Shown here one piece after another: positions 1 through 64,000 of a DNA stretch of 64,000 nucleotides. Source of the DNA: Candidatus Pacearchaeota archaeon. GTDB lineage: Archaea > Nanobdellota > Nanobdellia > Pacearchaeales > GW2011-AR1. How positions within the stretch are numbered: position 1 is the stretch's first letter; each line of letters begins with the position of its first letter. The DNA is taken from assembly GCA_964202455.1 (NCBI GenBank), contig CAXNIJ010000003.1, positions 43,352 to 107,351 on the forward strand, in the 5' to 3' direction. The translations under genes were made by a program, and so were the position numbers. The notes under the pieces are model-generated. The model saw only the letters and a program-made list of their open reading frames with translations. It was not told the DNA's origin and did no database searches.

Positions 1-1358
1 ATAGTTTCATTCAAAATTCTAATTGTATCTGGATGGATTGGATTAGCTAAGATGGAGCGATTGCCCAGTGCGCGAGCACCCCATTCACTTCTACCACTAA
101 GGCGAGCAACAATTTCACCCTTTGCAAGAAGTCTAGCAATTTCTAGTTCAATATTTTTAACTTTTTTTATTAGATATTTTTCTTTTAGATTATTACGAAC
201 AATAAATTCCTCTAAGTAATTTTCATTATATTCTGGACCAAGATACAAATCTTCAATCGGTTGCGGTTCAAATTGAAGTTTATTCTTAGCAGTTAAAACT
301 TTATAACCATACCAGCAAGAACCAATAGCATTACTTTCATCACCGCAACTAGGCATGACAAAAATATTCTCTATTTCTACTAGTTCAGAGATCTTCTTAT
401 TTGCTTTAACATTCATAAAAACTCCACCACTAAGGGCAACATTTGAAATTTTGGTTTTTTGAATCATTTTCAATACCCATTCACAACACAATTCTTCGGT
501 AATTCTTTGAACTGCAGCTGCCAAAGTATCAAACCTCACGTTTTTCATCTCTTTTGCAAAAAAGTGGTCTGCAAAAGGCATACTAAATTTTGAATGAAAA
601 ACTCCTCTTTCATCTATCCAAAAAAGATTTTTTATTTTAGAATAAATTTCATCAACATTATGTGTTTTAGCATATGGTGCAAGACCCATTACTTTAAACT
701 CATGTTCAAGGGGTTTCATTCCAAGATGTAATGTAGCAAGCCCATAAAAATATCCTAAAGAAGCTGTTTTTGGACTTTGAGAGATAACCTTTAAATTTTT
801 TCCATCAAATACATTAACACTAGCACATAATCCAGATCCCTCTCCATCAAGTGTAAAAACAAGCCAGTTCTTTTTTCTATCGAGATTGCCCAATGGAGCA
901 AACGCATGCATTAAATGATGGTCTGCAACTATTACTTTTTCGTGTGAAATTCTCAAGATTAAAGCCAATTCCCTCTTTAGATTTTCTCTAAATTTTTCTT
1001 TGCCAGATTCAGAAGAAGATTCTTTAAATGAATAATATTGAGAAAAAGCTTTAGGATATTTATAGGCAATTTGAGAAATTATCTTTTTTATTCTAGATTT
1101 TTTAGTATATGCGTTAAAGAAATTTCTACCAAAATGAGGATTATTCGTAATTGGATATTGGTCATCCAAGACTACAAGATCAATATCTTCCATATTAATC
1201 TTTGTTTCTTCAAGTAACCATTTAATTGATTTTAAAGGTACGCCGTGGTGGTTTTTTATTCTAGAGAATCTCTCCTCACTAACGCATTTAATTATTTTTC
1301 CATCTTTCAGTAATCCTGCAGTGGAGTTGTGCCCAATATTTAAACCAAGTATATACAT
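1..1358 (-). CDS. carbamoyltransferase (NodU/CmcH family), C-terminus outside window
   Basis: Own minus-strand translation; the ORF runs off the window edge and is absent from the track. ATG at 1358 gives MYILGLNIGHNSTAGLLKDGKIIKCVSEERFSRIKNHHG. Near 60-140 it reads GEIVARLSGRSEWGARALGNRSILANP. Both are hallmark carbamoyltransferase segments. Confidence 0.8.
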   Translation of the reverse strand, partial: MYILGLNIGHNSTAGLLKDGKIIKCVSEERFSRIKNHHGVPLKSIKWLLEETKINMEDIDLVVLDDQYPITNNPHFGRNFFNAYTKKSRIKKIISQIAYKYPKAFSQYYSFKESSSESGKEKFRENLKRELALILRISHEKVIVADHHLMHAFAPLGNLDRKKNWLVFTLDGEGSGLCASVNVFDGKNLKVISQSPKTASLGYFYGLATLHLGMKPLEHEFKVMGLAPYAKTHNVDEIYSKIKNLFWIDERGVFHSKFSMPFADHFFAKEMKNVRFDTLAAAVQRITEELCCEWVLKMIQKTKISNVALSGGVFMNVKANKKISELVEIENIFVMPSCGDESNAIGSCWYGYKVLTAKNKLQFEPQPIEDLYLGPEYNENYLEEFIVRNNLKEKYLIKKVKNIELEIARLLAKGEIVARLSGRSEWGARALGNRSILANPIHPDTIRILNET

Positions 1359-1392
1359 GAAAAAATCACCTTCTCATGCCTTATAAGTATTA

Positions 1393-2370
1393 TTATACTA
1401 TATTTTGAGGAAATTCTCTAACTAGTCCTTTCTTTATTTTATTCCTTTCAATCAAACAATATTTTAAAGAAATCAAGAAATATTTTAATTTAAGATAGTC
1501 TTCTTTTCTTCTTGTTATCAACATTTTCAATCCTCTCAAAATAGCTATTCCAAGCAAAGACCATTCAAATATAAATTTCTGTTTTAGTCCAACCATATTT
1601 TTATATTGAAAATAAAAATGATCTACTTGGTTAATATAGCTCATTTTAGCAGTAGGTGCTCTTTCTACATTAGAAACTCTATGTATTAATTTAGCATAAG
1701 GAGTTATAAATACTGACTGAGGGTATTTCTTAAAAATACGATAACTAAAATCGATATCTTCTGCAACAGTATATCCTAAAAGATTTTCATCAAATTGCTG
1801 TTCCTTAAAGATTTCTCTCTTGTAAACCATATTAACTCCAGGAATCCAGTGAGAATTTATTACTTTAGTCAAAGTAGATGGATAAGTGTTTCCATATGCA
1901 GAAATCATTCTTGCACGATCTTTTTCTCCAAAACTAATGAAAAAAAGTCTTCTTAAAAAAACTTCAATAAATGGCATTTTTCTAAGCTCTGGAGAAGGCA
2001 CATATCCAGCCACAGCTTTAGCACCAGAGTAATTATTGAATATTTTAAGTATTTCCTCAAAATAATTTTTATCAAGAGTAACATCGTCATCTATAAAGCA
2101 AACAAGTCTAGTTTTATTTGAAAGTTTATTAACGCCTAAATTACGTGCAATAGTTATAGATGGAACAGAGGAATAAATATATTCAATATTAGAAATACTT
2201 TTTGCATATTTACTCACTATTTTTCTAGACTCATTATTTTTGCTTTGATCAATTATTATAACTTGGCAGATTTTTTTAGAAAATAATGTTAAATTTTTTA
2301 GAGTTTCATCTAAATCTTTCGACCTATTATATGTCGGTATGATTACTGAAATATCTTTTAAAGAGTACAT
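1393..2370 (-). CDS. glycosyltransferase family 2
   Basis: 325-aa ORF. N-terminal ISVIIPTYNRSKDL and later FIDDDV (DxD) are GT-A/GT2 signatures. Confidence 0.75.
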   Translation of the reverse strand: MYSLKDISVIIPTYNRSKDLDETLKNLTLFSKKICQVIIIDQSKNNESRKIVSKYAKSISNIEYIYSSVPSITIARNLGVNKLSNKTRLVCFIDDDVTLDKNYFEEILKIFNNYSGAKAVAGYVPSPELRKMPFIEVFLRRLFFISFGEKDRARMISAYGNTYPSTLTKVINSHWIPGVNMVYKREIFKEQQFDENLLGYTVAEDIDFSYRIFKKYPQSVFITPYAKLIHRVSNVERAPTAKMSYINQVDHFYFQYKNMVGLKQKFIFEWSLLGIAILRGLKMLITRRKEDYLKLKYFLISLKYCLIERNKIKKGLVREFPQNIV

Positions 2371-2371
2371 C

Positions 2372-3181
2372 CTATACAGTCTGTCTTTTCATTAAAAAAC
2401 CTTTCCAAAAACCATATACATAAAAAACATGACTAAAAGGAATTGTTAGAAGGAACACTGGATAAAGCGATAGCTCTTTCTTAAATGGATAAGATAACGC
2501 AAACATAATGATGCCTAGGACTGGAATCGCTTTTATTAGACCGATATACCAATGCGGCATCTCTTTCCCATATATGCGTACAAGAGCACCATATCCATTT
2601 GCATATTGATAATCCTTTCTTAATCGCTTTACAAATGCTGTAGGGTGAAGATGAAATATTTTGGCATCAGGATAGGCAATTTTTCCAAGTCTCTTAAATT
2701 TAACATAAGTATCAAAATCTTCTCCTGCAGTTCTAAATGTTTTTTCATCAAAAAAGCCTATTTTTTCCATCACGCTTTTTCTATATGCTCCACCTTTTCC
2801 ATCTAGAAGAGAAGTAATGATTCCTTTTTCTTTAAGCATAAGTGCTTTAGCAAAAACGCCCATGGGCTCCCAGAGTTCATCTGGAAGTTGGACTTTTGAT
2901 ACGGCGGCGATAACTTTCTCATCTTTAAAAGGTTCAGTGAGATTTGAAAGCCAATCATTTGTTGCAGGCATACAATCTTGAGGCAACATAATAACTATCG
3001 AGTGTTTAGCTTTTATAATTCCCACATTCATTTGTTGTGAAAATCCGCCACCATTATCAATTTGTAGAACTTCAACTTTTCCATTATATTTCTGATTTTT
3101 AATTGATTTAAGAACTTTCTTCAAAATCTCTTTATCAGGTTTAAATAGTGGAAGAACAATAGATACATTAAGAGCTTTCAT
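2372..3181 (-). CDS. glycosyltransferase family 2-like with C-terminal membrane segments
   Basis: 269-aa ORF. It has VSIVLPLFKPDKEILKKVLKSIKNQKY, a GEDFD motif and a hydrophobic C-terminus. It abuts the preceding GT2 (1-nt gap). Confidence 0.65.
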   Translation of the reverse strand: MKALNVSIVLPLFKPDKEILKKVLKSIKNQKYNGKVEVLQIDNGGGFSQQMNVGIIKAKHSIVIMLPQDCMPATNDWLSNLTEPFKDEKVIAAVSKVQLPDELWEPMGVFAKALMLKEKGIITSLLDGKGGAYRKSVMEKIGFFDEKTFRTAGEDFDTYVKFKRLGKIAYPDAKIFHLHPTAFVKRLRKDYQYANGYGALVRIYGKEMPHWYIGLIKAIPVLGIIMFALSYPFKKELSLYPVFLLTIPFSHVFYVYGFWKGFLMKRQTV

Positions 3182-3311
3182 GTTTTAATCTGTTAAATAC
3201 AATTTAAATATCTTCTGAATAAAGATTATTTTCAGATCAATATAATGCCTAGAAAAGAACTCACTAGTCCCGAATCATTATCTTTATAAAGTTTACAAAA
3301 GCCACTATTTT

Positions 3312-5177
3312 ATGGAAGAACGAGGGCAACATATAAAGAAGATTCTTGTGACTGGCGGAGCAGGATTCATAGGGAGTAACTTTCTTCATTTAATGGTTAA
3401 TAAATATCCTCAATATAAATTTATTAACGTTGACGCATTAACTTATTCAGGAAATCTAAACAACGTACGAGATGTAGATGGGAGAGAAAATTACAAGTTT
3501 ATTCATGGCAAAATAGAAGATCGCGAACTTATGGAGAGACTCATTGATGAATATACTATCGTTGTTAATTTTGCAGCAGAATCGCATGTTGACAGGTCTA
3601 TTAGCGCAGGAGATCGTTTTCTTAAGAGCAATACAGAGGGAACATTCATCTTACTTGAAGCTGCACGAAAAAAGAAAGCACTTCTTTTTCTACAGATTTC
3701 AACTGATGAAGTATATGGTTCTCTTACTACTGACCAACCTTCTTCTAAAGAAAAGGATCCATTTATGCCTTCCTCCCCTTATAGTGCCTCCAAAGCAGCT
3801 GCAGAGATGTTTTGCTTTAGCAATATAAAAACTCATAAACAACCCATTATCATTACTCGCTCTTCAAATAACTTCGGTCCACGCCAATTTCCCGAAAAAG
3901 TTATCCCGCTATTTATTACGCATCTCTTACAGGGTAAAAAAGTACCAGTTTATGGTACTGGAAAGAATATTCGCGATTGGATTCATGTGCAGGATAACTG
4001 CGAAGCGATAGACTTTATAGTCCATAATGGAAAGACAGGAGAGGTGTATAATATTGGTGGAAGTAATGAAGTAAGTAACATCCAGTTAACGAAGACTATT
4101 CTACAAAGTGTAGGCCTTGGAGAAGAAATGATGGAATTTGTTGCCGATCGTCCAGGGCACGATTTGCGTTATTCTTTAGATAGCAGTAAACTAAAAACCT
4201 TAGGGTGGCAACCTCGATTTAACTTCGAAGAGGCGCTGATCCAAACTGTTGATTGGTATCGAATGAATCCACAGTGGTGGATGCCTCTAAAGAAAAAGAT
4301 GAAAGGAATTATTCTGGCAGGAGGAGCGGGATCACGCCTGTATCCATTATCTTTAGTAATGAGTAAGCAACTCCAATCAATTTATGATAAGCCCATGATT
4401 TACTATCCCCTCACAACACTCATTGAGATGGGTATTAGCGATATTTGTATTATCTCTACACCTAAAGACATTTCTAAATTCAAAGATCTTCTTGGAGATG
4501 GAAAGAGATTTGGCCTTAATCTTATATATCAAGAGCAAGCTCGACCAGAAGGCATCGCACAGGCATTTATTATTGCAGAGGAATTTATTGGAAAAGATAA
4601 TGTGGTGCTCATTTTAGGAGATAATGTCTTCTACGGCTCAGATACATTTGCAAAAGCAGCAGCGGAATTTAAGGAAGGAGCATTGATTTTCGGATATCAA
4701 GTAAAGGATCCTCAACGTTTCGGAGTTGTAGAGTTTGATTCATTAGGCAATCCTATTTCACTAGTTGAAAAACCTAAAGAACCCAAGAGTAATTATGCTA
4801 TACCTGGAATCTATATCTACGATAGTGGCATTATTGAAGTTGCAAAGAACCTTGAGCCTTCTCCAAGAGGAGAACTTGAGATTACGGATGTTAATAAACG
4901 ATATCTCCAAAAAAATAATCTTAAAGTCTCTAAACTCGACCGTGGAATTGCCTGGCTTGATGTGGGAACAAGCAGTAGTATTCAAGAGGCCTCCATTTTT
5001 ATTGAGAAAATCGAAAGTCGTCAAGGCATAAAGGTGGGGTGTCCAGAAGAAGCAGCACTCAGAAAGGAATTCATCACTTCAAGAGAACTCGAAGAAACTA
5101 TTCAAAAAACTCCAGATTGCGAGTATAAAAACTATCTTATAAGTATTGCAAAAGAAAAGAGAGATAAGTTAAATTAA
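3312..5177 (+). CDS. rfbB-rfbA: fused dTDP-glucose 4,6-dehydratase (RmlB) / glucose-1-phosphate thymidylyltransferase (RmlA)
   Basis: 621-aa single frame. The N-half has VTGGAGFIGSNF and YSASKAAAE (YxxxK). The C-half starts MKGIILAGGAGSRLYPLS...DKPMIYYPL. The halves are joined by NPQWWMPLKKK with no stop. Confidence 0.85.
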   Translation: MEERGQHIKKILVTGGAGFIGSNFLHLMVNKYPQYKFINVDALTYSGNLNNVRDVDGRENYKFIHGKIEDRELMERLIDEYTIVVNFAAESHVDRSISAGDRFLKSNTEGTFILLEAARKKKALLFLQISTDEVYGSLTTDQPSSKEKDPFMPSSPYSASKAAAEMFCFSNIKTHKQPIIITRSSNNFGPRQFPEKVIPLFITHLLQGKKVPVYGTGKNIRDWIHVQDNCEAIDFIVHNGKTGEVYNIGGSNEVSNIQLTKTILQSVGLGEEMMEFVADRPGHDLRYSLDSSKLKTLGWQPRFNFEEALIQTVDWYRMNPQWWMPLKKKMKGIILAGGAGSRLYPLSLVMSKQLQSIYDKPMIYYPLTTLIEMGISDICIISTPKDISKFKDLLGDGKRFGLNLIYQEQARPEGIAQAFIIAEEFIGKDNVVLILGDNVFYGSDTFAKAAAEFKEGALIFGYQVKDPQRFGVVEFDSLGNPISLVEKPKEPKSNYAIPGIYIYDSGIIEVAKNLEPSPRGELEITDVNKRYLQKNNLKVSKLDRGIAWLDVGTSSSIQEASIFIEKIESRQGIKVGCPEEAALRKEFITSRELEETIQKTPDCEYKNYLISIAKEKRDKLN

Positions 5178-6146
5178 AGTTGTATAAAAATCTCTAGTCT
5201 TTCTTAATTTAGAAATTGTCTCTTTGATTATCTCATCAATATTTCCTTGAGGTTTAAATCCCAAAGATTTAAGTTTATTCGAATTAATTGTATAAACTTG
5301 TCTATTTATTTTCTGTTCAGGAAGAACGGTATAGGCAAATTCTTCATTTAACTCGTTCTTTATTTTAGATAATATTTCATTAAGAGTAGCATTAAAAGAA
5401 GTAATGTTAAATTCTTGTCCACTCATTTTATTTGCATTCTCAATTGAAAATATAATCGCCCGAGCGTTATCTTTTATATCGATATAGGTCTTATCATGAT
5501 CCAAAGCACTCTCAAAAAGTGTAAAAGGCACTTTGAAAACAGAACGTAAACACATTATATTGAATATATTCTCATACTTAAAATGAATATTATATCCTAC
5601 TAAAGTTGCAGGTCTTAAAACAATAACTTTAAAGTTTTCATCATTAAGGTTCAAAACAGTTTCTTCTCCAAGAAACTTTGACTTCATATAAGCAGAAACG
5701 GGATTTTTAGCAGCATCTTCTTTCAAGTCTTCTCCAGGTTCATATATTCCAACAGTAGATTGATGGATAAATATTTTTACACCAGCATCCTTTGAAAGCC
5801 TTGCAATATTTGCCGATGCAACATAATTAGTAGAAGTACATTCTTCATCTTTCCCAACTTTGTTCTTTGCAAAGTCAGTCACTTTAGCAGCCAGGTGGAT
5901 AACAACTTCAGGTTTATATTCATTAAGAACTTTTTCAACATGAACTACATCTCGAATATCTGATTTTTCAGGTAGAACAAAATCAATATTGGCCAATTTA
6001 TTTTTTAGAATTGAAAGTAATTCGGCACATCCTCTTTGATTTCGATCATAAACTATAATTTTTGCTTGAGGATACATTTTTGCAATCATTTCAGTTATTG
6101 TTAGACCAGCATATCCCGCGCCACCCGTAATCATTATTGATTTCAT
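5169..6146 (-). CDS. NAD-dependent epimerase/dehydratase (extended SDR), possible 4-ketoreductase of the deoxyhexose pathway
   Basis: It has the ITGGAGYAG Rossmann motif and a YMKSK (YxxxK) pair. It overlaps the rfbC stop by 4 nt (operon). Confidence 0.6.
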   Translation of the reverse strand: MKSIMITGGAGYAGLTITEMIAKMYPQAKIIVYDRNQRGCAELLSILKNKLANIDFVLPEKSDIRDVVHVEKVLNEYKPEVVIHLAAKVTDFAKNKVGKDEECTSTNYVASANIARLSKDAGVKIFIHQSTVGIYEPGEDLKEDAAKNPVSAYMKSKFLGEETVLNLNDENFKVIVLRPATLVGYNIHFKYENIFNIMCLRSVFKVPFTLFESALDHDKTYIDIKDNARAIIFSIENANKMSGQEFNITSFNATLNEILSKIKNELNEEFAYTVLPEQKINRQVYTINSNKLKSLGFKPQGNIDEIIKETISKLRKTRDFYTTLI

Positions 6147-6703
6147 GAAAATAAATCTCCTATTTTTTTGAAAGAATCATATTTTTTATCTTTTTCGGAT
6201 AAGGTGACTTCTTTTATTCCTAATGCTTCAAGTTGCCAATAAATTTTCAGATCTGGATCATTCCACATTAGTCCACTTTCAGATTCATTATTATAAGTAT
6301 TAGTTAGTTTGTAAATCATTATCGTGTCATCCTCTAAAGAAAGAAATCCATGGGCGAACCCCACAGGAATCCAAAGCATTTTTTTATTTTCAGCACTTAA
6401 TGTAAAAGAAGCCCATTTTCCATATGTTTGAGAATTTTTTCTAATATCTACAACTACATCTAAAACTTTACCACAAACAACTCTAACTAGTTTTCCTTGT
6501 GCAAAAGGGTTTTTTTGAAAATGCATTCCTCGTAAGACTCCTTTCTTAGAAGTAGACTGAAATTCTAGGGGGAAAATTCTAGGGATTCCAGCAGATTCTA
6601 ATTTTTTTTCATTATAATTTTCAAAGAAATCTCCACGTTCATCTTCAAAAACTTGTGGTCTAATCTCAAGAACTCCAGCAAGAGGTGTCTTCACTATATT
6701 CAT
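6143..6703 (-). CDS. rfbC: dTDP-4-dehydrorhamnose 3,5-epimerase
   Basis: 186 aa. Motifs: FEDERGDFFE, LRGMHFQ, QGKLVRVVCGKVLDVVVDIRKNS, WIPVGFAHGF. Confidence 0.9.
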   Translation of the reverse strand: MNIVKTPLAGVLEIRPQVFEDERGDFFENYNEKKLESAGIPRIFPLEFQSTSKKGVLRGMHFQKNPFAQGKLVRVVCGKVLDVVVDIRKNSQTYGKWASFTLSAENKKMLWIPVGFAHGFLSLEDDTIMIYKLTNTYNNESESGLMWNDPDLKIYWQLEALGIKEVTLSEKDKKYDSFKKIGDLFS

Positions 6704-6791
6704 AAAAAAACAAGCTACCTCCAGCTTTTAAAGATTTAGATATCAAAGAACAATGCCTAATTTAGATTGCACATATCTTTAAAAACGGTTA

Positions 6792-7874
6792 TTGGATGAA
6801 AAATTAATGCGTTCAACATCAGATAGTTCACTTGAATTAAGTAGTCTAAGAGAATTTGCTGGAAAAGTTGCGATTGCTTCCACTCTTCATGAACCAATGC
6901 AATCATTGTTACCTGCAATTTCAAGAATAGCTTCTCCACTCAAAGATCTAGGTCTAGAGTGGCATTTCGCCATGACAGATGCAACTAGGAAAAATGGCCC
7001 AAATCCACAAGGTTTCTATAATATTCTATCGGATCATTTTAAAGTCTGTGTTGATAAAGAAGTATTTCCCTATTTTCCCAGAGAAGATATGATAGAAGCA
7101 AATCATATCGGAGCACTACGTCTCGCTCTAGAAAGCGATAAACCTTATGTTTTTTATGGAGATATGGACAGACTTTGTCTAGGGTTCAATTATTATCCTG
7201 ATGAAACACAAGCAAATCTCAATACTGCTTTAAACGCGGTAGATGGTAAGAATAACATTGCTGTTCTTGGAAGATCTCCACATGCCATTAATACACATCT
7301 TAGTTCTTTAGTACTTACAGAGCAAGTATTTCATCACTTTTATAATGCTCATGTAAAAACTAAAGGATTTTTCGATGTAGCCTCTGCCGCATATATAGTA
7401 AGTTCCGATAAACTTAGAAGAGCAATAGAAACATATAATGGGGGTGAATTTTTAGGAGTACGATGTAATTTTCCAGAACCTAAGATTCTTTTTAAGATGG
7501 TAAAAGATTCTGGATCGGAAATTGTCCCAATTAAGACCCATCAAATGCTCCGATACGAAGCTCCGGAGAAGATGAGAAACGATGGCCGATTAAAAATAGC
7601 AAATCATGTGTGGACTCCAGAAGGTTATGACCAAGTAACTCTAGCTTCAAGATCCGTACAGCGAGCACTTACTCAAAATCCTGCCGAGTGGAACTTAAGA
7701 TTCACAACCCTCCATCAATATTTGGGTGTTCTTAATCAGTTATGGATTCAACCGCGAGGTCTTAAGGATGCAGAGATTGAGTCAACGATGGGCGAGATTG
7801 CAGAATTCAATGGTAAAGTAAGTGTTGATGAATATTGTAAAAGAGCATGCGAACTCTTTAACAGATACCCATAA
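6792..7874 (+). CDS. hypothetical protein (no motif recognised)
   Basis: 360-aa ORF. The track start is TTG; the first ATG is at 6807. It is followed by a CCACAT/ATGTGG hairpin (7876-7895) and a T-run. Confidence 0.5.
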   Translation: MDEKLMRSTSDSSLELSSLREFAGKVAIASTLHEPMQSLLPAISRIASPLKDLGLEWHFAMTDATRKNGPNPQGFYNILSDHFKVCVDKEVFPYFPREDMIEANHIGALRLALESDKPYVFYGDMDRLCLGFNYYPDETQANLNTALNAVDGKNNIAVLGRSPHAINTHLSSLVLTEQVFHHFYNAHVKTKGFFDVASAAYIVSSDKLRRAIETYNGGEFLGVRCNFPEPKILFKMVKDSGSEIVPIKTHQMLRYEAPEKMRNDGRLKIANHVWTPEGYDQVTLASRSVQRALTQNPAEWNLRFTTLHQYLGVLNQLWIQPRGLKDAEIESTMGEIAEFNGKVSVDEYCKRACELFNRYP

Positions 7875-7912
7875 TCCACATATTAGATAATGTGGCCTAT
7901 TTTTTATAAGAA

Positions 7913-9133
7913 TTAGAAAGCAATCTTATTATTCATATTTCTTCCGTTCTGATATCTATCCAAAAATTCTTTTAGTATCTTATAATAATTTTTCTTCTGA
8001 TCTTCAGGCATTCCCCAGCAAGGAATAAACATTCCAGCTCTTTCAATCTCATCAGCAATAGGATATGATTCTTGTAGCTTGATATGCTTAGCATTTCTAA
8101 ATGGTGGCTGAACAAGAATATTTCCACACATAACTGGTCGAATCTCAACCGCACTATCCGTTAAATATTTCACGAATTCTTCTCTAGTAAATGGGGCATT
8201 CGGTTTGATAATTAAAGGATATCCAAACCAACTGGGCTGAGCTTTCTCATGCGTGATAGGAAGATGGAAAAAATCGTAATTCTTGAAGAATGTATCCATT
8301 TCTTTAAATTGCTGTTCGCGAGCCTTAAGATACGAGGGCAGTCTATTCATTTGAGCAAGACCGAAAGCTGCCTGAATAGCAGGCATCTGGCTGTTCGTTC
8401 CCAAAGTCTTATACTTATATCTATTGAGGAACGCACCCCCCATTGAGAAATCTCTACCCCAAAATGTAATACTATGAGCAGTTTCAGCATATTTAGGATT
8501 ATTTGTAACTACTGCTCCGCCTCCGCCTCCGGCAGAAATATGGTGCGAACCGTAAAAACTAAAGACTGCAATATCTGCTAGAGATCCAGTATGTTTTCCA
8601 TTAAAATATCCTCCAAGAGAATCACAGGAATCTTCAATTAGTGCTCTCCCATTTAATGCTTTAACTATTCTTTCTATATCGGCAATGTTTCCAAGAATAT
8701 GTGGAAGCATCATTGCTTTAATTTCTGGATATTTCGCAATTGCCTTTTCAACTTGTTCAGGATCTGCAACATAAGTGTATGGCTTAGTCTCAATAAAAAC
8801 TGGAACTAAACCTAAGTCTATACTAGACGATACACTAGTTGCAAATGTGCTAATTGGGTGAAGGATTAAATCTCCAGGTTTCAAAACTCCTTCATGCATA
8901 AGTGTCTTTAAGGCAACAAGGACTGCGGAAGATCCACTATTAGTCAATATAGAATGTTTTATTCCAGTAAAGTCACAAATTTTTTTCTCAAAATTTTTAT
9001 TATATTCCCCTGCTCCAAACCAGTCAGATGTGAATACTTCTTTAACAGCATTAAATTCATTCTCATCCCATTGAATTCTATTCATTAAATGGGAATCAAG
9101 TTTCCATTTTTTCCATCCTAAATTTTCAGACAT
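7913..9133 (-). CDS. DegT/RfbH/ColD-type PLP/PMP-dependent sugar 3-dehydratase
   Basis: 406 aa. Motifs: LTNSGSSAVLVAL, IEDSCDSLGG, FWGRDFS. The active-site block FSFYGSHHISAGGGGG has His where aminotransferases carry the Schiff-base Lys. Confidence 0.75.
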   Translation of the reverse strand: MSENLGWKKWKLDSHLMNRIQWDENEFNAVKEVFTSDWFGAGEYNKNFEKKICDFTGIKHSILTNSGSSAVLVALKTLMHEGVLKPGDLILHPISTFATSVSSSIDLGLVPVFIETKPYTYVADPEQVEKAIAKYPEIKAMMLPHILGNIADIERIVKALNGRALIEDSCDSLGGYFNGKHTGSLADIAVFSFYGSHHISAGGGGGAVVTNNPKYAETAHSITFWGRDFSMGGAFLNRYKYKTLGTNSQMPAIQAAFGLAQMNRLPSYLKAREQQFKEMDTFFKNYDFFHLPITHEKAQPSWFGYPLIIKPNAPFTREEFVKYLTDSAVEIRPVMCGNILVQPPFRNAKHIKLQESYPIADEIERAGMFIPCWGMPEDQKKNYYKILKEFLDRYQNGRNMNNKIAF

Positions 9134-9188
9134 ACTTTCTTCATTTCAAATCGTTTTAAATAGTTTCTGATACTATAATATCTACTAC

Positions 9189-9887
9189 TCATCTAAGGTA
9201 CTTAGTAGGATCTTTAAAATTAGCCCAGTAGAATCCTGCCTTACGAAGTCGACATGCAAGACATGTTCCACACTGTTTCTTTCTTCCCACATAACAACTC
9301 CAAGTCTTTCCAAAATCTGCCCCCAACTTATTCCCAAGAATCACAATATCTTCCTTATCCTTCCGAATAAGAGGTGCAACAATTCGAATATCCAGAGTCG
9401 GAGCAGCAACTCTAGCAAGAACATTCATTTCTCGCACATACTTCACAGTCGTATCAGGATATGGTTCTTTCCCCTCGCATTTAAATCCAGTAATAATTTC
9501 AAAAGATTTTATTTTTCGTTTTATTGCAAGAGATTCCACATACGCAAAGGCATACGAAAGAAAAATTGTATTGCGAAATGGAACATACCACTTCTTACTT
9601 TCACCAGAAGTATTTTTAAGATCTTCTCCAGATTTGACAGACTCATTTTTATTTATAAAAGAAGGAGAAAGCTTTCCCAATTCTTGAAGATTCATTTCAG
9701 TAAAACCTGTTTTCAGCTTCTCAGCACAAGCTTTTGCGCAGCATCTTTCCTGCACAAGAGATCTTTGCCCATAGTTGAAAAAAAGTAAAGTTATGCTCGA
9801 AGAAAAATATTTTTTCCTCATTAGATGTGCAGCAGTCACACTGTCTAATCCTCCTGAGCACAGCACAATAAATTCTTTCTCAACCAT
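9189..9887 (-). CDS. queC: 7-cyano-7-deazaguanine synthase-like PP-loop ATPase (QueC family)
   Basis: It has the LCSGGLDS PP-loop and the C-terminal CGTCLACRLR zinc motif. I chose the start at internal ATG 9887 (MVEKEF) to avoid a 22-aa non-homologous extension that overlaps the divergent gene. Confidence 0.7.
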   Translation of the reverse strand: MVEKEFIVLCSGGLDSVTAAHLMRKKYFSSSITLLFFNYGQRSLVQERCCAKACAEKLKTGFTEMNLQELGKLSPSFINKNESVKSGEDLKNTSGESKKWYVPFRNTIFLSYAFAYVESLAIKRKIKSFEIITGFKCEGKEPYPDTTVKYVREMNVLARVAAPTLDIRIVAPLIRKDKEDIVILGNKLGADFGKTWSCYVGRKKQCGTCLACRLRKAGFYWANFKDPTKYLR

Positions 9888-9937
9888 AGAGAAGAAGAGT
9901 GCATAAAGTTTATAAGTTTGCCTGCTCGATGATTGAT

Positions 9938-10132
9938 ATGAAGAAGAAAGCAATAGAGGTTAAAAAAGGAGATATGATTAAAATTGGCGGCGAAGAAGTT
10001 TTGGTAGAAGAAATAGAAATTTCAGATATTGGAAAGCAAGGATCAAAGAAAGTACGCATTGTAGTAAAGAAAAAAAATGGAGAAAAAACAGTAATCATCA
10101 GACCAGAGGACTATCCTCTAGATACAGTATGA
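9938..10132 (+). CDS. small aIF5A/EF-P domain-I-like protein (N-terminal SH3-like domain only)
   Basis: 64 aa from ATG 9938. KKGDMIKIGGEEVLVEEIEISDIGKQGSKKVRIVV aligns by eye with the aIF5A hypusine-loop region (...ISxSKPGKHGxAKARVV). There is no C-terminal OB domain. An ATGA overlap joins it to the next gene. Confidence 0.4.
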   Translation: MKKKAIEVKKGDMIKIGGEEVLVEEIEISDIGKQGSKKVRIVVKKKNGEKTVIIRPEDYPLDTV

Positions 10133-11049
10133 TAGACATCATCATTACTTCTTACAACGAACCAAAATCCACTTTAAATGTAGTTAAGTCTTTTTTAAAA
10201 CAGACAAAAAGAAAAGATATGAGGGTAACTGTAGTTGATCCATTTCAAAGCGTAGAAGCATTCTTAAAAAAACATATCAAAGATCCCCGTTTTATGTTTT
10301 ATCCTGATCCAGGAGAAGGAAAAAGTTACGCATTAAATCTATTATTTGAAGAATATTCTTCTTCAAACACAGATGATTTTTTTATTTTAACCGACGGAGA
10401 CGTGATCGTTTCAGATAATGCCGTGAAAGCAATCGAAATTGCATTCGAAGAGCAAAATATTGGTTGCGTTACGGGAAAACCTGTAGCTCTGGATGACATA
10501 AACACAAAATATGGATTTTGGGCACACGTTGCATTTAAAGGTATAGATCGAGTAAGAACAGAGTTATTCAAGAAGAGAAAATTTTTTGAGTGTTCAGGTT
10601 ACCTCTTCGCCATTAGAAAAGGAGTCATTAAAGAATTTCCTCTGGAGGCTAGCGAAGATAGTATAATTCCTTACTTATTTTGGAAAAAGGGATATGGAGT
10701 TGCATATGCGCCACAAGTAGAAGTAATGGTAAAAAATCCTTCAACATGGAAAGATTGGATCGCTCAAAAAATAAGAAACATCAAAGGTCATGAAACACTA
10801 AACTCTCTAGCTCAAGATATGCCTCGCACAAAATCGTTCTGGAATGAAGTTAAATGGGGTGCATTTTTTGCATTGCGGCAACCGCGCACGATTAAACAAT
10901 TCTGGTGGACACTCGAACTCTTTGCGGCGCGGTTATATTTATATTTTAAAGCGTTTAAGGAATTGCGCAAGAAAGATAAGTATCAGGATGGATGGAGAGG
11001 ACAAGCAACAACCGAGTCAACGCGTATTGACTCGCAGTTGTACACCTAG
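10129..11049 (+). CDS. glycosyltransferase family 2
   Basis: 306 aa. Motifs: IDIIITSYNEPKST, ILTDGD, EDS. Confidence 0.7.
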   Translation: MIDIIITSYNEPKSTLNVVKSFLKQTKRKDMRVTVVDPFQSVEAFLKKHIKDPRFMFYPDPGEGKSYALNLLFEEYSSSNTDDFFILTDGDVIVSDNAVKAIEIAFEEQNIGCVTGKPVALDDINTKYGFWAHVAFKGIDRVRTELFKKRKFFECSGYLFAIRKGVIKEFPLEASEDSIIPYLFWKKGYGVAYAPQVEVMVKNPSTWKDWIAQKIRNIKGHETLNSLAQDMPRTKSFWNEVKWGAFFALRQPRTIKQFWWTLELFAARLYLYFKAFKELRKKDKYQDGWRGQATTESTRIDSQLYT

Positions 11050-11262
11050 CTTTCTTCACCAGAAGAGACCACAACACAAACTATTCCAACAAAAGACTCA
11101 ATAGTTCAAGCTATTTCAGTAAAGAACTCAACAACCCCTGTAATAAAATCAGTAAAGCGCGACACCCATTCTAAAAAGAATAACTAAGTTACCTATATAT
11201 AAAACTCAGTTTCTAATTATTAATTTTTATCGTCGGAAGATTTTAATATAACTTAGGTTTTC

Positions 11263-11718
11263 CTAGGGCGCCCTAGGTTTTCCAATGTTTTCCTTTATCT
11301 TCTCTTCCAATTCTTCTAAATTCGCAACAATAGGCATACTAGCGATCAAAATCGAAGAAAGATATTCAAATCCCTCTTCTGGACTTTCATCTGTCTTTAA
11401 GCCAATAGCTGGAATCCCGCGCGAATAAGCATATCCTAATTCCCATGCTGTGCCTGCGCCTACGTGCAGACCATCGAGCGAGGCAATAACAAGAACAACG
11501 TCTTTGAATCCATCAGTAATATCTCCTTTGAAGATCTTTCGTGCGTCTTTGATGGATGTTGCGAAGCCGACATCTCTATGAGGAAGAAAAGTTTGTAAGC
11601 CTAATTTTTTACAGAGTTTATCAATCACTTCTAGCTGCTCTCGTTCTGAATCTGTCCAGATTTTACCCGCGATGTAAACTTTCTTTGGTAAGTTTATCAT
11701 TATATTAATTTCATTCAA
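11263..11718 (-). CDS. nucleoside 2-deoxyribosyltransferase-like protein
   Basis: 151 aa. It has KVYIAGKIW, and GTAWELGYAYSRGIPAIG contains the family Glu. Confidence 0.55.
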   Translation of the reverse strand: MNEINIMINLPKKVYIAGKIWTDSEREQLEVIDKLCKKLGLQTFLPHRDVGFATSIKDARKIFKGDITDGFKDVVLVIASLDGLHVGAGTAWELGYAYSRGIPAIGLKTDESPEEGFEYLSSILIASMPIVANLEELEEKIKENIGKPRAP

Positions 11719-12241
11719 ATTTTTTTGGAAGGGCTTTTCCAGATATAATTCTTAATCTATCACTTTCTTGAGAACAAAAAGAGCTTAATTCCGCATTCTG
11801 ATCTAATTCATATTCTGGGAGTGAAATTCCATATATAGATTCTAAATTATTTGAACCCCCACGCAAATATCCATCAGACTTTCCTGTTTGATTATTTTCT
11901 AAATATTCATCTACAGCGCCAACCAAATGAAATAATTTTAAATGATCTAAATTATGATCGCCTTCAGAATTTCTCTTTTGAAGATACTCACAAGAAATAA
12001 GTAGCAGGTGAGAATTTCCAAATTTGTTCAATAATGCGTCTGAAAATTCTTGATTTTGGTACACTACAGCAATACGTGCAATTGCACAAGGAGGATAATT
12101 TTCAATTAGATCATTAATTCTCTGCGATCTTTCTTCATCTTTGAGAACTATTGTCTCTCTATATATTTTTGCTAATTGAGGAGAAATTCTTTTATTACTA
12201 GAATCTGAACAGAGCGTACACTGCAAAGAATGTCCCGGCAT
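11711..12241 (-). CDS. hypothetical protein
   Basis: 176-aa ORF. It overlaps the downstream deoxyribosyltransferase-like gene by 8 nt. No motif recognised. Confidence 0.45.
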   Translation of the reverse strand: MPGHSLQCTLCSDSSNKRISPQLAKIYRETIVLKDEERSQRINDLIENYPPCAIARIAVVYQNQEFSDALLNKFGNSHLLLISCEYLQKRNSEGDHNLDHLKLFHLVGAVDEYLENNQTGKSDGYLRGGSNNLESIYGISLPEYELDQNAELSSFCSQESDRLRIISGKALPKKFE

Positions 12242-12349
12242 CTATTTATTGCGTAAATAGTGTTTTTAAATTTTTAGATACTAAAATTCTCAAGGTTTAC
12301 AAACTTCTTAATACATAAACATTAAAAACATCATTATTTTTAAAAATAC

Positions 12350-13363
12350 ATGAAAGTTTGCATAATAAAACTCGGAGCAGACGGCGACGTTCTTCGAACT
12401 CTACCGATAGCTCAAGCACTTTATAAAGAGAAAAAGGTAGAAATTATTTGGATTACTAAGGGCGATGTAGGAACACTTTTAGAAGGTCTGGCTTATATTC
12501 AGAGAGTCGTCCAGTTAGAAGATGTCTCAGAAATAGAAGACGAAGAGTTCGATGAAATTTACAATTTTGATGTTGAAGAAGAAGCCCTTGAACTAGCCGA
12601 AGTATTACAGGCAAAGAAAAAATATGGTTTCCGCGATGACTCGGGATATCCGGCAGCATATAATGCTGGCGGAGAATATTACCTTAATACTATGTTTGAT
12701 GATGAACTAAAAAAAACTAATAAAAAAACTTATCAAGAGATGATGTTTGATATTGCAGAAATCCCTTATAAAAAAGAAAGATGCAAATTAATTCTAAATG
12801 AAGAAGATAAGAGATATATAAATTCTTTCTTAGAAAAAAATCAACTTAGTGGAAAGAAAATTATCGGCATTCATATGGGGGCATCTTCAAGATGGCCATC
12901 GAAAGCTTGGCATCAAGAAAGAGTGCAGGAATTTATCCAATTATCTAAGAAAAAAGAATTTGAAGTTATCGTGTTTGGTGGCCCTAATGAAGCAGAAAAA
13001 CATGCACTTCTAATCGATCATCTCAAAAAAGAAGGACTAGAAGTTTATCGAAACGATCCACAAAATACCAAAAGGCAATTTGCAGCATTAGTCTCTCTTT
13101 GCGATGTTTTTGTATGCAATGACAGTTTTTCTTTGCATGTAGCATCAGGTTTAGGAATTAAAACTATAGCTCTTTTTTTTGTTACTAGTCCCACAGAAGT
13201 TGAAACATATGAAATTGGCAAGAAGATCATTTCTAAAAAATTATCTGAGTTCTTTCCAGAAAAGAGCGATCAATATGATGAATTTTTAGTCAAAAGCATT
13301 TCTGCAGAAGAAGTAATGCTTGCTGTAGAAGAAGCACTAAAAGTTAAACATACGAAAGCATAA
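12350..13363 (+). CDS. glycosyltransferase family 9 (heptosyltransferase-like)
   Basis: 337 aa. Motifs: IIKLGADGDVLRTLP, GASSRWPSKAW, CNDSFSLHVASGLG. Confidence 0.65.
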   Translation: MKVCIIKLGADGDVLRTLPIAQALYKEKKVEIIWITKGDVGTLLEGLAYIQRVVQLEDVSEIEDEEFDEIYNFDVEEEALELAEVLQAKKKYGFRDDSGYPAAYNAGGEYYLNTMFDDELKKTNKKTYQEMMFDIAEIPYKKERCKLILNEEDKRYINSFLEKNQLSGKKIIGIHMGASSRWPSKAWHQERVQEFIQLSKKKEFEVIVFGGPNEAEKHALLIDHLKKEGLEVYRNDPQNTKRQFAALVSLCDVFVCNDSFSLHVASGLGIKTIALFFVTSPTEVETYEIGKKIISKKLSEFFPEKSDQYDEFLVKSISAEEVMLAVEEALKVKHTKA

Positions 13364-13387
13364 AAACCCTCATTTCTTAAAATAATT

Positions 13388-15022
13388 ATGACTGAAGGCG
13401 AAGCCAAAGCAAATGAAAGAGCAGAAAAAATAAAGGTCTGGCTCAAAGATCCAAGTAATCTCCTTATTAGTTTAATAGTTATATTTGCATTTGTTCTTCA
13501 CATATATTATCTAAATATGGCTTCAGGACAAACTTTATGGTGGGACGAAGCAGAATACATGGCGACTGCAAAGCACTGGGCACTCGATATTCCTTATACG
13601 TTAAATCCTCAACGTCCACCATTATTCCAGCTTTCTGCAGCATTTCTTATTCGTGCAGGTCTTGATGAGTTCGCGCTCAAGTTTCTACTCATTATTCTAC
13701 CTGCAACAGCCCTGATCTATTTCACCTATCTTCTCGGAAAAGAACTCTTCGATAAGAAAACAGGATTATTTGCGGCATTGGCATCAGCAGGAATGTGGTC
13801 ATATTTATTCTGGGGAGCTAGATTTCAACCAGACTTTCTTTCATTAGCTTTTCAAGTATTATCTTTATTCTTCTTTTGGAGGATGTTCAAAAACAATAAT
13901 TCAAAAGATGCAATTCTGGGAGGCATATTTGCAGCCGCAGGTTTCTACTTTAAAATTTCCGCACTTCTAATTCCTTTAATAATAGGCATATTTGCATTTT
14001 GGAAAGATCGTTCAGATACTTTTAAGAAAAAAATTTATTGGCAAGCAGGTTTAGCATTCATAATTTCTATGGTCCCATTCATGCTTTGGCAATATTCATT
14101 TTTTGGCAGTCCATTAGAATTCGCGAAATCATATGGAGTAGAAGGAGGCAGTTCAGAAAGGCCACTAGGCTGGCAAGCTTTAGATTTCTTTACTATTTTT
14201 CCAAAAGAACTTTTCTTCATTCTATTTTGTGCGGGAATTATTTCAGCACTAATATATCTAGGACTACGTTTCGATATCATTCTTAAAGAAAAAGAAAAGA
14301 GAACAGACCCCAGAATATTTTCCATTATATCTCTAGTGTGTATCTCTGCATTTTACGTATTTTATATACAAGGAGTTATAGAAGACAGGTGGGTATTCCT
14401 TATTACTCCATTTATATTTATATTTGCAGCTCAAGGCGTTTTCGCGCTTCTATCCATATTCAAGATTAATAAAAAAGAAATACAGATATTAATTATCCTT
14501 GTTTTATTTGTAATATTCTTCAATAGTCAACTTAATCATGCAGGAAATCAAATTAAATCAAGTTCTGGAAGTTATGCTCCAGTCAAAGAAGCAGCACTTT
14601 GGATTAAAGATCATACTGGCTATCAAGATAAAGTTGTCAGCGCATCATATACACAAATGACTGCCTATGCAGAAAGAGAAGTTCTTATTTTTTCCCCATG
14701 TCCTTACGTATGCTCCCCATATAAAGATGAATTAGAATTTGATAAGGCATTAAGAGAAAAGAAACCAAAATATGTAATGTTCTCTATTTTTGAAGGACAT
14801 CCTCCCTGGATATTCCAAAAGCAAGAGGGACAACAAGAAAAAACTAAATTTGTAGCCTGGATAATGCCATATGTTAATTCTACAATAATAATGAGCGAAT
14901 CTGGTCAAGTTTTAAGTTTCGATCTTAAACAAAATGTCCAAAGAGAAGGAATTACATTAACTCTAGTATATCCGACAAATCAGATCAATGGGGTTTTCAT
15001 ATATGAGCTTAAGTACGACTAG
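13388..15022 (+). CDS. GT-C membrane glycosyltransferase (ArnT/PMT-like)
   Basis: 544 aa and polytopic. The first loop has the WWDEAEY acidic motif typical of GT39/GT83 enzymes. Confidence 0.65.
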   Translation: MTEGEAKANERAEKIKVWLKDPSNLLISLIVIFAFVLHIYYLNMASGQTLWWDEAEYMATAKHWALDIPYTLNPQRPPLFQLSAAFLIRAGLDEFALKFLLIILPATALIYFTYLLGKELFDKKTGLFAALASAGMWSYLFWGARFQPDFLSLAFQVLSLFFFWRMFKNNNSKDAILGGIFAAAGFYFKISALLIPLIIGIFAFWKDRSDTFKKKIYWQAGLAFIISMVPFMLWQYSFFGSPLEFAKSYGVEGGSSERPLGWQALDFFTIFPKELFFILFCAGIISALIYLGLRFDIILKEKEKRTDPRIFSIISLVCISAFYVFYIQGVIEDRWVFLITPFIFIFAAQGVFALLSIFKINKKEIQILIILVLFVIFFNSQLNHAGNQIKSSSGSYAPVKEAALWIKDHTGYQDKVVSASYTQMTAYAEREVLIFSPCPYVCSPYKDELEFDKALREKKPKYVMFSIFEGHPPWIFQKQEGQQEKTKFVAWIMPYVNSTIIMSESGQVLSFDLKQNVQREGITLTLVYPTNQINGVFIYELKYD

Positions 15023-15066
15023 GAAACTTCCACAGTCTTTATAAAGAATATTCAAATAATACTATC

Positions 15067-16914
15067 ATGTGTGGAATTACTGGATTTTCTTGGAATGATA
15101 AGACGCTAATTAGGGCGATGACAGATAAAATCACCCATAGGGGGCCAGACGATTCAGGCTACTATCTAGATAAAAACATTTCTTTAGGACATAGAAGACT
15201 CAGCATCATAGATTTGTCAAAAAACGGCCATCAACCCATGTTTAATGAAGATGAGACGGTTGTTGTTGTGTTTAATGGAGAAATTTATAATTTCCAATCT
15301 CTCAAAGCAGATCTTGAAAAAAAACAACATAAATTTGCAAGTACAAGCGATACCGAAGTCATTATTCATGGATATGAAGAGTATGGTTTAGAAATATGTT
15401 CAAAATTAAAAGGGATGTTTGCATTCGCACTCTGGGACACAAAAAAGAAATTGCTTTTTCTAGCAAGGGACCAGATTGGTGAAAAACCACTTTATTATAC
15501 TTTGAAAGAAAAAAATATCATATTTGCCTCAGAAATAAAAGCCATTTTGGAATATGAAAAAATATCAAGAGAAATAGACCCACAAGGACTTTCAAACTAT
15601 TTAAGTCTGAGATATTCTCCGGATGACTCTACAATTTTCAAGGGAATAAAAAAACTCGAACCAGGACATTATGCAACGCTCCACACAGGTAAATTTTCAA
15701 TAAAGAAATATTGGTCTATGCCAACTTTAAGCAATAGTTCTAAAGCAGATACAACTTTTCTCAAAGAAAAAATTGATGAAATTGTCAAAGAAAAAATGAT
15801 GGCCGATGTACCGATAGGAGTATTTCTATCTGGGGGACTAGATTCAAGTTCAATAGTTGCTTCTCTTTCTAAATATACTAAAAATATTCAGACATTCTCC
15901 ATAGGGTTTAGAGATAAAACAGATGAAACAAAATACGCAGAAATAGTTTCAAATCATTTTGGAACAAAACATCATGCAATGATCTCAGACCAGGATTCAT
16001 CTTTAAAAGATTTACCTTCAGTAGTTTGGCATTTAGATGAACCTATGGCTGACCCAGCAGCACTTCCAATGTATATTCTCTCTAAAGAAGTTTCTAAAAA
16101 AGTAAAAGTTGCACTCTCAGGAGATGGGGGGGATGAAGTATTTGGGGGGTACACTCCGCCTAATATCTTGCACAATATGCAAAGAATATTCAAGATACCC
16201 CATTTAGCAAGAAAGCCACTGGGCGCACTGATAAGGCCTCTTTCTTCAGCATTTGTCTATCCACGCAAACAAATAATTGAACTTTCTTCAGAGATTCTCA
16301 AGAGTAAAAATCTTTCAGAGGGTTATAAGAAGCTTTTTTACCTCCCATTTGAAGTTAAGGAAAAAGAAAATTTAATTTCTTCTTCTTGGAAAAATGGTGT
16401 CGAACTTTCAAGTGTTTTTGATAAACTATTAAGCAATGAGAAAAATCTTTATGAAGGAACTTATAAATATTATCTTCAAGAATGGCTCCCACACGACCTT
16501 CTAATGAAAACAGATAAGATGGGAATGGCTCACGGTTTAGAAATTCGAGCCCCATATCTAGATCTCAACTTAGTCAAATATTCTCTAAGTTTACCTGCCA
16601 AATACAAAAAAGATAGAGCTCTATTTAGAAAATCTCTAAATAAAACTATTCCAAAAGAGATTCTTGCAAGAAGAAAACAAGGTTTCACTCTCCCATTGTC
16701 TAGATGGTTTACTAATAAAGAATTTCTCTCACGTTCAATGCCGCATCTTCAAGAGCTTTCAAAGAGAAACTTATTTAATACAGAGGAATATCAAAATATT
16801 TTAAATCATCCAGAGAAATTAAGGGCAGACCATAAGCTCTGGTCGCTTCTTCAACTTGAGCTCTGGTGCAAACTCTATCTAGATAAACAATCTCTGAGGT
16901 CTGTTAAAATTTAA
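15067..16914 (+). CDS. asnB: asparagine synthase (glutamine-hydrolysing) family amidotransferase
   Basis: 615 aa. It has the MCGI Ntn-Cys start and the FLSGGLDSS PP-loop. Confidence 0.85.
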   Translation: MCGITGFSWNDKTLIRAMTDKITHRGPDDSGYYLDKNISLGHRRLSIIDLSKNGHQPMFNEDETVVVVFNGEIYNFQSLKADLEKKQHKFASTSDTEVIIHGYEEYGLEICSKLKGMFAFALWDTKKKLLFLARDQIGEKPLYYTLKEKNIIFASEIKAILEYEKISREIDPQGLSNYLSLRYSPDDSTIFKGIKKLEPGHYATLHTGKFSIKKYWSMPTLSNSSKADTTFLKEKIDEIVKEKMMADVPIGVFLSGGLDSSSIVASLSKYTKNIQTFSIGFRDKTDETKYAEIVSNHFGTKHHAMISDQDSSLKDLPSVVWHLDEPMADPAALPMYILSKEVSKKVKVALSGDGGDEVFGGYTPPNILHNMQRIFKIPHLARKPLGALIRPLSSAFVYPRKQIIELSSEILKSKNLSEGYKKLFYLPFEVKEKENLISSSWKNGVELSSVFDKLLSNEKNLYEGTYKYYLQEWLPHDLLMKTDKMGMAHGLEIRAPYLDLNLVKYSLSLPAKYKKDRALFRKSLNKTIPKEILARRKQGFTLPLSRWFTNKEFLSRSMPHLQELSKRNLFNTEEYQNILNHPEKLRADHKLWSLLQLELWCKLYLDKQSLRSVKI

Positions 16915-16915
16915 A

Positions 16916-17917
16916 ATGAAAAATCCATTAGTAAGTTTCATCTTAGGTATTCTAGATGCAGAAAGAACTATCAAAGAATGTCTTGAAGGAATTCTTATGC
17001 AGGACTACAAAAATTACGAAATCATCATTGTCGATGGAGGCTCTAAAGATAAAACTCTTGAAATAGTCAAGAGTTTTATGAGATCCCATAAAAATATTAA
17101 ACTCCTGCACAATTCTAAAAAACTCTCTGAGGGAAAAGGAATGAGCAAAGATATGGGCGTACAATCTGCAAAAGGAGATATAGTAATATTTTTAGACCAT
17201 GATAATATACTCTTAGATAAAAATTGGCTTAAGGAAATGCTATTTCCATTTGAAGAAGATAAAGAAATAATGGCGACACAGTCTTTATTAAAATTTAGAG
17301 AAAGCGATTCACAGTTTCTTAAATACATAAATGCAATGGGGGTAGAAGACCCATTTGCAGTTCCATATTCCCTTGTTTCTCAAGTAGTTTTGTATCCAAA
17401 AAATTTCGAGCTAATTAAAGATAGATATTACATTCACAATCTTAATAAAAATAAAGTACTCTTCGCAGGAGCAAATGGGGCAGCATTTAAAAAAATTGTC
17501 TTTAAAAAAATAGGGGGATATACTAGAGACGTAGATGTCTACGCGAGTATGGCTTCATTTAGTATGAAAGTCGCAGTAGTAAAAAATGCCAAACTATATC
17601 ATGCAACTTCTAGTAATCTATGGACTTATCTCAAGAAAAAAGGAATCTATTTCCATCGTTTTATAGATGGAGAATATGCAACAAAGCAATTTCAATGGAT
17701 TCCCACAGACTTCTCAGGAAAACTACGCTTTTATCTCATGGTCGCTTCAAATCTGAGTATCTTTCCAGCTTCAATTGTAGCAATAAGACAGTTTTTCAAA
17801 ACTGGTCGCTTATTCTGGTTTATTCATCCAGGAGCTTTGTTCTTTATGACTCTAGAATACGGTCTAATCACACTTATGCGTTTTAGAAACTTCTTAGATT
17901 ATGGAAAGAAAAATTAA
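16916..17917 (+). CDS. glycosyltransferase family 2
   Basis: 333 aa. It has IIIVDGGSKDKT, FLDHDN and C-terminal TM segments. Confidence 0.7.
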   Translation: MKNPLVSFILGILDAERTIKECLEGILMQDYKNYEIIIVDGGSKDKTLEIVKSFMRSHKNIKLLHNSKKLSEGKGMSKDMGVQSAKGDIVIFLDHDNILLDKNWLKEMLFPFEEDKEIMATQSLLKFRESDSQFLKYINAMGVEDPFAVPYSLVSQVVLYPKNFELIKDRYYIHNLNKNKVLFAGANGAAFKKIVFKKIGGYTRDVDVYASMASFSMKVAVVKNAKLYHATSSNLWTYLKKKGIYFHRFIDGEYATKQFQWIPTDFSGKLRFYLMVASNLSIFPASIVAIRQFFKTGRLFWFIHPGALFFMTLEYGLITLMRFRNFLDYGKKN

Positions 17918-18561
17918 ATCTTCCGCGCTTTCACTAGTATATCAAGTCCATGTCTATTCTGAGCTTGATAAGTCTTTGCAGCACTTTTAGTGAAAGTCCC
18001 GAAAGGACGTTGTTTTCGTAAAATATGCTTAGAAAAAAGATGAATGTATAAATTTGCAAGCAATGTCCAATTCTCAACAACCTGGATATCTAGTACTTCG
18101 CAACCTGCTTCTTCCAAACGTCTCTTAATTTTAGAATTCGAGTAATGACGTTTATGTTCAAAATAGAGCACCGGATTAATCAAATGCAGAGGATGCATAT
18201 TTGGAACTCCCACAAGGATAACTCCTCCTTTCTTAAGATGCGGAATAAGCATTTGCAAGGCCTTCTTATCATCTACATGCTCTAAAACTTCAAGAATTAT
18301 TATTGCATCAAATTCTTCTTTTTTAAACGGAAGGGGTTTAAGAATATCTCCATTAACAAGACGAGTTTTTTTAAGAAAAGGAGATGCCCTTTGCAATTTT
18401 TTCTTATCAAAGTCAATAGTTACACATTCCTTCACTTCATTTTCTAGTTCCATTTCAATTTCAGGGATATTGGATACTCCAATATTCAGAACCCGCATTG
18501 ATTTTTTAGGTTGAAGCAATTTCAGAATATATTCAGTCCTAGCAGAAATAATTGATTTCAT
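17914..18561 (-). CDS. class I SAM-dependent methyltransferase
   Basis: 215 aa. It has the VLNIGVS motif I region and IIILEVLEHVDD. Confidence 0.65.
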   Translation of the reverse strand: MKSIISARTEYILKLLQPKKSMRVLNIGVSNIPEIEMELENEVKECVTIDFDKKKLQRASPFLKKTRLVNGDILKPLPFKKEEFDAIIILEVLEHVDDKKALQMLIPHLKKGGVILVGVPNMHPLHLINPVLYFEHKRHYSNSKIKRRLEEAGCEVLDIQVVENWTLLANLYIHLFSKHILRKQRPFGTFTKSAAKTYQAQNRHGLDILVKARKI

Positions 18562-19031
18562 TAATTTATACCTTCAAATATTTTGATGAAATAATTTTGC
18601 AGTTTATGAAGATTGTCTTTTTTGATAACTGCAATCTTTTTGTAGGAATTAAGAAGTTCTGGCGTTAAATCATTAATATTCAAAACCGCTTTAATACCCG
18701 TTTTTTCTTCTAAGAATACTGCAAATTCCACTTGATGATCATTAAGGTGTTCATGATATTTTTTCTGTCTAGGCACAGTAATTAATGGTTTTTTATTAAA
18801 TAAAACAAATTCCAATAAGGAAGTAGCCGAATGACTGATGACAAGGCGCGCCTTTTTGAAATATGGATCAAGTTTTTCAGCAAACTCAAAAGATTCACAA
18901 TTTTTAGGAATATACTTAGTAAATCCTCTCTGAATTATTATTTCTTCTTTAATTTGAGGGGCAATTTCATCAATTTTTTTAATAAGACGTTCAAAACCCT
19001 CTGGGTGAGTCCCTATTGTAACAAAAATCAT
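18561..19031 (-). CDS. Alg13/PssE-like glycosyltransferase C-terminal (catalytic) subunit
   Basis: 156 aa. It has the MIFVTIGTHPEGFERL start and ISHSATS, resembling Glyco_tran_28_C stand-alone subunits. It abuts the Alg14-like gene. Confidence 0.6.
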   Translation of the reverse strand: MIFVTIGTHPEGFERLIKKIDEIAPQIKEEIIIQRGFTKYIPKNCESFEFAEKLDPYFKKARLVISHSATSLLEFVLFNKKPLITVPRQKKYHEHLNDHQVEFAVFLEEKTGIKAVLNINDLTPELLNSYKKIAVIKKDNLHKLQNYFIKIFEGIN

Positions 19032-19513
19032 TAAAGAATGCCTCCCTCATATCGTGCTTTCTTTCCATATTTTGCAGCCATCGAAGAGTGTTGTACTAGG
19101 AATTTGTCTGAGAAATAATAACAAGCTCTTGCAGACCAATTAGGTGTTTTTACTCGAATAACCGTATCAAGGAAGATGGTCTTTATTCCTAACATTTTCG
19201 CAGCAATACATGCAGGAATAGAAATTTGCGCACCGTTTGTTACAACACATTCAATTTTTTCTTTCTTGAATATTTTTCTTAAGTTTATTATTGCTTCAAT
19301 GTATCTCCATGGATAAAGACTCAAGTAGTCTTTTCTAAATAGATAAGTTCTCCATTTTTTATGAAATTCTTTCTCTTTCATTTCAAACGAGGATTTAACT
19401 TTAGGGTTTTCAGTAACAAAAATAGAATAGTTCTTTCCTATTACTCTAGGAGTAAAGATAATTCCAATCTGACCAGAATGGCCTCCCTGTGAAGCAACAA
19501 ATGCTATTCTCAT
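19031..19513 (-). CDS. Alg14/PssD-like glycosyltransferase partner subunit
   Basis: 160 aa. VASQGGHSGQ resembles the GSGGHTxEM motif of Alg14. Confidence 0.55.
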   Translation of the reverse strand: MRIAFVASQGGHSGQIGIIFTPRVIGKNYSIFVTENPKVKSSFEMKEKEFHKKWRTYLFRKDYLSLYPWRYIEAIINLRKIFKKEKIECVVTNGAQISIPACIAAKMLGIKTIFLDTVIRVKTPNWSARACYYFSDKFLVQHSSMAAKYGKKARYEGGIL

Positions 19514-19517
19514 ACAG

Positions 19518-20306
19518 TTACAAGCGATGATGTATTTTTAAGGCTTCTGGCATAGAGTCATATGCTCGAACAACAAATTTAAAAGGCGAGTTCAAAAGCC
19601 TAAGTCGTACTATACTAGTAAACATCTGAAATGGTACTTTTATAACATTCAATCTAGAATCCTTTTTGTCTTCCCAGATTGTCGGAATTTCTCTTACTCT
19701 AAATCCAGAAGTTTTCATTCTGTATAATACTTCAATATCAAAAGACCACTGTGTCAATCCAAGTTGAGGAATTACTTTCTCTAGAGATTTTGGGGTGAAA
19801 AGCTTTGCACCGCATTGAGTATCTGTAAAATGCAAAAATAGAATTCCTCTATTAAGCATATTAAATCCTCTGCTAAGAATTCTACGCAAAATCGTCTGTG
19901 GAGTCTTAACAATACTCCCTTTCATCCATCTACTTGCAATTACTCCATCCCATCCAGGCAAGGCATTTATTAAATCATAATATGCTCTAGGGGGAGTAGC
20001 ATTATCGGCATCAACAAATCCAATTCCATCATATTTTCCAGTCAACGCTTTCTTAAAACCCTCTATTGTAGCATATCCCTTCCCACCTTTAACTAAATCA
20101 AGATACCCAATATGTTTATTTTTTTTCGCAAATGATTTAACAACATTCAAAGTACCATCTTTAGTGTTATTGATTACAACGAACAGAGTATAATCTAGTT
20201 CTTTTTTCTTTACAAGCGCATCAAAATAGGAAGTATAAGCTTCAAGTGTCGTCCCAATACGTTTTTCTTCATTATAGGCAGGCATAATTATGGCTATTCT
20301 TTGCAT
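19518..20306 (-). CDS. dolichyl-phosphate hexose synthase-like GT2 (Dpm1/Alg5-like)
   Basis: 262 aa. Motifs: IAIIMPAYNEEKRI, GKGYA, FVDADN. Confidence 0.7.
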   Translation of the reverse strand: MQRIAIIMPAYNEEKRIGTTLEAYTSYFDALVKKKELDYTLFVVINNTKDGTLNVVKSFAKKNKHIGYLDLVKGGKGYATIEGFKKALTGKYDGIGFVDADNATPPRAYYDLINALPGWDGVIASRWMKGSIVKTPQTILRRILSRGFNMLNRGILFLHFTDTQCGAKLFTPKSLEKVIPQLGLTQWSFDIEVLYRMKTSGFRVREIPTIWEDKKDSRLNVIKVPFQMFTSIVRLRLLNSPFKFVVRAYDSMPEALKIHHRL

Positions 20307-20400
20307 GATTATAAATAGAATATCTAGTTTAAAATCTTGTGTGTGGTCTAAATATCATAAAAGGCAATATCTTTATATATCATTTATTCATCTTGGTGCA

Positions 20401-22332
20401 ATGGGCACATACGAAAAATGGCTTGATAAAATACTTGGAATTTTCTTCTCTACAGACAAAACTAGATTATACCTTCTACTTATAGTCATATTAGGTTTTA
20501 TCTTACGTCTAGTTGGAGCATTTAATCTAGGAGTCTCTGCAGACGACATGCATTTTAGTGTTCACGCAATAAATTTCTTAAATTCCGGGAAACTAATAAT
20601 TTACGATCAATCCGCATCTTTATGGTATTCAGTCACAGATATTTTTTATTCTATTTTCGGAGTTACTCAATTAGGTTCTAGATTTGCAGCAGCCCTGTTT
20701 GGAACACTATCTATTATTGCAATGTTCTGCCTCACACGTGAATTTTCAAACAATAAAGCGGCACTTATCTCTTCCCTACTTTTAGCAATTTCTCCATTTC
20801 ACATAAAATATACAATTTCTGAAATGGATGTAATGGCGATGTTTTTTGTTCTCATGGGTATGACTTTCTTTTTTAGAGGGTTAAAAAATGAAAAACAAAA
20901 TCTATTCATATTATCAGGTATTTCACTAGGATTAGCTTTATTCACTAAAGTCTATACTCTTCTCTTTGTACCTGTCCTAATAGTTTACGGCATTTATCAT
21001 CAAAGAACTATTAAGAAACCAATTTTATCTAAACATTTCATAAAACTCTTACTAATTTTCGTTCTCTGTGCAGGTATTTTCGCCTTACCAAGTTTAACTC
21101 ATAATTACTTACTCTACAAAGAAAAAGGAATAATGGATTTAATTTATACAAACGCTCTTGGAACAAATACTAGCGCCGGAAAAGGTATTTTGACTCACAC
21201 ATTACTTTCCCCATTATTTGACACGGATAAAGTATTCGCAAATGGGGCACAATATTACGCTTGGGACTCTGGATTTGGTCACGGAGCAGATTGGCACGGT
21301 TTCTTCTTAGGAAACTCAATGCATCTGGGAGGAGATCCAATACCCTCTTCAGTTTATGCATTTAAATTTATCTGGGAAAACGACCCTATAATTTTAGCAT
21401 TAGGGATTTTTGGAATTTTATTACTCTTAGTAAGGAAACAATATTCTTATCCGATATTCACAATTTTAGTTCTTCTTTTAGTCTTTATGTATCTTGCATC
21501 ACGTATTCTACTTGCAAAACATTACATTTTTCTACTTCTTTTATTCATTCCTCCAGCAAGCATAGCACTTTCAGCAATAGATGAAACTATCAAAAAATAT
21601 TTTAAGAAATTCAGACTTCGTTATTTGCTCATTATTCTCTTATTTTTCAGCTTTTATTGGCTAGGTTTTCATACACCCTTTACTCAAAGTCCATTCTATG
21701 TTCAAAGTGAAATAGGGCAACTAATGGCTTTCAAAGATAACAGTATTCCTCAGAATGCTTTAGTTCTTGCAGATTCTAGAATGTATCGCGGACAAATTCA
21801 TTGGACACTTCAAGGAAGAACCTATGCTGAAGCAGCATTACTTTCTCAAATAGTAGATGCATCACAGAAATCTGGAGGCGCAGTGCCAACCGAGACTTAT
21901 TTTATAGAATGTGCAGTAGATGATTGCGGGTGGGGAACTGTGAAAGACCAACCAGAATTTAATTCTAGTATGGAAAAAATAGTAGAAATCTTTAGTACGC
22001 AAGGAATTCTAAAGAAAGAAATTTTAAGCACTTCTTTTGAACATTCATATTTTCCATTCATTTCAAATCCAGAAACAGTTCATTTCAAAATTTACAAGGC
22101 AACAATTCCAATTAATCCTGCATTATATCCCTCACTAGAAAAGAACAAAGAATGGTTTCTTTATCCTATAGGATACGATGAATCTATTTCAATTCCATTT
22201 GACAAGTATTATCCTGCAACGCCATTGGATAGCTTAATAGATTTAATTGCACATTTTATTCAGTATATTGCAATATTTCTTGCATTTATCTTGGCAATAA
22301 TTTCTCTAATTTGGCTCATAGACTTATCATGA
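20401..22332 (+). CDS. GT-C membrane glycosyltransferase (ArnT/PMT-like)
   Basis: Polytopic membrane protein with a VSADDMHF loop. Start moved to ATG 20401 (MGTYEKW) to remove the overlap with the divergent gene. Confidence 0.6.
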   Translation: MGTYEKWLDKILGIFFSTDKTRLYLLLIVILGFILRLVGAFNLGVSADDMHFSVHAINFLNSGKLIIYDQSASLWYSVTDIFYSIFGVTQLGSRFAAALFGTLSIIAMFCLTREFSNNKAALISSLLLAISPFHIKYTISEMDVMAMFFVLMGMTFFFRGLKNEKQNLFILSGISLGLALFTKVYTLLFVPVLIVYGIYHQRTIKKPILSKHFIKLLLIFVLCAGIFALPSLTHNYLLYKEKGIMDLIYTNALGTNTSAGKGILTHTLLSPLFDTDKVFANGAQYYAWDSGFGHGADWHGFFLGNSMHLGGDPIPSSVYAFKFIWENDPIILALGIFGILLLLVRKQYSYPIFTILVLLLVFMYLASRILLAKHYIFLLLLFIPPASIALSAIDETIKKYFKKFRLRYLLIILLFFSFYWLGFHTPFTQSPFYVQSEIGQLMAFKDNSIPQNALVLADSRMYRGQIHWTLQGRTYAEAALLSQIVDASQKSGGAVPTETYFIECAVDDCGWGTVKDQPEFNSSMEKIVEIFSTQGILKKEILSTSFEHSYFPFISNPETVHFKIYKATIPINPALYPSLEKNKEWFLYPIGYDESISIPFDKYYPATPLDSLIDLIAHFIQYIAIFLAFILAIISLIWLIDLS

Positions 22333-23036
22333 AACTTTCCATATTAATTCCAGTATATGATGAAGAAAAAACAATTCTATTAATCTTAGAAAGAATAAAA
22401 GAAATTAAGCTTGAAATTAAAAAAGAAGTGATTATTGTCAACGACGGGAGTAAAGATAGTTCAAAAGTGATGATTGAAAATTTTTTAAAGAAAAATAAAT
22501 CTAGAAAAGATATTGAATGGAAATTCTATTCTAAAGTTAATGGTGGAAAAGGCTCAGCTATTCGTATGGCTCTTGAACATGCAACTGGAGATCTTGCAAT
22601 AATTCAAGATGCAGATTTAGAATATAAACCAGAAGAAATTGCAAATTTAATAAATCAATTACTAAAAAAAGAATCAGATGTAGTTTATGGTTCACGCATT
22701 CTAAATAGGAAAAACAAGACAGCATATATCTCGTATTACTTCGGCAATCGTTTTCTTAGTATCGTCACGAGCATTCTCTACGGAACACCTATCACAGATA
22801 TGGAGACCTGCTACAAGCTCATTCCTCTCAAAATATTCAAAGAACTCAATATCTCACGCAATAAATTCGACATCGAACCTGAAATAACTGGAAAAATTCT
22901 CAAAAAAGGATACAAAATTAAAGAAATTCCTATTACTTATCGCCCTCGTTCAAAAGAAGAAGGCAAGAAAATAGGTTGGATAGACGGACTGCAAGCTCTT
23001 TGGGTTTTATTTTCAATAAGATTAAAGAAAATCTAA
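22329..23036 (+). CDS. polyprenol-phosphate hexose synthase-like GT2 (Dpm1/GtrB-like)
   Basis: Motifs: MKLSILIPVYDEEKTI, VNDGSKDSS, GKGSA, IQDADLEY. An ATGA overlap joins it to the upstream GT-C gene. Confidence 0.75.
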   Translation: MKLSILIPVYDEEKTILLILERIKEIKLEIKKEVIIVNDGSKDSSKVMIENFLKKNKSRKDIEWKFYSKVNGGKGSAIRMALEHATGDLAIIQDADLEYKPEEIANLINQLLKKESDVVYGSRILNRKNKTAYISYYFGNRFLSIVTSILYGTPITDMETCYKLIPLKIFKELNISRNKFDIEPEITGKILKKGYKIKEIPITYRPRSKEEGKKIGWIDGLQALWVLFSIRLKKI

Positions 23037-23051
23037 TTTGGAGTATATGAT

Positions 23052-23073
23052 GTCAAGTAACTTGAAACTTGAC
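23052..23073. terminator. GTCAAGT/ACTTGAC hairpin between convergent genes
   Basis: 7-bp perfect stem (23052-23058 / 23067-23073) on the same CTTGAC core as the intergenic hairpin family. Confidence 0.35.
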
Positions 23074-23093
23074 TCGCTAAGTGGCGAAGCGAA

Positions 23094-24335
23094 CTAACTT
23101 GTCCAATCATTATCTAAGAAAGTAGTCGCCCACCATAAAAAACAAATACTCGATGTTAAAAATGCAAGAGAAAATTCTTGTAAATTACCAGAAAAGAAAA
23201 AAAGCAAGCCTATTTCAATTAAAAGAAATAAAACGGCAAATTCATATCCCCTCACTTTTCCTCTAGATAATTTATATAGAATAGTCATATTTGCAAGAGA
23301 AAGAAAGCTCATTCCAACCCCCATAGTAAACAGAATGGATCGAGAAAGTGGAGCAGATTTTCCAGATGAAATTGAAATAAGAACATCCGGGAAAAAGTAC
23401 ATAACGAACAATGCTACAAAGATGCATAATAGGAGCAAAATTAATGCATGTCTAAAAGTACTCGGATTTTTCTTCTTGTTTCCACTTTCTTCAACTGAAA
23501 GTGGGAACATAGCTTTCCCAATGGGGTAAGTTCCGAAAAATATTGTTTTTGCAAGAATTGCAGCTAGTGCATAATATCCTGCAGTTTCTGCATCAAATAC
23601 AATTTTTGCTATAAATATATCTAAGCTGTAAAAAGCAAGAACTGTAAATGTCAATATGAAGACTGGAAGAGAATATCCACGTATTCCTGGAGTTTTAGCA
23701 ATTTTTTCACGAGATTTAAATATCGACATAATACCCTTATCAAAGAATGAAAAAATCAAAGCTAAAAATACGCCAAGAACACTTGCAGTCATAGCTCCAT
23801 AAACGCTCCATCCCCAGATCACCAATATACATGCAAAGCTTAATTTAACAACCGACTCTATGATCATACTACTGCCCAGTCCAACAAAATTTTTCCTACC
23901 TTGCATCACTCCACGAGTGACTGGTAAAATAAATGAAGTAAATATCATTAGTCCCGTAATTAAAAATAAAGAATAATTTATTTTAAGAAGAGGAGAGAGA
24001 ATTATAGATAGTACGAGATATCCTAAAAAGAATAATGTAGAAGCTAAGATCGCTTTGTTAATTGATTTCTTTATAATATTTTTAAGTTTACCTAAATTTT
24101 TTTCACTAGAAGTGTATTTGGCAATAACCGTTTGAATAGATTCAGTAAATATTCCAAAGATATAGATTATTGAAAAAAGTGTGGCCACAATCCCATATTC
24201 GGCAACAGTAAGAAGATGAAGCATTGTAAAATGGAAGATATAGTTCAAGGCATTAAAGATACCAAAAGTAATCAGCAAAATAATACTTCCTCTTACAACT
24301 GGTTTATTCAATCTTTCAAATAAATAACTCTTCAT
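23094..24335 (-). CDS. oligosaccharide flippase (MOP/Wzx family)
   Basis: 413 aa with about 12 hydrophobic segments. It lies between AglH and the Dol-P-hexose synthase. Confidence 0.65.
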   Translation of the reverse strand: MKSYLFERLNKPVVRGSIILLITFGIFNALNYIFHFTMLHLLTVAEYGIVATLFSIIYIFGIFTESIQTVIAKYTSSEKNLGKLKNIIKKSINKAILASTLFFLGYLVLSIILSPLLKINYSLFLITGLMIFTSFILPVTRGVMQGRKNFVGLGSSMIIESVVKLSFACILVIWGWSVYGAMTASVLGVFLALIFSFFDKGIMSIFKSREKIAKTPGIRGYSLPVFILTFTVLAFYSLDIFIAKIVFDAETAGYYALAAILAKTIFFGTYPIGKAMFPLSVEESGNKKKNPSTFRHALILLLLCIFVALFVMYFFPDVLISISSGKSAPLSRSILFTMGVGMSFLSLANMTILYKLSRGKVRGYEFAVLFLLIEIGLLFFFSGNLQEFSLAFLTSSICFLWWATTFLDNDWTS

Positions 24336-25345
24336 GCAAGGAAAATACCTTCTTTAAAGAGAAAAAAACCAGTTATTATTACTATTAATTGAAAAATCCA
24401 TATCAGAAAGACGACGTTTTTTTCACTAGAACGAATTCCCATTTTCTTTAACACTCGAATAGAAAGATGTTCAAGACCATAAATTTTATCATATGGCTCG
24501 CTTAAAGTTCCATCTTTTTGCGGTTTTCCAAATGAATATTTCACAAGTTTCCCACGAGATTTAAGGATAGTTTCAATAATATATGGTATGAAAAAGAAAA
24601 CTGCAATCTTTTCAAAATTTCCAAGAATCGCTAATGCCGCGATCAAACTTCCAATAGCATAAGTCATGACATCTCCGGGAAATACTTGAGCAGGACAATA
24701 ATTGTAGAGTAAGAAAGCAATTAAAGAAGCAACCATACAAAATGCAATTACACTTAGCCAAGTGTGATGTGTTAAAAATGCAACAATTCCTAAAGCACTT
24801 AAAATCAAAATTCCTTGACCTGCTTCGAGTCCATTATATCCTGCCAAAAAATTATATGTGGATGTAGCCCCCATTACTCCAAATGGAATTGCTATAAGTG
24901 AATAAAAAATACCTATATTAATTGTACCAAATATCGGGAGACTTATATCTGATCGCCCAGCATTAATCGCAATTAAAGGAACGGCAACAAAAAGAAGGAC
25001 AGTCAAACGAGATTTTCTAGATAGCCCGCCAGATCTCCATCCTAAAAGGTCATCTATAAAACCAATTCCCGATGCTAAAACTACCACTAGGAGCAAAGCA
25101 AGAATTTCAGTAAGGTTTACTGCTTGAAGGAAGAAAGTTCTATAGGCTACATAAACTAAAGAGCCCAAAAGAAAACCTAACAACACCATAATCCCTCCTG
25201 AACCAGAGACTTTTTTTCTAATTTTCTTATTCATATCTTCCCATTGGAGCCCTATAGAACGCGCCTTTAAAATCCAAACTGGAAGGGTAAAAAAAGTAAT
25301 AATAAAACTCAGAACAATTGGCAGAATAATAATTAGTTCAGCCAT
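24332..25345 (-). CDS. aglH: UDP-HexNAc:dolichyl-phosphate HexNAc-1-phosphate transferase (GT4/MraY-WecA-Alg7 family)
   Basis: 337 aa and polytopic. Motifs: GFIDDLLG, NFLAGYNGLEAGQG, FPGDVMTY. Confidence 0.8.
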   Translation of the reverse strand: MAELIIILPIVLSFIITFFTLPVWILKARSIGLQWEDMNKKIRKKVSGSGGIMVLLGFLLGSLVYVAYRTFFLQAVNLTEILALLLVVVLASGIGFIDDLLGWRSGGLSRKSRLTVLLFVAVPLIAINAGRSDISLPIFGTINIGIFYSLIAIPFGVMGATSTYNFLAGYNGLEAGQGILILSALGIVAFLTHHTWLSVIAFCMVASLIAFLLYNYCPAQVFPGDVMTYAIGSLIAALAILGNFEKIAVFFFIPYIIETILKSRGKLVKYSFGKPQKDGTLSEPYDKIYGLEHLSIRVLKKMGIRSSEKNVVFLIWIFQLIVIITGFFLFKEGIFLA

Positions 25346-25346
25346 A

Positions 25347-28300
25347 TTATCGTGTTAATCTAGCATCGGGGAAGTTCTTCTGAAGATAAGTAGAATTAAT
25401 CTGCATGCCCTCCGGATAATGAATCTCCCATATACGAATTGGCCCTTGTACTCCTTGATAAAATACAATATCTCCAAGTTCAATATCTTTAATTTGAGGT
25501 TTAATTTGTTCAACAAACGGAGAGTCCTGAGTATGAACTAGTTTGAAATAAGGATCATCTAGCTTATAGAGATAGAGTCTAGCAAGTTGCGACCTTACTG
25601 TTTTACCGCTAAGATAAAGAAGTGCTCCGTCTTTTTCAAATCCAATTCCTTCACCTTGAGGTTGTAAATTATTCATAAAAAACACTCCAGCATCAATTCC
25701 ATTTCCAAAATCGTGCAAGGTATTGTTATAATAAGCATAACGTAGTGGCAAAGTGTCTTCTTTCTGTTGGTCTTTTTGTCTATAGAAGAAGATACCCTGA
25801 GGTTGACCAGCAATATTGCCAGAACGATCAACTTCAATATTTATTCCAATAACTCCCGAACGATCAGAAAGTAGAGATAGCGATTTACCGGTTCCGTTAG
25901 TCACATTTTCAGTATAGAAAATATCCATGTCATTGGGTATAATGGACTGATATTTCTGTCCACTAGGATAATAAGATACTAAAGTTCCATTTTTAACTTC
26001 TTTTATATCCGTAGAAGAGCGAACCATACTTTGTATCCAACTTCTCCTATCCCATGAAAGGTCAGAACCAATACTAGAGAAAGCAGTATATTTTCCAATA
26101 TCCGAAGAGTCAATTAAGAAATGAGTAGCCTTGTGAGTATATAAATAATTCAACGCTTCTCTTTCATCTCCATCTGGAGCAGTTAAACCATATCTCCCCA
26201 TCAAGTGATTCCAATACGGAATTGCGTTTCCTCCGTCTAGAACAGTTGCACGTTCACCTATTGATTGAACCCAATATCCATAGTCCCACCAATGACCAAA
26301 CACTGCATTTTGCGCAGTATTATCTCTCACCCAACTCATAGCTTTCTGCCATTGGAATGTATAAGAATAAGGCACGCTTCCTGCAGCTCCGCCCTTGCTT
26401 GCCTGATAGAATGAAAATGCTGAGAAAAGAGTAGACACTAGTATTAAAACCATTAAAATCAATCCCAATATCTTCAAACCATTTTTCTTTATCTTATAAG
26501 ATTTTAAACTCATAACTGCCAAGTACGCTACGATTATTGCAGCAGGTATTGCTAAAACCATGATAAGACGTACTGCGCCACGAGCCGAAACAATACTCAA
26601 AAAGAAAAAGGCAAAAATCATCACAAGACCAAAATTGAGAGTATAGTATCTTTCTTCTTTAGATATACAAAATAAACAAAAAGAAACAAAACAAAAAGCT
26701 GCAAGTCCAGAAAGGATCATAAAAATTGTAGAATCTTTAAAGAATAAAATCCAAATAAAGAATAATAAGAGAGATGATCCCGCAAGTTGATGGTATAAAT
26801 CAGATTTTCCAAGTTTAATGGATCCGGTTCGTCCAAGAACAAATAATAAAAGTAAAAATCCAGCGCCATAAATGAACAAACTGATAGGATTGGTTCCATT
26901 TAACATAGTGCCTTCACGATATCGGCTAAATATTAATGCGAAAAGAAACACAATGTATCCTGCACTCATAATAAGTTTCTCACTAGTTGAGAAAGATTTC
27001 ATTAAAGAATAAAAGAGAATCACTGATCCAAAAAAGAAAAGCCAAAAGAAAAGAGGAAATCTAGACCAAGAATCAATTGTAGGTTGTGAAACAGTAATTA
27101 AGCCAAAAGTTGAAAATGAAAAAAGATTATAGAATGAAGGTCCAAAATTTCCAGCCCATTCATCAAAGAAGGGCTGTCTATTTTCAGCAACAGTAACACC
27201 AAGTCTGTCGCTAGTAGGAGTTACAAGCTGATTAACAATTCCTTGAACTTTTCCTTGAATAAAATCGGGACCCATTAAGAGAGATCCGCAAATAATTAAA
27301 GCTACTGCAAACCCTAAAGCAATAATTTGTTTTGGAATATGATTCGCTTTACCTTTTTCACTGTATCGTTTTAATGGAGTATATGTAATGCAATAATGAA
27401 CTGCCAAAACAAAAAACATCAAAGAAGCAATTCCAGTTGTAGATGAAGTAATAAAGCCCATGAAATTATATCTTTCAGTGGATGCAGAAGTTAGACTAAT
27501 AGATCCCAAAAACCAAAGTCCGTAGACGAAAACCGAATGTCTATTTGCTTGACCTGCAAGAAAAGCAACGGCCACAGATAAACCAATGGTAATATAAATA
27601 TAAATAAATCCTCCCCAAACTAGGGCCATAATCGAAGTAGCCAAAGCTGAAAGAATGGCATACAAATATCTATTAAAGTTATTTTTAGCTTTCCAAGCTA
27701 AAAAGAAGTAATAAAATGAAAGGAACAAAAAGACAAGCGCACTAGCTTCTTTTTCAGGAATACCTGCAACAGTTCTAGGCAATAATACAGGTAAAACTGT
27801 CAAAAGAAAACAAGCAACAATTGCTATCGCGCTAGATGTATTTTCCCCAAGATCTTCTCTAAATAATTCTCTTACTAAAAAGTAAAACGCAATAACTGCT
27901 AAGGCAAACATAAATACTGGATAAATTACAGCAGAATATTCCACAGAGTTATTTCCAAAAGCAGTAGTAAGCTTATGAAACCAAGCCATCATATATGGGT
28001 GCAATACAAGTTCTTCTTTAGTCGAAAATCCTATCGGAACATAACGCATCATATCTATTCCGGCGAGAAAACCATTAGAGATTATGTCTTTTGACCATCT
28101 TAAAAACAGAAAAGGGTCTAAGTCGGGTCCAAGAGTCCAAGTATCTCGAGTAATATCCCATAAACCAGGTTTATTTGTTCCAGAGTTAATTTTCATTGGT
28201 AAAGTACGAATTTGAACAGATATCCAGACAATCCAAGCAAGAAGTGGATAGAAAACATATTTGTCCTTTTTATAAAAAACAAAAGCTGCAGAAATTGAGG

Positions 28301-28532
28301 CAAAAACTGCCAATAAAAACCAATCTAAAGAATTCAAAGAATAAATTATGGATGAAAAATTTGCTAAGGGTGCAAAACTAACTTTTCCAGGAGAAAGAAT
28401 TTCACTTTTAACCCAAAGGCAAAAAGCCAAAGAAAGTACAGCAAGGCTTAAAAAAAGAGAAAACAGGATGTCTCTTTTGAGAAAATCAATTATTTGTTTC
28501 TTTCGCTCTTGAATAAGTTTTTCTTCTTCCAT
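25347..28532 (-). CDS. aglB: archaeal oligosaccharyltransferase AglB (STT3 homologue)
   Basis: 1061 aa. It has a polytopic N-half and a soluble C-half with HWWDYGYW (WWDYG motif). Confidence 0.9.
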   Translation of the reverse strand: MEEEKLIQERKKQIIDFLKRDILFSLFLSLAVLSLAFCLWVKSEILSPGKVSFAPLANFSSIIYSLNSLDWFLLAVFASISAAFVFYKKDKYVFYPLLAWIVWISVQIRTLPMKINSGTNKPGLWDITRDTWTLGPDLDPFLFLRWSKDIISNGFLAGIDMMRYVPIGFSTKEELVLHPYMMAWFHKLTTAFGNNSVEYSAVIYPVFMFALAVIAFYFLVRELFREDLGENTSSAIAIVACFLLTVLPVLLPRTVAGIPEKEASALVFLFLSFYYFFLAWKAKNNFNRYLYAILSALATSIMALVWGGFIYIYITIGLSVAVAFLAGQANRHSVFVYGLWFLGSISLTSASTERYNFMGFITSSTTGIASLMFFVLAVHYCITYTPLKRYSEKGKANHIPKQIIALGFAVALIICGSLLMGPDFIQGKVQGIVNQLVTPTSDRLGVTVAENRQPFFDEWAGNFGPSFYNLFSFSTFGLITVSQPTIDSWSRFPLFFWLFFFGSVILFYSLMKSFSTSEKLIMSAGYIVFLFALIFSRYREGTMLNGTNPISLFIYGAGFLLLLFVLGRTGSIKLGKSDLYHQLAGSSLLLFFIWILFFKDSTIFMILSGLAAFCFVSFCLFCISKEERYYTLNFGLVMIFAFFFLSIVSARGAVRLIMVLAIPAAIIVAYLAVMSLKSYKIKKNGLKILGLILMVLILVSTLFSAFSFYQASKGGAAGSVPYSYTFQWQKAMSWVRDNTAQNAVFGHWWDYGYWVQSIGERATVLDGGNAIPYWNHLMGRYGLTAPDGDEREALNYLYTHKATHFLIDSSDIGKYTAFSSIGSDLSWDRRSWIQSMVRSSTDIKEVKNGTLVSYYPSGQKYQSIIPNDMDIFYTENVTNGTGKSLSLLSDRSGVIGINIEVDRSGNIAGQPQGIFFYRQKDQQKEDTLPLRYAYYNNTLHDFGNGIDAGVFFMNNLQPQGEGIGFEKDGALLYLSGKTVRSQLARLYLYKLDDPYFKLVHTQDSPFVEQIKPQIKDIELGDIVFYQGVQGPIRIWEIHYPEGMQINSTYLQKNFPDARLTR

Positions 28533-28595
28533 CTTTATTCTCTAACATTGCGTATGAAGAGTATATAAAGGTTTCACACATAACATCAAATTAGC

Positions 28596-28768
28596 GTCAG
28601 TGTCACAAAACCCTCTGGTTTTGACCTCGGCTTTTAAGCCGAGGCTTGTTTGTGGTTTTGCGGCCGCCGGAGAAATCTGCAGCAAAAGAACCGCGGAATA
28701 AATCCTCAAAGACAAAGTCTTTGACGGTCGTCAAGAACTCTGTTCTTGAGATCCGAGGATTTCTACGA
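28596..28768. ncRNA. GC-enriched structured element A (hairpin-chain family), class unknown
   Basis: Perfect hairpins: CCTCGGC/GCCGAGG (28625-28644), TCAAAGAC/GTCTTTGA (28706-28724) and TCAAGAAC/GTTCTTGA (28731-28749). A closing AAATCCTC/GAGGATTT pair is at 28700-28707 / 28755-28762. GGTTTTG occurs twice and either copy can pair with CAAAACC. Confidence 0.4.
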
Positions 28769-28771
28769 GCG

Positions 28772-29632
28772 TTAAAATAATTGAGGAGTAATCCACACTT
28801 CAATAATTCCAGCAAATAAAAGAACAACAATAGAGACCAATACTAAACTTAAAGAATCTTCTAAAACTTCCCAAAACTTTTCAGTTCCCCACTCATGTCT
28901 AATAACTGCAGTTGAAACAATTCCCCCAGCAAGAGCAACAATAAAATAAGCCGCTATTTCAGGGAGACCATGAATCATATATCTTGCAAGTCCCAGGGGT
29001 AAAGCGGAAATTTGAGATTTTGCAAAAATTCCTATAGCTGCAGCAATAACACTAGCATTCCAAGCAAGAATAAAAATTGCTCCGGCACCAAATATGAGCG
29101 AAAAAATAAGAGTGACCATCAAAACCGAAAGATTGTTGGAAAAAATTGCTTTAAATCTCTCACTATCTGAGTAAACATTAGCGTTGATAATTCCAGGATT
29201 CTTAATCCCATATTGAGAAACACATTGGTTAAAATTAGAAGGCCTATTAATCGCACAGAAAGTTTCAATTTGAACCTGAAAACTATTAGAAGAAGGAAGA
29301 GCAACATACCAAAAAGAGAAAGCGATTACAAATCCTAAAAACAACCAAAGAAAAGCATAAATTGCAAGTCTATGTTCGCCTAAGAGTGTCTTCATACTTT
29401 TATTTAAAGTAACTTTTCTTTCTTCATATCTTATTATAAAATACATAAAAGGAAGAGAAAACATTACGGTAAAAGTAACGACGAGAAGTCCAGAATATCT
29501 AGATAATACTGCATCACTAGAGAACATCCAATGTACAAGTAGGAGAGATATACTCGCGTAAAAAACTCCTACAAAAAAAAGTTCCCATGGTCGCCTCTCG
29601 GCTTTTTTCGGACTTAATAACATTTCAAACAT
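28772..29632 (-). CDS. SpoIIM-like (DUF95) membrane protein
   Basis: 286 aa with about 6 TM segments. It has a GLPEIAAYFIV motif. Confidence 0.55.
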   Translation of the reverse strand: MFEMLLSPKKAERRPWELFFVGVFYASISLLLVHWMFSSDAVLSRYSGLLVVTFTVMFSLPFMYFIIRYEERKVTLNKSMKTLLGEHRLAIYAFLWLFLGFVIAFSFWYVALPSSNSFQVQIETFCAINRPSNFNQCVSQYGIKNPGIINANVYSDSERFKAIFSNNLSVLMVTLIFSLIFGAGAIFILAWNASVIAAAIGIFAKSQISALPLGLARYMIHGLPEIAAYFIVALAGGIVSTAVIRHEWGTEKFWEVLEDSLSLVLVSIVVLLFAGIIEVWITPQLF

Positions 29633-29688
29633 TTTATTTTTTTATACCTCAAACAGTTTAAAGCACGATCTTTCCCTTATATAGTTTA

Positions 29689-30093
29689 TTATTCGTTCTT
29701 TTTTTGCTCAGTCTGTTGTAATTGAATATTTTGGATTAACTGTTGCAATGCTTGTTGATATAATTCTAGTTTGCTAAGATTATGTAGTCGAGCTTCACTA
29801 ATTTTTTTTATCTGTTCATCAATAACTGCTCTAGTTTCTGCAGAATTTTTTTTCACAATATATCCTGCTCCAACTTCAACAAATAATTCTTTTTCAATAA
29901 TATCGGTCTTTATAAAAACTCCTTTTCCAAGAGAAGAAAGTACCTGTTTACTTGGGTTTTTTTCAATAGTATCAAGATCATTCTTAAATCTTTTTAAGTC
30001 AACAAGTTCGTGGTCTATTAGTCCAGCGTGGGTCTCAAGTTCTTCAACCTGTTTGTGTATTGCCTGCGCCTTATAGATTAATTCAGCATCCAT
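29689..30093 (-). CDS. pfdA: prefoldin alpha subunit
   Basis: 134 aa. Coiled coil, then a beta-hairpin core (SLGKGVFIKT...FVEVGAGYIVKK), then coiled coil. Confidence 0.8.
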   Translation of the reverse strand: MDAELIYKAQAIHKQVEELETHAGLIDHELVDLKRFKNDLDTIEKNPSKQVLSSLGKGVFIKTDIIEKELFVEVGAGYIVKKNSAETRAVIDEQIKKISEARLHNLSKLELYQQALQQLIQNIQLQQTEQKKNE

Positions 30094-30176
30094 AAATGCT
30101 GAAAGAAATAAGGGGTTTTAAAGGTTACGCACAATGCCCAGAATTATAAACTTGACCTTTTAGGCAGGAGAAATAT

Positions 30177-30710
30177 TTATACAGAAGGATCAATCTTCCA
30201 GACTTCTAGTTTCTCAAAAAATAATTTCTCTTCCGCAATAACCTCATACATCATATTTAACCTATTTAATAATGAAAGAATGTGTTGTCTAGGCGTCAAA
30301 GAAGAAAGCAAAAGTAAAACGGCCCCGTTATCATTAAGATGTTTGGGAGCATCTTTCAAAAAACGCAAAATTATTTCATCTCCAATTTTTCCACCAGTTG
30401 TAATGCGTCGACTTTCACCATCTTCAAGTTTATCTTCTGGTAGATAAGGAGGATTAAAAGCAATTAAATCAAATTTTCCTTCTACCTTGGAAAATAAATC
30501 AGAAACTTGTGCAGGAATTGACTTTTTCTTTAAGAATTGAACAACTTTAGGATTAATATCCACTGCCAATATATTTTTAGATCCAGCAGATTTGGCATAT
30601 TCACTTTGAATACCTGACCCAGCACCCATATCTAAAAAAGATTTTCCTTTAGCCAATTTCTTTACTTCTTTTGCAAGTAAAAATGAATCTTCGCTAGGTT
30701 CATAAATCAT
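30177..30710 (-). CDS. HemK/Mtq2-like N5-glutamine methyltransferase
   Basis: 177 aa. It has a YEPSEDSF start, LDMGAGSG and the FNPPY motif. Confidence 0.75.
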   Translation of the reverse strand: MIYEPSEDSFLLAKEVKKLAKGKSFLDMGAGSGIQSEYAKSAGSKNILAVDINPKVVQFLKKKSIPAQVSDLFSKVEGKFDLIAFNPPYLPEDKLEDGESRRITTGGKIGDEIILRFLKDAPKHLNDNGAVLLLLSSLTPRQHILSLLNRLNMMYEVIAEEKLFFEKLEVWKIDPSV

Positions 30711-30711
30711 A

Positions 30712-31452
30712 TTATGATTTATCCTCTACAATAACTGTAATGGTTGTTAAAATCAAAGCAAGTAAGGGATATATTATTGTCAAGTTAAGTAACTCATCAA
30801 CAGATATAGAGAAAAGCATTCTATCTTCTCTAAGTTCCATAATATTTGCAACAATAAAATAAACAACAGAAATTACTAGTGTCGGCAGGTAAATTTTTTT
30901 TACAAGTAAAAAACTTCTTTTCACAGCTTTAAAACAAGAAACTTTTTGAACAATTAAGATACTTGGAGCATATGAAAAGAAAATTGCAAATCCAACCATG
31001 GCAAGATAATAAAGAGTTGTAAAAACTCCTTGTGCTGCGCCAAGATTGAGACCAAATAATTCTCCTAATAAATTAGCTCCATAATGTGCGAACAATCTAA
31101 CAAAATTGAATACTATAATGAAAATTAAAGATAATAGAAAACTTCCAAACCAAAAAGAGAATATCTTACTCGAGAAAATTAAAGATTTTTTTTCAACACA
31201 AATAAAACTTAACAAAAATAATAATGCGAAAAAAAAAGATAATCCTGCCAATGCAATAATGGTAGTTACAATGGACCAAATCCAGAAATTAAATTCAGTC
31301 TCCATGGGAAGAATAACTTTAAGTCTTTGAGACAAATAAGAAAAGATAATCATCCAAAGAAATGCACCCATCAGAGGCAATACTAAAACAAAAGCTTTTG
31401 GAAAAGAACTTTTTATTCTAGAAAGAAAAGTTCTAGGTTCAAGAAGTTTCAT
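30712..31452 (-). CDS. hypothetical polytopic membrane protein
   Basis: Start moved to ATG 31452 (MKLLEPRT), which removes the 47-nt overlap with the upstream gene. Confidence 0.45.
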   Translation of the reverse strand: MKLLEPRTFLSRIKSSFPKAFVLVLPLMGAFLWMIIFSYLSQRLKVILPMETEFNFWIWSIVTTIIALAGLSFFFALLFLLSFICVEKKSLIFSSKIFSFWFGSFLLSLIFIIVFNFVRLFAHYGANLLGELFGLNLGAAQGVFTTLYYLAMVGFAIFFSYAPSILIVQKVSCFKAVKRSFLLVKKIYLPTLVISVVYFIVANIMELREDRMLFSISVDELLNLTIIYPLLALILTTITVIVEDKS

Positions 31453-31453
31453 T

Positions 31454-31867
31454 CTAAGAAAATGCAGTAAGTATTTTATCTTTAAATATAATGGATGCAA
31501 TCAAAATACCAACTAACACTAGGAGCAATACAACAAGGAAAATAACTTTCTTCTTATCGGAGTTATCTGCAAGAGGACTCTTTTGTAAATTGGCCACAGA
31601 TGGAGGGGGAGTTGCCGATGCAGTTTGAGAAAGACTAGGATTTTTTACAACTTGAGCAGAATTAGAATTCTCTGTGGAATTTTGAGAAACAGATTTCATG
31701 GGGGCATCAGTATTTAACAGTAGGGTAGTTCCTCCAGTTAAAGAATTTGCGGCTTCACGAACTTCCACAGACTTATATCCTGCGTTAATCAGAGACTGCA
31801 TAGCTTCATCAACAGACTCTCCTCTTTCTAATGCATTTTTAATCGCCGCAAGTATCTCATCCCTCAT
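31454..31867 (-). CDS. hypothetical tail-anchored protein
   Basis: 137 aa. It has a small helical N-domain, a Ser/Thr/Pro linker and a C-terminal TM (VIFLVVLLLVLVGILIASIIF). Confidence 0.45.
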   Translation of the reverse strand: MRDEILAAIKNALERGESVDEAMQSLINAGYKSVEVREAANSLTGGTTLLLNTDAPMKSVSQNSTENSNSAQVVKNPSLSQTASATPPPSVANLQKSPLADNSDKKKVIFLVVLLLVLVGILIASIIFKDKILTAFS

Positions 31868-33198
31868 AGTGTTAAAGCTTCCCCATTATGCATCAGGTGC
31901 ACGGTTTTGTTCAATTTATATCCCATTTCCATTGCAAGATTCGCACCAGCAGTTAATTTTTTTAAATCGCCATGTGAGGGAATAACATGCTCAGGTTTAG
32001 TAAGTTTAATGAGGTCTCTTAAGTCTTCTCTTCCACCATGACCTGAAACATGTACATTATCAAAAATACGGACGTGAAACTTCTTTAATCTTCTCTCCAG
32101 TTGTACTTTATTAACTTCATTTATTGGAGTAGGAATAGTCTTAGATGAAAAAATTATTTGATCTTCAGCGCCCAAATGCAGGGGAAGTTGCTGCCTGGCA
32201 AGGCGGTCCAGTATAGATCCTGGTTCACCCTGATGACCTGTACAGACTACAAGATATCTTTTTTTATTTTTATTAACTATTGAGAGTATTTTTTCAACTT
32301 GTTTTCTATATGTACACATTTTAACATCCGATAGAAATGGCGCTTTTCCAATTCTCTGAGCAGCAAGACAATATTTTATAAGACTTCTTCCAACAAAAAT
32401 AACTTCTCTGTTTAATCGTTTACCAAATTCTACGATTGTCTTTAGACGAGCAATATGTGATGAGAATGTTGTAATAACCATTCCGGAATTTTGATGAGGC
32501 GTAGAGAAAAAAACATCTTCTAGCAGACCCTTTGCAATTTTTTCAGAAGGAGTTTTACGGTCGTCAGGAGCATATAAGCAATCAACAATTAATGCCTTGA
32601 CACCTTTATGAGCTAACTCTTTTAATCTTCCATAATTAGGTTTATCTCCAAAAACTGGAGAGTTATCTAATTTATAGTCATTAGCATAAAACACAACTCC
32701 GTCTGGAGTATGTACTGCAATAATTGCACATTGAAGGGTAGAATGTGTCATGTTAATAAATTCAACTTTATAAGAGGTTTTTCCCTTAGTAGTATATGTT
32801 CCGTTCATCGGAATAGAAATTATTTTATTATTTATACGTTGACCTGCATCTTCCATGAGAACTTTAAGTACCTCCATAGTGTAAGGCGTTCCAACAACAT
32901 CCGCATCATATCTGGGAGCGTTATAAGGTATTCCCCCTACATGATCCAAATGAGCATGGGAAACAAGAATTGCCCTCACTTTATCTCTTAATCCATTATC
33001 ATCGAGATATACATCGTCAGGCAAAGCCCCTAGTGCGCGCATTCCTTTTTCAGTAGGAATTTTCTCTCTTTCAGAGACTCCAACAATTGCAGGAAGAAAA
33101 AGTCCAGCATCAAATAGAATAACATCTTTTTCAAGTTCGAGAGCAGTCATATTCTTTCCAACTTCATTATAACCTCCAATTGTATGAACCTTCATCAT
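31864..33198 (-). CDS. rnj: RNase J (beta-CASP metallo-beta-lactamase ribonuclease)
   Basis: 444 aa. It has VSHAHLDHVGG, and a C-terminal HVSGHGGRED motif. Confidence 0.8.
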   Translation of the reverse strand: MMKVHTIGGYNEVGKNMTALELEKDVILFDAGLFLPAIVGVSEREKIPTEKGMRALGALPDDVYLDDNGLRDKVRAILVSHAHLDHVGGIPYNAPRYDADVVGTPYTMEVLKVLMEDAGQRINNKIISIPMNGTYTTKGKTSYKVEFINMTHSTLQCAIIAVHTPDGVVFYANDYKLDNSPVFGDKPNYGRLKELAHKGVKALIVDCLYAPDDRKTPSEKIAKGLLEDVFFSTPHQNSGMVITTFSSHIARLKTIVEFGKRLNREVIFVGRSLIKYCLAAQRIGKAPFLSDVKMCTYRKQVEKILSIVNKNKKRYLVVCTGHQGEPGSILDRLARQQLPLHLGAEDQIIFSSKTIPTPINEVNKVQLERRLKKFHVRIFDNVHVSGHGGREDLRDLIKLTKPEHVIPSHGDLKKLTAGANLAMEMGYKLNKTVHLMHNGEALTL

Positions 33199-33289
33199 AT
33201 TTTAAAGAAGACATGCTTTAAATACGTTGTGCGGTGAAATTCTATCGACAAATAAATACACTTATAAAGAGGGTATTCTTTTTTAAATA

Positions 33290-34207
33290 ATGCCTGAACA
33301 TCATATTGAGCACTCACATAATATTCACAAATTGAAAAAACACAGAAATGTACTCTATCTTCTTCTAGTTCTTCTAGTTATAATACAAACAATTTCATTT
33401 GTAGTTTTAAGTTCTCAAGTATCTAAATTAGATAATGGCCTAGATAATACGCGTAAAGATTTCACAAAGGCATTACAGGAAAATAATGATTATTATCAAG
33501 AACTTATCCAGCAGATGAATTTACAAAATAAAAATAGCTTGACAGATCTTTCTAAAAAAGTAACGACTCAGCAAGCTAATTTCGAGCAAGAGATTTCAGG
33601 TTTTCAACAACAGATTTCATTAATAAAATCTTCCCATGAAGACTTTTCAGGAATTATTACAGAGGTTGTTAAGGGAGTAGTTAGCATCGGAACAGACAAA
33701 GCAGCAGGGAGCGGTTTTATATTGGACAAGGCAGGCTATATCGTGACAAATGACCATGTAATCTCTGGCGCAAAAGAAATAAGAATTTTAACTACTGAAG
33801 GAAAATCTTATCCAGCAAAGCTTATTGGAAGCGATTCATTTTACGATGTAGCTCTACTTAAGGTGGAAGGAAACTTTAATATTTTAGAACTAGAAGATTC
33901 ACAGTCTGTACAAGTGGGGAAAAAAGTGATAACTATTGGAAATCCTTACGGTCTTTCATTTAGTGTAACTGAGGGAATTATTTCAGCTCTCAAGCGCACA
34001 GGTCCAAACGGAAAAGCCGAATATATTCAAACCGATGTCTCTCTTAATCCTGGAAATTCTGGAGGGCCATTAATAGACACACAAGGAAAAGTAGTGGGAA
34101 TTAATAATTTCAAAGTAGGAAGTGCAGAAAATCTCGGATTCGCACTAGAGAGCAGTTCTCTTAAAAAAGTAGTAAATAGGCTTGCAAATACAACTTTAAT
34201 ATCATGA
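33290..34207 (+). CDS. membrane-anchored trypsin-like serine protease (HtrA family, no PDZ domain)
   Basis: It has an N-terminal TM and the triad context TNDHVI, DVALLKV, GNSGGPL. Confidence 0.8.
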   Translation: MPEHHIEHSHNIHKLKKHRNVLYLLLVLLVIIQTISFVVLSSQVSKLDNGLDNTRKDFTKALQENNDYYQELIQQMNLQNKNSLTDLSKKVTTQQANFEQEISGFQQQISLIKSSHEDFSGIITEVVKGVVSIGTDKAAGSGFILDKAGYIVTNDHVISGAKEIRILTTEGKSYPAKLIGSDSFYDVALLKVEGNFNILELEDSQSVQVGKKVITIGNPYGLSFSVTEGIISALKRTGPNGKAEYIQTDVSLNPGNSGGPLIDTQGKVVGINNFKVGSAENLGFALESSSLKKVVNRLANTTLIS

Positions 34208-34476
34208 AACTAAAACTTCAGCCATCATCAAGAGTAAAGCACAGGTATTTACTTCTAGAAGCAGAAAGTAAAAAAGATATCGAGCAGGCAATTATTGAGG
34301 GTATTGGAACGTTAGGTTGGGCAAAAGCTGCCCCATTATTCGTAGAGCAAAAATCAAAGAATTTTATATTCGCAATTACTCGAGAATCAATAAATGCCGT
34401 GCGCGCATCTATTGAACTTTCTCCAATAAAGATAAAAATACTCAGAGTTTCAGGTACGTTAAAAGGTCTAACGTAA
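34204..34476 (+). CDS. rnp2: RNase P protein component 2 (Pop5/Rnp2), shortened
   Basis: 90 aa. LQPSSRVKHRYLLL, LGWAKAAP and IKILRVSGTLKGL align by eye with archaeal Pop5 (LPPTLRxKxRYI, VSGTIK). Confidence 0.75.
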   Translation: MKLKLQPSSRVKHRYLLLEAESKKDIEQAIIEGIGTLGWAKAAPLFVEQKSKNFIFAITRESINAVRASIELSPIKIKILRVSGTLKGLT

Positions 34477-34520
34477 GTTTTCCTCGGAAAGCTTTAATAC
34501 TATCTATTCCTAAAAAACTG

Positions 34521-35015
34521 ATGAAAAGAGGACAAATAGAATTATCTTTTGGAATGATATTTTCTTTAATTATAATTGCAACAACTCTTGCAGTTGCAGG
34601 ATATATGATTGTAAAGTTTATGAACTCAAAAGATTCTGTGCTTTGTGCAAATTTCAAAGAAGGTTTACAAAATTCAATTGATGACGCTTGGAGAAGCGAT
34701 GGCGCTAGCAAAGATACAAGAAAAGAACCTCTTTCTTCTCTTCCTTCAGCTGTTAAAGAAATCTGCTTCGGAAACTCAACACAAAATTTACTAAATATTA
34801 AAGACAAAGTAAATTATGAGGAAATGAAAGAATATACTTTCTCGGGTAAAAATCTTTATATAACTCCAAGGACGGCATGCAAAGGAGAATTTAGTTATAC
34901 CCTTAAACACGTAACTTCAAAAGGATTTTTCTGTGCGCAAGTAAAGAATGGAAAAGCATCCATTCTAATAGAAAAAGAAAATACTGACGCATTAGTTCGT
35001 CTCTCACCACTATGA
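34521..35015 (+). CDS. type IV pilin-like protein (class III signal peptide)
   Basis: MKRGQIELSFGMIFSLIIIATTLAVAGYMIV has a KRG/Q cleavage-type motif plus a hydrophobic helix. The body has 4 Cys. Confidence 0.6.
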   Translation: MKRGQIELSFGMIFSLIIIATTLAVAGYMIVKFMNSKDSVLCANFKEGLQNSIDDAWRSDGASKDTRKEPLSSLPSAVKEICFGNSTQNLLNIKDKVNYEEMKEYTFSGKNLYITPRTACKGEFSYTLKHVTSKGFFCAQVKNGKASILIEKENTDALVRLSPL

Positions 35016-35965
35016 ATAAAAAAGGAATAGAGTTTAGTTTCGGGTGGATTTTCGCAATTATTATCGGTGCATCAATTCTAGCTTTAGGATTATTTACCGC
35101 ATCAAAAATTATCAATCAAGAAGAATACAGGGGCAATAGCATTAATGCAAAAGAATTTGGAATTTTAACTACTGCTCTTGAAACTAGTTTAGAAACAAGC
35201 AAGACTGATAAAATAACTTTCGACACTCCATCTAGAATAGTTTTGGAATGTGATCCAAAAGGAGTTTATGGATTACAAAAGATAAGTTCTGGAGATTTTA
35301 AAAAAGAAACAACAGGAGTAACAAGCACATTTGCAGGAAAATATTTCTTTTCAGAAAAAATAATGGATGGAAAAGAGTTTATTGTTCTTAGTAAACCATT
35401 TAACTATCCTTATCGTGTTGCAAATATCTTAATAATCTGGCCAAAGAATACATTATATTGTTTTCTCGATCCTCCAGAACAAACAGAAAAAGAATTACAA
35501 ATGATGATGCGAGACAACGCATTAATAAATTCTTCTCTTCAAATTCTACCTTATAATAAAAAAGAAGAGTGTAGAATAGATAGTAAAAAAGTTTGTTTTG
35601 GAAAGACTTCAAGTTGCGATATTGCAATTTACGATTCTACCATTAAAAAAGGAGATCGAGCAGTATTCATAGATCCTTCAGAACAAGAAAATGCCCTAAT
35701 TTTCGCAGCAATATTTTCTGATCCCGAAATATACGAATGTCAAATGCAACGCCTAATGCATAGAGCATCAACTCTAGCTCATTTATATCAAGAGAAGGCA
35801 ATTTTATTAGAAGGAAGAGGATGCACTTCTTCTCTAATGAGTTCTCTAGAAAATTATGCTGTAGCAACTAAATCTTTTAATTCAACAAAAGAACTTGCAA
35901 CACTTAGTTTTCTAGCAAATACTTTGGGAGGTGAAAATGATCAGTTATCGTGTCCAGTATTCTAA
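35012..35965 (+). CDS. type IV pilin-like protein (class III signal peptide)
   Basis: N-terminus MNKKGIEFSFGWIFAIIIGASILALGLF. The body is Cys-rich. An ATGA overlap joins it to the previous gene. Confidence 0.6.
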   Translation: MNKKGIEFSFGWIFAIIIGASILALGLFTASKIINQEEYRGNSINAKEFGILTTALETSLETSKTDKITFDTPSRIVLECDPKGVYGLQKISSGDFKKETTGVTSTFAGKYFFSEKIMDGKEFIVLSKPFNYPYRVANILIIWPKNTLYCFLDPPEQTEKELQMMMRDNALINSSLQILPYNKKEECRIDSKKVCFGKTSSCDIAIYDSTIKKGDRAVFIDPSEQENALIFAAIFSDPEIYECQMQRLMHRASTLAHLYQEKAILLEGRGCTSSLMSSLENYAVATKSFNSTKELATLSFLANTLGGENDQLSCPVF

Positions 35966-36464
35966 AGCCCAGCTAAAAATTCAAGAAATGGCTTTTGTTC
36001 TTGTCGCCCTAGTAATTTTCATGGCTATTGTAGTTATATTCTATCTTTCTCTAAAAAACACAGGAGGCAAAGAGCAGATAATCACTCAAAGAGAGGAAGA
36101 GGTCTTAGAATCTCTAAGAAAATTATCCGATAGTCCAGAGCTAAGATGGAGCGATAGCCATGAACAATGTTCAGGATGTATAGATTTAGATAAGGCGATG
36201 CTTCTTAAAGAAGAAAATATCAACAAACAAACAAAAGTTCTTTGGAATATGAATGCATTAGCTTTAGAATTCATCGGTTCTCCATACAAAGACGAATGTA
36301 CTATGGGAAATTATCCAAAATGTAAAACTATAACGCTCATAAATGCCAGTTCATCATCTCAAATTCAATATAAGGGCAGTTTCGTAGCGCTATGTTGGAG
36401 AGAAAAAACAGAAAGAGTATGTAGTTTAGGCAAAGCTATAGGGAGCCCTAAGGAATTAAGATGA
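35937..36464 (+). CDS. type IV pilin-like protein (class III signal peptide)
   Basis: ATG 35937 lies 5 nt after GGAGG (35927-35931). SKAQLKIQEMAFVLVALVIFMAIVVIF is followed by a Cys-rich body. Confidence 0.5.
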   Translation: MISYRVQYSKAQLKIQEMAFVLVALVIFMAIVVIFYLSLKNTGGKEQIITQREEEVLESLRKLSDSPELRWSDSHEQCSGCIDLDKAMLLKEENINKQTKVLWNMNALALEFIGSPYKDECTMGNYPKCKTITLINASSSSQIQYKGSFVALCWREKTERVCSLGKAIGSPKELR

Positions 36465-36967
36465 ATTACTCTAAAAAAGGACAAGAAGAAGTTGTAGGAT
36501 TTGTAGTGATCGTAGTTCTAGTAGCCGTAGTTTTTGTTATTCTTCTAGGATTTTCATCTCATAAACCCATTATTCAAGAGAAAACAAGTAAAGATTTAAG
36601 AAATTACTTAGAAAGCGTAAGGGTCGTTACAACAGATTGTAAATTAACTCAAGACCAATCTGAAGAATTCAAAAGTCTAATTAGTTCGTGTTATCAGGGA
36701 CAAACTTGTACTTCGGGAAAAAAGGCCTGCGAAGTGTTAAACTTAACTGCCTTAAATCTTCTTAATTCGGCTTTTCCAGTAGGCATAGATTATCAGGCAA
36801 AGGGTACCAAGTTCAATATAGTTTATTCTCAAGCAGAAGAAAAACAAGAACAAGAGATTATTTCATTATCCAAGGGAAACTGTAGTTCATTAAGTTACAG
36901 GTCTGCAGATGACTTTTTCCCCCTTGGAACAGGGCAGATAACTGTTAAGATAAAGCTATGTTATTAA
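36461..36967 (+). CDS. type IV pilin-like protein (class III signal peptide)
   Basis: N-terminus MNYSKKGQEEVVGFVVIVVLVAVVFVILLG. The body is Cys-rich. An ATGA overlap joins it to the previous gene. Confidence 0.6.
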   Translation: MNYSKKGQEEVVGFVVIVVLVAVVFVILLGFSSHKPIIQEKTSKDLRNYLESVRVVTTDCKLTQDQSEEFKSLISSCYQGQTCTSGKKACEVLNLTALNLLNSAFPVGIDYQAKGTKFNIVYSQAEEKQEQEIISLSKGNCSSLSYRSADDFFPLGTGQITVKIKLCY

Positions 36968-36973
36968 GAAATC

Positions 36974-37222
36974 TCATCGTTCATAAATATGCTGGCGATG
37001 TCCAACCTTAAGAATAGTTATAAGCTCTTTCTCAATGGAAAAAATAATTCTATAATCTCCTACTCGTAAACGGCATTCAGAAGAACCTTTAAGTTTCTTA
37101 ATATCTTTAACAAAAGGATCTACCTGCATTTCTTCAACCGTTTTAATTATTTTTCTTGCAACAGTAATATCTAGCTTATGAAGATTTCTAAGTGAATTTT
37201 CTTTCCATTCTATATTAAACAT
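36974..37222 (-). CDS. RelE/ParE family toxin
   Basis: 82 aa. LRVGDYRIIFSIEKELITILKVGHRQHIYE is the typical RelE/ParE C-terminal block. Confidence 0.75.
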   Translation of the reverse strand: MFNIEWKENSLRNLHKLDITVARKIIKTVEEMQVDPFVKDIKKLKGSSECRLRVGDYRIIFSIEKELITILKVGHRQHIYER

Positions 37223-37232
37223 TCAAACTTTC

Positions 37233-37439
37233 CTAAAGTCCAAACTTTTTTTTAACTTCATTATGGGAGAGACTCTTTTCCTTCTTTGATTCTTCAATTT
37301 CTTTTCTAGTTTCTTCATTAAGTATAAGTTCATCTTCAAGCATTCGTTCAAGAATTTCATTGTAAGACTCTCTAGAAAAGAGCTTCATCTTCTCTAGTTT
37401 TTGTTGTACTTCATCGGATACTTGAATAGTGGTTGACAT
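37233..37439 (-). CDS. antitoxin (small acidic protein upstream of RelE-like toxin)
   Basis: 68 aa. It lies 10 nt upstream of the toxin, is charged and helical, and has a typical TA arrangement. Confidence 0.55.
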   Translation of the reverse strand: MSTTIQVSDEVQQKLEKMKLFSRESYNEILERMLEDELILNEETRKEIEESKKEKSLSHNEVKKKFGL

Positions 37440-37494
37440 TATAGATGATTATAACAAGCTATAGTATAAATATCTTTCGGTTATATCGCGAATT

Positions 37495-37709
37495 AGGAAG
37501 ACCGAGAGAACTATTGGTTCTCGAGTGTATCCAAGAATCAAATATTCTTGACGAAACTACACTCCTTCAAGAATTTTCAATCGTCAAAAATCGCTGATTT
37601 TTGATCGCACTCAAGAATACGAAGAATGGGTATTCTTGATGTCTTGACTGCCGTCAAGGACAGAAGTCCTTGAAGTTTAAGCCACAGTGGCGCATCGTTT
37701 TCTTGATTC
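37495..37709. repeat. hairpin-chain element B (TCAAG...CTTGA family)
   Basis: Perfect hairpins at 37506-37522, 37532-37550, 37584-37604, 37611-37639, 37643-37658 and 37654-37673. The twin hairpins at 37584-37639 are separated by the 6-nt linker TCGCAC. The 35-nt module at 37675-37709 is shared with element D. Confidence 0.5.
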
Positions 37710-37711
37710 AA

Positions 37712-38071
37712 TTATATTTGTATCTTAATCTGCAAGGTATCTATGATTAATATTGGTTTCAATCTCTGTCTTTTTCCAGTCTTTTCAGAGACAAACTCTA
37801 TAAATCCAAATCTTTCAAGAAGCTTTAGGTCACCATATACTGCTTTAAAATCGCGCCCTAAAATTTTAGCTAAACTATAAACTGAAGAGGGTTTTTTAGT
37901 TTTAAGCATGTGTAAAATTCTTGCTTTTTCATTGCTCAATAGTTTACGAAAAGCCGCAATGCCCTCAAAGTCATAAGCTTCTCTTTCTCCGCTAAATTTT
38001 TTAAAAAAAGTAGCGAAAGTTCCACCTTCATCTGTAATTGTTATTTCTCTAGTCTTTGTTTTCGTCGACAT
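37712..38071 (-). CDS. winged-helix DNA-binding protein (putative transcriptional regulator)
   Basis: 119 aa. ARILHMLKTKKPSSVYSLAKILGRDFKAVYGDLKLLERFGFIEF is wHTH-like. Confidence 0.5.
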   Translation of the reverse strand: MSTKTKTREITITDEGGTFATFFKKFSGEREAYDFEGIAAFRKLLSNEKARILHMLKTKKPSSVYSLAKILGRDFKAVYGDLKLLERFGFIEFVSEKTGKRQRLKPILIIDTLQIKIQI

Positions 38072-38493
38072 TTTGGTTATTATAGGTTATTTTATTACCC
38101 ATATCTAAGTAATATAATTAGTATATATATGTTTCGTTTATCTATATATGTTAAAATAAAACATATATTTTACTAAGAGTATAAAAAATGTCACAAATTC
38201 AAGTATATTTCTAGAGAGTAGTACCAAAAGCTTTAAATACTCATAGCAGAGTTAATAAAACGCTCAATGTAATTTCTGCAAGATAAGAGAAAGCTTTTTA
38301 AAGCGTAACTTCATCATGATTATGCTCTTATTGTTTCAATAAGGGCGCTGGCCAAGATGATTTATCTTAGGATATTTCAAATCTTTGTCAGAGCAACATG
38401 CTCGACACGGCCAAGGCGGGTTGTTTATCAACCTCCCCTCAGGGGAATCTACGGATTGCCAAGATAGATAGTTGAAAGGAGGTATAAAAAAAA

Positions 38494-41268
38494 ATGATAA
38501 ATTTTAGAAAAATTGTATCGGTGTTGACAAGCGCAGCAATGCTTGGCTCAACAGTCGCATTGGCAACAGCAGCTAGTTATCCACAACCTTTCGTAAAGAA
38601 TGGTATGGCTGATGTAGCTGTCGTTTATGGTTCAACTGCCCTAGGCACAACAGATATTGTTGCCGCTATGGACATTAACAATAAGTTGACAACGCAATTG
38701 TTGAAAGAAGCTATTGTAAAGCCAAGTAGTTCAACAAGTTCAGTCACAACAACTGGAGGAGATTCGATTTCTCTTGCAGGAACTAATAGCATTTATGCTT
38801 ATAGTAGTCTTAATTCTGGTCGGACTTCATTGACCGATAATCAATTAAGTACACTCCTCGCAGGAGGATCAGCAACAGATGCATCTGGAACGAAATATGG
38901 ATTCACACAAAGCATAGTTCCGGGAAATACTCAATTAACTTTCGGAAATAGCCAGAGTGAAGCTATTGATCCTTCTCCTATGATTCAAATAGGAACAAAT
39001 CCAGATGTAGCTGATAGTACTGGTTCAGGTCCAATCTTTAACTATACACTTTCATTTACCAAATCCATCAACGTTTCTGATTCTACAAACGTTCAAGGAT
39101 ATTCTTCGATTAAAATTCTCGGAAGAGAATATATTGTCGGAGCAAGTTCTTCCGGAACAGATCTATATCTCTACGGAAGTGGTCAAAGCGCAAGTGTTGA
39201 AGAAGGAGAAACCAAGACAGTAACATTCAAAGATAAAGAACACACAATTTCTTTGAAAGGAACTTCTTCATCAACAGCAGCTACAGTAATAGTTGATGGT
39301 GTATCCAAGGCAGTGAATAAGGGAGCGAGTTATTCCTTCCCAGGAGACTTTAATATTTATATTAAAGATCTATTCCATGCTACCAAAACTGGAACATTAT
39401 CTAACGCACAATTGTTGCTCGGAGCAGACACCATTCATCTCGTGAATAATTCACAAGTGAAATATGGTGTAGATGATACTACTGTACAAAATACAAGATC
39501 AGTTATCTCAAGTAATGGAAATGCAGTAAGTAAAATTGTCATATCTCAAGCTTCTAAAGATAGCACAAGAGACTATATATTGGCAGGAGAGTCATTTACG
39601 GATAGAGTATTTGGAGGTGTAAAAATAAATTTTGCATCTTTAGACCCTAGCCTAAACTCTTCTTCAAGACAGAATCTCGTTATTGATACTGACAATTCAG
39701 TCTCTGCAAGGATTCTTGTTGATACTGCTCTTAATGGTAAGAAGAAAAATGGAGATGCAGTTACTCCAGCCGCAATCACGTTCGCACGTGATGGAGACGG
39801 TATTTCGGACACTGCATTAAAATTTGTAAATCTTACTAGAAGTAGTACTGCAAAAATATCGAATGCAGAAGGCCAAAATATTACTGTAAACGATTGGGTT
39901 ATGGTAAATGCTGGAGACAACGGACGTATTCTCGAATTAACCTCTGTAGGTGCAGGAACATCCGCAACAGATAAAACTGTTTTCAAGGATATCTGGACTG
40001 GAGATGAATTTGAGTTTACAACTGGAGTTACTAATGGTACTTCAAATACTATTGATGCTGCAACATATTATGTTGCTACGACTGCAACCGGAGGTAATGG
40101 GCGATCTGCAAATATTACCTGGGGACCAGGAGCAACAGTAGGAAGCTTTGGTACACAAAGAACAGTTTTCCCACGAATCAAATTGAAGAATGGAGGATGG
40201 TTTACCATTCTAAGTTCTTTCGTCTTTAACAACCAGACTGCATATTCTCTACCTGGAGTTGACTCACTTTCAGGATATGAAAGTGGATCAGCACTATCGC
40301 ATAACTCGACGGCAAACGCCTCGTTTAATACGTTATCTGGGAAAGTGAATTATACAGTTAATTGGAAAGGTCAAATTGGAAACGTTTTAGGATATACAAA
40401 TCCAATGTTTTTGGCTAGCAATTATAGCGTAGACATTCCAGGTGCTGGAAGTTATTCACTTGGTGAATTGAACAATGTCACAATTGGAGGATCAAATTGC
40501 GATCTTAACAGAACAGCAATTCTCTTCCAAGAACCTAAAACGACAGTTGGTTCAGGAAGCACAAATGGAGACGTATTTTGCATTCCAATTACAACAGAGG
40601 GAACAACTACAGTTATGCCTTCAATAGGCACACCTGTTTCTTCAGATAATAATGTTACAACTCTAGTATCATTGAACTCAGTAAACACTAAGTCCCAGGG
40701 TCTCTCGACCTTCGGCACCTTAGTAGAGTTAGATAGTACTCAGAATAATATTGTTAAATTGTCGAGCCCATCAAGTCAGATGGTTGCAACTATTTTAGTT
40801 GCAGCTCCTTCAACCACTGTAACAGGTGGTTCAAGCAGTTCTGAAAGTTCTGGAGCAACAACTGTAACTACTGTGATGACCGTAATGGACTCAGAAGTTG
40901 CGAGTGTTTCTACAAAGAACTTGATTGTTGTTGGTGGAAGCTGTATCAATACCGTCGCAGCCAAATTGTTAGGAAGCACAACGCCACTATGTGGTGCTGA
41001 CTTCATGGCAAAGTCTGGCGCAGGCGCAGGATCTTATGTCTTGCAGTCATTTGACAGTCCTTATACGACTGGAAAAGTCGCTACACTTGTAGCTGGCTAT
41101 AATGCTGCTGACACAACAAGCGGAGTCAAATTCTTAACTACCCAGGCAAACGTTGATGTTTCCCCAGGTAAGAAGTATTTGAACGGCGCAGTTGTAGATA
41201 CTACTGCTACTTTGAAGTCGACAACGACTACAACGGCAAATACAACGGCAAATACAATGGCTAAGTAA
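38494..41268 (+). CDS. S-layer (glyco)protein candidate
   Basis: 924 aa. It has a signal peptide (SAAMLGSTVALATAA), is Ser/Thr/Asn-rich with many N-x-S/T sequons, and has a C-terminal NLIVVGGSCINTVAAKLLG block like archaeal S-layer C-domains. GGAGG lies upstream, and a strong hairpin terminator lies downstream. Confidence 0.7.
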   Translation: MINFRKIVSVLTSAAMLGSTVALATAASYPQPFVKNGMADVAVVYGSTALGTTDIVAAMDINNKLTTQLLKEAIVKPSSSTSSVTTTGGDSISLAGTNSIYAYSSLNSGRTSLTDNQLSTLLAGGSATDASGTKYGFTQSIVPGNTQLTFGNSQSEAIDPSPMIQIGTNPDVADSTGSGPIFNYTLSFTKSINVSDSTNVQGYSSIKILGREYIVGASSSGTDLYLYGSGQSASVEEGETKTVTFKDKEHTISLKGTSSSTAATVIVDGVSKAVNKGASYSFPGDFNIYIKDLFHATKTGTLSNAQLLLGADTIHLVNNSQVKYGVDDTTVQNTRSVISSNGNAVSKIVISQASKDSTRDYILAGESFTDRVFGGVKINFASLDPSLNSSSRQNLVIDTDNSVSARILVDTALNGKKKNGDAVTPAAITFARDGDGISDTALKFVNLTRSSTAKISNAEGQNITVNDWVMVNAGDNGRILELTSVGAGTSATDKTVFKDIWTGDEFEFTTGVTNGTSNTIDAATYYVATTATGGNGRSANITWGPGATVGSFGTQRTVFPRIKLKNGGWFTILSSFVFNNQTAYSLPGVDSLSGYESGSALSHNSTANASFNTLSGKVNYTVNWKGQIGNVLGYTNPMFLASNYSVDIPGAGSYSLGELNNVTIGGSNCDLNRTAILFQEPKTTVGSGSTNGDVFCIPITTEGTTTVMPSIGTPVSSDNNVTTLVSLNSVNTKSQGLSTFGTLVELDSTQNNIVKLSSPSSQMVATILVAAPSTTVTGGSSSSESSGATTVTTVMTVMDSEVASVSTKNLIVVGGSCINTVAAKLLGSTTPLCGADFMAKSGAGAGSYVLQSFDSPYTTGKVATLVAGYNAADTTSGVKFLTTQANVDVSPGKKYLNGAVVDTTATLKSTTTTTANTTANTMAK

Positions 41269-41280
41269 AGTAACAAATAA

Positions 41281-41340
41281 TTTATTTTTATTTTTATTTT
41301 TTTATTTTCTAAGGGGGGCTTCGCGCCCCCCTATAATTTT
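41281..41340 (+). terminator. T-tracts plus GC hairpin terminator of the S-layer gene
   Basis: GGGGGGC-ttcgc-GCCCCCC forms a 7-bp all-GC stem (41313-41331) flanked by long T-runs. Confidence 0.6.
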
Positions 41341-41435
41341 AATTGCTCTTTTTTGTTAAAGAGGAGTTTGCAAAAATGCTAAACTTTTATATAGACTCCA
41401 GAAAGTTCTTTAAAGGGTAATTTCTTCTTAAACTC

Positions 41436-41981
41436 ATGAGGCATATTGAGACACAGATTCAAAAAGAAAAAAGAGAGCAAAATAGAAACAAATATATCGG
41501 TTTATTTCTTCTAGGAATTATGGTTCTTAGTACGGCAGGATACGCCCTTCTTTCATTTACTTCAACAGAACAACCCCCTTCAGATCCTTCTTCAGCAGAT
41601 GCATTTGGAAGATTTCCTTTATCAACCAATGGACAAACAATATATTTTACCTATCAACAAAAAGATGTAAATAATATCTCAATAAATATTAACACTACTT
41701 TAGGAGATTATAGGGGCAATACTTTATACGTTTCATCAGAAAATCAAGGTATTTTATACGAATTATCTTCAACAATTGGACGATTTGTTTCAAAACTACA
41801 AGAAGCTTGTTATGGTCAATGTGAGAAGAATCTTCCAGAAAAAAATTGTTCGCAGCCATTTATTGTCATGAAAGAATCTGAAGAAATTTTTCAGGTAACT
41901 CAAGAAAATCAATGCATTTTTGTTCAAGGAGATTTAAAGTCTCTAGATGCTTTTCTATATAAGATTTTTAAAGGGAATTAG
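41436..41981 (+). CDS. hypothetical membrane-anchored/secreted protein
   Basis: 181 aa. A basic N-terminus is followed by a TM (YIGLFLLGIMVLSTAGYALLSF). The body has 4 Cys. Confidence 0.45.
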   Translation: MRHIETQIQKEKREQNRNKYIGLFLLGIMVLSTAGYALLSFTSTEQPPSDPSSADAFGRFPLSTNGQTIYFTYQQKDVNNISININTTLGDYRGNTLYVSSENQGILYELSSTIGRFVSKLQEACYGQCEKNLPEKNCSQPFIVMKESEEIFQVTQENQCIFVQGDLKSLDAFLYKIFKGN

Positions 41982-42060
41982 TAATTTCCGTCGACAATAT
42001 ACCTGTCTAGTAGCGAAACCTTTAAAACGTCTAGATTCTAATCGCCTATAACCCAGTTAA

Positions 42061-42190
42061 GGTATTCTCTAGGCAGATATACTGCCTTCGCAGAATCTCT
42101 AGCGCGTTCAAGAATCATCAAGAATCTTTGTTCTTGAGTGCTCTCAAGAATAAGAAGATATTCTCGAGTTATTAAAAATGAATTCTTGAC
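42061..42190. repeat. hairpin-chain element C (TCAAG...CTTGA family, more degenerate)
   Basis: AGGCAG/CTGCCT hairpin at 42070-42086. Tandem TCAAGAATC x2 at 42107-42125. TCAAGAA/TTCTTGA at 42117-42136, then the 6-nt linker GTGCTC, then TCAAGAAT/ATTCTCGA at 42143-42166 (7 of 8 pairs). Confidence 0.35.
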
Positions 42191-42213
42191 ATGCCTAATT
42201 GTGTTCCAAAGAT

Positions 42214-42933
42214 ATGCCTACCAAAAAAAACATTAAAGAAAATACTCCTAAAAAAGAAGAATCTGCTAGCACTAGCTTAGAGAACTTAAATAATCCATTT
42301 AGCATTCAAGTAAAAAAAACAGAGTTAACTTGGATTTTAGGCGTAATGGTCTTTCTTTTAGTAGTTCTATTTCTAACATCTTATCTAGCAAAGAGTACAA
42401 ATTCATTCGTATATAAAACTCTCAAATTTGAAAAACAAATGTATGGCACTATACCTGTATTTGTTTATGGATACACTTTTAAAGATATCTCCGAGGGAAT
42501 AGTAAAAGAATATAGATATCAGTTACTCTTAAGGTTAGATCCAAGAAAAAATATGGTTCCAGTTGATGGAAATATTGATTTTCCATTTGAAAGACAAATT
42601 TACTTATCTCTAAATACTACTGGATTTGAAATTTGCCCTTCAGCCTCAAGAGATTTTGCAACGTTATCTGGATTTCTAGCTTCAAATCTCTTTAAAATTA
42701 GCACAGGTGTTCAAGATGCAAACGTGGCTACAGAATCAAATCTTTCACAAGTAACTTGTGAACTTTATCCTCAGAATACCGTAATATTATTACAAACCGC
42801 AAATAAAACTGAGATCAAGAAACTAAGTGGAGGATGTTTCGCGCTTAATATTGCAAACTGTGAAACTCTAGATATTGTAGAAAAATTCGAAGTCCAATCT
42901 CTTCTAGATTCTAAAAGCAAAAAATCTTCCTAG
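42214..42933 (+). CDS. hypothetical membrane-anchored protein
   Basis: The track ORF starts at TTG 42199; the first ATG is at 42214 (MPTKKN). It has one TM (WILGVMVFLLVVLFLTSYL). Confidence 0.45.
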   Translation: MPTKKNIKENTPKKEESASTSLENLNNPFSIQVKKTELTWILGVMVFLLVVLFLTSYLAKSTNSFVYKTLKFEKQMYGTIPVFVYGYTFKDISEGIVKEYRYQLLLRLDPRKNMVPVDGNIDFPFERQIYLSLNTTGFEICPSASRDFATLSGFLASNLFKISTGVQDANVATESNLSQVTCELYPQNTVILLQTANKTEIKKLSGGCFALNIANCETLDIVEKFEVQSLLDSKSKKSS

Positions 42934-43553
42934 TTATTTTTTCTATTATATATTATATAACTCAATATAACGATACCAGTTAATAATAATGTCCAAATTG
43001 TTAAATTTCCTAGGTTGTTTTTAATTAAATCAGAGTTCTGACCAAAAAACATCCCCAAATAAATAAGGACAATGTTCCAAATTCCTGCTCCAAGGGCAGT
43101 ATATACTAAAAATTTACCTCTAGCCATACGTGCAAAACCAGCTGGAAGAGAAATCAAGTGGCGAACAACAGGAAGTAATCTACCAACAAAAATAGTAATC
43201 TCTCCATGACTGGCAAAGTATTTTTCAGTTTTAATTAAAGAATTTTTTGTAACAAATATAAATTTTCCATATCTGCTAATAAAATGATCAAAAATTTTCC
43301 TTCCAAAAACAAGGGCAATATAATAGCAAATCAAAGAACCAACGATACTTCCAAGAGTAGACACAATAAATACCATCAAAGCCGATTGTTCACCGCGAGC
43401 AACAAGAACGCCTGCAGGAATAAGCACTGCTTCACTAGGTACGGGGATAATCGAGCTCTCTAAAGCCATCAGGATAAATATACCCAGATATCCTAGAGAT
43501 TCTATGACTTTAATAAGTGATTCAACTGCAGATGAAAGATACTCTCCGAACAT
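42930..43553 (-). CDS. DedA family membrane protein
   Basis: 207 aa. Motifs: ESSIIPVPSEAVLIPAG and GRLLPVVRHLISLPAG. Confidence 0.8.
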   Translation of the reverse strand: MFGEYLSSAVESLIKVIESLGYLGIFILMALESSIIPVPSEAVLIPAGVLVARGEQSALMVFIVSTLGSIVGSLICYYIALVFGRKIFDHFISRYGKFIFVTKNSLIKTEKYFASHGEITIFVGRLLPVVRHLISLPAGFARMARGKFLVYTALGAGIWNIVLIYLGMFFGQNSDLIKNNLGNLTIWTLLLTGIVILSYIIYNRKNN

Positions 43554-43600
43554 TTTATTTCTTCGCTTTCAAGGTTTATAGCTTTTACTAGGCGGGAAAT

Positions 43601-44125
43601 CTATTTTTTAGTTGCATTAAATAAATTCTTAAAATCATCGATAATGGGGATTGATTTTATCTTAAAAAGATAAACATTGAAAAACCAAAGTCCAATAACT
43701 AGAACGATACTAAAGAGATACCATGTCACTAAATGGAGAGCATTAGCAAGCTGAATGTATTCTGAAAACAGAAAGACAAATAGGATTAATCTTAAAATGT
43801 TAAGTATAAAAAATGAGCTGATAAGAAAAACTAGACTCTTCACTCGTTTTTCTAAAGACATGCTAGTGGTTAAATTTAAAATTAAAAGTAAGTAATATGC
43901 TGAACCTCCAATACATGCAGGAACAAGTGAGAAAACAATTTTCGAAGTCTCAATAGTTGCGGTAAGTGGAAGGAGGTTAGCCGAGCCAAATAGTTGAAGT
44001 ATCCAAAGCAACGGATATAAAGTTAGAGGAGTAAAAATCATGGGCAAAAGATTTGCTTGAAAGATAGTAATAACAAGTAGAGTAAAGTATCGAATTAAAA
44101 TTCCTCCAAAGTTCACATTTCTCAT
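43601..44125 (-). CDS. small exosortase/archaeosortase-family transpeptidase
   Basis: 174 aa and polytopic. Candidate Cys/Arg/His triad contexts: VPACIGGSAYY, NILRLILF, ANALHLVTW. Confidence 0.55.
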   Translation of the reverse strand: MRNVNFGGILIRYFTLLVITIFQANLLPMIFTPLTLYPLLWILQLFGSANLLPLTATIETSKIVFSLVPACIGGSAYYLLLILNLTTSMSLEKRVKSLVFLISSFFILNILRLILFVFLFSEYIQLANALHLVTWYLFSIVLVIGLWFFNVYLFKIKSIPIIDDFKNLFNATKK

Positions 44126-44175
44126 AAAGTATTAAATAATCCAGGCTTTAATAATATGATGTCCAAGAATTTTAT

Positions 44176-44397
44176 CTATTTAGTTTCAAACATTTGTTCC
44201 AAAACATTTGTCTTTCCTTTCTGAGGTATTCCGTTCTGGAAAATCGTTAACTTATTATTCCAATTATTTACTATTGCAATATCAATCGCCCCATTACCAT
44301 CAAAATCTGCCGCGACCATTGTAGGATGAGCTATACTTCGAAAATTATAAGTCCCAAAGTTAGTAAACGTGGGTATCTCTTGTGTCTTTACAACCAC
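44176..44397 (-). pseudogene. FG-GAP repeat fragment (gene remnant)
   Basis: A single FG-GAP/VCBS-like repeat (ADFDGNGAIDIAIVNNWNN). The only start is GTG. The frame stays open upstream for only about 14 codons before a TGA. There is no signal peptide. Confidence 0.4.
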
Positions 44398-44501
44398 CTC
44401 GGCATTTTTGTACAGACTTAATTGCGAATCTCTTCCACATCAAACATAAATTAAAGGAAGTAGAATAAGACTCAATAGAGACTTACAAGAATAGTTACCT
44501 T

Positions 44502-46514
44502 TTATCTTCGTGAGATTCTAACAGCAACTAAAATTATAAGTATCAAAAGCACTACATTCATTATTCCAACAACCCAAAGCAAAGTATTTCCGCCAAAGTC
44601 AAATCCCTTAGAGGTTGATTCTGGGAAAGTTACGCTAAATGTCTTTGTATCAGTTCTGTCAGAGACTGCTTCAATAGTCAAAGTCTGTTCGCCTTTAATT
44701 TCAGCTTTAGTTGATAATGTGAATGTTACTTCTTTACTTTGTCCAGGAGCTAAATCAATTATTCTAGCAGATGATTCGCTTAGTGTTGCCCACGAATCAA
44801 TTCCTTTTACACCAAGTGCATATTTAGCAGTGGTATTACCCAGATTTCTTATTGTAGACTTAATTACTACATTCTTTCCTGAGACAACTTCTGAATCAAC
44901 AGATGCAACTATTTCAGCTCTCTTTCCAGTTGTATCTATTGCTGCAGGGGTGCATCCAAATATCTTCAGTGGAACATTTGTATTTGAATCAGAAGAAAGG
45001 TCATATTCATCTTGACTTTTATCAAAGTTATAATCTGCTGACAATTCAAGATTGTAAGACTTATCAATAGCATTCTTTGGAACTACAAATGTGAATGATA
45101 CGCCTTTCTGTTTATCTCCAACATTAAGGTCTTTCTTTATTTCAAATTTCTGATTTACTCCAAGTTCACGATTAAATAGATTAACTCTTACTTGATCCTG
45201 TTTCTTAGTTCCAATATTATAAACATCAGTTGTTAGAACAACTGGATCTCCACAGATAGCTTGAGTAGGAGTAGTACGCATATTATCAAACAAGATATAT
45301 CTTCCTTCTTCCTTCTCATTCTCTACCTTAATAGGTTTGAAGTATGAACTTGATCCGAAGTCAGCAGCATTGTCATTGCAAACTTTTTCTTCTCCTTCAT
45401 CATCACTATAGGTCTTAACAGCCAATCTATAGTTTCCTTTTTCCATATCTGCAGGAACTCTGAATTCAAAAGTTGCTGTTTCAGAACCATCCCCGATATT
45501 TCCTATATCTGCTTGTTCTTTATCTTTATTGGTGAAAACTAAATCATCTACAACATTAACGCCGTTTTCATTGAAAAAGCCCATTTCAATAACAATATTA
45601 TCAGAATCTCGAACATTACTTTTTACTTCAACTTCAAATGTAATTTTATCAGCAGGTTTCCAAGTATCAATTTTCTCATTATATTCAGTGATATCTGCAT
45701 TTTTAATAGTTAAATTTGTACTGATTTGTCCATTAGAACAAAATGTCTTTCTAATATTATATCCTACATTAGCACTTGTACCATCTGAAGCACGAGCAGT
45801 AATAGTTGCGCTGTTCTCTCCGAAGTTAAGTTTACTTAAATCAGTATTAACATCTAAAGCTGTTCCAATAATTCCAGCTGCAAGGTTTTGAATAGTGCCA
45901 GAAGAGATAGTAACATTAAGACTTCCAGTTATATTGAAAACAATATTACTCAATAGAATATTACCTGTATTATTTAATGCAATTTTAGTTGAAGAAACTT
46001 TATAACTTAAAGCAGGAGATAACTGAACGATAGACAATGCAGGATTAGGAGTAACGGGAACAACATTAAGAGAGAATGAAAGGGGAGCAATAGTTACCAC
46101 AGAACCAGATGTACCATAAATTGCTGCAATATTTACAAGACCGTTATGTTTACCAACCACAGCATTTGAATTAACTTTAAACGTAAGTGCGATAACATTG
46201 CTGGAAGTTCCACTTGAGACCTTTCCAATGTATAAAACTTGATTATTACTTACTTGAACAGTTCCAGTTCCAATTTTAGCAGATTCAAATGAACCAATAG
46301 ATTGAAGGTTTGTTGGAAGATTGAATTTGATATTTTCTAAATCTTGATTAAATGTATTCTTAAGAACAAAAGTCATAACAACTGAGTTTCCTACAGTTAC
46401 GGTGCTAACATTATTAGTAACCTGATCAACATAGACATTAGCAGAATCTGCGCTAGCAAATCCTATAGCTAATAGAAGTGACGCCAAAACGAGTAAAGTT
46501 ATATTAAATTTCAT
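44502..46514 (-). CDS. large surface protein with signal peptide and C-terminal TM/basic tail (candidate sortase substrate)
   Basis: 670 aa. It has a signal peptide (LLLAIGFASA) and repeated CARDB/S-layer-domain-like beta segments. The C-terminus is GFDFGGNTLLWVVGIMNVVLLILIILVAVRISRR. Confidence 0.65.
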   Translation of the reverse strand: MKFNITLLVLASLLLAIGFASADSANVYVDQVTNNVSTVTVGNSVVMTFVLKNTFNQDLENIKFNLPTNLQSIGSFESAKIGTGTVQVSNNQVLYIGKVSSGTSSNVIALTFKVNSNAVVGKHNGLVNIAAIYGTSGSVVTIAPLSFSLNVVPVTPNPALSIVQLSPALSYKVSSTKIALNNTGNILLSNIVFNITGSLNVTISSGTIQNLAAGIIGTALDVNTDLSKLNFGENSATITARASDGTSANVGYNIRKTFCSNGQISTNLTIKNADITEYNEKIDTWKPADKITFEVEVKSNVRDSDNIVIEMGFFNENGVNVVDDLVFTNKDKEQADIGNIGDGSETATFEFRVPADMEKGNYRLAVKTYSDDEGEEKVCNDNAADFGSSSYFKPIKVENEKEEGRYILFDNMRTTPTQAICGDPVVLTTDVYNIGTKKQDQVRVNLFNRELGVNQKFEIKKDLNVGDKQKGVSFTFVVPKNAIDKSYNLELSADYNFDKSQDEYDLSSDSNTNVPLKIFGCTPAAIDTTGKRAEIVASVDSEVVSGKNVVIKSTIRNLGNTTAKYALGVKGIDSWATLSESSARIIDLAPGQSKEVTFTLSTKAEIKGEQTLTIEAVSDRTDTKTFSVTFPESTSKGFDFGGNTLLWVVGIMNVVLLILIILVAVRISRR

Positions 46515-46687
46515 GGTGGTTCAATTTGTGTTGTAACTTATCAATTACATCACTATATAAAGATTTCGGTTATAGAGTATCTAAATATCTTACGAAGAGT
46601 TTCTATAATTAGATTAGTTTTCTCCGTCGTAAACAAGATATACAAGCATTTAAATAAATATGCACACTAATAAAATTAGGTAAAAAC

Positions 46688-47071
46688 ATGGTGATTCGTT
46701 CACAAGAAAATTTGATTGGAGCAAGAGCGTTTCTTATAGGAGTCATTATAGCTGTTGCAGTAGGCATTCTATTCGGAGGAGGAATATTTGGAACTAAAAC
46801 CGATCCAATCATTATCTACATATTAGCTGCATTAGGAATTGTAGTGGGTGTTTTCGTTGCAGAAAAAGATGTTCAAACGTTTCTTCTTGCTTCAGTTTCG
46901 CTAGTTTTAGTATGTACTAGTGGAGTCTCTGGAAATAGTCTAGTAGCAAATATACAAGGATTACCTTTAAACACAATATTCACTTCAATTCTTAATTCAC
47001 TTCTAACGCTCTTTATTCCAGCTACAATTATTGTAGCCATTAAGACAGTGTTTTCTATTTCTAAGAGTTAA
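46688..47071 (+). CDS. small hypothetical membrane protein
   Basis: 127 aa with 4 hydrophobic segments. Confidence 0.45.
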   Translation: MVIRSQENLIGARAFLIGVIIAVAVGILFGGGIFGTKTDPIIIYILAALGIVVGVFVAEKDVQTFLLASVSLVLVCTSGVSGNSLVANIQGLPLNTIFTSILNSLLTLFIPATIIVAIKTVFSISKS

Positions 47072-47100
47072 CTCTTTGAACTAGTAAATGTTCTACTCTC

Positions 47101-47130
47101 AGAGAAGTTTAAGCCTTTGCAAACTTATCT
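47101..47130. repeat. conserved stem-loop AGAGAAGTTT-loop-AAACTTATCT (copy 1 of 3)
   Basis: 9 of 10 stem pairs. The loop AAGCCTTTGC is shared with copies at 52601-52680 and 55801-55830. It lies between convergent genes. Confidence 0.45.
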
Positions 47131-47223
47131 TCATTATCTTTTCTCACAGGCTTAACAAATAGGGTTTAAAAATCTAAGAAATAAGGCAAATCCTTACCAG
47201 AAAATACAAACCAAAAATAAAAT

Positions 47224-47601
47224 CTACTGTCCGATATAATCTGCTCTTTCTTTCTTCACGGGAGCAGTCTTATGAATCTGAGCAAATTTTGGAGTTGCAA
47301 TTATAATATTCTCTCCGAATCCAGCTATTGAGCCTTCAATAGCATCAACAGTCTTCTTTATCTTAGCAATAGCGCGCTTTAGTTCTACAACATCTTTAGA
47401 TTTAAGCATCTTAATATCTATAACTGCGATAGTATATCCATCTCGAAGAGCATTCAAAACATCAGTAATATCCTCAAATTGCCTCATAACAAAAGGCTTC
47501 ACAATCACCTTATTTTCGGTAGGCTCAGATGAATGAAGATCTATTTCAACATATTCATCAGACTCATTTTTACCAAAAATATTCTTGAAATTAAATGCCA
47601 T
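47224..47601 (-). CDS. sepF: cell division protein SepF
   Basis: 125 aa. The block is DUF552-like: VKPFVMRQFEDITDVLNALRDGYTIAVIDIKMLKSKD...RAIAKIKKTVDAIEGSIAGFGENIIIATP. Confidence 0.8.
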   Translation of the reverse strand: MAFNFKNIFGKNESDEYVEIDLHSSEPTENKVIVKPFVMRQFEDITDVLNALRDGYTIAVIDIKMLKSKDVVELKRAIAKIKKTVDAIEGSIAGFGENIIIATPKFAQIHKTAPVKKERADYIGQ

Positions 47602-47652
47602 AGCTAATCATCACGAATTGAGTTTATAAATATTGCTGTGATTTAAATGATG

Positions 47653-48000
47653 TTATGCTCTGGATTTCTTTGCGCCCATAGAAGAGTTAATTTCACTACG
47701 TAGTTTCTGAGATTTTTCTCCGACGAGGCTTTCTTGCTTATCGAGAGATTTCATACGTAATTCAAGAATTTTCTTCCTTTCTTCTAAATCTGAAACAGCC
47801 GTTTTTTTATCGGCAAGAATCATAACTCCAGAAAGAACCTTATAGACTTCTCCACTAGATTTCTTAACTTCTTCAAAGGCTTGAGAAACTTCATTAATGT
47901 CAACTTGAATATTTTGCCTTTCTATCAAAAGTTGCTGTAAATTCTGCTCAAGAACTTGTAAATCTTGAATCTGTTGTTCCATTCCTTGATTAGTGCTCAT
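47653..48000 (-). CDS. pfdB: prefoldin beta subunit
   Basis: 115 aa. Coiled coil, then the VYKVLSGVMILADK hairpin, then coiled coil. Confidence 0.8.
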   Translation of the reverse strand: MSTNQGMEQQIQDLQVLEQNLQQLLIERQNIQVDINEVSQAFEEVKKSSGEVYKVLSGVMILADKKTAVSDLEERKKILELRMKSLDKQESLVGEKSQKLRSEINSSMGAKKSRA

Positions 48001-48134
48001 TCTGCTTTAATTTTCACAATCTGCATTCTAGGTTTATAAAATATTTTAGATCCGCAGTGAGGACAAACAAATCTTTTCTCAAGAACTTTACTGCTTATAG
48101 GTTTACTACATTTGAAACATTTATATTGTGCCAT
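47997..48134 (-). CDS. rpoP: DNA-directed RNA polymerase subunit P (Rpo12/RPABC4)
   Basis: Own translation (below the track cutoff): MAQYKCFKCSKPISSKVLEKRFVCPHCGSKIFYKPRMQIVKIKAE. It is 45 aa with a CxxC...CxxC zinc ribbon. Its TGA overlaps the pfdB ATG. Confidence 0.8.
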   Translation of the reverse strand: MAQYKCFKCSKPISSKVLEKRFVCPHCGSKIFYKPRMQIVKIKAE

Positions 48135-48178
48135 AAGTATTCGTGATTTTGAAGATTTTTAAACCTGTTGGTAGGTCA

Positions 48179-48466
48179 TTATGTTGCAGGACGATAGTCA
48201 TATAAGCGTATAAACTCGGATAGTCCCAGAGAAATATGCGCACTCTTAGTGCAAAGTTCTACGCGAAATTGATAATTAATTTTCGCTTTATCGAATGCTT
48301 CAACTTCTCGCCATAATCTAGGATCAACTAAGTTTTATCTTTCAACTGGAGAATTGGGATTTATTAGAATTAGTCGCGGAAATTGAAGTTCTACCCTTCC
48401 AACAGCACTAGAAACCTCTAAAGAAGTATCAAGAAGTTCACGTATACGCAAAAATTCAATTTTCAT
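48179..48466 (-). pseudogene. 96-codon frame interrupted by one in-frame TAA (unknown small protein)
   Basis: Own translation: MKIEFLRIRELLDTSLEVSSAVGRVELQFPRLILINPNSPVER-TAA(48335-48337)-NLVDPRLWREVEAFDKAKINYQFRVELCTKSAHISLGLSEFIRLYDYRPAT. The second part has no ATG/GTG/TTG start. Confidence 0.35.
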
Positions 48467-48525
48467 AATAAGGTTATTTTTAACTCATTTAAAAAGATAT
48501 ATGCAAGAGAAAATATAGAGGAAGA

Positions 48526-48753
48526 TTATTTCTTCGCATCAAGAACATATGCATTTCCTGCAAAGACTCTTCCAGTTTTAAGACATTTCCATATTCCAGC
48601 TGCAATGCGTTTAACTCTTCCTTTAGGATGAAATGGAGATATCTGTCTTTTTCTTTGAACAGCCTCAATAGTATTATATTCATTTCTTACACGTACGCCA
48701 TATCCTGCACCAAACTTACCAAATGCTTTAATCTTCTTAGTTTTTGCTCCCAT
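48526..48753 (-). CDS. rpl37ae: ribosomal protein L37Ae (eL43), zinc-ligand-poor variant
   Basis: 75 aa. It has FGAGYGVRVR and AAGIWKC...FAGNAY. Three of the four usual Cys ligands are absent (SPFH, CLKT). Confidence 0.8.
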   Translation of the reverse strand: MGAKTKKIKAFGKFGAGYGVRVRNEYNTIEAVQRKRQISPFHPKGRVKRIAAGIWKCLKTGRVFAGNAYVLDAKK

Positions 48754-48777
48754 TATACTATCTTGAAAAAGGGGTTT

Positions 48778-49290
48778 TTAAACACTTCGCCCATCATTAC
48801 TTAGAAGCGAATTGATCTTTTCAACATAAAGAAGAATTTGCCGCTCAGCTTCTTTTCTCGCTTCTTCTCTTGGAATATATGTTCCTTCATTTTCGAATTG
48901 ATTATTAGCACATTCGGCCATGAGAAAGTCTACTAGCTTTCCTTTTGGCCAATCTCCCCAACACTCAAGTAATCTTTGCGGATCAGCTTTTTTTGCAAGT
49001 TCTCCAGATTTTTTTCTAACTTCACTTCTAGTCGTTAAATAATTTGTGTCTAGTAATTCACTTCCTTCGACAATACAAAGATACGAACGTAATGCAAGCC
49101 ACGCATCCATATTTATTACACTCTCATTTTCTCCAGATAGTTTTGATGTACGTTCAAGCATTCCTTTTATTATAGATTGTCTTTGTGGCGAATAAGGTTT
49201 TTCTGAAAGAGCATACAAAAATGCTAACTCTTTAGGCCCACCAGTAGAAAAAATTATGGGCAAACTATCAAAATCTTCTTCTTCAAACAT
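48778..49290 (-). CDS. hypothetical protein
   Basis: 170-aa ORF. It looks soluble. No motif recognised. Confidence 0.45.
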   Translation of the reverse strand: MFEEEDFDSLPIIFSTGGPKELAFLYALSEKPYSPQRQSIIKGMLERTSKLSGENESVINMDAWLALRSYLCIVEGSELLDTNYLTTRSEVRKKSGELAKKADPQRLLECWGDWPKGKLVDFLMAECANNQFENEGTYIPREEARKEAERQILLYVEKINSLLSNDGRSV

Positions 49291-49330
49291 AACTATTATT
49301 TCTTTGTTCTATTTAAAATGATTATGGTGT

Positions 49331-49479
49331 TCAAGAAATCAAAACTTAGAGAATATTCTATTCTCGATAGCACTCAAGGACTCACGTCTTTGAGGCTGAG
49401 AAAAACTATGTGTTTCGAGGCGCTCAGAAACTTTTAGTTTCTGACGTTTAAGCAGTGGTGGCGCGTCGTTTTTTCGATT
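49331..49479. repeat. hairpin-chain element D (TCAAG...CTTGA family)
   Basis: GAGAATA/TATTCTC at 49349-49365, then the 8-nt linker GATAGCAC, then TCAAGGAC/GTCTTTGA at 49374-49393 (one G-T pair). CAGAAAC/GTTTCTG at 49424-49442. The 35-nt module at 49445-49479 matches element B at 28 of 35 positions. Confidence 0.5.
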
Positions 49480-49513
49480 CTAGATTAAAAGATTGACTTT
49501 TGACGCAAAACCG

Positions 49514-49807
49514 TTATTTTTTTGCCGTTGTGTAAATGACACGATTTACTTCTCGGACTTCATTAGTTATTCCACCACTTAATATTTCTAAGAACTGAGT
49601 TCTTCTTCTCCATACAAACTCTTTTTGATTATACGAAGTAATTTCCGCAAGATACCCGTACGTTCTCTCATCTCCTTGGACTCCAACAGTTTTAGCATCA
49701 ATAATTCTAGCTTCTGTAAACGTGTATCTAACATCACTTATCTCAAGTTCTTCTCTAAGAATTGCATCAACCTTTTGAGCTAATTTTTGAAGTTTTCTTT
49801 GCCACAT
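49514..49807 (-). CDS. stand-alone GMP synthase C-terminal (dimerisation) domain-like protein
   Basis: 97 aa. VGVQGDERTYGY...ITNEVREVNRVIYT matches the conserved end of GuaA. There is no ATP-PPase or GATase part. Confidence 0.55.
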   Translation of the reverse strand: MWQRKLQKLAQKVDAILREELEISDVRYTFTEARIIDAKTVGVQGDERTYGYLAEITSYNQKEFVWRRRTQFLEILSGGITNEVREVNRVIYTTAKK

Positions 49808-49881
49808 GCTCGTGCATCATAAGATCAACAAAATTAGCATCTTCATCAGATTCATGTGAAAATTTCATGATTAATGGAGTA

Positions 49882-49954
49882 TGGGGATGCTGGGATTTGA
49901 ACCCAGATCGCGAAGTCCCAAACCTCGAATGTTACCAGGTTGCACCACATCCCC
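49882..49954 (-). tRNA. tRNA-Pro (anticodon UGG)
   Basis: Minus-strand read: acceptor GGGGATG/CATCCCC, anticodon stem CGAGG/CTTCG, loop TTTGGGA, T arm CTGGG-TTCAAAT-CCCAG, discriminator A. It is 73 nt with no intron and no encoded CCA. Confidence 0.9.
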
Positions 49955-50116
49955 ATTGTAAGTTAAAATAATTGATGGTTTTTAATTGTTTGCGAAGAGG
50001 AAATAAAATCATAAAAAAATCAATTCATTTCAATCATTTCATTAAATGCCAAATTTGACCGATTATCTCCCAGAATTTAGGAGTTTATAATCGGTTTATA
50101 GATTGTGTACTAAAAT

Positions 50117-50845
50117 TTACTTCTTCTTAGCAGCAGGCTTAGCTTCTTCTTTCTTTGCTCCGGCAACAGCGGGTGTTGTAGATGCAGGCGTTGCTCCAGC
50201 AACAGGTGCAACTGCTCCAGCAGCTGGTGCAGCCGTGGCCGCAGCAGCCTTAGCAGCCTCTTCAGCAGCTTTAGCTTCAGCAATTGCTTTCTGTTCTTTA
50301 TCTTGCTTTTCTCGTACAGCAACATAGAATTCTTTAAGTTGTTTTACTTTTTCTGGAGTTGGCATAGTTAATTCTTGTTTTATTTCTTTATCATATTTTC
50401 CCGCATCAATATCTTTCTCAATTTCTTTAGCTGTTTTATTATCGATAAGAACCCCAAGAGAGACACACGTTCCGACAATTAATTTTACAGCATTCTTTAA
50501 GTCTTTAGCAAGAAGATTTCCTTTCTTTGTAAGAGCAATGTCAACAACTCTTTCAAATGCCAGGTTTCCTACCTTATATGCACCAGCAGCCCCAGAACCC
50601 TTCTCAAGACCCAGTTCTTTCTTGATAAGTTCAGCTGTAGGAGGAGAAAAAACTCTTATCTTATATGTTTTAGTTTTTGGGTCTACATCGATTTCAACAG
50701 GAACTTTAGTGCCTTTGAATCCAGCAGTAGCCGTATTTATATCAGCAATGACTTTACCCATATTTATTCCAAGGGGACCAATTTGCTGAGCTACAGCTGG
50801 CCCAGGTTTCATATCTCCACCATCAACAATAAGTTTTACTATCAT
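50117..50845 (-). CDS. rpl11: ribosomal protein uL11 with ~80-aa Ala/Lys/Pro-rich C-terminal extension
   Basis: The core has DGGDMKPGPAVAQQIGPLGINMGKV and FSPPTAELIKKE. The tail is AIAEAKAAEEAAKAAAATAAPAAGAVAPVAGATPASTTPAVAGAKKEEAKPAAKKK. Confidence 0.9.
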   Translation of the reverse strand: MIVKLIVDGGDMKPGPAVAQQIGPLGINMGKVIADINTATAGFKGTKVPVEIDVDPKTKTYKIRVFSPPTAELIKKELGLEKGSGAAGAYKVGNLAFERVVDIALTKKGNLLAKDLKNAVKLIVGTCVSLGVLIDNKTAKEIEKDIDAGKYDKEIKQELTMPTPEKVKQLKEFYVAVREKQDKEQKAIAEAKAAEEAAKAAAATAAPAAGAVAPVAGATPASTTPAVAGAKKEEAKPAAKKK

Positions 50846-50849
50846 TTAA

Positions 50850-51350
50850 TTATTCAAAAGTGAATTCCTCCTCGTCCATAATTTTTTCTTCAGGTTTCAT
50901 CTCTTCTTCTTTCTCTTCACGCCTTATAACCTTTATGTTATCTAGTTTTACAGTAACTGGAATAGGTACGCTGGCCCCCAGAAGAGAAACAACAACTTCA
51001 CCCTTCTGTTTATCGATTCTAGTAACTTTAGCTTTCTCTCCTTTAAATGTCTGTCCAATCATTTCAACTATATCTCCAATCTGGATTTTGTAATCCTCGG
51101 CTTTAGGTTCAAGCATATTCTTAATTTCTTCATAAGTAACAGTCTTTCCAATAATTCCCTTAACATAAGGTAAGTCAAAAGCAGCCTCTTCGGCAGAATC
51201 TCTATCTGCTGCTTCAAGAATTACATATCCTTTTAATCCATGGGGGCGAACAATTGCGTAGACATTCAATGTCTTTTTATGAACGCGTTCACTAATCATC
51301 TCGATAGCTCTATCTTCTTTATTCGTTGTGACTTTAATAATAAATATCAT
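50850..51350 (-). CDS. spt5: transcription elongation factor Spt5 (archaeal NusG)
   Basis: 166 aa. It has an NGN domain (FIIKVTTNKEDRA, GYVILEA), a KOW domain (GDIVEMIGQTFKGEKAKVTRID) and an acidic tail. Confidence 0.85.
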   Translation of the reverse strand: MIFIIKVTTNKEDRAIEMISERVHKKTLNVYAIVRPHGLKGYVILEAADRDSAEEAAFDLPYVKGIIGKTVTYEEIKNMLEPKAEDYKIQIGDIVEMIGQTFKGEKAKVTRIDKQKGEVVVSLLGASVPIPVTVKLDNIKVIRREEKEEEMKPEEKIMDEEEFTFE

Positions 51351-51397
51351 TTATATGCTCCGCTACCTCATGAATATCAAGAAGTAGATACTAAAAG

Positions 51398-51724
51398 ATG
51401 AGAAGAAGGGTTTATAAAAGTTTCTTTTTACACTTATTTATGATTGACTCTAAAAATCAAAAATATCCCTATCCAATTCCAAGTAATTCATTAGTTCAGA
51501 AAGGAGATAGATATGGAAATATTTGGTTTACAGAAAATAAAATGAATCTTTATGAGATTACAGAAGTATCTCAAACTCAATTATCTTTCAAGTTATCTGC
51601 GGGAGAAATTAAATGGATTAATTTTAATGTTCCAGGAATAATGATCTATCGAGAAAGTAAAAAAGGACTTAAACCCATAGCTTTCTCTCCGGATGTGCAA
51701 GGATTACTCGCATTAGTTTATTAA
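51398..51724 (+). CDS. hypothetical protein
   Basis: 108-aa ORF with an alternative ATG at 51440. No motif recognised. Confidence 0.35.
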   Translation: MRRRVYKSFFLHLFMIDSKNQKYPYPIPSNSLVQKGDRYGNIWFTENKMNLYEITEVSQTQLSFKLSAGEIKWINFNVPGIMIYRESKKGLKPIAFSPDVQGLLALVY

Positions 51725-51752
51725 AAAAATCAATTATACTGTCTTTAACTTA

Positions 51753-52193
51753 TCATAATTTAGCAAGATATTCTTTAACTCTTTCAGTCATTTGAGGAAT
51801 AAGAAATCTCTCAATCTTTGATTCAAATATCTCAGACAAAGAGGCAAACTCCGAAATACGGTACTTATTTTCTTGTTTATCCACAAACATTCCATCACGT
51901 AATCTTTTAAGTTGTCTTCGGATATTACTTTCTGCAAGACCTTTAATTTCTAATGAATGTTCTTTTCTTTTTTGTTCTACTTGGTCGCGAATTTCAAAGG
52001 AAGAAAGCCATATTTTATTTTTCCTTGCTTCTTCAAGGACTAGCACAATATCCACCATAATATCCCGAGAATCGCCAGGTTGGAGCATCCCTAGACTCAA
52101 ACAGACCTTACGTACAAGTTCACGAGGATTTGCATCATAGGGTTTTTCATATCTTCTAAGAGTTATTTCACCAAGAGGAATATCTTTCACCAT
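51753..52193 (-). CDS. hypothetical protein, possible winged-helix regulator
   Basis: 146 aa. IRRQLKRLRDGMFVDKQENKYRI resembles a wHTH wing. Confidence 0.4.
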   Translation of the reverse strand: MVKDIPLGEITLRRYEKPYDANPRELVRKVCLSLGMLQPGDSRDIMVDIVLVLEEARKNKIWLSSFEIRDQVEQKRKEHSLEIKGLAESNIRRQLKRLRDGMFVDKQENKYRISEFASLSEIFESKIERFLIPQMTERVKEYLAKL

Positions 52194-52243
52194 TACACTC
52201 CTAGCACGAGAAGAATTATAAATCTACGCATTGTTGCAAAACC

Positions 52244-52600
52244 ATGGAATTAGTAGCTTATTTAGGAAAAGATAAAGAAAATTGGGGACAAGTAACTGCG
52301 TTAATACGTAGAGGCGAATGGGAAAAAGTTCTTCTTATAGGAAGTCGTGAAGCTAAAGAATTCCCACTAGAGCAAAACTCAGAATTTATTTTAGTAGACA
52401 GTGAAAAACCAATGTTGTCTTTCAAACAAGAACTTCTTGAAAAAATAAAGGCCAAAATTGGAGGAGATTTTGAAGTTGCACTTTCACTTGCCTCAGGAAC
52501 GGGCAAAGAACATATGGCTCTAATTTCAGCTCTATTGAATATTCCTGTGGGAGTAAAGATAGTAGTGTATACAAAAGAAGGATTACAATTTATTACTTAA
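52244..52600 (+). CDS. hypothetical protein
   Basis: 118-aa ORF. No motif recognised. Confidence 0.4.
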   Translation: MELVAYLGKDKENWGQVTALIRRGEWEKVLLIGSREAKEFPLEQNSEFILVDSEKPMLSFKQELLEKIKAKIGGDFEVALSLASGTGKEHMALISALLNIPVGVKIVVYTKEGLQFIT

Positions 52601-52680
52601 AGAGAAATTTAGGCTCATCAAAAACCTAGTTTTTTAGTGCCGTCAATAATTTTTGATTCTTGAGGTTTGCAAATTTCTCT
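52601..52680. repeat. conserved stem-loop AGAGAAATTT...AAATTTCTCT (copy 2 of 3, expanded loop)
   Basis: 10-bp perfect stem (52601-52610 / 52671-52680) enclosing a 60-nt loop that starts AGGC and ends GGTTTGC. The G-C pair of the other copies is replaced by A-T. Confidence 0.45.
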
Positions 52681-52701
52681 AAAGGCCGGATAAAATTTTT
52701 C

Positions 52702-53130
52702 TTAAATAACTTTATGCATTGCTTGCCTAAATGGCTTTGACCAGTAAAGTGTAACTATAAAAATTACGATTGCAATAGAGTCTATCAATATGCAACTAGA
52801 ACAGAATTTTTTGAGAATAAATAGTTGAATAGAAATAAAATATATTGCAAATACAAATCCTAGAACTGCTCCAGTGAAAAATAGAAGATAAATCCATCTG
52901 TATCTTTCAGTCGCTAGAAAAAGACCTAAAAGAAGAATAAACATAGCTAACCCAAAAAAACTGAGTTTTATTCCGAATAGAGATCCATACTCAGAATTTT
53001 GTACGGAAGCGCAATCCGCGCCCCCTAGACAGAGCCCCGATGAGCTACTTTCAATAAATAAATAAGCAGTTAGAAGAATCTCTAGAAGAATTAATATTAG
53101 GAGAGTATAATGATGGTGCTTGTGCTGCAT
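52702..53130 (-). CDS. vitamin K epoxide reductase (VKOR) family protein
   Basis: 142 aa with 4 TM segments. Loop cysteines are in CLGGADCASV. The CSSC redox motif sits at the start of the last TM. Confidence 0.65.
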   Translation of the reverse strand: MQHKHHHYTLLILILLEILLTAYLFIESSSSGLCLGGADCASVQNSEYGSLFGIKLSFFGLAMFILLLGLFLATERYRWIYLLFFTGAVLGFVFAIYFISIQLFILKKFCSSCILIDSIAIVIFIVTLYWSKPFRQAMHKVI

Positions 53131-53204
53131 TTTTTTTAATAGATACCTTTATTTTTAAAGTCTCTGGATGAAACGGGTTTCACTTATTATCTGAATGAAT
53201 AGAA

Positions 53205-53395
53205 CGCCCACGCCCCGAGTCGAACGGGGAAATCCCGGAGGAAAGCGGTTTACTTGTCTCCTGACGAAGGGAGGTTGACCGTCAAGGCTTCAAGGATTTA
53301 CAATCCTTGACAGCACTCAAGAACCTCAAGGTTCTTGGTGAACCGTAGGTTTCTTACGTCTCAAGACCGCCGGAGTACCGTTGTCCCACGTGGGC
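53205..53395 (-). tRNA. tRNA-Ser (anticodon UGA) with ~109-nt intron in the anticodon loop (approx. 53250-53359)
   Basis: Minus-strand read: acceptor GCCCACG/CGTGGGC, discriminator G, 3-bp D stem GGA/TCC, anticodon stem GCGGT/ACCGC, loop CTTGAGA, 15-nt variable arm, T arm CCCCG-TTCGACT-CGGGG. CUUG (32-35) can pair with CAAG just before the 3' splice site, flanked by the 3-nt bulges AGA and UAA. Confidence 0.85.
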
Positions 53396-53441
53396 ATAGA
53401 ATAATTATATAAAAAGCACTTATAAATGTACCTCTGCTCGT

Positions 53442-53840
53442 TTAGATCTTGCAAATATTATCATTACATATTCTTAATTCTCCCGGGTACAGTGTTGCAC
53501 AATCTATTTTTGTTTGGCATTCCTTTTGATAACACCACCGATTACTACAAATCCCTTCTCCAGAGGGATATGCGCCAATGCAACCTTCATTAGAAGTACA
53601 ATGATGCTTGGTTCTAATCGTTCTTACTTCTTCAGCAAGATTGCCTTTGATAGTTATATTTCTTGTAATTTCTGAAGTTGAACAACTTTGATTTTGTGCA
53701 ATAAAATTAAAATCTCGATTCTTACATATCTTATCGCAGAATGTAACATTTTCTATTAAAAGATAATTTTTATAAAAACTAAGTTTATCAAGAAAATATC
53801 TACCAACTTCTCCTTAATCTACCGCTAAGAACACGTGCAT
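53442..53840 (-). pseudogene. Cys-rich 123-codon open frame with no start codon; upstream ATG separated by in-frame TAA
   Basis: Own translation: ATG(53840) MHVFLAVD-TAA(53814-53816)-GEVGRYFLDKLSFYKNYLLIENVTFCDKICKNRDFNF...CSNRWCYQKECQTKIDCATLYPGELRICNDNICKI. There is no in-frame ATG/GTG/TTG after the TAA. Confidence 0.35.
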
Positions 53841-53861
53841 ATTCGGGCACCTAATGGAAAA

Positions 53862-54140
53862 TTACCCGAATAGTGCGCTGAGACCTGCTGCAGATTCTGA
53901 AGGAGCTTCTTCTTTCTTTTCTTCTTTCTTAGCTGGTGCTGCCGCGGCTGGTGCTGTTGCGGCTGCGCTGGCGTTTGCGAGTTCAGTTGCAATGTCCACT
54001 CCTTGCAATGCTGCAATGAGAGTCTTTATTTTTGATTCGTCTACCTGCGCGCCAGTACTTGCAATAACTTTTGTTAAGCTATCTTCAGATACTGTTTGTC
54101 CAAGCTTGTGTAAGAGTAAAGCTCCGTAAATGTATTCCAT
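53862..54140 (-). CDS. rpl12: ribosomal stalk protein P1 (archaeal L12)
   Basis: 92 aa. It has MEYIYGALLLH, an Ala-rich hinge, KKEEKKEE and a terminal GLSALFG. Confidence 0.9.
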   Translation of the reverse strand: MEYIYGALLLHKLGQTVSEDSLTKVIASTGAQVDESKIKTLIAALQGVDIATELANASAAATAPAAAAPAKKEEKKEEAPSESAAGLSALFG

Positions 54141-54982
54141 TAGTTGCCCTCCTTTGTAGTTGTTTGAGTTTGTTTGTCAATAAGAGATTTAATTGCATTT
54201 TCTTCTGCATTTGCTTTTGCAAAGAAATATGATAAGGTTTCTTTTGCAAGATACTTAATTGATATTGCAAATCCAAGTGCTTTTCCGATTGCTTGTCTGA
54301 GCTCTTCGTGTGTTTTTTTCTTATCTATCTTGATACCTGAATAAACTTTGTTATTTGTTGCATCGTATGCTGCAACTGGTTCAAATCCTACCTTCATGGG
54401 TTTGATATCTAGTTTTGCCATGACTCCTGCAACGTTTTCCTTGATTACTTCTCCAGCTCTTACAATTGTTGCAGGCAACTTAATTGCTAACTTTCCGCCT
54501 TCTACAGCTACCTTTAATCCTACTCCAGATAACTCTGAAATTGCTGGTCCTGGAACTAGAGTCGTTGGTCCAGGTTCTACATTAATATCCTCTGGAGCTA
54601 TGTCTCCTGCTCTAGCTTTAGTTGGACTTTGATTATCACTTAATAATCCAGAGAGTTCAAAAGTGTCAATATCTGAGAAAAATAATGCAATGTCTGCCCC
54701 GATATACTCTTTAAGATTTTGCATTCCGTCCTTTCCAGATTCAGTGATTGCTCTAATAACTAATGATTTCTTTGCAACCTGAACTTCTGCTTTTCCACGA
54801 AGATTCTTCTTTATTTCATGAAACTGTGAGCTAGGCAATCCATTTGTAGAAGCAATCAATACAGTATTACTCTCTTTCATTTTCTTTATTAAATCTGCTA
54901 CAGTCTTTAGTTTATACTCTGGAATAGATTTTGTTCTCTCATGACTCTCTTCTTTTACTGTTGTCTTTTTCTTTGCAGCCAT
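54140..54982 (-). CDS. rpl10: ribosomal protein uL10 (P0), short form lacking the acidic stalk tail
   Basis: 280 aa. The uL10 N-domain is recognisable. It ends ...AIKSLIDKQTQTTTKEGN without the P1-like GLxxLFG tail. Confidence 0.85.
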   Translation of the reverse strand: MAAKKKTTVKEESHERTKSIPEYKLKTVADLIKKMKESNTVLIASTNGLPSSQFHEIKKNLRGKAEVQVAKKSLVIRAITESGKDGMQNLKEYIGADIALFFSDIDTFELSGLLSDNQSPTKARAGDIAPEDINVEPGPTTLVPGPAISELSGVGLKVAVEGGKLAIKLPATIVRAGEVIKENVAGVMAKLDIKPMKVGFEPVAAYDATNNKVYSGIKIDKKKTHEELRQAIGKALGFAISIKYLAKETLSYFFAKANAEENAIKSLIDKQTQTTTKEGN

Positions 54983-55599
54983 TATTTAATCTCCACGAGA
55001 ATAGGCTTGCCCATAGTCGTTTTTACCATAATATTTTTTATGTTTTCTTTCTTTGTGGGTAGAGCATTAACAAGACCTTGATAAATTGCTTGAATATTCT
55101 CAATTAAGTCTGAATCTTTCATATTCTCTTTTCCAACACAGACTTTAACGCTAGGTTCTTTGACTCTGATTTTCACAGCAGTACTAATTTTTTCAAGAAG
55201 TTGTTTAATAGCTGCTTCATCTTCTTTCATTAATACTCCTAGTTGTGGAGAAGGCATTTTTCCTGATGGGCCTAAAATTTTACCAAAATTTGTAGCAACT
55301 GAAGGCATCAGAGGCGCCGCTGCAATGAAAAAATCATATTCTTTAACAAGTTCCTTCATCGGTTTCTTTTCTTTGAACTTTTGGAAATCTGGTTGAGTAA
55401 TTGTTCTGACTAATTCGCTTTTCTTAGTTAAGAATCCGCAAACTTTCTTATCTTTTATTTTGTGAGGAATATTTACAATAGTTGCTACATTATCTCTTTT
55501 TACGTCGATGCCTTTTAAGTTTATAATGAGATCTATACTCTGATTAAATTTTCTTTTCTCTTCCTTTCGTAGTTCTGCAATTGCTTGTTTAAGTTCCAT
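54982..55599 (-). CDS. rpl1: ribosomal protein uL1
   Basis: 205 aa. Motifs: FNQSIDLIINLKGIDVKR and GKILGPSGKMP. Confidence 0.9.
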   Translation of the reverse strand: MELKQAIAELRKEEKRKFNQSIDLIINLKGIDVKRDNVATIVNIPHKIKDKKVCGFLTKKSELVRTITQPDFQKFKEKKPMKELVKEYDFFIAAAPLMPSVATNFGKILGPSGKMPSPQLGVLMKEDEAAIKQLLEKISTAVKIRVKEPSVKVCVGKENMKDSDLIENIQAIYQGLVNALPTKKENIKNIMVKTTMGKPILVEIK

Positions 55600-55800
55600 G
55601 TTTTTTTGTCTTCTACAGTATGATCTCTGTGTTCAGAAAACGAACATGAAGATATGTAGTTATCGACATTCTTCTTGAGAATTGGACGTTTTTAAATGTT
55701 TTTATCCTTGAATTTCTTCAATACTGGGTGAGTTCATCTATATTTTTTTGAGAAGTTTGAATAATTCCGAATCTGTGAAGAATTTTCAAAGTTCTTGTTA

Positions 55801-55830
55801 GAGAAGTTTAGGCTTTTGCAAACTTCTCTT
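55801..55830. repeat. conserved stem-loop AGAGAAGTTT-loop-AAACTTCTCT (copy 3 of 3)
   Basis: 10-bp perfect stem with loop AGGCTTTTGC. It lies in the 344-nt divergent spacer between rpl1 and the GT2-TPR gene. Confidence 0.45.
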
Positions 55831-55943
55831 TTATTGTACTAATAGAATATTCATAATCTTGTATGGATTTATCTTCTTTTTATTAATTTAGATGATCACG
55901 TTATTACCTCAATATTTATAGAGCCTTATTTCTCTTACATTTA

Positions 55944-56984
55944 ATGATTTCCTTATGTGTAATTGGAAAAAATAATGAAAAGACTATTGGAGCTTGCATT
56001 TCTAGTGTTAAGCCACTTGTATCAGAGATCATTTATGTAGATACCGGTTCTATAGATAATACAAAGAAAATTGCTGCATCTTTTGGAGCTAAAATATTTG
56101 ATTTTACATGGAATGACAATTATTCTGATGCAAAGAATGCTTCGTATGCCCGAGCAACTCAGCCATGGATTTTAAGCCTTGATACCGATGAAGTCATCGC
56201 TCTTAAAGATTTACAGAAAATAAAAAATCTTGTTTTGGAAGGAGATCATGAAGGATATTTTCTTATTCAAAGAAATTACACCAATAAGGTCGGGTCTTTC
56301 TCTTGGACTTCTTGCAAAGATGATATCTACCAAGAAAGTAAAATTTCTCACGGATTTGTTCCTAGAATGATGGTTCGTCTTTTTAGAAATGATCCACATA
56401 TTAGAGCCGAGGGAGTTGCGCACGATTCAGTCATACCTGCAATTGCACGAATAAATGGAAAAATTAAAAATACTGAAATTGTTATTCATCATTTTGGATC
56501 ATTGAATCATGATGCTGCACATGTCCAGAGATATATAGATATTGAGAAAAGAAATATCAAAAATGATTTTTACCAAGAATATCAAATTGCCTCTCAGTAT
56601 CATACCCTTGAAAAATTAAATGAAGCTGTTGAACATCTCGCAAAATCTTTACAGCTTAATCCGAATTTTGCCTTAACCTATCTAGAGTTAGCTTTGATTG
56701 GAATGAAAAGAGGGAAAATCTCCGAATCTAAACCTCTTATTGTTGAATCTTTACGTCTTGAAGAAAGAGAAATGGCCTGGAGTACTTTGGGAATTGTAGA
56801 AGTGTTTGAGAAGAATTTTGAAAAAGCAATTGAGTGTTTCAACAAAGCAATTTCAATGAATCTTAAGAATGCAGACCATTATTTTAATTTGAGTCAAGTA
56901 TTGAAAGAAACTGGAAAAATGAAGGAATCAAAGGAAGCGTTAGATAAAGCGATTTATTTGAATCCGGCTTATGCAAAAAAATAA
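55944..56984 (+). CDS. GT2 glycosyltransferase fused to TPR repeats
   Basis: The N-terminus has ISLCVIGKNNEKTI and SLDTDE. The C-terminal third has TPR-like repeats (ALTYLELALIGMKRG, ADHYFNLSQVLKETGK). Confidence 0.65.
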   Translation: MISLCVIGKNNEKTIGACISSVKPLVSEIIYVDTGSIDNTKKIAASFGAKIFDFTWNDNYSDAKNASYARATQPWILSLDTDEVIALKDLQKIKNLVLEGDHEGYFLIQRNYTNKVGSFSWTSCKDDIYQESKISHGFVPRMMVRLFRNDPHIRAEGVAHDSVIPAIARINGKIKNTEIVIHHFGSLNHDAAHVQRYIDIEKRNIKNDFYQEYQIASQYHTLEKLNEAVEHLAKSLQLNPNFALTYLELALIGMKRGKISESKPLIVESLRLEEREMAWSTLGIVEVFEKNFEKAIECFNKAISMNLKNADHYFNLSQVLKETGKMKESKEALDKAIYLNPAYAKK

Positions 56985-56986
56985 TA

Positions 56987-57670
56987 CTATGGGCGCTTGA
57001 GAACAAATTGAATCATCTGAGGAATTCTTTTTTGAGGATATCCTTTTCTTTCATATCCTATGATAAATCCTTCATAATAATTAACGGATAGCGGCCAAGG
57101 ACTCATCGTGAGCATATTCCCCTTTATAACAAATTTTACTCGGGTCTTCTTCTGAGAAGCATGACTTGCGAATATCTCTACTCCCCCTATTGCATCTTTT
57201 CCAAGCGCAAAATCGAAAGCAATATCATCTGCAATTTCTGTAATAGCGTCCGCAAAAAGAAATTCTTTTTGAGAAATATTTACTACTTTTATCTTTTTAG
57301 AGAGCGAAGATTCAAGAAGTATCGAGAGTTCTTTCATATCTGCAGGAGGATACATTGCAATTAAGCGTTTAATATGTAAAAGCGTAAGAATATCTGATAC
57401 TGGATCTTTATTTTCTTTGATAATTCCTTGCTTGAGCGTATGCATCCTTTCTTTTTTTGATAAGGACATGAGATTATAGTTGTCATGCTCTTCAAATCCA
57501 CGATCATGAAACAAGACTCCCCTCACAAATGAATCATGAGGGATTTTAGGTCTTTCAAAAGAAATATTGCCCCAAAGTGCTGCTATTACTGCTGAAAGTC
57601 TTGCATGCTCTGCTTGAGAAACAATTAGTTGATGACGTGAAGAAATAAACATAAGAGAATTATCGTCCAA
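56987..57670 (-). CDS. hypothetical protein
   Basis: 227-aa ORF. It has a His/Asp-rich segment (VLFHDRGFEEHDN). Family not recognised. Confidence 0.45.
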   Translation of the reverse strand: MDDNSLMFISSRHQLIVSQAEHARLSAVIAALWGNISFERPKIPHDSFVRGVLFHDRGFEEHDNYNLMSLSKKERMHTLKQGIIKENKDPVSDILTLLHIKRLIAMYPPADMKELSILLESSLSKKIKVVNISQKEFLFADAITEIADDIAFDFALGKDAIGGVEIFASHASQKKTRVKFVIKGNMLTMSPWPLSVNYYEGFIIGYERKGYPQKRIPQMIQFVLKRP

Positions 57671-57860
57671 ACATCTTTATGATGTCTGCGATAAGAAATC
57701 CAATTAACCCGATCGCTAAAAGACCTAAAGCAGAAATCTTAGATATTGATTTGAATTCATCCATACTTGGTTTTCTCAAAAGTTGCCAGACACGAGTACA
57801 CTGAACAAAGAAAGATTTTATGCGAGTTCCTAGTGCAAATCCTTGAGAGGTATTATCCAT
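57660..57860 (-). CDS. secE: preprotein translocase subunit SecE (Sec61-gamma)
   Basis: 66 aa. LLRKPSMDEFKSISKISALGLLAIGLIGFLIADII is the typical archaeal SecE layout. It sits downstream of ftsZ, as in many archaea. Confidence 0.75.
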   Translation of the reverse strand: MDNTSQGFALGTRIKSFFVQCTRVWQLLRKPSMDEFKSISKISALGLLAIGLIGFLIADIIKMFGR

Positions 57861-57910
57861 AGTTAATTGAGTGAATTGGGGTTTTTAAAACTAATGAGAG
57901 AATTAACACG

Positions 57911-59002
57911 CTAATTGTGTCCGACATAATCAATTCCCAATTCTTCACCTAGAGCATCTTCTTTTTTAATATCTAAGTCTATGCCTGCTCCGAGAATTTG
58001 AGAACTTTTAACTCCAGTAACTATTAGTAAAACTTTAATAGAGCGATCCATATCTGCAGATATTTGTGCGCCTGAAATAAGTTTTGCATCTGGAGAAATT
58101 TTACTTCCAATGACTTCCATGATTAAACGATATTCATCAAGAGACATATCATTTCCTCCGATAATATTAACTAAGGCACCAGTTGCATTAGTAATGTCTA
58201 CATCTAAAAGAGGATTGCTAATTGCTTTTTCAACTGCATCGCGAGCCCTATCTTTTGAATCTGATTCACCAATCCCTATAAGCGAGACTCCACCATTCGA
58301 CATAACTGCTTTTACATCTGCAAAGTCTAGATTAACTAGTCCTGCTTTTGTTACTAGTTCTGCAATTCCCTTAACAGAATTAGTAAGAATTTCATCAGCT
58401 ACTTTAAATGCAGTATGGATGGGTAACTCCGGAGCTATTTCGAGAAGTTTATCATTTGGTATGACTATAAGTGTGTCACATACTGCAACCATTCTTTCCA
58501 GACCATATTGTGCATTCTCTATGCGTTTTTGTCCTTCAACGGTAAATGGTAATGTCACAATTCCAATTGTAAGTGCCCCTTGTTTTTTTGCTAAATCTGC
58601 AACTACTGGAGCAGCGCCAGTCCCCGTTCCTCCTCCAAGACCGCAAGTGATGAACACCATATCTGAATCTCCGATTTTCTTTTTTATTTCTTGCTCAGAT
58701 TCTTTTGCTGCTTGTTCTCCTATTTTCGGATTGCTTCCTGCCCCTAGACCATGAGTTATTTCTCGACCAATTAGAATTTTTGTATCTGCATTGGAATACA
58801 AAAGATCTTGTGCATCAGTATTTACTGCGATAATCTCACAACCCTTAATTCCTGTTTCTTTCATACGAGAAATAGAATTTCCACCTCCACCTCCACATCC
58901 AACTACTTTTATTCTCGCACCTTGCTTTTTAAGAAGTTCTTCAAGTTCTTTATCAATATCGCTTCCTCTTGGACCCTCTTTTTCTATGGTTATACTAGCC
59001 AT
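57911..59002 (-). CDS. ftsZ: cell division GTPase FtsZ
   Basis: 363 aa. Motifs: GCGGGGGNSI, GLGGGTGTGAAPVVA, NLDFADV. Confidence 0.95.
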   Translation of the reverse strand: MASITIEKEGPRGSDIDKELEELLKKQGARIKVVGCGGGGGNSISRMKETGIKGCEIIAVNTDAQDLLYSNADTKILIGREITHGLGAGSNPKIGEQAAKESEQEIKKKIGDSDMVFITCGLGGGTGTGAAPVVADLAKKQGALTIGIVTLPFTVEGQKRIENAQYGLERMVAVCDTLIVIPNDKLLEIAPELPIHTAFKVADEILTNSVKGIAELVTKAGLVNLDFADVKAVMSNGGVSLIGIGESDSKDRARDAVEKAISNPLLDVDITNATGALVNIIGGNDMSLDEYRLIMEVIGSKISPDAKLISGAQISADMDRSIKVLLIVTGVKSSQILGAGIDLDIKKEDALGEELGIDYVGHN

Positions 59003-59046
59003 ATTGCAAAGAAGCGATAAGTGTTTATAAGGATTGTTGTTGTGTG

Positions 59047-59100
59047 TTAACTTGACATCACAAATTAACTAGTCAAGTTAATAATGTCAAGGAACTTGAC
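59047..59100. repeat. CTTGAC/GTCAAG hairpin pair between clpP-like and ftsZ
   Basis: TTAACTTGAC/GTCAAGTTAA forms a 10-bp stem (59047-59081). GTCAAG-gaa-CTTGAC is at 59086-59100. Confidence 0.35.
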
Positions 59101-59152
59101 GCAAAATCCAACTCATCAAGAATCTTCGATCTTCTAAAATCTATTTAACTAA

Positions 59153-59767
59153 TTAATCTAATTTCTTTTTTGGATAAATTACTTCATCTGCAAGACCAAA
59201 TTTTACTGCTTTGTCTGCATACCAAATTGTGTCATGTGCACATTTATCTGACCAGAATTTTGCTGGTCGACCACTTCTTTCTGAGAAAATACCATACATT
59301 CTCTGTCTATCTTTTTTTGACCATTCTGACCAAGCTTCATTGCTACGAGTAGGCATTCTATCTGTATCTTGTATATACCCATCATGAATCATGACAACGG
59401 TGTTTGGATGTAACAGTCTTCTTCTTCCTGCTTGTAAAATGACTGCGCCCATACTAGATGCTTGGCCGTAGACTTCAATATCTATTGGTGAAATTGATGC
59501 GCGAATTGCATCATAAATTGCCATTCCAGACATGGTACTTCCCCCAGGATTATTGGTAATTATTCTTATTGGATCTTTACCAGACTTATTTAACATATAT
59601 ATTCCTTTAATTAAATATTCTGCCATTAAAGCATCTACTCCAAGGTCACATCCATCTGCTGAATAATGCATTGTACCCAAATATATTGTTCTTCCGGATA
59701 AATCTAAACTTCTTTCAAAAATATTTTTCATTCGTTCTTCAATTTCTTCTATATTTTTTCCTTTCAT
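59153..59767 (-). CDS. ClpP-family (S14) serine peptidase-like protein
   Basis: 204 aa. Motifs: ITNNPGGSTMSGMAIYDAI, GQASSMGAVIL (Ser), VMIHDG (His). Confidence 0.7.
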   Translation of the reverse strand: MKGKNIEEIEERMKNIFERSLDLSGRTIYLGTMHYSADGCDLGVDALMAEYLIKGIYMLNKSGKDPIRIITNNPGGSTMSGMAIYDAIRASISPIDIEVYGQASSMGAVILQAGRRRLLHPNTVVMIHDGYIQDTDRMPTRSNEAWSEWSKKDRQRMYGIFSERSGRPAKFWSDKCAHDTIWYADKAVKFGLADEVIYPKKKLD

Positions 59768-59849
59768 ATTTTTCGACTAAAAACTAATTATTTAAATTCA
59801 TGTATTCTTTAGAGCATATATTTTTATAGGTTTAAGTTGTGCATTTCCC

Positions 59850-60461
59850 ATGATTAAGACAGTTATCTTCGACTTCGACGGAGTTATTCATAATACTCTC
59901 GAGATCGCTTTCAAAGTTAATAAGAAACTGAATCCACATTTGACTATTGAAGAATATAAAAATTTTTTTAATGGAAATTTTTACAAGAGTGCCGGCATCC
60001 TAAAAGGAGATAAAAAGCTGAAGTCGAGTAATGAATTTTTTGAATTGCAAGAGATAGAATTTAACAGTCTAAAAATTGAAAAGGCAATTTGGGAAAATAT
60101 ATTGAAAATCAAAAATAATTATGATTTATTTATTATAACTTCTAATCGTGAGAAAACATTGCGTAATTACTTCGAAAGGAATAATCTTTCTAAAGTTTTT
60201 AAAGAGATATTGGGATTTGAGACACATACTTCTAAAGTAGAGAAGTTTAAAATGCTCATGAAAAAATATGGCATTACGAAAGATAATTGTGTATTTGTTA
60301 CGGATACCCTTGGAGATATCCTCGAAGCGCATAAAGTTGGACTAAGGACAATTGCAGTGGATTTTGGATTTCATGAGAGAAAAAGATTAGAAAAGGGTAA
60401 TCCATTAACCATTATCTCAAAATTTGAAGAGATTTTACCTGCTATCCAAAATCTTTCTTAA
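59850..60461 (+). CDS. HAD-superfamily hydrolase
   Basis: It has VIFDFDGVI (DxD) at the N-terminus and a late VTDTLGD motif. Confidence 0.75.
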   Translation: MIKTVIFDFDGVIHNTLEIAFKVNKKLNPHLTIEEYKNFFNGNFYKSAGILKGDKKLKSSNEFFELQEIEFNSLKIEKAIWENILKIKNNYDLFIITSNREKTLRNYFERNNLSKVFKEILGFETHTSKVEKFKMLMKKYGITKDNCVFVTDTLGDILEAHKVGLRTIAVDFGFHERKRLEKGNPLTIISKFEEILPAIQNLS

Positions 60462-60496
60462 GCGTTACTAAGCTTTTTATACGCCTAAAACTTTAT

Positions 60497-61171
60497 TTGT
60501 CTATGTTAATTATTGGAATAGACGATGCAGGAAGGGGTCCTCTGATTGGCCCGATGATGCTCGCAGGAGTGCTTTTAGAAGAAAAAGATGAAAAATATCT
60601 AAAAGAAGAAGGAGTTGACGATTCTAAAAAATTGACTCATCCAGTTAGAGTTAAACTTGCAGAAACAATTAAAGATAGTGTGAAAGCATTTGAAGTTGTC
60701 TCAACCTCTGCAACGCAAATCGATCATTCTCTTAATACTGGAATAAATTTGAATACTCTTGAAGCTATGAAGACAGCAGAAATAATAAATAAATTAAATA
60801 ATAAAAAAGATAAAATTAAAGTTATTGTAGATTGTCCCTCAGTTAATACAAAAGCATGGAGAGCAACTCTTTTGGGATACATTCATCATTCTGAAAATCT
60901 TGAAGTTCTTTGTGAACATAAAGCAGATGCAAATCATCCATCGGTATCTGCGGCTTCTATCTTAGCTAAAGTTGCTCGTGAAGAAGCAGTTACAAAATTA
61001 CAAGAAGAATATGGGAATATGGGCTCAGGATATCCATCAGACCCGACAACCATTGTATTTTTGAAGAAACATGGAAAACGCTTAAAAGATTCTGGAATTT
61101 TCAGAACCACCTGGTCTACTTGGAAACAACTCTTTCCAGATGCAAAGCAGAAGACACTAGAAGGATTCTAA
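60497..61171 (+). CDS. rnhB: ribonuclease HII
   Basis: 224 aa. Motifs: IIGIDDAGRGPLIGPM, KADANHPSVSAASILAK, GSGYPSD. Confidence 0.9.
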   Translation: MSMLIIGIDDAGRGPLIGPMMLAGVLLEEKDEKYLKEEGVDDSKKLTHPVRVKLAETIKDSVKAFEVVSTSATQIDHSLNTGINLNTLEAMKTAEIINKLNNKKDKIKVIVDCPSVNTKAWRATLLGYIHHSENLEVLCEHKADANHPSVSAASILAKVAREEAVTKLQEEYGNMGSGYPSDPTTIVFLKKHGKRLKDSGIFRTTWSTWKQLFPDAKQKTLEGF

Positions 61172-64000
61172 TCTCCAGGTTTTTCTTCTTCTCTTTCCAA
61201 AGCTACTTCGCTCTCTATTTCTGCAACAGCTTTTTCTTCAAGAACTTCGGCATCCGATTTTACTTCTAAAGAAGATGGAGATTTTTGATTACTTTCAATT
61301 TTTAAACTTAGAACTTTTGAAACTCCATCATGCATACTCACGCCATAAAGAACATTTGAGCTCATAATAATTGAATCGTTGTGTGTAATTACTATATATT
61401 GCCCGGACTTCATGTATTGGTGAAGAAGTGCAGCTAGGCGCTCAGAGTTTCTTTTGTCTAGTGCTGCATCAATTTCGTCAAAGATATAAAAGTGATAAGG
61501 CTTGTATTCCTGAATAGCAAATAAAAGTGAAAGCGCAACGAGCGTTTGTTCTCCCCCAGAGAGTGAAGTAACATCAAAATATTTTCCTTTTGCAAGACGC
61601 ACAACTATGTTTACTCCTCCTGCAAAAATATCTTCGTGGTTTTCCAGTTCTAGAAATGCAACTCCTTTAGAAGAAAGTTTAGCAAAATTCTGAGAGAATA
61701 AATCGCTCATTGCTTTAAAAGTTTTCATAAATGAACGTATTTTTTTCTTATCTATTTCTTCGACAATTTTCATAATTTCTATTTTTTCTTTTTCAAGCAC
61801 AGTTACTTTTTCAAAGACAATATCGTATTCCTTCTTTACCTCTTCGTATACCTCTAGGGCCCTCATATTAATTGAACCTATTTGAGTCAAAGCTTCTTGT
61901 GTTTTCTTTAGTCTCTCTTCTAGTGCGGCTATACTTCCAACTATAATTTCTACTCCCACAAATTCAGTTAGTTCCATATCTACTGCTTCCTTTTCTGCGT
62001 CTGCTCTCGCTTTTCCTAAACGAAGATAATTGATTTGATCATCTATTTGTCTAATTTCAGATTGAACTTCTGAAAGTGTAATTCCTTTGTCCTGAGATTC
62101 TCTTTGTAAGTTATCTCTTTGTTCAAACATTTTTTTAAAGCGCTCATTTAGACTCTTTTCTTTTTCTTCAAATTCTTGTAAAATCTTTGCTTTAGATTTT
62201 GCTCTTTCAACAAGGTCCTTAAGCTCTCTTTGAACGTCTTCAAGATCTTTAGAGCTTCTCTTTATAATATTTTTAGTCCCCTCTAGTTCTCTTTCTTTGT
62301 ATAATAAAGTGGTTTCTGCATCTTCTGCAGTTCTCGATGAGATTTCTTCAATCTCTAGTATTTTAGCATCGTATTTTTCTTGAATCATTACTAGAGCAGT
62401 AATCTTATTTTCTAATAATGATCTTCTTTGTTCAAACTGAAGTATTTCTTCTTTTAGAGATTTTTCCTGTGCAACAACTCTTTTAATCTGTTCGTTTTTA
62501 TCTTTGACTGTACGATGCCTCATTGATTCCATTTCTGCGCTTTGAAGAATTTCTTTTGACTGTCTCATTTCTTTATCTATCTCTCTTATGCGAGACTGGA
62601 GTTTCACCAAAGATTCTTGAGAGACTCTCTTTATCTCATTTGATTCAGAAATTTGTGTGTCTGACTCTCTAAATACATGCTCAATATGATTTGCAGTTAT
62701 TTTATTTTGACATAGGGGACAAGTGTCTATCTTTTCTACTTGATGTTTTATTCTCTCTGCATGGGCAATTTTTGATTCGGCTACAGATAGAGATTTTTCG
62801 TATTTTACTATTTCTTCTCTATTTTTTATCAATTCTTTTTCATATTCGCTAATTGTTTGCCTTGCATGAGTAATTGCTTTTATGCAATCCTCTTCTTTAG
62901 AATATGTCAACTTCGAAGCTAAAGATTCTAATTGTTTAAGAATTTCTTCTGATTCAATTCTAACTCTTGCATGTTGTCTTTCTTTATCTTTGAGAATTTC
63001 TCTTATAGAATTTAACTCAGTTTTAGTTGATAAAAGCTTACTTCTCTCTTCTTCCAGAAGAGCAAATTCTTCTTTCTTTTTCTTTAATTCTCCAGCTTTT
63101 TTTGCTAAAATTGGAGATTCCTTTCTTAAACTTTCTATTTCCTTATCTAATTCTGGAATTGTTTTCTTTATTTCTTCTACTCTTCTTTCTATTTCTGTTT
63201 TACGATTTTCATAATTTTCTTTTCTTACTTTCAATCCTTCTAATTCAGCCTTTAGATTTGCTACATTATTGTGAAGTGTTTCTTGTTCTAGGCCTGTAGC
63301 TTGTTGAATACTTTTATTTATTCTTTGAATTTCATCAGTTAAACCTGTAATATCTTTTTGATGCTTCTCTGATTTTTCTCTTAATTTATCTCTTTGTGAG
63401 GTCTTTTCTTGTATAGACTTAAAGAGAGCATCTATTTCTTTTTGTTTATCTTCGCCTTTTCTATGGAGAATTGAACTTTTACATTTTTTTATGTTTTGCT
63501 CTAGTTCTTTATAACGTAAAGCTTGAGAACGTTCTCTATCTAGATTTTTTAGATAAGCCGTACGTTCTCTAAGAATTGCAGATATTTCTCTTAATTTTTC
63601 ATCCGTTTTTCCCAATTCATGTAAAGATTTCTCTTTTCTTGATTCATAAATCGATATTCCCGCTACATCTTCTATAATTTTTCTTCTTTCTTCTGAATGC
63701 ATTCTGACAATCGACTGAATCTGCCCTTGAAGAATTAAGTTAAATCCATACGGATCAATTCCAGCTTGAGCTAGTAATTCTATAACTTCAGCGCGAGTTT
63801 TTGCTTCTCCATTTATCCTGTATATACTTTGTCCGTTATGCCGAACAACTCTAGTTACATTAACTTCGTCTTTTGGAACTCCGAAAATTTTATCGGTATT
63901 ATCAAATATAAGTTCTACAATTGCCTCTTTTGCCGGTTTGATATATTTTGAGCCCATAAACAAAAGATTTTTTGCCTTTGCAGCACGCATGGATTTAATA
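61168..64000 (-). CDS. smc: SMC-family ATPase with CxxC hook instead of hinge; N-terminus outside window
   Basis: SMC-type head pieces: VELIFDN...QGQIQSIVRM...ERRKIIEDVAGI at the N-end, and LSGGEQTLVALSLLFAIQEYKPYHFYIFDEIDAALD...GVSMHDGVSKV at the C-end. The coiled coil is continuous, with KIDTCPLCQNKITANH at its centre (62710-62721). The frame is open to position 64000. Confidence 0.85.
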   Translation of the reverse strand, partial: IKSMRAAKAKNLLFMGSKYIKPAKEAIVELIFDNTDKIFGVPKDEVNVTRVVRHNGQSIYRINGEAKTRAEVIELLAQAGIDPYGFNLILQGQIQSIVRMHSEERRKIIEDVAGISIYESRKEKSLHELGKTDEKLREISAILRERTAYLKNLDRERSQALRYKELEQNIKKCKSSILHRKGEDKQKEIDALFKSIQEKTSQRDKLREKSEKHQKDITGLTDEIQRINKSIQQATGLEQETLHNNVANLKAELEGLKVRKENYENRKTEIERRVEEIKKTIPELDKEIESLRKESPILAKKAGELKKKKEEFALLEEERSKLLSTKTELNSIREILKDKERQHARVRIESEEILKQLESLASKLTYSKEEDCIKAITHARQTISEYEKELIKNREEIVKYEKSLSVAESKIAHAERIKHQVEKIDTCPLCQNKITANHIEHVFRESDTQISESNEIKRVSQESLVKLQSRIREIDKEMRQSKEILQSAEMESMRHRTVKDKNEQIKRVVAQEKSLKEEILQFEQRRSLLENKITALVMIQEKYDAKILEIEEISSRTAEDAETTLLYKERELEGTKNIIKRSSKDLEDVQRELKDLVERAKSKAKILQEFEEKEKSLNERFKKMFEQRDNLQRESQDKGITLSEVQSEIRQIDDQINYLRLGKARADAEKEAVDMELTEFVGVEIIVGSIAALEERLKKTQEALTQIGSINMRALEVYEEVKKEYDIVFEKVTVLEKEKIEIMKIVEEIDKKKIRSFMKTFKAMSDLFSQNFAKLSSKGVAFLELENHEDIFAGGVNIVVRLAKGKYFDVTSLSGGEQTLVALSLLFAIQEYKPYHFYIFDEIDAALDKRNSERLAALLHQYMKSGQYIVITHNDSIIMSSNVLYGVSMHDGVSKVLSLKIESNQKSPSSLEVKSDAEVLEEKAVAEIESEVALEREEEKPGD

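Follow-up and report, generated by a model that had tools for sequence, protein, structure and literature searches.

What are the chains of perfect hairpins that stand between genes at several places in this archaeal DNA, and at which level, RNA or DNA, do they work? The question is raised most sharply by positions 37495-37709 of the window, by which we mean the whole 64,000-nucleotide stretch analysed here. A sequence-only reading had listed six consecutive perfect hairpins at 37506-37673 and had compared them to bacterial REP/BIME clusters, a MITE-like family or a reused RNA module. All six hairpins are found as listed, and the last two overlap as described. In our assessment, such chains are probably built from copies of a mobile DNA element, small and non-autonomous, which would be moved as folded single-stranded DNA by an enzyme acting in trans.

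Judging from its gene content, the source of the DNA is an AT-rich DPANN archaeon of the Pacearchaeota/Nanoarchaeia type. The window has a G+C content of 33-34% and dense genes, and its open reading frames include archaeal markers (AglB/STT3, an S-layer protein, Spt5/NusG, FtsZ, SepF and SMC) and the ribosomal proteins L1, L10, P1, L11 and L37ae. The HTH regulator at 37712-38071 has its nearest homologues among proteins labelled Pacearchaeota, Nanoarchaeota or Nanoarchaeia. On the minus strand at 36974-37439 lies a Pfam-assigned toxin-antitoxin pair, consisting of a DUF7557/VapB-like antitoxin (37233-37439) and a ParE toxin (36974-37222). In the closest relative (loci L001-L003; loci from other genomes are given L numbers throughout), the regulator directly adjoins the convergent gene, and both the chain and the DUF7557-ParE pair are missing. 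The chain and the pair thus occur jointly between two convergent genes in the window as compared with L001.

Could the hairpins be chance palindromes of AT-rich intergenic DNA? A loose scan (stem of at least 6 bp) finds 16 hairpins in the window against 6.7 in shuffled sequence, and short TCAAR..YTTGA palindromes are not rare. However, when only perfect TCAAR..YTTGA hairpins with a stem of at least 7 bp and a loop of 3-10 are counted, the window holds 7, against 0.48 ± 0.69 (maximum 4) in 500 dinucleotide shuffles of the window. Perfect twins occur twice in the window and in none of the 500 shuffles. Covariance model matches reach E-values as low as 2e-11, and the motif recurs across dozens of related genomes. 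The chance explanation is refuted.

The twin-hairpin module and its copies in the window

The repeated unit is a pair of hairpins, which we have named the twin-hairpin (TH) module. It has the form 5'-C N [TCAAG..CTTGA] NNGCAC [TCAAG..CTTGA] TG-3' and a length of 48-60 nt (roughly 55), with single hairpins of 19-29 nt. The consensus is aAC-n-[TCAAGRAY..RTYCTTGA]-nn-GCAC-[TCAAGAAY..RTTCTTGA]-TG. Hairpin 1 begins 2 nt inside the 5' end and hairpin 2 finishes 2 nt before the 3' end; the module ends, C-N-TCAAGRA and TYCTTGA-N-G, are inverted repeats. A covariance model (R1) built from 31 DPANN loci identifies seven copies in the window with E-values from 2e-11 to 1e-4. All are intergenic or intronic, and they have only the core in common with each other. 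All seven lie within 28-54 kb, and the glycosylation gene cluster at bases 1-28000 contains none.

The chain itself is better described as three TH modules, one nested in another, than as six consecutive hairpins. Module B (37582-37641, plus strand; R1 match 37580-37643, 59.5 bits, E 2e-11) reads CG-TCAAAAATC/GATTTTTGA-TCGCAC-TCAAGAATAC/GTATTCTTGA-TG. Module C (37566-37673, minus strand) is older and has the linker CGGCAG, a degenerate GGCAC. Its hairpin 1, TCAAGGAC/GTCCTTGA, lies at 37654-37673, and the arms of its hairpin 2 (37566-37574 and 37642-37648) are separated by module B, which interrupts the 3' arm. When the flanks of module B are joined (TTTTCAAT^TCTTGA), the sequence is found uninterrupted in L005 and L049, in the form TCAAGAATTTTCAAT^TCTTGAGTGCC, and module C itself forms a filled/empty comparison with L005. 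Module A (37500-37553, minus strand; R1 match 37498-37555, 31.2 bits, E 5e-5) adjoins the other two. It is diverged and reads TCAAGAAT/ATTCTTGG-ATACAC-TCGAGAAC/GTTCTCTCGG; this second twin unit had been overlooked by the sequence-only reading. The overlapping, mutually exclusive folds at the end of the chain exist because the modules are nested. Nested insertion can by itself yield long hairpin chains that resemble structured RNAs.

On the minus strand, module C and the rest of the chain align with composite units of about 250 nt, referred to as type (b), in other MAGs, which begin ATCAAAAACACGATGCGCC..GGCTTAAAC. The head of such a unit, TTGAATCAAGAAAACGATGCGCCACTGTGGCTTAAAC, is present at 37674-37711 (minus strand) and aligns with ATCAAAAACACGATGCGCCACC..GGCTTAAAC of L005, L036, L061, L070 and L096. 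Its first base lies a few nucleotides past the stop codon of the HTH regulator.

Twin hairpins had also been noted elsewhere in the window, and these are real. The pair at 42117-42166, with GTGCTC on the plus strand, belongs to a TH module on the minus strand (42116-42169; R1 match 42114-42171, 57.5 bits) that sits within an older hairpin, TCAAGAAT/ATTCTTGA (arms 42107-42115 and 42183-42190). The spacer that hosts it measures 217 nt in the window versus 62 nt in the L001 orthologue, which is without that copy. The pair at 49349-49393, with the 8-nt linker GATAGCAC, is a diverged module (49345-49395, plus strand; R1 match 49343-49397, 42.6 bits) enclosed in a minus-strand unit resembling type (b) (49291-49513), the head of which is GAATCGAAAAAACGACGCGCCACCACTGCTTAAAC. 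The pair at 53290-53338 (linker CAGCAC) belongs to a module at 53288-53340 on the plus strand (R1 match 53286-53342, 58.7 bits). The pair at 28706-28749 is a weak, diverged module (28704-28750; R1 match 28702-28752) with the linker CGGTCG and no GCAC, and its strand is ambiguous (29.2 bits on plus, 28.1 bits on minus).

A further copy, missing from the earlier list, lies at 52616-52665 on the minus strand (R1 match 52614-52667, 41.8 bits), where it occupies the loop of a host hairpin, AGAGAAATTTGCAAA^AGCCTAAATTTCTCT. The single hairpins reported at 23052-23073 and 59047-59100 do exist, but they have no match to the covariance model. The window also contains hosts without a guest. An empty type (b) host hairpin, CCTCGGCTTAAA^AGCCGAGG, occurs at 28625-28644 (minus strand), and L005 and L017 have a TH module at the caret. 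The hairpin hosting the 52616-52665 module also occurs without a module, at 55800-55829 (minus strand).

Strand symmetry and the question of RNA function

A functional structured RNA, such as a cis-regulator, a segment of a small RNA, or an element that stabilises or terminates an mRNA, reused and kept under selection for RNA structure, would account for several properties of the module. Covariation in the stems is strong, and the unpaired tags do not vary. In the seed alignment, both sides have changed in five of the nine pairs of hairpin 1, which the search pattern leaves unconstrained, and pairing holds in 98% of cells, compared with 30-55% in slid controls. This covariation, and pairing above the controls, indicates that the hairpins are maintained. 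The core is conserved over many species while the flanks differ, which could reflect a host function. Outer stems enclose the module in the manner of a three-way junction and fold well (z = -9.5 for the L005 unit), one copy lies on the coding strand of a ribosomal protein operon between rps17 and rpl14, and one-sided changes in the seed set are mainly G.U on the GCAC strand (7 vs 2).

These properties are not matched by a preferred strand. Among 71 distinct copies, the two strands differ in folding energy by an average of -0.27 kcal/mol (p = 0.50, Wilcoxon test), with 82 G.U pairs on one strand and 70 on the other. Orientation to genes is likewise mixed. The sequence-only reading had proposed that every copy, oriented by GTGC, is co-directional with its flanking genes. 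This holds for four window copies but fails for 37498-37555 and 52614-52667, and in other genomes the trend is reversed, since the GCAC strand is co-directional with flanking genes in 23 cases and opposite in 14. In all four main window copies the GCAC strand is antisense, and the copy in a tRNA intron is antisense to the tRNA. Equal folding of both strands and mixed gene orientation argue against one functional RNA strand. The distribution is patchy, with close relatives that have no TH module, and the module is exactly inserted or absent in many contexts. In Rfam searches at gathering and permissive thresholds only tRNA-Pro reaches its gathering score, and no match with E <= 10 overlaps a copy in 28400-54200. 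Inspection by eye for known RNA motifs gave no candidate either: a K-turn or C/D-box reading of CTTGATGA has no D box and leaves the G.A position unmet, and the cores of the hammerhead and other small ribozymes are absent.

Paralogous units provide a further view of the stems. When such units from one MAG are compared, their sole differences are reverse-complemented hairpin centres. Both hairpins are flipped between L017 and L090, including a 12-nt centre, and hairpin 2 is flipped between L036 and L061. Controls that used the plain reverse or the complement only gave no such pairs. Flips of this kind would be expected of DNA palindromes, through arm-to-arm exchange or template switching, and not of selection on an RNA. 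Covarying stems, the lack of strand asymmetry, an unfixed orientation and flipped loops together point to a DNA-level element, and we regard an RNA function as unlikely. Of the earlier suggestions, the REP/BIME-like and MITE-like readings hold up in substance, since the family is multi-copy, intergenic and palindromic with exact filled and empty sites, whereas the structured RNA is not favoured.

Insertion sites, the tRNA intron and toxin-antitoxin cassettes

Mobility was examined with a junction test, in which the module was taken to start 2 nt before hairpin 1 and to end past the TG after hairpin 2, and the 11 nt on each side were joined and searched in all DNA collected here. Contiguous empty junctions were found for at least nine unrelated contexts, and the extended flanks align. 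The site AGTTCGTGAGA^AAGAAAAAACA is filled in L031 and empty in L119, with 38/45 and 33/45 identical flanking positions and a clean 52-nt insert. The site CACGGCTTAAA^AGCCGTGG is filled in L036 and L070 and empty in L061 and L096, all four from one MAG. The site AATCCTTAGGA^TTAAGTAATCG is filled at many loci and empty in L027, and AAGTTTGCAAA^AGCCTAAACTT is filled in L051 and at window 52616-52665 and empty at window 55800-55829 and 47095-47130. In each of the contexts the joined flanks equal the empty site base for base. Because the base count is exact at every filled/empty pair, there is no target-site duplication. A precise absence could in principle be a precise deletion instead of an empty target. 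The closest relative, L001, has about 80% nucleotide identity in genes and is too diverged to give base-exact insertion boundaries for the window.

The 5' flank is A-rich. In 37 non-redundant contexts, A occupies position -1 in 27 and position -3 in 26, with a preference for A-R-A; the motif is loose, and T stands at -1 in five contexts (T^T). A crude test showed no enrichment for hairpin loops as targets (14/37 modules versus 53/142 control positions). The module thus has fixed ends, inserts in either orientation without duplication 3' of an A-rich flank, nests within other copies and has entered a tRNA intron.

That last insertion, described as intronic by the sequence-only reading, is indeed one. 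The copy represented by 53286-53342 lies in a tRNA-Ser(UGA) gene on the minus strand at 53205-53395, with exon 1 at 53360-53395, a 109-nt intron at 53251-53359 and exon 2 at 53205-53250. ARAGORN run with introns allowed (aragorn -i) matches 53204-53396 (minus strand), and default scans missed the gene; the TH module can therefore confuse annotation. The assignment follows from the acceptor stem GCCCACG/CGTGGGC, the long variable arm and the canonical bulge-helix-bulge GCGGU-CUUG-AGA ... CAAG-UAA-ACCGC at position 37/38. The orthologue beside VKOR in L195 is a tRNA-Ser(tga) without an intron, and its anticodon stem shows a compensatory change. A tRNA-Ser(gct) in L061 has a homologous intron without the module, which shows that the module entered a pre-existing intron.

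The location of this copy suggests another possibility, namely that the module is a mobile archaeal mini-intron which spreads at the RNA level through splicing endonuclease, ligase and reverse transcription. One copy resides in a genuine tRNA intron, insertion leaves no duplication, and the host of the module in type (b) units is a hairpin like an anticodon arm (GGC-UUAAA^..^A-GCC), with the module at the 37/38 intron place; a drawing with a 4-bp UUAA/UUGA helix and 3-nt bulges is possible there. However, the cut predicted from that motif is one base off at the 5' side, and no such motif can be drawn for the units referred to as type (a). When the module boundaries were drawn by hand for types (a) and (b), both ends could not fall in 3-nt bulges 4 bp apart. 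The splice motif of the tRNA-Ser gene is made by intron sequence outside the antisense module, and insertion takes place in both orientations. Intron-like spread is accordingly very improbable.

The neighbours of TH modules are often toxin-antitoxin components (MazEF, ParE, PIN, MNT and Fic), so that the module flags variable regions carrying such cassettes. This invites the view that it is a site-specific recombination site of att or attC type, with RTTCTTGA/TCAAGAAY as arms and NNGCAC as the spacer of a tyrosine-recombinase core that exchanges cassettes, mainly toxin-antitoxin pairs. Inverted arms of 8 bp around a fixed, asymmetric 6-bp spacer have the layout of a recombinase core. Type (a) units flank MazEF cassettes as direct repeats in L018 and L097, and single cassettes with one element are common to different species at about 92% identity amid unrelated flanks (L083/L097 and L088/L097). 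Type (a) units also sit after tRNA-Arg(GCG), repeating its 3' end (L032 and L093), and the window chain shares its presence or absence with the ParE cassette.

The cassette borders nevertheless lie at a direct repeat like the 3' end of tRNA-Arg(GCG) (GGGGNGTTWATCC..), not at the twin hairpin. This repeat occurs with and without the module (the upstream site of L083 and the empty site of L027), which points to a separate, integrase-like phenomenon at places where TH modules have also inserted. The majority of copies stand alone, far away from any cassette, a nearby integrase was not found, the attC signature RYYYAAC/GTTRRRY was not found as a pair, and a double-stranded circle of 55 bp would be an implausible recombination partner. 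We consider a recombination site decidedly unlikely. Type (a) units were also inspected as split or permuted tRNA genes, and only the repeat like a tRNA 3' end was found inside them.

Each of the rivals (double-stranded recombination at the GCAC spacer, RNA function and intron-like spread) explains fewer facts than a mobile element moved as single-stranded DNA. Under the mobile-element reading, the module would be transferred as a single strand folded in two hairpins. A trans-acting enzyme would cut and rejoin it, recognising the hairpin feet TCAAG/CTTGA and also reading the asymmetric tags, that is C-N at the 5' end, GCAC in the linker and TG at the 3' end. Its handling of the substrate may be akin to that of hairpin ends by IS200/IS605 TnpA and RAYT, and a single-strand mechanism like that of IS200/IS605 is suggested by this analogy. 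Stems that are perfect yet differ between copies may be kept so by the need for recognition or by palindrome correction during replication, and the loop flips would represent hairpin or cruciform dynamics in DNA.

Candidates for the enzyme were sought near the copies. No window open reading frame has a transposase, integrase, Y1/HUH or other recombinase domain in Pfam, and no transposase, integrase or HUH protein is found among about 40 genes that adjoin or are flanked by copies elsewhere. The RAYT-like gene sought in the window and among the genes neighbouring copies did not appear, either in the 64 kb or in the 58 element-bearing loci, which cover their genomes partially. No long autonomous element bounded by TGTCAAGAA/TTCTTGACA is present in about 1.2 Mb of DPANN loci, where the maximum enclosed length is 228 nt. 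The only recurrent protein family near copies is the AAA_14/DUF4143 ATPase, with seven genes in element-selected loci versus none in unselected ones and none in the window. A TH-flanked protein at 4794-5534 of L051 has no notable Pfam or PDB relative.

Distribution and comparison with known systems

A pattern scan (TTGA-N1-5-GCAC-TCAAGRA-N3-20-TYCTTGA) of one genome per prokaryotic species gave at least 110 loci. About half of the loci listed come from at least 29 DPANN MAGs, and among the matches listed the full twin hairpin with the consensus is found only in DPANN loci. The DPANN copies, in at least 29 species-level MAGs, score 55-74 bits with R1, compared with at most 29.7 bits for 55 bacterial loci found with the same pattern. 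A search of 2.9 million viral contigs gave no match. The 58 element-bearing loci carry about 80 copies, and the window seven in 64 kb. Copies within one genome can be 93-100% identical across 100-230 nt amid unrelated flanks.

Unselected DNA gives a lower density. About nine weak-to-moderate R1 matches occur in 531 kb of orthologous loci from 80 relatives, which were collected by a metagenome search with the regulator alignment; the corresponding search with a 670-aa neighbour protein gave no match. Within 20 kb, L001-L003 (81% regulator identity) have neither a perfect TCAAR-type hairpin (stem of 7 bp or more) nor GCACTCAAG, and L001 has a single weak R1 match (1221-1300, 31.7 bits). L195 (76% VKOR identity) has no TH module. 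The module is confined to certain DPANN genomes of the Pacearchaeota/Woesearchaeota type and is patchy there. A literature search gave no description of it. A survey of MITEs gives a density of 105 per Mb for one Woesearchaeal genome and leaves the elements undescribed (PMC11602168).

Of the known systems, REP, REPIN and BIME sequences resemble the TH module in being short intergenic palindromes with a conserved tag by the hairpin foot (PMC3733652, PMC2817692, PMC3116915). In REPs this tag is GTAG or CGTC, and insertion in target palindromes is known (PMC3733652). Mixed-orientation clusters, insertion in target palindromes, varying copy number and persistence over many species are likewise shared (PMC3733652, PMC2817692, PMC3116915). 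However, the REP/RAYT system is bacterial, and REPs are mobilised by RAYT, a Y1 HUH transposase whose gene the repeats typically flank; the TH module is archaeal. The module consists of two direct hairpins with a fixed 6-nt linker, whereas a REP is single and a REPIN is an inverted pair, and the tags of the module are C-N, GCAC and TG. Since the GTAG/CGTC tag is absent and a RAYT was not found in the parts of the genomes covered, the module does not belong to the REP family as defined.

Integron attC sites are also palindromic, structured sites at the 3' end of small, often toxin-antitoxin cassettes, and single cassettes are shared between genomes in both cases. In place of the RYYYAAC/GTTRRRY pair, however, type (a) copies have a lone GTTAAGT on their 3' side with no inverse partner, no integron integrase is found among the neighbours, and cassette borders fall at the tRNA-Arg-like repeat. 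Archaeal bulge-helix-bulge introns share the absence of duplication on insertion, and one copy lies within such an intron; unlike these introns, the module has boundaries that form no splice motif, and it is antisense cargo inside the intron.

Classical MITEs (Correia, ERIC and Sulfolobus SM) are similarly small, multi-copy, intergenic, non-autonomous and foldback, and the units referred to as type (c), about 170-230 nt long, have terminal inverted repeats (ATGTCAAGAA/TTCTTGACAT) as MITEs do. DDE-type MITEs generate a target-site duplication. The TH module does not, which excludes it from the classical MITEs; typical MITEs are moreover much longer.

The IS200/IS605 family has hairpin ends without inverted terminal repeats, and inserts 3' of a short motif without duplication (PMC7290912). 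PATEs derived from this family are non-autonomous and share with the TH module a hairpin at each end, insertion without duplication and a preference, loose in the module, for a short 5' sequence (PMC7290912). The module is nevertheless only about 55 nt long, versus about 270 nt for the PATE example (PMC7290912). The two ends of the module are inverted repeats of nearly the same sequence, and its target motif is loose, whereas IS200/IS605 elements insert in one orientation 3' of one specific tetra- or pentanucleotide. The geometry of cutting differs as well: just 2 nt separate the cut sites of the module from its hairpin feet, compared with about 19 nt between hairpin and left cut site in IS608-type ends. 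A parent IS with tnpA or tnpB was not found in about 1.2 Mb of DPANN loci, which represent partial genome coverage. The analogy to IS200/IS605 and RAYT is functional only.

Reduced DPANN genomes are usually regarded as poor in repetitive DNA. We rate the TH module as new for DPANN archaea and as unusual in its size, twin-hairpin design and clean boundaries. A broader possibility, which we offer tentatively, is that small-genome DPANN archaea may have their own counterpart of REP-RAYT, in which a 55-nt single-stranded DNA element is moved or domesticated by an unrecognised enzyme, not necessarily a Y1 HUH protein, and is able to seed tRNA introns and travel with toxin-antitoxin cassettes. If this were true, the module would be the first persistent hairpin replicator of its kind outside Bacteria, and would give access to a new activity that cuts and joins DNA and whose minimal substrate is defined. 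The module is present in many uncultivated Pacearchaeota/Woesearchaeota lineages and offers exact ends, dozens of natural filled and empty sites and a very small substrate of two hairpins and three short tags, which makes it a concrete bait with which to look for the mobilising enzyme. Our verdict from these comparisons is that TH modules form a REP/PATE-like family of non-autonomous mobile elements that is new for archaea.

The toxin-antitoxin block and other hairpins of the window

The hairpin chain, a DUF7557/VapB-like antitoxin and a ParE toxin together make up a single block of ~740 bp (36968-37711), which sits between a convergent gene pair. In the closest relative (L001), the same convergent genes overlap by 4 nt (L001 10357-10360). 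Twin-hairpin modules, the ~55-nt two-hairpin elements, are distributed unevenly, with no copies in positions 1-28000 versus seven in the following 26 kb. The copy-free part is a large gene cluster for protein glycosylation together with sugar-nucleotide genes, and contains glycosyltransferases of the GT2, GT4 and GT9 families, PMT_2, AglB, dTDP-rhamnose genes and asparagine synthase. One glycosyltransferase gene of this part (16916-17917) holds a perfect 13-bp hairpin, ATAAAACTCTTGA / TCAAGAGTTTTAT (17049-17079), in which the CTTGA/TCAAG words are present in reversed order.

The hairpin AGAGAAGTTT-GCAAAAGCCT-AAACTTCTCT represents a second family of repeats, of which the window has three copies, all of them in intergenic DNA (47095-47130, 52601-52701 and 55800-55829). 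The copy at 52601-52701 is host to a twin-hairpin module, and a relative of this hairpin is found in L051, a locus from another genome. Immediately 3' of the S-layer gene (38494-41268) lies a G+C-rich hairpin, AGGGGGGC-TTCGC-GCCCCCCT (41312-41332), which looks like a terminator. Two long stretches of the window lack any ORF of at least 50 aa, namely 48001-48525 (525 nt) and 38072-38493 (422 nt), and Rfam gave no match in either; the latter is AT-rich, carries ATATAT palindromes and lies upstream of the S-layer gene.

An intron-containing tRNA-Ser(UGA) gene

The minus strand at 53205-53395 carries a gene for tRNA-Ser(UGA) that is interrupted by a canonical intron of 109 nt. Both Rfam and ARAGORN at default settings failed to report this gene, and ARAGORN run with introns labels it as Thr(tgt). 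The Thr(tgt) label is overruled, and the gene assigned to Ser(UGA), because of its long variable arm, its splice motif and an orthologue in the relative L195 that has no intron.

Twin-hairpin copies and composite units in other genomes

Paralogous twin-hairpin copies of the same genome can be identical except for hairpin loops that are reverse-complemented, a flip-flop seen in L017 4592-4650 against L090 3827-3885 and in L036 5542-5591 against L061 5570-5619. A high-scoring copy (L105 6192-6246) lies within a ribosomal protein operon, on the coding strand, in the gap that separates rps17 from rpl14, at distances of 18 and 27 nt from these genes. Type (c) composite units of ~170-230 nt enclose a twin hairpin between the inverted repeats ATGTCAAGAA / TTCTTGACAT (L031 2220-2392, L034 1225-1452, L109 7009-7199 and L102 1680-1887), and no gene-bearing long form with these ends was found. 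Their ends are similar to the solitary GTCAAG/CTTGAC hairpins listed by the sequence-only reading at window positions 23052-23073 and 59047-59100, neither of which is matched by the twin-hairpin covariance model.

ATPase genes and cassettes with a tRNA-Arg-like repeat

Seven AAA_14 + DUF4143 ATPase genes are present in the DPANN loci fetched through the twin-hairpin motif pattern (L097 5270-6520, L088 391-1650, L061 4226-5440, L044 5737-7200 and three genes in L108), and four of the seven lie at most 600 nt from a twin hairpin. Neither the unselected loci (about 550 kb in total) nor the window contain such a gene. A direct repeat of ~20-30 nt, GGGGNGTTWATCC(T)TAGGA, stands between small cassettes (MazEF, AAA_14/DUF4143 ATPase, MNT) at L018 4699-5546, L097 4449-6571, L083 3796-4515, L032 7333-7500 and, on the minus strand, L027 115-200 and L093 380-660; no integrase was seen for the cassettes of these six loci. 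The repeat is similar to the 3' end of tRNA-Arg(GCG) together with its trailer, and the cassette arrays resemble the outcome of tandem site-specific integration at tRNA-Arg(GCG).

Follow-up and report, generated by a model that had tools for sequence, protein, structure and literature searches.

A dispersed twin-hairpin repeat unit nested in the tRNA-Ser(UGA) intron of a Candidatus Pacearchaeota archaeon

The tRNA-Ser(UGA) gene of the Candidatus Pacearchaeota genome considered here contains an intron with a pair of hairpins that also occurs in intergenic DNA of the same genome, raising the questions of how a dispersed repeat came to lie inside a tRNA gene, and whether that gene can still be expected to yield a tRNA. 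A preliminary description of the locus, made from the letters of the sequence, had offered two explanations, mobility of the intron or insertion of the repeat into it. We have examined the locus within a stretch of 64,000 nucleotides, referred to below as the window (C3:43352-107351 of the focal genome, G000); the genome comprises 950 kb in 12 contigs with 34% G+C and is estimated to be 89% complete, and public sequencing runs place the organism in lake water.

The gene is a class II tRNA-Ser(UGA) on the minus strand at window positions 53205-53395, with exons of 36 nt and 46 nt separated by a 109-nt intron (Table 1). Read directly from the sequence, the acceptor stem (GCCCACG/CGTGGGC), anticodon stem (GCGGT/ACCGC) and T stem (CCCCG/CGGGG) have no mismatch, and the D arm has a 3-bp stem and a GG-containing loop. 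There is a G73 discriminator and a variable arm of 15 nt, and the anticodon loop is CUUGAGA; no CCA is encoded at the 3′ end of exon 2. Joining the exons restores the 7-nt loop CUUGAG/A, placing the intron at position 37/38. When 53251-53359 is excised in silico ARAGORN names the product tRNA-Ser(tga), and the spliced sequence has the cloverleaf, the long variable arm and the serine anticodon of a class II serine tRNA; moreover, compensatory changes are seen in the acceptor and anticodon stems when the orthologues are aligned. The clean class II exons noted in the preliminary description are therefore borne out, as is its 109-nt insert between the anticodon loop and ACCGC, which agrees with the structure of intronless orthologues.

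Table 1. Positions of features at the tRNA-Ser(UGA) locus, given in window coordinates.
Feature	Position	Strand	Basis
Putative A/T-rich TATA-like box upstream of tRNA-Ser(UGA); a second at 53419-53428	53405..53415	-	sequence
Exon 1, tRNA positions 1-37; anticodon TGA at 53361-53363	53360..53395	-	sequence, ARAGORN on spliced form, intronless orthologues
Predicted 5′ strand CUUG (tRNA positions 32-35) of 4-bp central helix; 5′ bulge AGA at 53359-53361	53362..53365	-	minimum-energy fold
Intron, 109 nt, canonical 37/38	53251..53359	-	7-nt anticodon loop, intronless orthologues, ARAGORN intron mode
Module A front: 5′ arm, loop and start of 3′ arm of its hairpin	53341..53358	-	C9 match
Inserted family-B unit, 53 nt: CAAGAACC/GGTTCTTG, 6-nt linker, TCAAGGAT/ATCCTTGA	53288..53340	-	clean gap in homologues, nhmmer
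Module A remainder: rest of hairpin 3′ arm and 'tail'	53267..53287	-	21/21 identical to L043
3′ intron hairpin CUCC...GGAG adjoining central helix	53258..53273	-	fold and homologue comparison
Predicted 3′ strand CAAG of 4-bp central helix; 3′ bulge UAA at 53250-53252	53253..53256	-	minimum-energy fold
Exon 2: position 38, 3′ anticodon-stem half, variable arm, T arm, 3′ acceptor half, G73	53205..53250	-	

Standard predictors do not recover the unspliced gene in this form. ARAGORN missed it in default mode; in intron mode it found the 109-nt intron with a boundary 2 nt off, and therefore misnamed the tRNA as Thr(tgt), so that ARAGORN supports the exons when the intron is removed and the intron length when it is left in place. 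The Rfam tRNA model RF00005 did not report the unspliced gene even at E ≤ 10 on 601 nt, and the locus matches no Rfam family at all in either gathering or E-value mode; the same model scores an intronless orthologue (L007, from G007) at 53.6 bits and an orthologue with a 17-nt intron (L010) at 41.8 bits. A search of the 89%-complete genome found no second copy of the tRNA-Ser(UGA) exons, and the remaining serine tRNAs have the anticodons CGA, GGA and GCU. Among the serine codons of G000 UCA ranks second in use (17.8 per 1000, from a crude ORF set), and the gene at 53205-53395 is real and probably essential. A second intact tRNA-Ser(UGA), envisaged in the preliminary description as part of a case in which this locus would be a pseudogene, was not found: the other 'Ser(tga)' reported by ARAGORN (C2:34280-34413) turns out, with its intron correctly positioned, to be Leu(UAA).

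Several further ARAGORN names in G000 were rejected on inspection, the 'Arg(tct)' being Arg(UCG), the 'Ala(agc)' Lys(CUU), the 'Thr(tgt)' on C6 Tyr(GUA), the 'Tyr(gta)' on C7 Thr(UGU), and the 'Ser(cga)' on C9 a CAU tRNA. With tRNA-Ser(UGA) and several other tRNAs of a single genome missed or misnamed by standard predictors, the tRNA sets of DPANN archaea are probably under-called.

How unusual is an intron of this length? In the published record archaeal tRNA introns range in length from 11 to 129 nt and most medians fall at 12-25 nt (PMC4090602), and the earlier claim of an unusually long intron stands in comparison with archaea generally. It does not stand within G000, where nine further tRNAs have introns at 37/38, each giving a proper tRNA when spliced in silico, and where 109 nt falls in the middle of the range. 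Four of these introns are longer, in Tyr-GUA (167 nt), Glu-CUC (146 nt), Lys-CUU (130 nt) and Arg-UCG (117 nt), and the remainder are in Ile-UAU (82 nt), Leu-UAA (48 nt), the CAU tRNA (17 nt), Thr-CGU (16 nt) and Thr-UGU (14 nt).

The intron includes two exact hairpins, at 53290-53310 and 53318-53337, each of which occurs once in the window with none expected from shuffled sequences. Together they form one unit of a repeat that we refer to as family B, in which a hairpin with TCAAG-type arms is followed by a 6-nt linker and a second hairpin. Searching the whole G000 genome with an nhmmer profile, built from the intron sequence and iterated three times, gave 144 strand-hits that merge into 57 loci, with the intron copy matching at E = 2.8e-9. 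Within the window the profile matches 28703-28750, 37507-37675, 42115-42168, 49350-49395 and 52615-52666; the twin-hairpin module recognized earlier in the intron, and the related units proposed at 28.7, 37.6, 42.1 and 49.4 kb, are thus all members of the family.

Family B is mainly intergenic: although 82.5% of the genome is coding, 49 of the 57 loci fall outside long ORFs. Fourteen loci lie between convergent gene pairs and five between divergent pairs, even though the two contexts are about equally available (160 and 157). There are 55 perfect 9-bp hairpins of the family-B type in the genome, against 0-1 in each of 20 shuffles, and they have 15 distinct arm sequences, such that complementarity is kept as the sequence varies. 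Units start with CGTC (34), CATC (22) or CCTC (22), and the words immediately upstream of them are varied with no fixed target word. Family-B units also build mosaic elements of 150-310 nt that contain arrays of reshuffled modules. The family thus has many mainly intergenic copies, a maintained palindrome, and both empty and filled sites, as do REP/BIME/MITE-like elements, and has neither a recognized cognate transposase nor terminal inverted repeats with a target duplication. No match to the Pfam models for Y1_Tnp (PF01797) or the TnpB zinc-ribbon (PF07282) was found in G000; Y1_Tnp genes are present in 7 of 16 congeners, and no family-B hairpins lie within 1.5 kb of the congeners' Y1 transposase genes at the four loci inspected.

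Comparison with orthologous genes provides a direct view of how the hairpins and the intron are related. A scan of metagenomes with a pattern consisting of the D arm, the anticodon stem and the first intron bases yielded two contigs only, L043 and L044, which are identical where they overlap and derive from the same organism; the gene upstream is syntenic with that of G000, at 68% nucleotide identity. The tRNA-Ser(UGA) of L043, at 12198-12337 of that contig, has a 58-nt intron and exons that differ from those of G000 at three loop positions only. Aligned with it, the G000 intron corresponds to the L043 intron plus one uninterrupted block of 53 nt (precursor nucleotides 56-108), which is exactly one twin-hairpin unit, with a boundary that is ambiguous by 1 nt. 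The point of insertion is in the 3′ arm of the first hairpin of the older intron, at GGTT^CCTTGAC, and alignment with the empty homologues reveals no target-site duplication. A TATA-like box similar to that of G000 is also seen at the L043 gene.

Homologous introns that lack the 53-nt block are also present in the Ser(UGA) genes of a member of the same genus (G014, 57 nt), of another genus (G050, 67 nt) and of another family (G054, 78 nt). Seven other relatives have intronless Ser(UGA) genes (G003, G005, G007, G008 and G009, of the same genus, together with G027 and G032), and in four more the Ser(UGA) introns are unrelated (17 nt in G006, 29 nt in G004, about 12 nt in G034 and 62 nt in G025). 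Because the homologues and the outgroups all lack the block, insertion in the G000 lineage is favoured over loss elsewhere, and it is most likely that a repeat unit entered a pre-existing intron, a polarity that comes from outgroup parsimony rather than from a rooted species tree. The nearest family-B copy to the intron unit is only 89% identical over 37 nt, and the insertion is therefore either not recent or came from a donor that is not sampled. Of the two explanations offered at the outset, insertion of the repeat into the intron is accordingly the one that the filled and empty alignments (L043, L044, G014, G050 and G054) demonstrate for the 53-nt block.

The intron is not the only place where filled and empty forms can be compared. 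A stem-loop that is simple at 47.1 and 55.8 kb in the window has, at 52.6 kb, a 50-nt unit within its loop; this gap was placed by eye, as MAFFT left it closed. The module that fronts the older intron (module A, described below) also has an intergenic copy in G007, in which family-B hairpins interrupt the sequence following the same CCTACGGT. For the two empty sites the sequences are GGTT^CC and GGCT^TT, which are too few to generalise.

While the indel itself is plain, the event that produced it need not have been transposition, and the block could instead have arrived by recombination, gene conversion or template switching during replication, involving the hairpin of the intron itself and a family-B copy and making use of a CCTTGAC-type arm common to the two. 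The arm of the target hairpin does resemble those of family B, and the break lies just 5′ of that motif; the family is mosaic and modular with reshuffled arrays, and neither a target duplication, a consistent target word nor a transposase was found. Nonetheless, what was inserted corresponds exactly to a single discrete unit, bounded by the usual family-B ends, and the second host stem-loop also holds one unit in its loop although it has no such arm. We consider an exchange of this type unlikely, and take insertion of a discrete unit to be the better account of the 53-nt block.

A different view is that the twin hairpin belonged to the intron from the start and had a function there, perhaps as a structured RNA freed by splicing, and that the relatives lost it by deletion. 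Long hairpin-rich introns are common in G000, the intron folds far better than its shuffles (z = -3.65), and the polarity of the change was assigned without a rooted species tree. Set against these, deletion would have had to remove the same 53 nt from five homologous introns in four lineages that include another genus and another family, and the block is one unit of a 57-locus family that is mainly intergenic. There are also no box C/D motifs or Rfam family matches; specifically, no RUGAUGA (box C) is present within 3 kb of the locus and no CUGA (box D) in the intron, and we rejected a box C/D guide RNA as an intron component on these grounds and on the lack of an Rfam snoRNA match. The chances that the hairpins were there from the start appear very slim.

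If the family-B unit was acquired, what then was the intron that received it? The older intron appears to have been one of 56-58 nt, also present in relatives, whose front is itself a dispersed module. Intron nucleotides 2-19 of G000 are an 18-nt exact match to C9:19759-19776, a locus that matches no Rfam family, and with the L043 intron as query the match to C9 extends over about 40 nt; the same query also matches a five-unit tandem array directly after tRNA-Ile(UAU). This module A, a hairpin plus tail of ~38 nt, fronts the Ser(GCU) intron of G055 (95% identity) and the Glu(UUC) intron of G024, with identities of 90-95% over ~38 nt for the two. It also fronts the introns of Tyr(GUA) in G024 and Arg(UCG) in G007, and outside introns it is seen in tandem arrays, beside start codons and in a cloverleaf-like RNA. 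Each of its host tRNAs has its own intron 3′ end, complementary by eye to its own anticodon loop. A second instance of sharing is provided by the Lys(CUU) intron of G000 and the Ser(UGA) intron of G025, which have two common blocks of about 45 nt with 2 mismatches. From these matches, intron sequence is common to different tRNAs in this order, and intron mobility, the other explanation of the preliminary description, finds support for the older ~40-nt front that recurs in the introns of other tRNAs in related genomes. In relation to C9:19736-19776, we had also considered the single hairpin of the G014 intron as a possible family-B unit, and rejected this in favour of a module-A hairpin that resembles family B.

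The structure of the precursor bears on whether such a composite intron can be removed. Folding of the 191-nt precursor to minimum energy predicts that the anticodon stem continues into the 4-bp CUUG/CAAG helix with UAA bulged on its 3′ strand, whereas AGA at the 5′ site opens into a multiloop with three hairpin domains. The helix and the UAA bulge of the preliminary description are thus present in the predicted structure, and its AGA bulge is not, lying instead at the multiloop. The outer helix that it could not see is the anticodon stem and is present; it is the inner helix (h′) between the two strands that is absent from the predicted precursor folds, in which the outer helix, the 4-bp helix and the 3′ bulge all form. 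With no strict hBHBh′ in the predicted fold, the splice motif is, as had been proposed, of a relaxed type, and would be classed as a bulge-helix-loop, so that the intron would function as canonical BHB introns do while lacking their strict motif. The hairpin at 53258..53273 is unlike those of the homologues in sequence, yet a hairpin is kept at that place. In BHB motifs each 3-nt bulge is cleaved after its second nucleotide. Applied to the AGA and UAA bulges, this rule gives exactly the 37/38 junction.

Genes for the enzymes that would act on this precursor are present in G000. There is one EndA, of 170 aa, with both its catalytic and N-terminal Pfam domains (PF01974, 93 bits, and PF02778, 34 bits), an architecture that fits the homotetrameric α4 type, though a second, divergent subunit may exist, and an RtcB ligase (551 bits) is also encoded. 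Classically, α4 EndA enzymes are strict in their demand for BHB motifs. The 5′ splice site, predicted to offer no clean 3-nt bulge with an inner helix, and the α4-like EndA therefore count against the model of a spliced intron, although DPANN α4 EndA enzymes with an extra loop have been associated with disrupted tRNA genes (PMC5829648). By eye, the other long introns of G000 have the same motif weakness.

The filled and empty forms can also be compared as folded precursors. By partition-function folding, the probability of the central helix is 0.80 in the empty L043 precursor versus 0.34 in the filled one, with 0.95 and 0.40 as the corresponding values for the anticodon stem; once the unit is present, pairing is predicted between the 5′ arm of the old hairpin and the 3′ arm of the first inserted hairpin. 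These values suggest that the 53-nt insertion is tolerated rather than helpful, and it may be mildly harmful rather than neutral.

Such a weakening of the splice helix, in combination with a relaxed motif and an α4-like EndA, is also what might be expected if the repeat insertion had disabled splicing and the locus were a pseudogene, a decaying relic. The state of the gene argues otherwise. No other Ser(UGA) gene was found in the 89%-complete genome, and UCA is a common codon; relative to L043 the only exon changes are those at three loop positions, with all stems intact. The insert is wholly intronic, the splice-competent fold is still the predicted minimum-energy structure, and other single-copy tRNAs of G000 carry longer introns. 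We therefore view decay of the gene as highly improbable. An assembly artefact, in which a dispersed repeat has been collapsed or mis-joined to give a filled intron, has a negligible likelihood. The element is repeated and extra repeat contigs match 53290-53326, yet the filled intron is spanned, with no differences, by contigs of 5.9 kb in two runs, which may be the source of the assembly, and of 367 nt in a third, all three runs coming from one lake-water study; none of these contigs shows an empty allele.

The account that we favour, and regard as probable, is that this is the only Ser(UGA) gene found, that its relaxed 37/38 intron is spliced, and that the intron consists of an older module-derived intron plus one family-B unit. 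The gene would be transcribed as a ~191-nt precursor in which nucleotides 32-35 pair with CAAG near the 3′ end of the intron; we infer that EndA cuts both flanking bulges and that RtcB joins the exons with release of the 109-nt intron. The older intron would have received one 53-nt REP/MITE-like unit in the 3′ arm of its hairpin, by an insertion that left no target duplication, and the length of 109 nt would be historical and not functional. Since whatever lies between the two bulges is lost on splicing, a tRNA intron is likely to be a place where incoming sequence is tolerated.

How does this locus compare with known systems? IS200/IS605-derived PATEs and RAYT-mobilised REPINs have hairpin ends and insert with no target duplication. 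Family B shares both properties, but differs in that no Y1 transposase or TnpB was found in G000 and in that it has no fixed target word. The resemblance to bacterial CGTC-tagged REPs/BIMEs and Rickettsia palindromic elements (PMC3733652) is one of anatomy: short stems of 8-9 bp, mostly intergenic positions, dimers and arrays, ends of CGTC, CATC or CCTC, no dedicated transposase, and tolerance inside the genes of reduced genomes. Unlike the bacterial REPs (PMC3733652), family B has an archaeal host, is built of two unlike hairpins in direct arrangement joined by a fixed 6-nt linker, and is found in a tRNA intron.

The 109-nt intron resembles canonical archaeal BHB introns (PMC4090602) in its 37/38 position, 4-bp helix, 3-nt 3′ bulge, and the availability of EndA and RtcB. 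It departs from them in its length, 109 nt against medians of 12-25 nt (PMC4090602), in the predicted replacement of h′ by a local hairpin at a multiloop, and in a body made of dispersed repeat modules. An archaeal tRNA-Trp intron contains a nested box C/D small RNA (PMC4090602) and is similarly a long archaeal tRNA intron holding a discrete extra RNA module, although the module here is a genome-wide repeat and not a guide RNA.

A closer parallel is the 'transposition' of tRNA introns in the Thermoproteales (Fujishima et al. 2010, as summarised in PMC4090602), whose mechanism is given there as unresolved. As that summary has it, near-identical intron sequences are found in different tRNAs and their presence or absence varies among close relatives, and the same is seen here for module A, which occurs in introns of Ser-UGA, Ser-GCU, Glu-UUC, Arg-UCG and Tyr-GUA. 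Unlike the Thermoproteales cases in the form summarised, which are from the TACK archaea, the present one is in DPANN, the common piece is a sub-module that also lies outside introns, and a second unrelated element is nested inside it. We found no published description, in full-text literature, of repeats inside archaeal tRNA introns or of such Pacearchaeota repeats, and a 2026 census of Asgard archaea found no general route of tRNA intron arrival and no link to mobile elements (bioRxiv 10.64898/2026.10.13.758758).

These observations invite a broader, and considerably more tentative, reading that we think possible though doubtful, namely that in these Pacearchaeota the small mobile hairpin modules of the intergenic DNA also give rise to tRNA introns and lengthen them. 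A module landing at 37/38 would survive if its own 3′ end could pair with the anticodon loop, and later modules would nest inside earlier ones to give introns of 100-170 nt. A bolder version would have the excised intron RNAs themselves as the intermediates that spread the modules. If this reading is true, the locus would represent a dated three-state series (intronless, about 57 nt, and 109 nt) for the origin of a tRNA intron.

Independent of that reading, the locus is an alignable three-state case, with relatives that have no intron, relatives that have a module-fronted intron, and G000 with the same intron and a nested second repeat. The 140-nt and 191-nt precursors constitute a natural substrate pair for asking how much extra structure a small α4-like DPANN EndA can tolerate. 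In a genome that is more than 80% coding an intron can serve as a safe landing pad for repeats, and the locus shows one way in which archaeal tRNA introns can grow, from repetitive DNA.

Six tRNA genes of the focal genome other than tRNA-Ser(UGA) have introns at position 37/38 that are long and rich in hairpins, and three of the six exceed the archaeal maximum of 129 nt given in a 2014 review (PMC4090602). Most of these genes are assigned the wrong identity by ARAGORN. The Leu, Ile and Tyr introns have in common a small hairpin whose loop carries the motif TTCGTTAGAA.

The module at the front of the tRNA-Ser(UGA) intron (window 53341-53358), with homologues in the extracted stretches L025, L051, L053, L056 and L064, begins with GTAAG and starts 1-3 nt past the 5′ splice site in every host tRNA; the 3′ ends of the introns that bear it differ, each being fitted to the anticodon loop of its host tRNA. 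The motif ACAAG is still present in the Ser(GCU) intron of a relative (G055), which, given this retained sequence, looks as if it descended from the Ser(UGA) intron.

The module also occurs outside introns. A G+C-rich intergenic element of ~110 nt on contig C9 includes a copy of which 18 nt match the focal intron exactly; its predicted fold is a cloverleaf-like four-way structure, the 201-nt stretch around it (L035:640-840) has a folding z of -5.3, and the element has no match in Rfam. On contig C5, five 37-nt units related to the module stand in tandem and directly abut the 3′ end of tRNA-Ile(UAU), and similar arrays are found in another genome (G007, stretch L062).

Within the window a 30-nt stem-loop is present in three copies, and the loop of one of them holds a 50-nt twin-hairpin unit, thus providing a filled and empty pair within a single genome. 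The same composite recurs on other contigs of this genome. Intact Y1 (IS200/IS605-type) transposase genes encoding 139-149 aa are found in 7 of the 16 genomes of the genus; there is none in the focal genome, and the hairpins flanking the Y1 genes at L045-L048 are of other types, none belonging to the TCAAG family.

Locations of the features described
Feature	Location	Details
tRNA-Tyr(GUA)	L040:277-516	intron 167 nt
tRNA-Glu(CUC)	L036:369-589	minus strand; intron 146 nt
tRNA-Lys(CUU)	L038:308-512	intron 130 nt
tRNA-Arg(UCG)	L037:368-556	intron 117 nt
tRNA-Ile(UAU)	L039:242-398	intron 82 nt
tRNA-Leu(UAA)	L041:281-414	intron 48 nt
Intergenic element	L035:691-791 (G000 C9:19690-19790)	minus strand
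Tandem array	L039:401-587 (G000 C5:103400-103586)	
Stem-loop copies	window 47101-47130, 55801-55830	
Stem-loop with twin-hairpin unit	window 52601-52680	
Further composites	G000 C7:48961, C2:67667, C1:40125	
Y1 transposase loci	L045-L048	G003, G006, G013, G009
Units downstream of tRNA-Ser(UGA)	L043:12338-12447; L044:1845-1990; also L016, L017	

In relatives, at least one unit of ~84-100 nt lies 3′ of tRNA-Ser(UGA), and at its end each such unit repeats the 3′-terminal ~16 nt of the tRNA. These may represent either att-like duplications or decoy 3′ ends. No such unit is present downstream of the focal tRNA-Ser(UGA).

The Lys(CUU) intron of the focal genome (L038:347-476) shares ~45 nt, with 2 mismatches, with the Ser(UGA) intron of G025 (L012:1537-1598), a member of another family, and relative to that intron it has ~55 nt of additional hairpins in its middle part. 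It is apparently a second case of an intron enlarged by internal insertion.
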